A stretch of DNA of 35,401 nt, taken from NCBI GenBank assembly GCA_017116025.1, contig JAFITR010000001.1, positions 1 to 35,401 of the forward strand. The letters run 5' to 3'. The DNA is from Simkania negevensis (lineage in GTDB: Bacteria; Chlamydiota; Chlamydiia; Chlamydiales; JAFITR01). The notes under the pieces are model-generated. The model made no database searches and was not told the DNA's origin. It worked only from the letters and a program-made list of their open reading frames with translations. Positions 1 to 35,401 of the stretch are shown here, piece by piece. The position numbers and the translations under genes were made by a program. Positions within the stretch are counted from its first letter, which is position 1. Each line of letters opens with the position of its first letter.

Positions 1-56
1 GGGGAGACTCGAGTTTAGCAGTTTTGTCAAAAAATAATCATCTCCCCGGAGGGGCG
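1..56. repeat. Right half of a dispersed palindromic repeat (ctcgagtttagcagttttg), followed by the GC hairpin ctccccggagggg
   Basis: Bases 9-27 are the reverse complement, with 1 mismatch, of caaaactgccaaactcgag found at 16553-16571 and 26139-26157 (partial copy at 35363-35376). Bases 1-16 are identical to 35386-35401. A related GC palindrome, cacccctccggggtg, lies at 119-133. Confidence 0.7.
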
Positions 57-273
57 CACGATTTCCGTAGAAAATCGCCCCCACAATCATATGTTGGTGT
101 GGTTTCTCGGGAGTCGCGCACCCCTCCGGGGTGCAAAATTTTTTACTTCTTTACCCCGGGCTGTGCTCGGGCGCAAGCTCCCTCACCTCATGACCAATTA
201 CTTTATTTACAAGAATGGATAGTCATGGGTATGCTGCGCGTGTATGCTGTGCGTGTTATGAGGTACATTAATT

Positions 274-1161
274 ATGGTTAAGCGTTCTAAGCGAGACGCT
301 TCTTTTACTACCCGTTTGATTGCGATCGTTTGGATTGTCTTGGGAGCTTTTTTTGCTGCTTTTTCGATTAAGGTGTTTTTTATTCCCAACAACCTCATCG
401 ACGGTGGCGTTGTAGGTCTTGCGATGATCGGTTCGCATCTTTTCAACAAATCGCTGCTCCCCTATCTGTTGATTTTGTTCAACCTGCCCTTTGTTTTTTT
501 GGCTTATAAACATATAGGCAAAACGCTCGTTGTTCGGATGATCATAGCCATCTTCCTTTTCTGTATCTTCCTAGTCACTTCTGAATATTTGCCTATGGAT
601 TGGGCCTATTGGGCAGACAATGAACCTTTGGAATTTATCTTTACTGGTGGTGTTGTTTTAGGTCTGGGTCTTGGTTTGATCATCAAAAACGGTGGTTGTA
701 GCGACGGCACAGAGATCTTTGCGATTATCCTCAATAAAAGGATGGGTTTTACTGTCGGCCAGGTCATTTTGACGATCAACATCCTCATCTTTGCCTTGGC
801 AGGCATTGCTTATCAGGACTGGCATACGGCGATCCAGTCGATGTTGACCTATATCGTTGCTACGAAGATCATGGACATCGTTATTGTCGGCTTTGATGAG
901 ACGAAGTCGGTGAAGGTGATCTCTGCACATTCGAAAAAAATTGCCGATGTTCTTATCCACGAATATGGGATTGGCTTGACGGTGATGTATGGCCGTGGAG
1001 GGTTTTCCAAGGAGAACAGCGAGATATTGTATATCATTGCCGAAAGATTGCAGCTGAACGAGATCAAGAATGCTGTGCATAGAGAGGATCCATACGCTTT
1101 CATTGCGGTAGAAAACATTCATGAGGTGATCAACGGCCGTGTCAGCAATATGAAACGATAG
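274..1161 (+). CDS. YitT-family integral membrane protein (DUF161 repeats plus C-terminal DUF2179-like domain)
   Basis: 295-aa ORF. It has several hydrophobic segments, the N-terminal motif FFIPNNLIDGGVVGLAMI typical of YitT proteins, and a soluble C-terminal domain (VKVISAHS...GLTVMYGRGGFS...IAVENIHEV). Confidence 0.75.
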   Translation: MVKRSKRDASFTTRLIAIVWIVLGAFFAAFSIKVFFIPNNLIDGGVVGLAMIGSHLFNKSLLPYLLILFNLPFVFLAYKHIGKTLVVRMIIAIFLFCIFLVTSEYLPMDWAYWADNEPLEFIFTGGVVLGLGLGLIIKNGGCSDGTEIFAIILNKRMGFTVGQVILTINILIFALAGIAYQDWHTAIQSMLTYIVATKIMDIVIVGFDETKSVKVISAHSKKIADVLIHEYGIGLTVMYGRGGFSKENSEILYIIAERLQLNEIKNAVHREDPYAFIAVENIHEVINGRVSNMKR

Positions 1162-1174
1162 CTGAGAGGGGAGG

Positions 1175-2755
1175 ATGGTAGTAGCGCCGCGCATAGGTTC
1201 TGTTAGGATTATTAAGGAATTAGGTAGAGACGTCTACGGCACTCTCTATTGGGCCTATGAAGGCAGGGAGAAGGTGCTGTTGCGCGTGATTGCTCCAGAG
1301 ATCTCCAATGCCGAGAATTTTTTGGTGCGTTTTGAGTTGTTAAAATCCTTGCTCCCTGCGATCAGCCATCAAAATATTGTTGAATTTGTCTCTTTGGGTA
1401 CAGCGGATAATCTCTACTATTTCACTAAGAGGCTATCTGAGGCAGACGTACGGACAACGCTGCAGGAGTTCAAGCCAGATAGCTATGCTAACTCGGGCTG
1501 GTTGAAGGCGTCTATTCTTGAACAGGTTGCTTCTGGTTTGGAGTATCTGGAGGATCTACAAGACTCTTACCATCGCACAGGGCTTGTCCATGGTCACCTG
1601 CATCCGGAGCAGATTCATCTCTTCTTTGAGAAAGAAGAGAGGCCGTCCAGGAATATCGTTGCTAAGATCGATGGTTTTGGCGAACCCTTCCTCTTTTACG
1701 GCGAAGAGGAGTACGCCTTGCTTGTTCATACCATGGCATATTCGCAGCATGAATCTTCTTCGCCGTTGTTTGCTCGAGAACCTTTCCGTTCGTGGAAAGT
1801 GCGCAACAACATGACGTTGACTCACAAAGATGTACAGTACAGTTTTGGAGCTGTAGCCTCTTTCCTCCACACTGGAGCCCCTCCTTGTCGAGGCTTTACT
1901 GATGATGGTTCTTTCAGCCAAACTGACCATAGCGATCAGTGGAAAAAGATCATAACAACCTCTTGTCACGCTCCTTATGGAAGGGGGTATTCCTCTTTCG
2001 GTGATGTCGCAGCTGCTGCAACAGAGTTGCGAATAGGCTATGAAGAGAGCCATCCTGATCTGTTGAAAGCAAAAAAATATCAGCTCCCACCAGGGATGGC
2101 TCTTGTCGCTTTAGACAGTAAAGCAATCTTGGGAGCCAACGATGGATCTGTCGTTGAAAAACCTGCTTTCAAGGGCATCATTTCCCCGTTCTTTATCGAT
2201 ATTGCCCCTGTCACCTGTCAAGAGTTTACAGCGTTTATGCCTTCTTATGCCCCCAGCACCTACTCAAAGAAACCGGATTGCTCTGCTACGCTTGTTTCAA
2301 AGAAAATGGCAAAGGATTACTGCGAATGGCGCAGCAAAGAAGAGGGGCTGGCGCCAGGTTCCTACCGTTTGCCTACAGAATACGAGTGGGAGGCTGCTGT
2401 GCGTGGCGCTACAGGAGAGCAATACCCGTGGGGAGAAGAGATGGATAAGGAACGTCTCTATTGCGGCTATGGAAAAGAGTATGGGACATGCTCTGTTAAA
2501 CAATTTCCTCCGGGGCGGTTCGGACTCTATGATATGCTTGGTAATGTATGGGAATGGACGAGTTCCTTTTTTAGCCCACACCCTCTTGCCAAGGACCTTG
2601 TCAAAGGCTACAGCAGCAAGCTGTACGTTGTTAAAGGAGGATGTTGGCATACTCCGTTGCAACAGTGCCGTGCCAGTTTGCGCGCAGCTTTCCCCGAGTA
2701 TGAAAGGCGTGGTGATATCGGCTTCCGCTGCGTCCGTAGCGTGGATGTGGGATAG
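1175..2755 (+). CDS. Degenerate Ser/Thr protein-kinase-like domain fused to a C-terminal FGE/SUMF1-type (formylglycine-generating-enzyme-like) domain; Pkn1-like architecture
   Basis: 526-aa ORF. The C-terminal half carries FGE-sulfatase hallmarks: YPWGEE, LYDMLGNVWEWTSS, VVKGGCWH, GFRCVR. The N-terminal half has kinase-fold spacing, but HRD is HGH (aa 139-141), the VAIK lysine is Arg (LLRVI), the Gly-loop is GRDVYG and DFG is DGFG. Confidence 0.65.
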   Translation: MVVAPRIGSVRIIKELGRDVYGTLYWAYEGREKVLLRVIAPEISNAENFLVRFELLKSLLPAISHQNIVEFVSLGTADNLYYFTKRLSEADVRTTLQEFKPDSYANSGWLKASILEQVASGLEYLEDLQDSYHRTGLVHGHLHPEQIHLFFEKEERPSRNIVAKIDGFGEPFLFYGEEEYALLVHTMAYSQHESSSPLFAREPFRSWKVRNNMTLTHKDVQYSFGAVASFLHTGAPPCRGFTDDGSFSQTDHSDQWKKIITTSCHAPYGRGYSSFGDVAAAATELRIGYEESHPDLLKAKKYQLPPGMALVALDSKAILGANDGSVVEKPAFKGIISPFFIDIAPVTCQEFTAFMPSYAPSTYSKKPDCSATLVSKKMAKDYCEWRSKEEGLAPGSYRLPTEYEWEAAVRGATGEQYPWGEEMDKERLYCGYGKEYGTCSVKQFPPGRFGLYDMLGNVWEWTSSFFSPHPLAKDLVKGYSSKLYVVKGGCWHTPLQQCRASLRAAFPEYERRGDIGFRCVRSVDVG

Positions 2756-2935
2756 GTTTAGGTAGCCACGAGAGGAACAAGATCTGCAGGATCGTCAAGA
2801 TTCACAGGATCGCTACTTATGAGACAGAGAAAAAACAAAACATAAAAAAATAATATTTACTGAGTACCTCACAAGTAGCGATCCTGTGAATCTTGACGAT
2901 CTTGCAGATCTTGTTCCTTCCGGTGTCTCGTTAAC
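2756..2935. repeat. Long hairpin element, family A copy 1, between convergent genes
   Basis: 45-nt arms at 2774-2818 and 2873-2917 are complementary with 1 mismatch. The 54-nt loop contains the core cagagaaaaaacaaaacataaaaaaataata. The right terminus is ccttccggtgtctcgTTAAcc (GTTAAC at 2930-2935); the left terminus is degenerate. Confidence 0.85.
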
Positions 2936-2963
2936 CGTCTTCGCGTTAAGCTCCGCTGCCTCG

Positions 2964-3557
2964 TTAACCGGATTTCCAGCGGGGGTAGTCGACGTTGTCC
3001 AGTTTTAAGGCTTCTAGGGCTTTGCCAACAATGAAGTCTTCGGCATCGGAAAGGGTTTTTGGCTTCATGTACCAGGCGGGTACAGGAGGTACAATCACTC
3101 CTCCTAGCCGGGCAACAGTGAGCATGTTCTGCAGGTGGAGTTCAGACAGGGGGGCTTCTCTGGGGACGAGAACGAGGGGCCTTCTTTCTTTGAGGGAGAC
3201 ATCGCAAGCACGTCGGAGCAGGTTGTCGGCGATACCGCAAGCAACAGCGGCGAGGGTGGTCATGCTGCACGGTACAACAAGCATACCGTAGGCGGGGTAG
3301 GAGCCGCTGGCGATAGGAGCTCCGAAGTCTTGGATGTGGTATGTTGTGATTGCTTTCCTTTCTTCTGCGGTAAAAGAGAGGTCACAAAAAACTTCGGGTC
3401 CGCGGCATGGTATATCGAGCTCATATACCGTTGTACAGCATGCGGCTTGCGTCATGACAAGGCAGACGTCGTGGTCCATGGCGATGAGCTTACGGACAGC
3501 TTTTTGCGCTAGGACAATACCTGAAGCTCCGGAGATACCTACGATAATACGTGTCAC
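2964..3557 (-). CDS. ubiX: Flavin prenyltransferase UbiX (UbiX/Pad1 family)
   Basis: Contains RIIVGISGASG near the N-terminus plus typical UbiX blocks (VVPCSMTTLAAVACGIADNLLRRA, PLVLVPRE, PAWY). I place the start at GTG 3557, giving a GTGA overlap with the ubiA stop and a GGAG about 9 nt upstream. The longer track ORF (to 3689) would overlap ubiA by 136 nt. Confidence 0.85.
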   Translation of the reverse strand: MTRIIVGISGASGIVLAQKAVRKLIAMDHDVCLVMTQAACCTTVYELDIPCRGPEVFCDLSFTAEERKAITTYHIQDFGAPIASGSYPAYGMLVVPCSMTTLAAVACGIADNLLRRACDVSLKERRPLVLVPREAPLSELHLQNMLTVARLGGVIVPPVPAWYMKPKTLSDAEDFIVGKALEALKLDNVDYPRWKSG

Positions 3558-4414
3558 AGGAGTGCTCCTATGCAGATGATAAAGGCTGATACTCCCACCA
3601 GAGTGTTGCAGCGGAAAAAGAATCTCCCCACTTCGTAGGAATGGAGAGAGAGTTTCCAGTGCATATAGAGAAAGATTGTGGCGATACACCCTACACCGAC
3701 TAGATAGATGATGGCGTGGGAGAGAAAAAAGGAGAGGGCAACGAGGCAGGTGATGGAGGCGATGTGTAGTAGTCGGACGAACGTCATGCTTTTTTCAATC
3801 CCTAGGACGACAGGCAAGCTGACCAACCCTCTTTTTTTGTCGAAAGAGAGGTCTTGCATTTGGTAGACGATGTCTGTTCCTGCGAAAAGGGTGAGGGCGG
3901 CAAGGCCGAGGAAAACGGGAGGCCACGCCCAGACTCCCGTGATCGCTATCCAAGCACAGATGGGCACAAAAAATTGAATCGCTCCCAAGACGAAGTGGCA
4001 CAAGGAGGTGAAGCGTTTGGTATAGGAGTAGCCGATGAGAAGGAGTAGTAGTAGTGGGGAGAGGAGGAGGATGGGCATGTTGATCAAGCCGCAGGTAACG
4101 ACAAAGCCGGCCGCTGCTGTCCAAGCTAATACCCCCACTTGTAAAGGCGTTGCTTCTCCAGAGGGAAGGACACGCATACGCGTGCGCGGATTATCACCAT
4201 CAATTTTTCGGTCAATCAATCGGTTGAAAGACATCCCTGCTGTCCGTGCAAAGAAAAAGGCGAGGACGATAAAAAGCCATTGGAGTGGACCAAACGCCAG
4301 GAGGGGGGTGTTGGGTATGGCGAGAGGGAGTATGGCGCCTGCAAAAGCCCACGGCAGGCCGAACAGCGTTTGTTCAAGCAAGATCAGTCTCCTGAATGTC
4401 TTCCAGACAATCAC
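3554..4414 (-). CDS. ubiA: UbiA-family aromatic polyprenyltransferase (4-hydroxybenzoate polyprenyltransferase-like; could be the quinone-pathway MqnP-type enzyme)
   Basis: 286-aa polytopic membrane ORF. It has the first Asp-rich motif NRLIDRKIDGDNPRT and a second D-containing motif region (YQMQDLSFDKKRG). It is translationally coupled to ubiX. Confidence 0.8.
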   Translation of the reverse strand: MIVWKTFRRLILLEQTLFGLPWAFAGAILPLAIPNTPLLAFGPLQWLFIVLAFFFARTAGMSFNRLIDRKIDGDNPRTRMRVLPSGEATPLQVGVLAWTAAAGFVVTCGLINMPILLLSPLLLLLLIGYSYTKRFTSLCHFVLGAIQFFVPICAWIAITGVWAWPPVFLGLAALTLFAGTDIVYQMQDLSFDKKRGLVSLPVVLGIEKSMTFVRLLHIASITCLVALSFFLSHAIIYLVGVGCIATIFLYMHWKLSLHSYEVGRFFFRCNTLVGVSAFIICIGALL

Positions 4415-4534
4415 TGCACACGCTCCTCTTAGTTAGTCAAGCAGGATAGGCAACGGAGGTTTAATAGGCAACGGGAGGTTAACGCGAATAACAAAAAAAC
4501 ATAAACGCGAAGAGCGCGAAGAAACGCGAAGACG

Positions 4535-4752
4535 ATTAACGAGACAGCGGGAGGAAACGCAAAGACGCGGAGAGCGCAAAGAAACGCAGAGAAAAAACAA
4601 AATATAAAAAAAATAATAAAGACAAGAAATTTATTATAGTATTTTCTGTTTCTGTTTGCTCTACCTATTTTTAACATAAGATATGAATATGTTTTCTCTG
4701 CGTTTCTTTGCGCTCTCCGCGTCTTTGCGTTTCCTCCCGCTGCCTCGTTAAC
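4535..4752. repeat. Long hairpin element, family B (same termini and core as family A, unrelated arms)
   Basis: About 60-nt arms at 4535-4595 and 4691-4752, complementary with 2 mismatches near the tips. Termini are aTTAAcgagacagcgggagg and cctcccgctgcctcgTTAAc. The loop contains agagaaaaaacaaaatataaaaaaaataata. A related partial copy (ataaacgcgaagagcgcgaagaaacgcgaaga) lies at 4501-4532. Confidence 0.85.
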
Positions 4753-4826
4753 CTCCGCGGTTTGCATTTAGATTCGCCGATGTGGTAACTTATTCAACCC
4801 ATTTTGTAGAAGAGGTTAATAGGGAT

Positions 4827-6548
4827 ATGCGTTTTTCGAAGCTGTTTTTTCATACGTACAAAAATGCTCCTGCTGATGCAGACGTCCCTTCGCACCGTCT
4901 GCTCGAAAGGGGCGGCTACATCCGCCGTTTGGGTCGAGGTTTGTACGGCTACACTCCTTTGATGTGGAGGGTGTTGGGCAAGTTGAAGGAGCTGATTCGC
5001 CAAGAGATTGACAAGAGGGGAGGGCAGGAGATTCGTCTGCCGCAGCTACAGCCTGCAGAGCTGTGGAGGCGTTCGGGCCGTTGGGACGAATACCGTGCGG
5101 AGAAGCTGCTCTACTCATTAGAAGACCGCGAAGGAAATGAGATGTGTATCGCTCCTACTCATGAGGAGGCGGTGACGGAGTTTGTCAATAACTGGCTGAC
5201 GAGTTACAAGCAGCTTCCTCTTATCCTCTACCAAATTGCGGAGAAGTTCCGCGATGAGATCCGTCCTCGCTTTGGCTTGATGCGTGCCAAGGAATTCCTC
5301 ATGAAGGATGCATACTCCTTCTGTCGGACAGAAGAGTCGTTGGATGAGCAGTATGGGTCGATGCGTGAGGCGTATATTGCCATCATGGAACGCCTCGGCT
5401 TGCACTACGTCATCGTTAAAGCGGAAGGGGGCAAGATAGGAAAAGGGAAGTCGGAAGAGTTTCAAGTTGTTGCTGATGTTGGAGAAGATACCATCTTGAC
5501 GTGTGGGAAATTTGCTTCCAATGTGGAGGCTGCAGTCTCTCTCCTTGCTCCCTACCCTTACGACAAGGCATTCAAGGAAATCGCCCTGATCGACACGCCA
5601 GGGATTGGTAGTATCGAAGATCTTGTTCAGCCGACAGGTCTTGCTAAACAGCAGATGCTTAAGACGTTAGTCTATCGATTGAGCTATTCAGATCGCGTGG
5701 ATTTTATCGCTATCGGTTTGAGAGGGGATCGGCAAATTAATGAAGCGAAAGTGGCCAGAGAGTTTGCTCCACTTGAGTTGAGATTGGCAAGCGAGGAGGA
5801 GGTAAAGAAGTTGACGGGGGCTTCTACAGGCTTCGCTGGCCCTATTGGTCTTGAGATTCCATTCTACGCCGACCGGTCGGTGGAGCCGATGACAAACTTC
5901 CTCTGTGGTGCCAATCAGGACGACAAACATCACATCAACGTCAATTGGGGTAGGGATTGCCCAATGCCAAAACTAGATGATTTTCTCTTGGCCGAAGAGG
6001 GAGACTTATGCCCAGAGATGCCTGGTTCTACATATGCCCTGAAGCGTGGTATCGAGGTTGGACATATTTTTAACTTGGGATCAAAATACTCCGTCCAGAT
6101 GGACGTCGGCTACCAAGATGAGAATGGAAAGAAGAAACCGTTTCTTATGGGCTGTTATGGCATTGGTGTAGGCAGACTTGCCCAGGCATGCGTAGAGCAA
6201 AATTATGACGATAGAGGCATCGTATGGCCGCCTGCTATTGCTCCCTATACCGTGAATATCATCCCTTCAAATCCGAAGAATGAACTTCTTTACAATACAG
6301 CAGAATCGCTTTATCTCGAATGTCAAGAGGCGGGGATAGAGGTGCTTTTTGACGATCGCGACGAGAGGATGGGTTTCAAGCTCAAAGATAGCGACCTTAT
6401 CGGGATCCCTCTCAAGGTGATTGTCGGCAAAGCGTTTGAAAAGGAAGGGAAAGTTGAAGTGGAGCCACGTCAGGGAGAGAAGCTTTTTCTTCTTCTGGAT
6501 GAAGTTCTTCCCTGGCTCAAAAGAGAGGGGGGGGGTGATGTCGAGTAG
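4827..6548 (+). CDS. proS: Proline--tRNA ligase (bacterial type with editing insertion)
   Basis: N-terminus MRFSKLFFHTYKNAPADADVPSHRLLERGGYIRR and class II motifs (FRDEIRPRFGLMRAKEF, GCYGIGVGRL). I chose ATG 4827; the track ORF starts at an upstream GTG (4782). Confidence 0.95.
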   Translation: MRFSKLFFHTYKNAPADADVPSHRLLERGGYIRRLGRGLYGYTPLMWRVLGKLKELIRQEIDKRGGQEIRLPQLQPAELWRRSGRWDEYRAEKLLYSLEDREGNEMCIAPTHEEAVTEFVNNWLTSYKQLPLILYQIAEKFRDEIRPRFGLMRAKEFLMKDAYSFCRTEESLDEQYGSMREAYIAIMERLGLHYVIVKAEGGKIGKGKSEEFQVVADVGEDTILTCGKFASNVEAAVSLLAPYPYDKAFKEIALIDTPGIGSIEDLVQPTGLAKQQMLKTLVYRLSYSDRVDFIAIGLRGDRQINEAKVAREFAPLELRLASEEEVKKLTGASTGFAGPIGLEIPFYADRSVEPMTNFLCGANQDDKHHINVNWGRDCPMPKLDDFLLAEEGDLCPEMPGSTYALKRGIEVGHIFNLGSKYSVQMDVGYQDENGKKKPFLMGCYGIGVGRLAQACVEQNYDDRGIVWPPAIAPYTVNIIPSNPKNELLYNTAESLYLECQEAGIEVLFDDRDERMGFKLKDSDLIGIPLKVIVGKAFEKEGKVEVEPRQGEKLFLLLDEVLPWLKREGGGDVE

Positions 6549-7962
6549 TGAGCTCGCTTTATACAACACAGAAAAGAGGAAGAAGGAGCTATTTAAGCCG
6601 TTAGAAGCGGGCTGTGTGAAGATGTATACATGCGGCCCTACTGTCTACGACGTTGCTCACATCGGCAACTTTCGTACCTACCTCTTTGAAGATATTTTGC
6701 GTAGGGCGCTCAAATTCTTTGGTATGGCTGTCACTCATGTGATGAACATCACCGATGTTGACGACAAAACAATACGGGCTGCTGTGGCAAAAGGAGTATC
6801 CCTTCAAGAGTATACAGAGCCCTATATACGCTCGTTTTTTGAAGATCTCGATGCTCTCAACATCGAACGCGCTGAACACTATCCAAAGGCGACGGACTAC
6901 ATCTCACAGATGATAGAGATGATAGAGACATTGATGGACAAGGGACTCGCGTATAAGAGCGACGACGGTAGCGTATACTTTGCTATCCGCCGTTTCCCCC
7001 GCTACGGCTGCCTTTCTCATCTCGATATGGATGAACTGCTGGAGGGTGGCTCTATGCGCGTCCATAGCGATGAATACGATAAAGAAAATGCCTCCGACTT
7101 TGTCTTGTGGAAAACGTATGACGCTGAGCGTGATGGCGGGGTTTATTGGGAAAGCCCTTTTGGCCCAGGACGTCCTGGGTGGCATCTGGAGTGTTCGGCA
7201 ATGGCGACGAGCTTGTTAGGAGATACTTTCGATATTCACTGCGGCGGAGTAGACAATATCTTCCCCCATCACGAGAACGAGATTGCACAATCTGAAGGGT
7301 GCACAGGTAAACGCTTTGTCAATTACTGGATGCATTCTGAACATCTCGTTGTTAACAACAAGAAGATGTCCAAGAGCCTAGGCAACTTCTTTACCCTACG
7401 TGACCTCCTATCTAAAGGATATGACGGCCTTGTTGTACGGTATGCTTTGTTTCAGTCACATTACAAGTCGCAGCTCAACTTCACCATCGATGGATTGGAT
7501 GCAGCACGCGCCTCTCTAGAGCGCTTACAGGATTTCATCCATAGGTTGCAAACAGTGCGCAATGATGTCACAACTGAACACCTTTTTCCCCTAATCGCTA
7601 AAGCGAAAAAAGAGTTTTCCCAAGGCCTTGCCGATGACCTTAACACCCCTGAGGCGTTGGCCGCGTTGTTTGACTTCGTTAAAGAAGTCAATATCCTGTG
7701 CGATGAGGGTAAGGTGAGCACAACAGAAGCTAAGGCAGCTCTTGGAATGCTACAGGAGATAAACAGCGTCTTGGGATTCCTCGCTTTTAAAGAAGATGAG
7801 AATGAAGGCGTTCCACAAGATGTCATTGATGCTGTTGCTGCCAGAGAACAAGCACGTAAAACTAAAAATTGGGCAGAAGCTGACGAGCTGCGGAATTTTG
7901 TGCTGAAAAAGGGCTACCTCATCGAAGACTCCCCCAAAGGCGCACGCATCAAAAAGCTTTAA
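6538..7962 (+). CDS. cysS: Cysteine--tRNA ligase
   Basis: Contains MYTCGPTVYDVAHIGNFRTY (HIGH-type motif), WHLECSAM, PHHENEIAQSE and KMSKSLGN. I chose ATG 6538, which is preceded by a G-rich SD and overlaps the proS 3' end by 11 nt. Confidence 0.95.
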   Translation: MSSSELALYNTEKRKKELFKPLEAGCVKMYTCGPTVYDVAHIGNFRTYLFEDILRRALKFFGMAVTHVMNITDVDDKTIRAAVAKGVSLQEYTEPYIRSFFEDLDALNIERAEHYPKATDYISQMIEMIETLMDKGLAYKSDDGSVYFAIRRFPRYGCLSHLDMDELLEGGSMRVHSDEYDKENASDFVLWKTYDAERDGGVYWESPFGPGRPGWHLECSAMATSLLGDTFDIHCGGVDNIFPHHENEIAQSEGCTGKRFVNYWMHSEHLVVNNKKMSKSLGNFFTLRDLLSKGYDGLVVRYALFQSHYKSQLNFTIDGLDAARASLERLQDFIHRLQTVRNDVTTEHLFPLIAKAKKEFSQGLADDLNTPEALAALFDFVKEVNILCDEGKVSTTEAKAALGMLQEINSVLGFLAFKEDENEGVPQDVIDAVAAREQARKTKNWAEADELRNFVLKKGYLIEDSPKGARIKKL

Positions 7963-7963
7963 G

Positions 7964-8170
7964 GTTAACGAGGCATCGGAAGGAACAAGATTCATAGGCA
8001 GCGGAAAGGAACAAGATCTGCAAGATCGTCAAGATTTACAGGATCGCTACTTGTGAGGCAATCAGTATATATTATTTTTTTTATGTTTTGTTTTTTCTCT
8101 GCCTTATAAGTAGCGATCCTGTAAATCTTGACGATCTTGCAGATCTTGTTCCTTCCGGTGTCTCGTTAAC
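7964..8170. repeat. Long hairpin element, family A copy 2, between convergent cysS and lysS
   Basis: Perfect 45-nt arms at 8008-8052 and 8108-8152. Termini are gTTAAcgaggcatcggaagg (7964-7983) and ccttccggtgtctcgTTAAc (8151-8170). The 55-nt loop is the reverse complement of the copy 1 loop. Confidence 0.9.
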
Positions 8171-8175
8171 CGCCG

Positions 8176-9765
8176 TTAACCCTTCATGAGGGGGAAGAAG
8201 AGCACATCTCTGATGGAGTGTGAGTTGGTGAAGAGCATGACAACTCTATCCATGCCGATACCGATACCTCCTGTAGGGGGCATACCTTGGCAGATCGCTT
8301 CGATGAACTCTTCGTCGAGAGGGTTGGCTTCTTCGTCGCCTGCTTCGCACCGCTCTTGCTGTTCTTCAAGCAGCTTCCTTTGGATGATAGGGTCGTTGAG
8401 TTCTGTGTAGGCGTTACAGATTTCGTGGCCCATGACGTAGCTTTCAAACCGCTCGACCAGCCCCTTTTCTCTATCTTTTTCATTCCTATGTGGTTTGCAT
8501 AGAGGGGTGGTTTCTATGGGGTGGTCAATGATGTGGTGTGGTTGAAGGAGGTGCTGCTCTACCGTTTCTTCGAAGATGAGGGCAGTGAGCAGGCCTCGGC
8601 TTGCCTCTTTTAAAAACTTCGGATCGCCAGCCTCTTTCTCTATTAGAAACGCGGCCATCTCTTCTCTCTTCATCGCATCGATGTCGATATCGGCAAATTT
8701 TTTGATGCTCTGGTGCATGGTGAGACGTGGCCAGGGGGCTTTGTAGTCGACTTCGACCAGCTCTTCATCCAACTCAGGGTTGCCGTATTTGACTTTTGTC
8801 GTACTGAATAGGGTTAGGGCAATCTCTTCAAAAAGATTTTCTGTGAATGACATCAGCTTGTTGTAGTCCCAGTAGGCGGCATAGGCTTCGAGAAGAGTGA
8901 ACTCTGGGTTGTGGTTTTTGTCGATTCCTTCATTGCGGAATACTTTGCCGATCTCAAAGATCTTGTCCATGCCGCCGATGATGAGCTTTTTCAAAGAGAT
9001 CTCTAGCGAGATGCGGCAGAACATATCTTGATCTAAGGAGTGCAGGTGTGTGGTGAAGGGGCGCGCGTTTGCTCCGCCGTAGATGTGTTGGAGGACGGGT
9101 GTTTCCACTTCAAGAAACCCTTCGTCTTCGAAGAAGCTGCGTGTGATGCGTAGGATTTCACTGCGCATGCGGAAGGTGTTGCGTACCTCGTCGTGGTCGA
9201 TGAGGTCCAACCAACGTTTGCGATAGCGCATCTCTTTGTCGACAAGACCTGCATGTTTCTCCGGCAAAGGCAGTAGGGATTTACACAGTAGAGTGACGTG
9301 GTGGACGTAGACAGTAAGTTCTCCCTTTTTTGTGCGGAAGAGGCAGCCTTTGATTCCTAGCCAGTCACCAAAGTCTACCTTTTTCTCGATCACTTTCATC
9401 GGTGAAGGAGCAGGTTCTTCTCCTGCGATATCTTCGGGATTATAGCCTTCGATATGGAGGTGGTCGCGGTTGAACATCAGCTGGATGCGTCCTGTCGCGT
9501 CCTGGATATGGGCAAAAGCATTTTTTCCCATGGCGCGAAAGAGTACGAGGCGTCCAGCGACAACGACAGGAGGCGTGGCCTTGTTGCTCGCTTCTTCGCT
9601 CGTGCCAACAGAATCATCAGCGTACCGATTGTGCAAAGCGTGGGCACTCTCTTTGGGTTCGAAGTGGTGAGGGTAGGGTACGATGCCGAGCTGGCGTAGC
9701 TCATTCAGCTTTTTCAAACGGTTCTGGTATTCTTCTGTGTCTACGTAGTCAGGCTTGTTTGGCAT
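8176..9765 (-). CDS. lysS: Lysine--tRNA ligase, class II
   Basis: 529-aa ORF with an OB-fold N-domain (VVVAGRLVLFRAMGKNAFAHIQDATGRIQL) and class II motifs (FLEVETPVLQ, KVFRNEGID, GIGIGMDRVVMLF). Confidence 0.95.
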   Translation of the reverse strand: MPNKPDYVDTEEYQNRLKKLNELRQLGIVPYPHHFEPKESAHALHNRYADDSVGTSEEASNKATPPVVVAGRLVLFRAMGKNAFAHIQDATGRIQLMFNRDHLHIEGYNPEDIAGEEPAPSPMKVIEKKVDFGDWLGIKGCLFRTKKGELTVYVHHVTLLCKSLLPLPEKHAGLVDKEMRYRKRWLDLIDHDEVRNTFRMRSEILRITRSFFEDEGFLEVETPVLQHIYGGANARPFTTHLHSLDQDMFCRISLEISLKKLIIGGMDKIFEIGKVFRNEGIDKNHNPEFTLLEAYAAYWDYNKLMSFTENLFEEIALTLFSTTKVKYGNPELDEELVEVDYKAPWPRLTMHQSIKKFADIDIDAMKREEMAAFLIEKEAGDPKFLKEASRGLLTALIFEETVEQHLLQPHHIIDHPIETTPLCKPHRNEKDREKGLVERFESYVMGHEICNAYTELNDPIIQRKLLEEQQERCEAGDEEANPLDEEFIEAICQGMPPTGGIGIGMDRVVMLFTNSHSIRDVLFFPLMKG

Positions 9766-9779
9766 AGAAAATCTTTGTA

Positions 9780-10979
9780 TTAAAAGAAGACGGAGTGTGC
9801 AGTGGGCAAAGTAAGGGTAAAGGTCGCGCCTTCGTCCGTCGAAAGAGTGTCGTGGAGGTAGATATTTCCGCCTTGCCCGCGCATAAGTGCTTTGCAGATT
9901 GATAGGCCAAAGCCCATAGGTTGTTGAGTGTCGGGTAGCTTGCTCTGTTCGTACAAATCGAAGAGATGTTCGCGTTTCTCCTTAGGAATGCCTGGTCCGT
10001 TGTCGCGGAAGGTGATGGATGTCAGATCACTCTGCTGGTGCATCGTGATCTCGACAAGACCCTTGTTAGGGGTGTAACGAAAAGCATTGCGTAAGAGAAT
10101 GGTGCACACTTTAAAAAATTTGTAGTAGTCGGCTGTGATGCAGGGCCAGGTGAGGTCGGCGTTGATGGAAAAAGTGATGTTTCTATCGTCAGCAACAGGC
10201 TGAAACTGCTCTTTGATCATCTTGAAAAATTCGCCGATATCGATATGTTCGGTGATGAATTCGCTTTCCCCTGTCTCTAAAGAGGCAATTTCAGAGAGGT
10301 CGTTGGAAAAAATCATCATCTCTTCGGCGATGAGTTTGACTTCGGCAAGATAGTTGCCTCCCAAAGCAGCTTGTTTGCGATGGATACGCTGAAGGCCGAT
10401 GTTGGAAAATTGGATGATCTGGTTTAAAGGGATGCTGATGTGGTTAGAAAGGTTTTTAATAAAGAAAGCCTTGATCCGATTCTTTTGGATGAGCTGGTAT
10501 TTTTCTTTCTGTAATGTTTTTATCTGCTTCTGTAGAGATTGTGTATATGATGCTGCTTTTTTCTCTTGCTTGGCGTGGGTGTCAAGGACGCATTGGATGA
10601 TGTGGTGGCAGTGGTGTAGATTGATATTGGGTTTGATAACGAGGTCGTCGACAAGAGAATTCAGAAGAGGAACGGCCTCGTCGAGAGCGTCTTGGTGGGT
10701 GAGCAAAAGATATACAGTGTCGGGGTAGATCTCTCGAAGCTTCTTAAGGTAGGAGATGTCGTTGTCATTGTGGAAAGGAAAGGCAACGAAGAGGACCTGG
10801 GGGGCAAAAGCAACGATGTCGTCGAAAGCGTCTTCTATGTTGCTGCTTTCTTGCGTCCTAATGTCGTTTTTATAGAAAAAGCCGGCTAAAGTTTGGCTGT
10901 TCTGGCTGTTCTCTTCGACGATGTAGACGCGTTGATAGCTGCTGGTAGCTTTTTGTGCTGTGGGTGTTATACAAGTCAT
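9780..10979 (-). CDS. Cytoplasmic histidine kinase with an N-terminal pseudo-receiver domain
   Basis: H-box-like FIKNLSNHISIPLNQI, N-box LLRNAFRYTP, G1 DNGPGIP, G2 GFGLSICK. The N-terminal REC-like fold (VYIVEEN..., VYLLLTHQ, LVIKP) has Ala at the phospho-acceptor position (VLFVAFPF). No TM segments are evident. Confidence 0.75.
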   Translation of the reverse strand: MTCITPTAQKATSSYQRVYIVEENSQNSQTLAGFFYKNDIRTQESSNIEDAFDDIVAFAPQVLFVAFPFHNDNDISYLKKLREIYPDTVYLLLTHQDALDEAVPLLNSLVDDLVIKPNINLHHCHHIIQCVLDTHAKQEKKAASYTQSLQKQIKTLQKEKYQLIQKNRIKAFFIKNLSNHISIPLNQIIQFSNIGLQRIHRKQAALGGNYLAEVKLIAEEMMIFSNDLSEIASLETGESEFITEHIDIGEFFKMIKEQFQPVADDRNITFSINADLTWPCITADYYKFFKVCTILLRNAFRYTPNKGLVEITMHQQSDLTSITFRDNGPGIPKEKREHLFDLYEQSKLPDTQQPMGFGLSICKALMRGQGGNIYLHDTLSTDEGATFTLTLPTAHSVFF

Positions 10980-11122
10980 GATTGTTGTACCGAAAAAATC
11001 TGTTTTGTATCTTGTTTAGATAGTGACCGTTCTGACGATAAAGTTAGACGCAAATAGCAGTAGGCTGACATTCCTACGACGACGAGCATAAAGACAACAA
11101 CAGTGAGGTAGAAAAACTTCAT
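10976..11122 (-). CDS. Possible 48-aa single-pass membrane mini-protein (not in the ORF track, which has a size cutoff)
   Basis: Hand translation gives MKFFYLTVVVFMLVVVGMSAYCYLRLTLSSERSLSKQDTKQIFSVQQS. Its TGA overlaps the kinase ATG (ATGA). It sits 13 nt downstream of the lipoprotein stop on the same strand. The SD is weak. Confidence 0.35.
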   Translation of the reverse strand: MKFFYLTVVVFMLVVVGMSAYCYLRLTLSSERSLSKQDTKQIFSVQQS

Positions 11123-11135
11123 GGAATGTCCCATC

Positions 11136-12197
11136 CTAGTGGTTGATTATTCCTTCTAGTTGTTGCGTCAGCTCTGTTTCGATGTAAGGGTAGGAGTGTT
11201 TCAGAATCTTGCGAGCTTCTTCTAACGCCCTCTTGTCGTCGAGATTGTAGTAGCAGATGATGCGATAGATCAAGTTGTTTTTTAAGTCTGTCAGGCGAAG
11301 CTCCGATTGCCAGAGAGCCGTTTCGTAGGCATTAAGTCCTTGGAGCTCGTCAGTACGCGTCCTCTTTTTGTCGCTCTGATAAGAGAGTCTCGACGCCCCT
11401 CGATTGCGTTCAAAGTCTTCGTTGATCTTCTGCTGAAAGTCGCTGATACGTCGATTTTCAAATTCAATCTGTATGGCGAAAAATTTCAGATCCTTGCCCC
11501 CTCGTGCCTCTTCGAGCTGAGTCAAAGCTTCTTCCCAGTCTTGTATGGCGAGTAACGTCTCGACGCGTGCTATCTGGAGCAGATGTACCTGCTCTTCCAC
11601 CCTGTGGATGTTGATGGCTAAGGGCTTCTTTTTCCCTTTGGTAGTGCGGATCTCGTTCAGCCAGTCAACCGAATTGTCGATCGCCTTCTCATAAGCGTTG
11701 CTTGCTCGAGCCATCGTATCTTCTTTTAGACGGTAGATCGATGCAAGGAGGGTGTAGGCCGCCGCCTTTTTCTCATAGCTTAATTGTCTGCTGGATAGGA
11801 CGTTGTCGACATCTGCCATGGCGCGTGCAATGTACTCGTGGTACCCTGTGTAATCTGATGGAGAGGGGATACGCATCAAGCTCTGAGGATGGATGGGGGC
11901 TTGTTCAATCGTGAGAAGATTTTCCGCAGTGAAGTAGGCAAGGAGTGCTTGGGCTCGTTGAAGTTGTAAACCTGGATTGCCCGGCTGCTTGGCTATCTTG
12001 TCGTTTAAACTGTTGACTGCTTTCTCGAGAGTCTTCTTCGCTCGTGGTAGTTCGCGTAACTCAATCAGGTTGTTCGCCTCGTCGAGGAGAAGCTGGTTTT
12101 GAATCAACTCTCGCTGCTCCTGCTGACTGTTGCAGCCAAAAGAGAAGAGAAGAAGGGCCGTCAGAGCAAAAAGGGAAATTAAGTTGAACTGTCTCAT
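11136..12197 (-). CDS. Putative lipoprotein, helical/TPR-like, function unknown
   Basis: Signal peptide with a lipobox-like LLFSFGC|N. The remainder is alpha-helical in character with repeated A/L/Y-rich helix pairs. It is first in a same-strand cluster with the mini-ORF, the kinase and lysS. Confidence 0.55.
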   Translation of the reverse strand: MRQFNLISLFALTALLLFSFGCNSQQEQRELIQNQLLLDEANNLIELRELPRAKKTLEKAVNSLNDKIAKQPGNPGLQLQRAQALLAYFTAENLLTIEQAPIHPQSLMRIPSPSDYTGYHEYIARAMADVDNVLSSRQLSYEKKAAAYTLLASIYRLKEDTMARASNAYEKAIDNSVDWLNEIRTTKGKKKPLAINIHRVEEQVHLLQIARVETLLAIQDWEEALTQLEEARGGKDLKFFAIQIEFENRRISDFQQKINEDFERNRGASRLSYQSDKKRTRTDELQGLNAYETALWQSELRLTDLKNNLIYRIICYYNLDDKRALEEARKILKHSYPYIETELTQQLEGIINH

Positions 12198-12395
12198 GAG
12201 TCCTCTCTATAGGCGTATTGATCATTTCATCCTTACACAATATCCCCCTACCACCTTTTTTAAAAACCAAAATGTTGCGTTGTGTGTAGCTTTGTTGCAC
12301 AATTCACCAATGAAATCAGTGGCTCCGTGCAGGGTGATTGCACCAAAAGAAACTTGATCGTGAGTGTTAATTGAGATCCATATCATAAACTCTTC

Positions 12396-12464
12396 TCTCT
12401 GTGCGCTCTGTGATCTCTGTGGTGTAAAAAAAATAAACCACAGAGATCACAGAGCGCACAGAGA
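12396..12464. repeat. Perfect 27-bp stem hairpin with an A-rich loop
   Basis: tctctgtgcgctctgtgatctctgtgg (12396-12422) pairs with ccacagagatcacagagcgcacagaga (12438-12464). The loop tgtaaaaaaaataaa resembles the A/B core. A T-run follows on the + strand (12467-12474). Confidence 0.8.
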
Positions 12465-12604
12465 AAGTTTTTTTAATTCCGCATTGCTGAAGCATGGTCT
12501 TCGAGGCTTAATCGTATAAAATATTCCTCAATTTTCTCATTCCCTCTCACCGATCTCACTGGCTCAGTGGTGATTATGCAACAACGCTTTGTGTGTAGAA
12601 AGAG

Positions 12605-12678
12605 CGCGGGAGACGGGACTCGAACCCGCAACTTCCGGCGTGACAGGCCGGTGCTCTAACCAATTGAACTACTCCCGC
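12605..12678 (-). tRNA. tRNA-Asp (anticodon GUC)
   Basis: Hand-folded cloverleaf: acceptor GCGGGAG/CTCCCGC, anticodon stem CCGGC/GCCGG with loop CTGTCAC, T-loop TTCGAGT. 74 nt; no encoded CCA. Confidence 0.95.
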
Positions 12679-12692
12679 AGGATCTGATGATT

Positions 12693-12764
12693 TGGGCGCA
12701 ACAGGATTTGAACCTATGACCGCCTGTTTGTAAGACAGGAGCTCTACCGCTGAGCTATACGCCC
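12693..12764 (-). tRNA. tRNA-Val (anticodon UAC)
   Basis: Hand-folded cloverleaf: acceptor GGGCGTA/TGCGCCC, anticodon stem CCTGT/ACAGG with loop CTTACAA, T-loop TTCAAAT. 72 nt. Confidence 0.95.
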
Positions 12765-12777
12765 AAATTCGAAGCTA

Positions 12778-13578
12778 CTACTTTAGCTCGGACTTACTTT
12801 TTCCTACAAGCGGTAAGTAGTTTTCTTGGTGTTGTTGTAGGAAGGAGTGGTTGGTGAGGTCGTTGATTTGAATGGGAACGACGGTGATATACCCTTGTGA
12901 GAGGAGGGCTATGTCGCTACCCTCTTCTTCATCATATTTGATCGGCTGCCCTCCAAGCCAATAGTAGGGTGTTCCCTCGGGGTGTAGACGTTTCTCAAGG
13001 TTTTCTATCCAATATTGTTTTCCCTGGCTTGCGAGCTTGATACCACGGTATTGGCCGCCTTCAATATGTGGGAAGGTGACGTTGAGAAATGTCCCTGGCG
13101 GTAAAGGGTTGTTGAGGGTGTGTTGTGTGATCTCTGCGATGTAGGGGAGTGTGGTGATGAAATCGGGTTGGAAGTACTCTTCGCATGAGAATGCAATACC
13201 GGGAATACCTCGTAATGTGCCTTCGATGACGGCAGCAACGGTGCCGCTGTACAAGAGGTTTCTCCCCGCGTTAGAGCCGTTGTTGATGCCAGAGGCGATC
13301 AGTTCTGGTGGGTTGTCCATGAGGGCGCTGAGAGCCATCTTGATGCAGTCGGAAGGGGTGCCGTTGATGACTTTCACCGTCGTCTCTTCAGACCAACGGA
13401 TCTCGTTGATGTACAGGGGTGAACGCGGGCTGTGCGCCATGCCTACTCCGCTTTGATCTTGGCTGGGAGCGGCGACGGTGACGTCTGCTATCTCTCTAAG
13501 CGTCTGCCACAGGTGTGCGATACCAGGGGCGTGGACGCCGTCGTCGTTGGTGATGAGAATCGTTGGCTTCTTTTTCAT
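12778..13578 (-). CDS. surE: 5'/3'-nucleotidase SurE
   Basis: N-terminal signature ILITNDDGVHAPGI, followed by PSQDQSGVG, SGINNGSNAG and YSGTVAA blocks. Confidence 0.9.
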   Translation of the reverse strand: MKKKPTILITNDDGVHAPGIAHLWQTLREIADVTVAAPSQDQSGVGMAHSPRSPLYINEIRWSEETTVKVINGTPSDCIKMALSALMDNPPELIASGINNGSNAGRNLLYSGTVAAVIEGTLRGIPGIAFSCEEYFQPDFITTLPYIAEITQHTLNNPLPPGTFLNVTFPHIEGGQYRGIKLASQGKQYWIENLEKRLHPEGTPYYWLGGQPIKYDEEEGSDIALLSQGYITVVPIQINDLTNHSFLQQHQENYLPLVGKSKSELK

Positions 13579-13592
13579 ATCTTTTCTTTTTT

Positions 13593-15422
13593 TTAGTGAA
13601 TGTATTCGTCGGCGATATCTCTTTTGTCGTAGCCGTCGAGGACGTGGAAGACGCGCAGCTTATTCAGTGTGATAGGCGACATCTGCCCTAGAGGGATATA
13701 GATAATCTTTTTGCCGAATCTTTTGGCAAAACTCTTCAGTGTTGAGCGGGGAGGGGAGGGGGCGAGGTAAACGACGATGGGTTTGATGGCGTAGTCGACG
13801 GCGGCCATAAGGAGCACTTCAGCTTTTGTGCGGCATTCACTATAGTCGGGGTCGGTCCAGATGTTTAGCATACGTCTGGGTGGTGCTGAGAGCATAAACC
13901 CACCATATTCGCAGCGGCTGATGCCAGGGCCGACGATGTTTTTGCGCATGCCTGTAGCGTAGAAAGCCATGTCGGACTCTTGGCTGTGTTCTCCATGCCA
14001 CGTCATCGCCCATGGATATTTCTCTCTATGGACACTCTCATCAGGGTTGTCTTCGTCGAAGATAACGACAACAGAGCTTGCTTCACCGTGCGGACGGCCA
14101 TAGATTTTGACGTACAGCTTGCCTTCGTGCCAATTGCGGATGGTTTCTTTTGTGTCGATACCATCTTCAATGCTAGCGGTGAAGGGCGCTGTTTTGGCAC
14201 TATCTTCGGTAAGGAGCTCCACAGCCCTCTTCCTTAGTGTGTCGCCAAGCCTTTCCACAATAACATCTTCAGGCGGGTAAGAGCAGAGTCCGAACGCGCT
14301 TGGTGGAGTAAATCGCTGGCCTTCATGATCTTTCCTTTTGCGGTATTCTACGTTGGATTTCCTGCTTTTTGATTGTAGGTGAAAGTGGATGCGGCGGCTT
14401 CGTCCCCATACTTCTTCAGGGGTGAGGTCGAGCTGTTCGATGTTGTCGATGTTGCGTAAAAAAGGGTATTCTGTCGCCAGCTTCCACGTTTCATAGGCGT
14501 AATTGTGGTCGACACATCCTTTTGCTGCGGTAAGGGTTTGGAAGAGATCGGGCATCAGCCCCCCTTTGACCATGGCGTAGTTGCGTACAAATTTCATCAT
14601 GTTGCGCATGTTGTACCCAGCAAAATGGTGGCCTGTTCGCTCGGTGTACCGTTTGGATGCTTCTCGATAGAGCTTATAGAGGAACTTTTGCCTGTCAGGC
14701 CTGTTAGCCTTACCTTTCGTGGCAAACTCTTTTCTTTGCTCTTCGTAATGTAGACTGTTCCAACCCGTCTCTGCCATCACCTCACGGCATGAGCTGTCCG
14801 TTAAAGTACACACTTGTGCAAATGACCTCTCAGCGTGCTGATAGTCGGGAAAGGAGTCGTTGTGAAAAAGAGCCAATACATTCTCGACGTGTGCCATTCC
14901 TCCGATAAATAATACCTTGTCGTATTGCAACGATAGCTCTTTGAGCCTCCTGGCCATATAGAGCTCTCTTTTGCTATCGAGGTCGCCGCTCTTTATCTGC
15001 CCCAGAGCATGCTTGTGCCACTCCCAATAATACCTTTTGTATCCAATGCGGTGGATGGCGTAAAGGTCGGGGATAGGATCGTGCATCATCGGGTAGTCGT
15101 CGACGTCGAGGTCGATACAAAAAGCAGCAATCTGGCGCTCTTCTGCCGAGCGGATCCCTTCAAAAGCAGGGTCGCATGGCTCGCATATAAAGTAGATGGG
15201 CTCATTTTGTCTGTCATAAGAGACGACGAGGCTGATATCTGGCAGGCGTGAAGCGGCATGAAGGAAGTTCGCTTGCATCGTTTCAGGAAGCTCAACGGCA
15301 ACACAGTCGGGGGCAAGCTCTGCTACCGTCGCAGCAACCTCCGCTGCCAACTCCATGTTGTAATGGACGACAGGAAGGGCATAGACGTTTTCAACCTGCA
15401 GAGGGAAGGTCCACATTTTCAT
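13593..15422 (-). CDS. TraB/PrgY/GumN (Tiki-like) N-terminal domain protein with a ~420-aa uncharacterised C-terminal extension
   Basis: Three family-like motifs in order: LPVVHYNMELAAEV...PDCVAVELPET, KRELYMARRLKEL and LFIGGMAHVENV (aa 18-180). The rest has no motif I recognise and no DxSxS MIDAS. Its start overlaps the upstream ATPase stop by 1 nt (TAATG). Confidence 0.5.
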   Translation of the reverse strand: MKMWTFPLQVENVYALPVVHYNMELAAEVAATVAELAPDCVAVELPETMQANFLHAASRLPDISLVVSYDRQNEPIYFICEPCDPAFEGIRSAEERQIAAFCIDLDVDDYPMMHDPIPDLYAIHRIGYKRYYWEWHKHALGQIKSGDLDSKRELYMARRLKELSLQYDKVLFIGGMAHVENVLALFHNDSFPDYQHAERSFAQVCTLTDSSCREVMAETGWNSLHYEEQRKEFATKGKANRPDRQKFLYKLYREASKRYTERTGHHFAGYNMRNMMKFVRNYAMVKGGLMPDLFQTLTAAKGCVDHNYAYETWKLATEYPFLRNIDNIEQLDLTPEEVWGRSRRIHFHLQSKSRKSNVEYRKRKDHEGQRFTPPSAFGLCSYPPEDVIVERLGDTLRKRAVELLTEDSAKTAPFTASIEDGIDTKETIRNWHEGKLYVKIYGRPHGEASSVVVIFDEDNPDESVHREKYPWAMTWHGEHSQESDMAFYATGMRKNIVGPGISRCEYGGFMLSAPPRRMLNIWTDPDYSECRTKAEVLLMAAVDYAIKPIVVYLAPSPPRSTLKSFAKRFGKKIIYIPLGQMSPITLNKLRVFHVLDGYDKRDIADEYIH

Positions 15423-16270
15423 TACGTCAGGTAGGTTAATGCTTCATCGCCGAGGGTCATTACAACAGCTTGGCGTAAGAGGCCTTCGATCGTCGTCGCT
15501 TTGGTGTCAGTGATGCGTTTGGCAGCATACCGGGCAATGTTGATGCCGTCACGTACCGTGTATTGCTCATTGTTGCTGTGCGCCTTCTGTAAAAAAGCAA
15601 CGACATAGTCGAGAATCTCCTCATCAAGGAAGGGGAGATTCTCCTTCAAAATTCTTCTCTCTTCTTCCGCTTCAGGGAAGTCAAGGTAGATTTGTGGCTG
15701 AAGGCGGCTGTGGATGTATTCGGGGATCTCAAACGTCGATGCGTCGTCGTTCATCGTTACACATATCCGGAAGTCAGGATGGGCAGAAATCTTTAGCCCA
15801 GCGATAATCGATTCCACATAACGTCTCGTGTCCAACAGCGGCGCTAGTGATGCCCACGACTTCTCACTCATCCTGTTTCCTTCGTCAAGAATGCACACCC
15901 CTCCGCGTACCATCGCGGTCACCAGAGGCGAAGCAACATAACGAATCTTACCCGCTTCGTCGATGACAGGAGTGATTAGCAAATCTTCAGGCCTTGTGTC
16001 CATCGTTGCTTGGAAGATGTAAGCAGGCTTGCCAAGTCTCTTCGTGGCAGCATAGGCCAATGTCGTTTTGCCTACACCAGGTTTGCCGATCAGACGTGGG
16101 TTCATCGGCAGGTCCTTGCTGTCAATCACTAGCCACGCCGCTAAAAGCTGATCCAATACCTCCTCTTGTCCTACCCATCCAAAATCAAACTCGTCGGGGA
16201 AACCCAACCCTATGCGTACCCCCTGGATGTTTACACTGCTCTCGTGCTCGTTGTGGTGATGTATTGTCAT
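15422..16270 (-). CDS. AAA+ ATPase, MoxR/CbbQ/NorQ (AAA_5)-like
   Basis: Walker A GKPGVGKTT, Walker B VCILDEGNR, sensor-1-like VTMND. Single AAA module of 282 aa, as in MoxR-class chaperone ATPases. Confidence 0.8.
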   Translation of the reverse strand: MTIHHHNEHESSVNIQGVRIGLGFPDEFDFGWVGQEEVLDQLLAAWLVIDSKDLPMNPRLIGKPGVGKTTLAYAATKRLGKPAYIFQATMDTRPEDLLITPVIDEAGKIRYVASPLVTAMVRGGVCILDEGNRMSEKSWASLAPLLDTRRYVESIIAGLKISAHPDFRICVTMNDDASTFEIPEYIHSRLQPQIYLDFPEAEEERRILKENLPFLDEEILDYVVAFLQKAHSNNEQYTVRDGINIARYAAKRITDTKATTIEGLLRQAVVMTLGDEALTYLT

Positions 16271-16280
16271 GGATACCTCA

Positions 16281-16316
16281 ACAGTATTTGTGGCCTGAAA
16301 GGCTACAATATTCAGC
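16281..16316. repeat. Short hairpin module (acagtatttgtggcctgaaaggctacaatattcagcc)
   Basis: Near-identical module at 25936-25968. Related copies at 16518-16541 and, more weakly, 20823-20845. Confidence 0.7.
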
Positions 16317-16380
16317 CAATTCTATACATGTTTTTCGTCAAACGCAACAGCATATTTCTTCAAAAACAGCATAATAACCA

Positions 16381-16690
16381 GGGACAGCAGGGAGAGAAAA
16401 GGGACAGCAGGGACAGCAAAGACAACAGGGACAACAAAGAATGACTACCCATTTTCAGGCCGAAGGCCTGGGATGTAATAGCCCAGGGCAACGCCCTGGG
16501 TATACCAACCCAAGAAATGCAGCCTGAAAGGCTGCAATATTCGGCCTGGTTTCAAAACTGCCAAACTCGAGCGTTGATTCTCAACGAGCAACATTGAAGA
16601 CCGAAACGACAAAACCGACAAAAACGGACAGTGCTTCTGTTGTCCCTGCTCTCCTTGTCGTCTCTGTTGTCCCTTTCTGTTTCTGCTGTC
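16381..16690. repeat. Composite intergenic repeat: purine-rich quasi-repetitive arms flanking a cargo of short hairpin modules
   Basis: Left arm 16381-16440 (units gggacagcag / gacaacag). The right arm 16637-16690 is an imperfect complement. Internal modules are aggccgaaggcct, gcccagggcaacgccctggg (16481-16500), tgcagcctgaaaggctgcaatattc, and cggcctggtttcaaaactgccaaactcgagcg (16542-16572; 31/32 identical to 26128-26159). Confidence 0.75.
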
Positions 16691-16770
16691 TGCAGCTTCA
16701 GGATGTGACAAAAAAGGGTCAACTTCTCTACAATGCTTTCTTGAAACGGAAATGGTTGAAGGAGACTCCC

Positions 16771-17142
16771 ATGATTAAAGAAAAGACCAACAGGAATGAC
16801 CCTTGTCCTTGTGGGTCTGGTAAAAAATACAAAAAATGCTGCGCTCTTAATCCTTTGAAAAGAAAAATTAAGGTGCTCAAAGCAGGCGTTGAGAAAAGTC
16901 TCGATATTGACCTGTTTGGTAAGACCTATCAAAAACAGATCGCACAAGAAGAATCCTTTCAAATGACAAAACGCGACTTCTCCGCTGGCGGTGTTCAAAA
17001 AACAGCAAAAACAACCCCCTCGTCACCTCTTGCCAAAAATGCTGCTTCTTCACGAGAAGAGCTAGACAAACAGCTACACGCTGCTGATAAAAGAAAAGAA
17101 GAAAAGTTTACGCCTACAACAAAAGATTTCTCAAACGAATAA
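16771..17142 (+). CDS. Small basic protein with an N-terminal SEC-C metal-binding motif
   Basis: [24 protein letters not shown] matches the SecA C-terminal Zn motif ([13 protein letters not shown]). AAGGAG lies 7 nt upstream of ATG 16771. The longer track ORF (from 16594) starts inside the repeat element. Confidence 0.6.
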
Positions 17143-17210
17143 AACTAGCGGCAGAGACAAACATCTTGTGCTCTAATCTCCCCCTTTGGTATACCATTCC
17201 ATTCTCTTGC

Positions 17211-35401: not shown

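Follow-up and report, generated by a model that had tools for sequence, protein, structure and literature searches.

The three long hairpins at 2755–2936, 4534–4753 and 7963–8171 of the window (the whole 35,401-nt stretch of DNA analyzed here) are probably, with a likelihood that we put at roughly 0.7, gene-less members of hairpin cassettes whose full-length relatives enclose a GxxExxY gene. Full-length cassettes with the same arm types carry one small GxxExxY gene of about 125–135 aa between the arms, and this family (TIGR04256/Pfam PDDEXK_3, PF13366) belongs to the PD-(D/E)XK nuclease superfamily. On this reading the A-type and B-type hairpins belong to different cassette lineages, which accounts for their apparent "arm replacement." A link of such hairpin arms to the GxxExxY gene was not found in the literature, nor was any description of chlamydial MITEs or of the B-arm sequence. 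The source genome is a MAG that is 62% complete (1.40 Mb in 176 contigs) and is placed in a new family within the order Chlamydiales; its LysRS shares only about 66% identity with the nearest relatives. The hairpins and the other features of the window are as follows, unstranded unless a strand is given.

2755–2936: element 1, gene-less A-type hairpin (T3, 2755–2775; 5′ arm, 2773–2823; loop, 2824–2867; core, 2826–2855; 3′ arm, 2868–2918; outer unit T, 2916–2936)
2937–2971: D-unit fragment and solo T unit (2949–2969), adjoining element 1
4449–4533: two T2-type units (GGTTTAATAGGCAACGG, 4449–4480) and a solo D-type half-arm (4498–4531), abutting element 2
4534–4753: element 2, gene-less B-type hairpin (T, 4534–4554; 5′ arm of ACGCRRAG units, 4553–4595; loop, 4596–4691; core, 4588–4617, overlapping the arm end; 3′ arm, 4692–4734; T, 4733–4753)
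7963–8171: element 3, gene-less A-type hairpin (T, 7963–7983; aborted A/T units, 7984–8005; 5′ arm, 8006–8060; loop, 8061–8099; core on the minus strand, 8071–8100; 3′ arm, 8100–8154; T, 8151–8171)
8172–8181: partial T unit (GCCGTTAACC), in which TTA at 8176–8178 is the TAA stop of lysS (minus strand)
12396–12464: C-type hairpin with CACAGAG units, an arm type enclosing GxxExxY genes in other Chlamydiales
16398–16676: E-type hairpin with GGGACAGCA units and a REP-like GC-rich block nested in the loop
26025–26233: D-type hairpin with GCGCGAAGA units, the arm type found around the GxxExxY gene on contig C147

The preliminary description had placed three long hairpins at these sites, and this is confirmed by arm pairing of 96–98% and folding z-scores of −15 to −18. 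The paired arms are 51 nt long and 96% complementary in element 1 (2773–2823/2868–2918), 60 nt and 98% in element 2 (4536–4595/4692–4751), and 55 nt and 96% in element 3 (8006–8060/8100–8154; outer pairing, 7963–7991/8143–8171); the z-scores are −15.3, −16.9, and −18.2, respectively, and none of 200 shuffles folded as well. As had been claimed, the A and B arms are unrelated in sequence, both are made of 8–9-nt quasi-repeats (A arm unit, CAAGATnnn; B arm unit, ACGCRRAG), and the gene context is convergent at two sites and divergent at one. The terminus (TTAACGAGRCAKCGGRAGG) and the core (AGAGAAAAAACAAAAYATAAAAAAA) regarded as common to the elements are indeed present, but both need qualification. 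First, the terminus is a repeat unit: the 19–22-nt outer unit T (GGTTAACGAGGCAGCGGAAGG), with variants T2 and T3, is also iterated in tandem with a period of 15–22 nt or stands solo (e.g., 2949–2969, 4449–4480, and 8172–8181), and element 1 begins on the left with the variant T3 (GGTTTAGGTAGCCACGAGAGG). Second, the core belongs genome-wide to the family-A loop; among B elements, element 2 alone has it complete, and several other B arms have just the first core half, AGAGAAAAAAC(A)AAA, at the inner end. In this genome, A and B have the outer T units in common, and the loop core is shared by one chimeric copy. The conserved ends of the elements are GGTTAAC...GTTAACC. Since GGTTAAC lies inside an iterated 19–22-nt unit, the TTAA copies belong to the inverted repeat, and their interpretation as a target-site duplication is not supported.

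The proposed survey with the terminus and core motifs was extended to the arms, using a custom seed-and-extend finder together with blastn-short; whole-contig self-BLAST overlooked most hairpins. It yielded 229 loci with matches to T-type units or to arms A/A2, B, C, D, and E, and the MAG contains some 50 paired hairpins and roughly 100 arms that stand singly, from at least five arm families (A–E), many of them truncated at contig ends. The elements are small, non-coding, multi-copy, and dispersed, with inverted arms that each hold at least three tandem 7–10-nt units, typically three to four of 8–9 nt. A and B arms are also found without T units, and occur as well in other genomes that are entirely T-free. 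A scan of genome and metagenome contig collections with the terminus pattern returned single chance matches only, and one locus (L015) is coding sequence. Several copies have a complex structure: the loop is in opposite orientation in two copies (C93:9360–9520 and C93:13023–13185), hairpins are nested in one another (B outside A outside E in L031, and A outside B in L032), IS insertions sit within some copies, and minimal T-TTAA-T′ palindromes occur (e.g., C19:1675–1715). At one orthologous site, three genomes of a single genus differ, with a B hairpin, a GGGCAC-type arm, or nothing present. Nesting, this turnover, and the identical multi-copy genes described below are indirect signs of mobility.

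In gene-bearing copies the start codon borders the 5′ arm on its inner side; the stop codon abuts the 3′ arm. The MAG itself encodes a 135-aa protein of this family between D arms (C147:6833–7240, minus strand; PF13366, E = 3.6e-37; TIGR04256, E = 2.1e-37). A second gene is in pieces, its 3′ half at C75:2164–2326 (minus strand) and its 5′ part, with the motif GFLESVY, at C161:3–130 (minus strand); both pieces stand behind T3 + A2 arms that are mirror images with 94% identity. A B-armed gene-bearing copy was not found in this 62%-complete genome, and the gene-less A loops hold no obvious remnant of the A2 cassette interior. B- and C-type arms surround the GxxExxY gene in many other chlamydial families. 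B-arm DNA occurs in 58 of 400 Chlamydiales genomes and 49 of 216 genera, with a unit sequence conserved between chlamydial families, and all 10 loci inspected were inverted pairs. TIGR04256 was detected in 121 of 300 Chlamydiales genomes (about 40%), with identical genes in multiple copies within genomes and up to at least 14 copies per genome, and in none of 14 model genomes above the cut-off. Among the 14 loci inspected first, the gene is flanked by clear C-type arms at 11; in a second set of 20 taken together with the G016 locus, about 16 carry B-type arms or B-variants. At B-armed loci, among them G016 and G243, the gene runs from an ATG right after the 5′ arm to a stop codon right before the 3′ arm. 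The strand of the cassette gene agrees with that of the upstream host gene in 18 cases and is opposite in 9, by a crude method based on 300-nt flanks. B hairpins and the GxxExxY gene co-occur (30/41 vs. 90/258 genomes), a comparison confounded by phylogeny and genome size.

Arm type also tracks the protein clade. On a tree of 34 GxxExxY proteins the arm label changes 3 times for B and 5 times for C, compared with about 11.5 for shuffled labels, and shuffles did as well in 0/500 cases for B and 1/500 for C. B and C protein clades can coexist in one genome. This association could reflect plain co-inheritance within the cassette and not recognition of the arms by the protein. Catalytic-type D...E.K residues are kept in all 34 proteins, and when solved structures were searched by sequence with the GxxExxY protein, no significant match came up. 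The preliminary description had assigned the elements to a single family in which arms were replaced; A and B instead turn out to be separate order-wide lineages, each with its own GxxExxY gene lineage.

Retention of pairing within each element, by contrast with arm replacement, was upheld by the covariation check. In T-B elements the mismatch is 9.4% between an element's own arms vs. 17.0% when arms are paired across elements, and in T-A elements 16.1% vs. 24.2%; none of 2000 permutations gave values as low as those of own arms. Variant bases are mirrored between the two arms of each copy, indicating that the hairpin itself is maintained. Hairpin loci lie at 20 convergent, 33 tandem, and 12 divergent positions (104, 595, and 129 for all gene junctions), a strong excess at convergent ends, and are placed tightly behind stop codons. 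The stop codon lies inside a T-type unit in 19 of 947 genes (TAA in 16 and TAG in 3), and 15 of these genes have exactly GGT-TAA-C at their end. In the window, the TAA stop of ubiX (2964–2966, minus strand) is supplied by GTTAAC of the solo T unit at 2949–2969, and the cysS stop (7960–7962) directly adjoins element 3. LysRS ends one residue past the conserved ...MK, and its homologues have variable tails, which would agree with an insertion into a tail that is dispensable and is neutral with regard to a TTAA duplication.

How such cassettes operate can be proposed tentatively. At somewhat less than even odds, GxxExxY proteins, a large family, would be the nucleases of an unrecognized class of selfish, mobile hairpin cassettes, in which each protein lineage may recognize the 8–9-nt units that make up its arms, or else the hairpin or cruciform into which these arms fold. 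Gene-less hairpins would be non-autonomous derivatives of gene-bearing cassettes or their homing targets. Complementarity would be kept by recombination or gene conversion between the arms, possibly with added selection for a stem processed from the transcript, as in rRNA intervening sequences. Such a stem would let the insert be cut from transcripts, so that insertion behind stop codons is tolerated. The stop-codon pattern and the surplus of convergent sites would both follow if insertions survive only where the reading frame of the host gene stays closed.

The same placement could be read as a sign that the elements serve the host and are not mobile, acting as bidirectional transcript-end stems, RNase III sites, or arrays of global-regulator sites. 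The strong convergent-end excess with stop codons close by, the mirrored changes that conserve pairing, and the B unit conserved across chlamydial families all fit, but we consider this reading unlikely. No T tract follows the stems (50–80 bp), and a terminator scan located no terminator-like site in the three elements; a scan against Rfam 15 gave nothing at the gathering threshold, and below it only plant miRNA precursor models, which match generic long hairpins. Moreover, the copies interrupt the assembly, lie inside one another, vary at one orthologous site between genomes of a genus, and contain IS insertions, and the same arms surround a multi-copy nuclease-like gene. A secondary RNA-level effect of the hairpins is possible.

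The elements had also been called MITE-like, which holds for their being dispersed, non-coding repeats; a TTAA duplication is not supported, and a transposase with matching ends was not found. A classical MITE would be a deletion derivative of an IS, mobilized in trans by a DDE transposase that recognizes the GGTTAACGAGG... ends and duplicates TTAA on insertion. Such an origin would suit the conserved inverted termini flanked by TTAA, the numerous scattered copies without coding capacity, and the minimal T-TTAA-T′ palindromes; symmetric nested T pairs would be expected if a central TTAA had received insertions more than once. Against it, the conserved stretch reaches past TTAA and takes in GG/CC, the unit recurs in tandem, A and B arms exist apart from T units, and every transposase-like gene (three DDE_Tnp_1, one rve, and three Y1_Tnp) has unrelated ends. 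In this 62%-complete genome, a transposase with terminal repeats matching GGTTAACGAGGCAGCGG was not found, nor were DDE_3, TnpB-type, or piggyBac-type genes (the piggyBac search lacking a positive control); the search for a partner transposase led instead to the enclosed PD-(D/E)XK-type gene. We therefore regard a MITE origin as quite improbable. A REPIN-type origin, in which REP doublets are spread by a RAYT (an IS200-like tyrosine transposase) via single-stranded hairpin intermediates, appears very improbable. The genome does have three Y1_Tnp genes, compensatory changes are common in REPIN hairpins (PMC3116915) and are seen in the present ones too, and insertion at hairpin tips would suit single-strand chemistry; however, the three RAYT-like genes all have GC-rich palindromes of their own (family F) on their flanks and not T, A, or B units, which are themselves not short palindromes, and no GTAG/CGTC tag was seen on reading the sequences. 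Chimeric fold-back contigs arising in assembly or amplification, to which the many copies at contig ends might point, can practically be dismissed, since dozens of copies lie inside contigs between unique flanks, with diverged sequence and consistent architecture, and homologous hairpins occur in hundreds of independent assemblies, including single-contig genomes.

If the link between hairpin cassettes and GxxExxY genes holds, a common "hypothetical" family (TIGR04256/PF13366) acquires a biological context, and inverted arrays of 7–10-nt units, a widespread kind of repeat between bacterial genes earlier read as regulator sites or quadruplex formers, are explained as mobile DNA. The obligate intracellular Chlamydiales would then harbor a set of small, active selfish elements that reshape the 3′ ends of genes (2% of genes here stop inside one), break metagenome assemblies, and may form long double-stranded RNA stems between convergent genes. 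The hairpin arms also provide a clean natural data set on the concerted evolution of palindromes.

Several known systems resemble these cassettes in part. The ORF-bearing intervening sequences of 23S rRNA and the stand-alone PF05635 ("23S_rRNA_IVP") genes likewise have a small gene in the loop of a long stem; the stem of the intervening sequences is removed by RNase III. In Chlamydiales, PF05635 genes are enclosed by inverted arrays of 6–7-nt units, e.g., GGGCAC and GTTCGGA. They differ in gene family, in their shorter units, and in their rRNA location, whereas the present elements lie between protein genes; PF05635 has no match in this genome. Drosophila Foldback (FB) elements, which are eukaryotic and kilobase-sized, have long inverted arms of short tandem sub-repeats, a variable center, and a different transposase, and are alike in design only.

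Among bacterial repeats, the predicted global regulator binding sites of classes 1–3 in Geobacter metallireducens (Aklujkar et al., 2009; PMC2700814) come close: they form opposite-strand pairs at variable distance, with 3–5 tandem units of 7–9 nt and dozens of sites per genome. Their unit sequences are different and they are read as regulator sites, and the part of that report available to us mentions no enclosed gene, outer T-type units, or arm covariation. GGGNATC heptamer arrays of Xanthomonas and Nostoc, described as G-quadruplex formers and as mostly transcribed (Rehm et al., 2015; PMC4692102), are similarly abundant between genes, have about four 7-nt units, and are overrepresented in the 50 bp next to stop codons; the available portion of that paper does not mention pairing into hairpins or a gene enclosed by the arrays. 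Classical bacterial MITEs such as Correia/NEMIS, RUP, and ERIC (reviewed in PMC3184786 and PMC3733652) are also small, non-coding, intergenic inverted repeats that can supply stop codons or transcript ends, but their ends of 15–30 nt match the terminal repeats of an IS transposase, whereas the present elements are almost all stem, with iterated units and no matching IS found. Finally, REPINs (Bertels and Rainey, 2011; PMC3116915) are dispersed, non-coding extragenic doublets that fold into hairpins, with changes on one side compensated on the other, and they are regarded as the non-autonomous partners of a gene present in single copy. Their ends are short REP palindromes and their partner is a tyrosine transposase flanked by such palindromes, whereas the cassettes described here have arms of tandem 8–9-nt units and enclose a PD-(D/E)XK-type GxxExxY gene.

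These three hairpins are gene-less members of hairpin-cassette families, in which the gene-bearing members encode a nuclease-like protein of the GxxExxY family (TIGR04256; Pfam PF13366, PDDEXK_3) between the two arms. Their presence in the window, as proposed in the preliminary description, is borne out by arm pairing, folding, and the shared ends and core. The following pairs were returned by a repeat finder:

Element 1 (2755-2936), arm pair: 2773-2823 with 2868-2918, 51 nt, 96% complementary
Element 2 (4534-4753), arm pair: 4536-4595 with 4692-4751, 60 nt, 98% complementary
Element 3 (7963-8171), arm pair: 8006-8060 with 8100-8154, 55 nt, 96% complementary
Element 3, outer pairing: 7963-7991 with 8143-8171

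Arm A, composed of CAAGATnnn units, is common to elements 1 and 3, and the arm of element 2 belongs to family B with ACGCRRAG units; all three have ends of the GGTTAACGAG type as well as the A-rich core. Single-strand folding energies of the three elements are -58, -83 (DNA parameters), and -128 kcal/mol (RNA parameters), with z-scores of -15.3, -16.9, and -18.2 for elements 1, 2, and 3, respectively, and none of 200 shuffles was as stable. The intergenic siting also held, element 1 lying between the convergent kinase-FGE and ubiX genes, element 3 between the convergent cysS and lysS genes, and element 2 between the divergent ubiA and proS genes.

The source assembly (1.40 Mb, 176 contigs, 62% complete), whose contig C1 is the window, has a LysRS at most 66% identical to any other database protein, the named matches being Chlamydiales MAGs and Neochlamydia, and all 40 "relatives" are related to it at the order level only; it therefore represents a new family of Chlamydiales. 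The outer terminus noticed earlier is real but is a repeat unit (T, GGTTAACGAGGCAGCGGAAGG), which also occurs in tandem and alone and has two variants:

T2, variant of the T unit: GGTTTAATAGGCAACGGGAGG
T3, variant of the T unit: GGTTTAGATAGCCACGAAAGG

Genome-wide, 37 T units were counted with up to three mismatches, commonly two or three in tandem at both element ends and sometimes solo. The common layout is T(n)-X-loop-X'-T'(n). B hairpins without the left T unit also occur (e.g., C93:9393-9498, from a subfamily with asymmetric conserved flanks), as do minimal T-T' palindromes with TTAA at the tip (e.g., C19:1675-1715). Families A/A2 and B each occupy about 25-45 loci. In total, 73 merged hairpin loci were obtained with our own finder (arms of at least 24 nt), and contig ends carry many further single arms, indicating that these repeats break the assembly. 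Three more arm families of like design are present in the genome and in the window:

C-type hairpin: 12396-12464, CACAGAG units
D-type hairpin: 26025-26233, GCGCGAAGA units
E-type hairpin: 16398-16676, GGGACAGCA units

Comparison of the copies shows that the A-rich core is no common centre between exchangeable arms. Aligned family-A copies have a conserved loop, ...GAGGCAGYCAGTACAT...CCTGAATAGTTRYATTATTTTTTATATTTTGTTTTTTCTCGACCTYATAAG, of which elements 1 and 3 are short-loop forms and the core is the final part. Loops of the B family are heterogeneous, and among them only element 2 contains the full core. B arms usually finish on the inner side with the first half of the core, AGAGAAAAAAC(A)AAA; the core is therefore best read as an inner arm end of type B or C carried in the family-A loop, and element 2 as its natural or recombinant carrier.

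Gene-bearing and gene-less copies of the same arm types share one architecture. TIGR04256 has three matches in this genome (C147, C75, and C161), one of which is complete:

C147:6833-7240, minus strand: GxxExxY gene, 135 aa; PF13366 E 3.6e-37, TIGR04256 E 2.1e-37

The stop codon of this gene is directly followed by a D arm, and another, degenerate one lies ahead of its start. On the outer side, the D arm of this cassette is directly adjoined by 2.5 copies of a 25-nt unit (CTCAAAATTAACGTTGCGGACCTAA; C147:6720-6784), an outer tandem unit positioned as T units are in A and B elements. The end of contig C75 consists of T3, an A2 arm, and the 3' half of a second GxxExxY gene, and contig C161 starts with a 5' gene part (motif GFLESVY) followed by a mirror-image A2 arm and T3. 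The A2 arms of the two are 94% identical, and these contig ends represent a single A2-armed cassette divided by a contig break; family A, which includes elements 1 and 3, is thus represented in this genome by a gene-bearing relative as well.

TIGR04256 was found in 121 of 300 Chlamydiales genomes (116 above the cut-off), some of which have at least 14 equally scoring copies, and in none of 14 model genomes above the cut-off. C-type arms are clear at 11 of the 14 GxxExxY loci of a first set from other Chlamydiales, where ACCACAGAGnnCACAGAG... leads into the beginning of the reading frame and the stop is directly followed by ...CTCTGTGGT. In a second set (20 loci and one from G016), the arms are of type B or similar to it (ACACAAAG, ACGCAAAA) at about 16 loci, with ATG directly after the last unit and the 3' arm beginning at the stop codon or no more than a few bases away. 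Arm type is coupled to protein clade: the 34-protein tree unites the B-armed genes in a single clade (SH-aLRT 96) and places most of the C-armed ones in a second (SH-aLRT 86), and the arm label changes 3 (B) and 5 (C) times on the tree vs about 11.5 times when shuffled, with 0/500 (B) and 1/500 (C) shuffles as good. Both clades extend across many chlamydial families and can be present in a single genome. The D...E.K residues typical of PD-(D/E)XK enzymes are kept in all 34 proteins. Genes of another family, PF05635, occur in 57 of 300 Chlamydiales genomes, most of 12 inspected loci being wrapped by arms of 6-7-nt units; none was found in the contigs of this genome. At six such loci (L042, L044, L046, L048, L049, and L051), the gene, annotated as "23S rRNA intervening sequence protein", lies inside inverted GGGCAC/GGGCAA hexamer arrays, which are sometimes several in tandem, and L040 has GTTCGGA heptamers.

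The hairpins are dispersed in multiple copies, nested, and turned over between genomes of one genus. The B arm of element 2 was matched in 58 of 400 genomes of the order, belonging to 49 genera and many families, and all 10 B-match loci read are hairpins with arms of ACGCAAAG units and unrelated loops. A-type arms are rarer, with at least 4 of 400 other genomes matched when two candidates were scored per genome, and pattern scans of genome and metagenome contigs found no T units in other genomes. B arms lie outside A-like and these outside E-like arms in one genome, and A-like outside B elsewhere. G243, a single contig, has more than 50 such hairpins; B-type arm units also form long head-to-tail arrays there, whose periods are about 125 and 50 nt (G243:C1:2337173-2337964 and 520344-520775). 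At one orthologous transporter gene, the region behind the stop codon differs among three genomes of a single genus, to which G243 belongs: it holds a B hairpin in one, an arm of GGGCAC type in another, and no repeat in the third. The loci compared were:

L067: G243:C1:182164-182242
L068: G259:C6
L069: G219:C1

The arms evolve in concert. When both arms of each copy were projected on the family consensus, own-arm mismatch was 9.4% for T-B and 16.1% for T-A, against 17.0 and 24.2%, respectively, for left arms paired with right arms of other copies (0/2000 permutations each). Mirrored departures from the consensus occur 36 times at 17 columns in B and 77 times at 28 columns in A, and some are private to one copy, including within T units about 200 nt apart; for instance, CCAGG, GTGG, and GCCGAG are present on both sides at C111:14375. 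Chimerism is seen in a few A elements (C68, C117, and C122), whose left arm is of type A2 and whose right arm is of type A. In the B-short subfamily with asymmetric flanks, the loop of C93:13023-13185 is inverted relative to four others with the outer orientation unchanged; this copy and C93:9360-9520 have identical asymmetric flanks and oppositely oriented loops. The flip looks like a product of arm-arm recombination, of which it is an expected outcome and which would homogenise the two arms. Selection on the stem may act in addition.

The elements are placed behind stop codons. At the left end conservation extends through GGTTAAC and at the right end through GTTAACC, and the GGTTAAC-containing unit is iterated symmetrically on both sides with a 15-22-nt period. 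Unless an empty site is compared, a palindromic TTAA looks the same as an extension of the inverted repeat. Among 947 genes with a complete stop, 19 (16 TAA and 3 TAG) stop inside a T-type unit, all of them entering it from outside, and 15 end exactly GGT-TAA-C, so that those proteins finish with an element-encoded glycine. The ubiX stop (2964-2966) lies inside such a unit and the lysS stop (8176-8178) in a partial one, LysRS ending one residue past the conserved ...MK, the point from which the tails of homologues vary (0-15 residues). Other genes extend into the arms in the two remaining frames. Cassettes would insert into or beside 3' gene ends, and copies closing the frame at once would then survive; there may also be a genuine target preference for TTAA or GGTTAACC.

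A search for the partner transposase expected of MITE-like elements returned no transposase-like gene with matching ends in this genome. The ends of three DDE_Tnp_1 genes and one rve gene are unrelated to the elements, and no DDE_3, TnpB-type, or piggyBac-type genes were found in this 62%-complete genome. Three Y1_Tnp (RAYT-like) genes (C166:7735-8076, C24:12664-13002, and C96:3937-4266) were also rejected, since GC-rich REP-like palindromes of their own (GGCCGAAGGTC, CCCAGGGCAACGCCCTGGG, and TGCAGCCTGAAAGGCTGCA), and not T, A, or B units, flank each of them on both sides. These palindromes (family F), with arms reaching 136 nt at C24, form a repeat system separate from the T/A/B hairpins, the second in this small genome. 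The window has them at 16455-16560, 25927-25969, and 26094-26160, with copies nested in the loops of its E and D hairpins. An ISAs1-like IS (C150:55-1345; DDE_Tnp_1; ends CAGGGCGATTTTACCAAT) lies in an A-element loop with a 9-bp duplication, CTATTCAGG, and an IS4-like one (C144:4600-6125; DDE_Tnp_1; ends CCCCATACGCATCAAGTTAAG) within a family-F palindrome; hairpin loops and tips apparently attract or tolerate IS insertion.

We infer that the cassettes move and that the GxxExxY protein acts on its own arms or on the hairpin or cruciform; gene-less copies would depend on this protein or serve as its targets. The stem may also matter at the RNA level. Because the start codon of the cassette gene is at the stem foot and the interior is too small for a promoter, expression would need read-through, after which the stem would be opened or cut. 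In a count from 300-nt flanks, by a method too crude to weigh for or against this, 18 cassette genes are on the same strand as the upstream gene and 9 on the opposite strand.

Literature searches turned up no description of the link between hairpins and GxxExxY, and nothing on chlamydial MITEs or the B-arm sequence. The chance is considerable that the underlying cassette, in its gene-bearing form, represents a so far undescribed class of selfish element. Partial descriptions are the paired tandem 7-9-nt "global regulator binding sites" of Geobacter (PMC2700814) and the GGGNATC arrays close to stop codons in Xanthomonas and Nostoc (PMC4692102), and, third, REPINs, which display the same type of compensatory hairpin change as is seen in the arms of these elements (PMC3116915). 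The three elements therefore resemble known non-autonomous hairpin repeats, as a variant of them.
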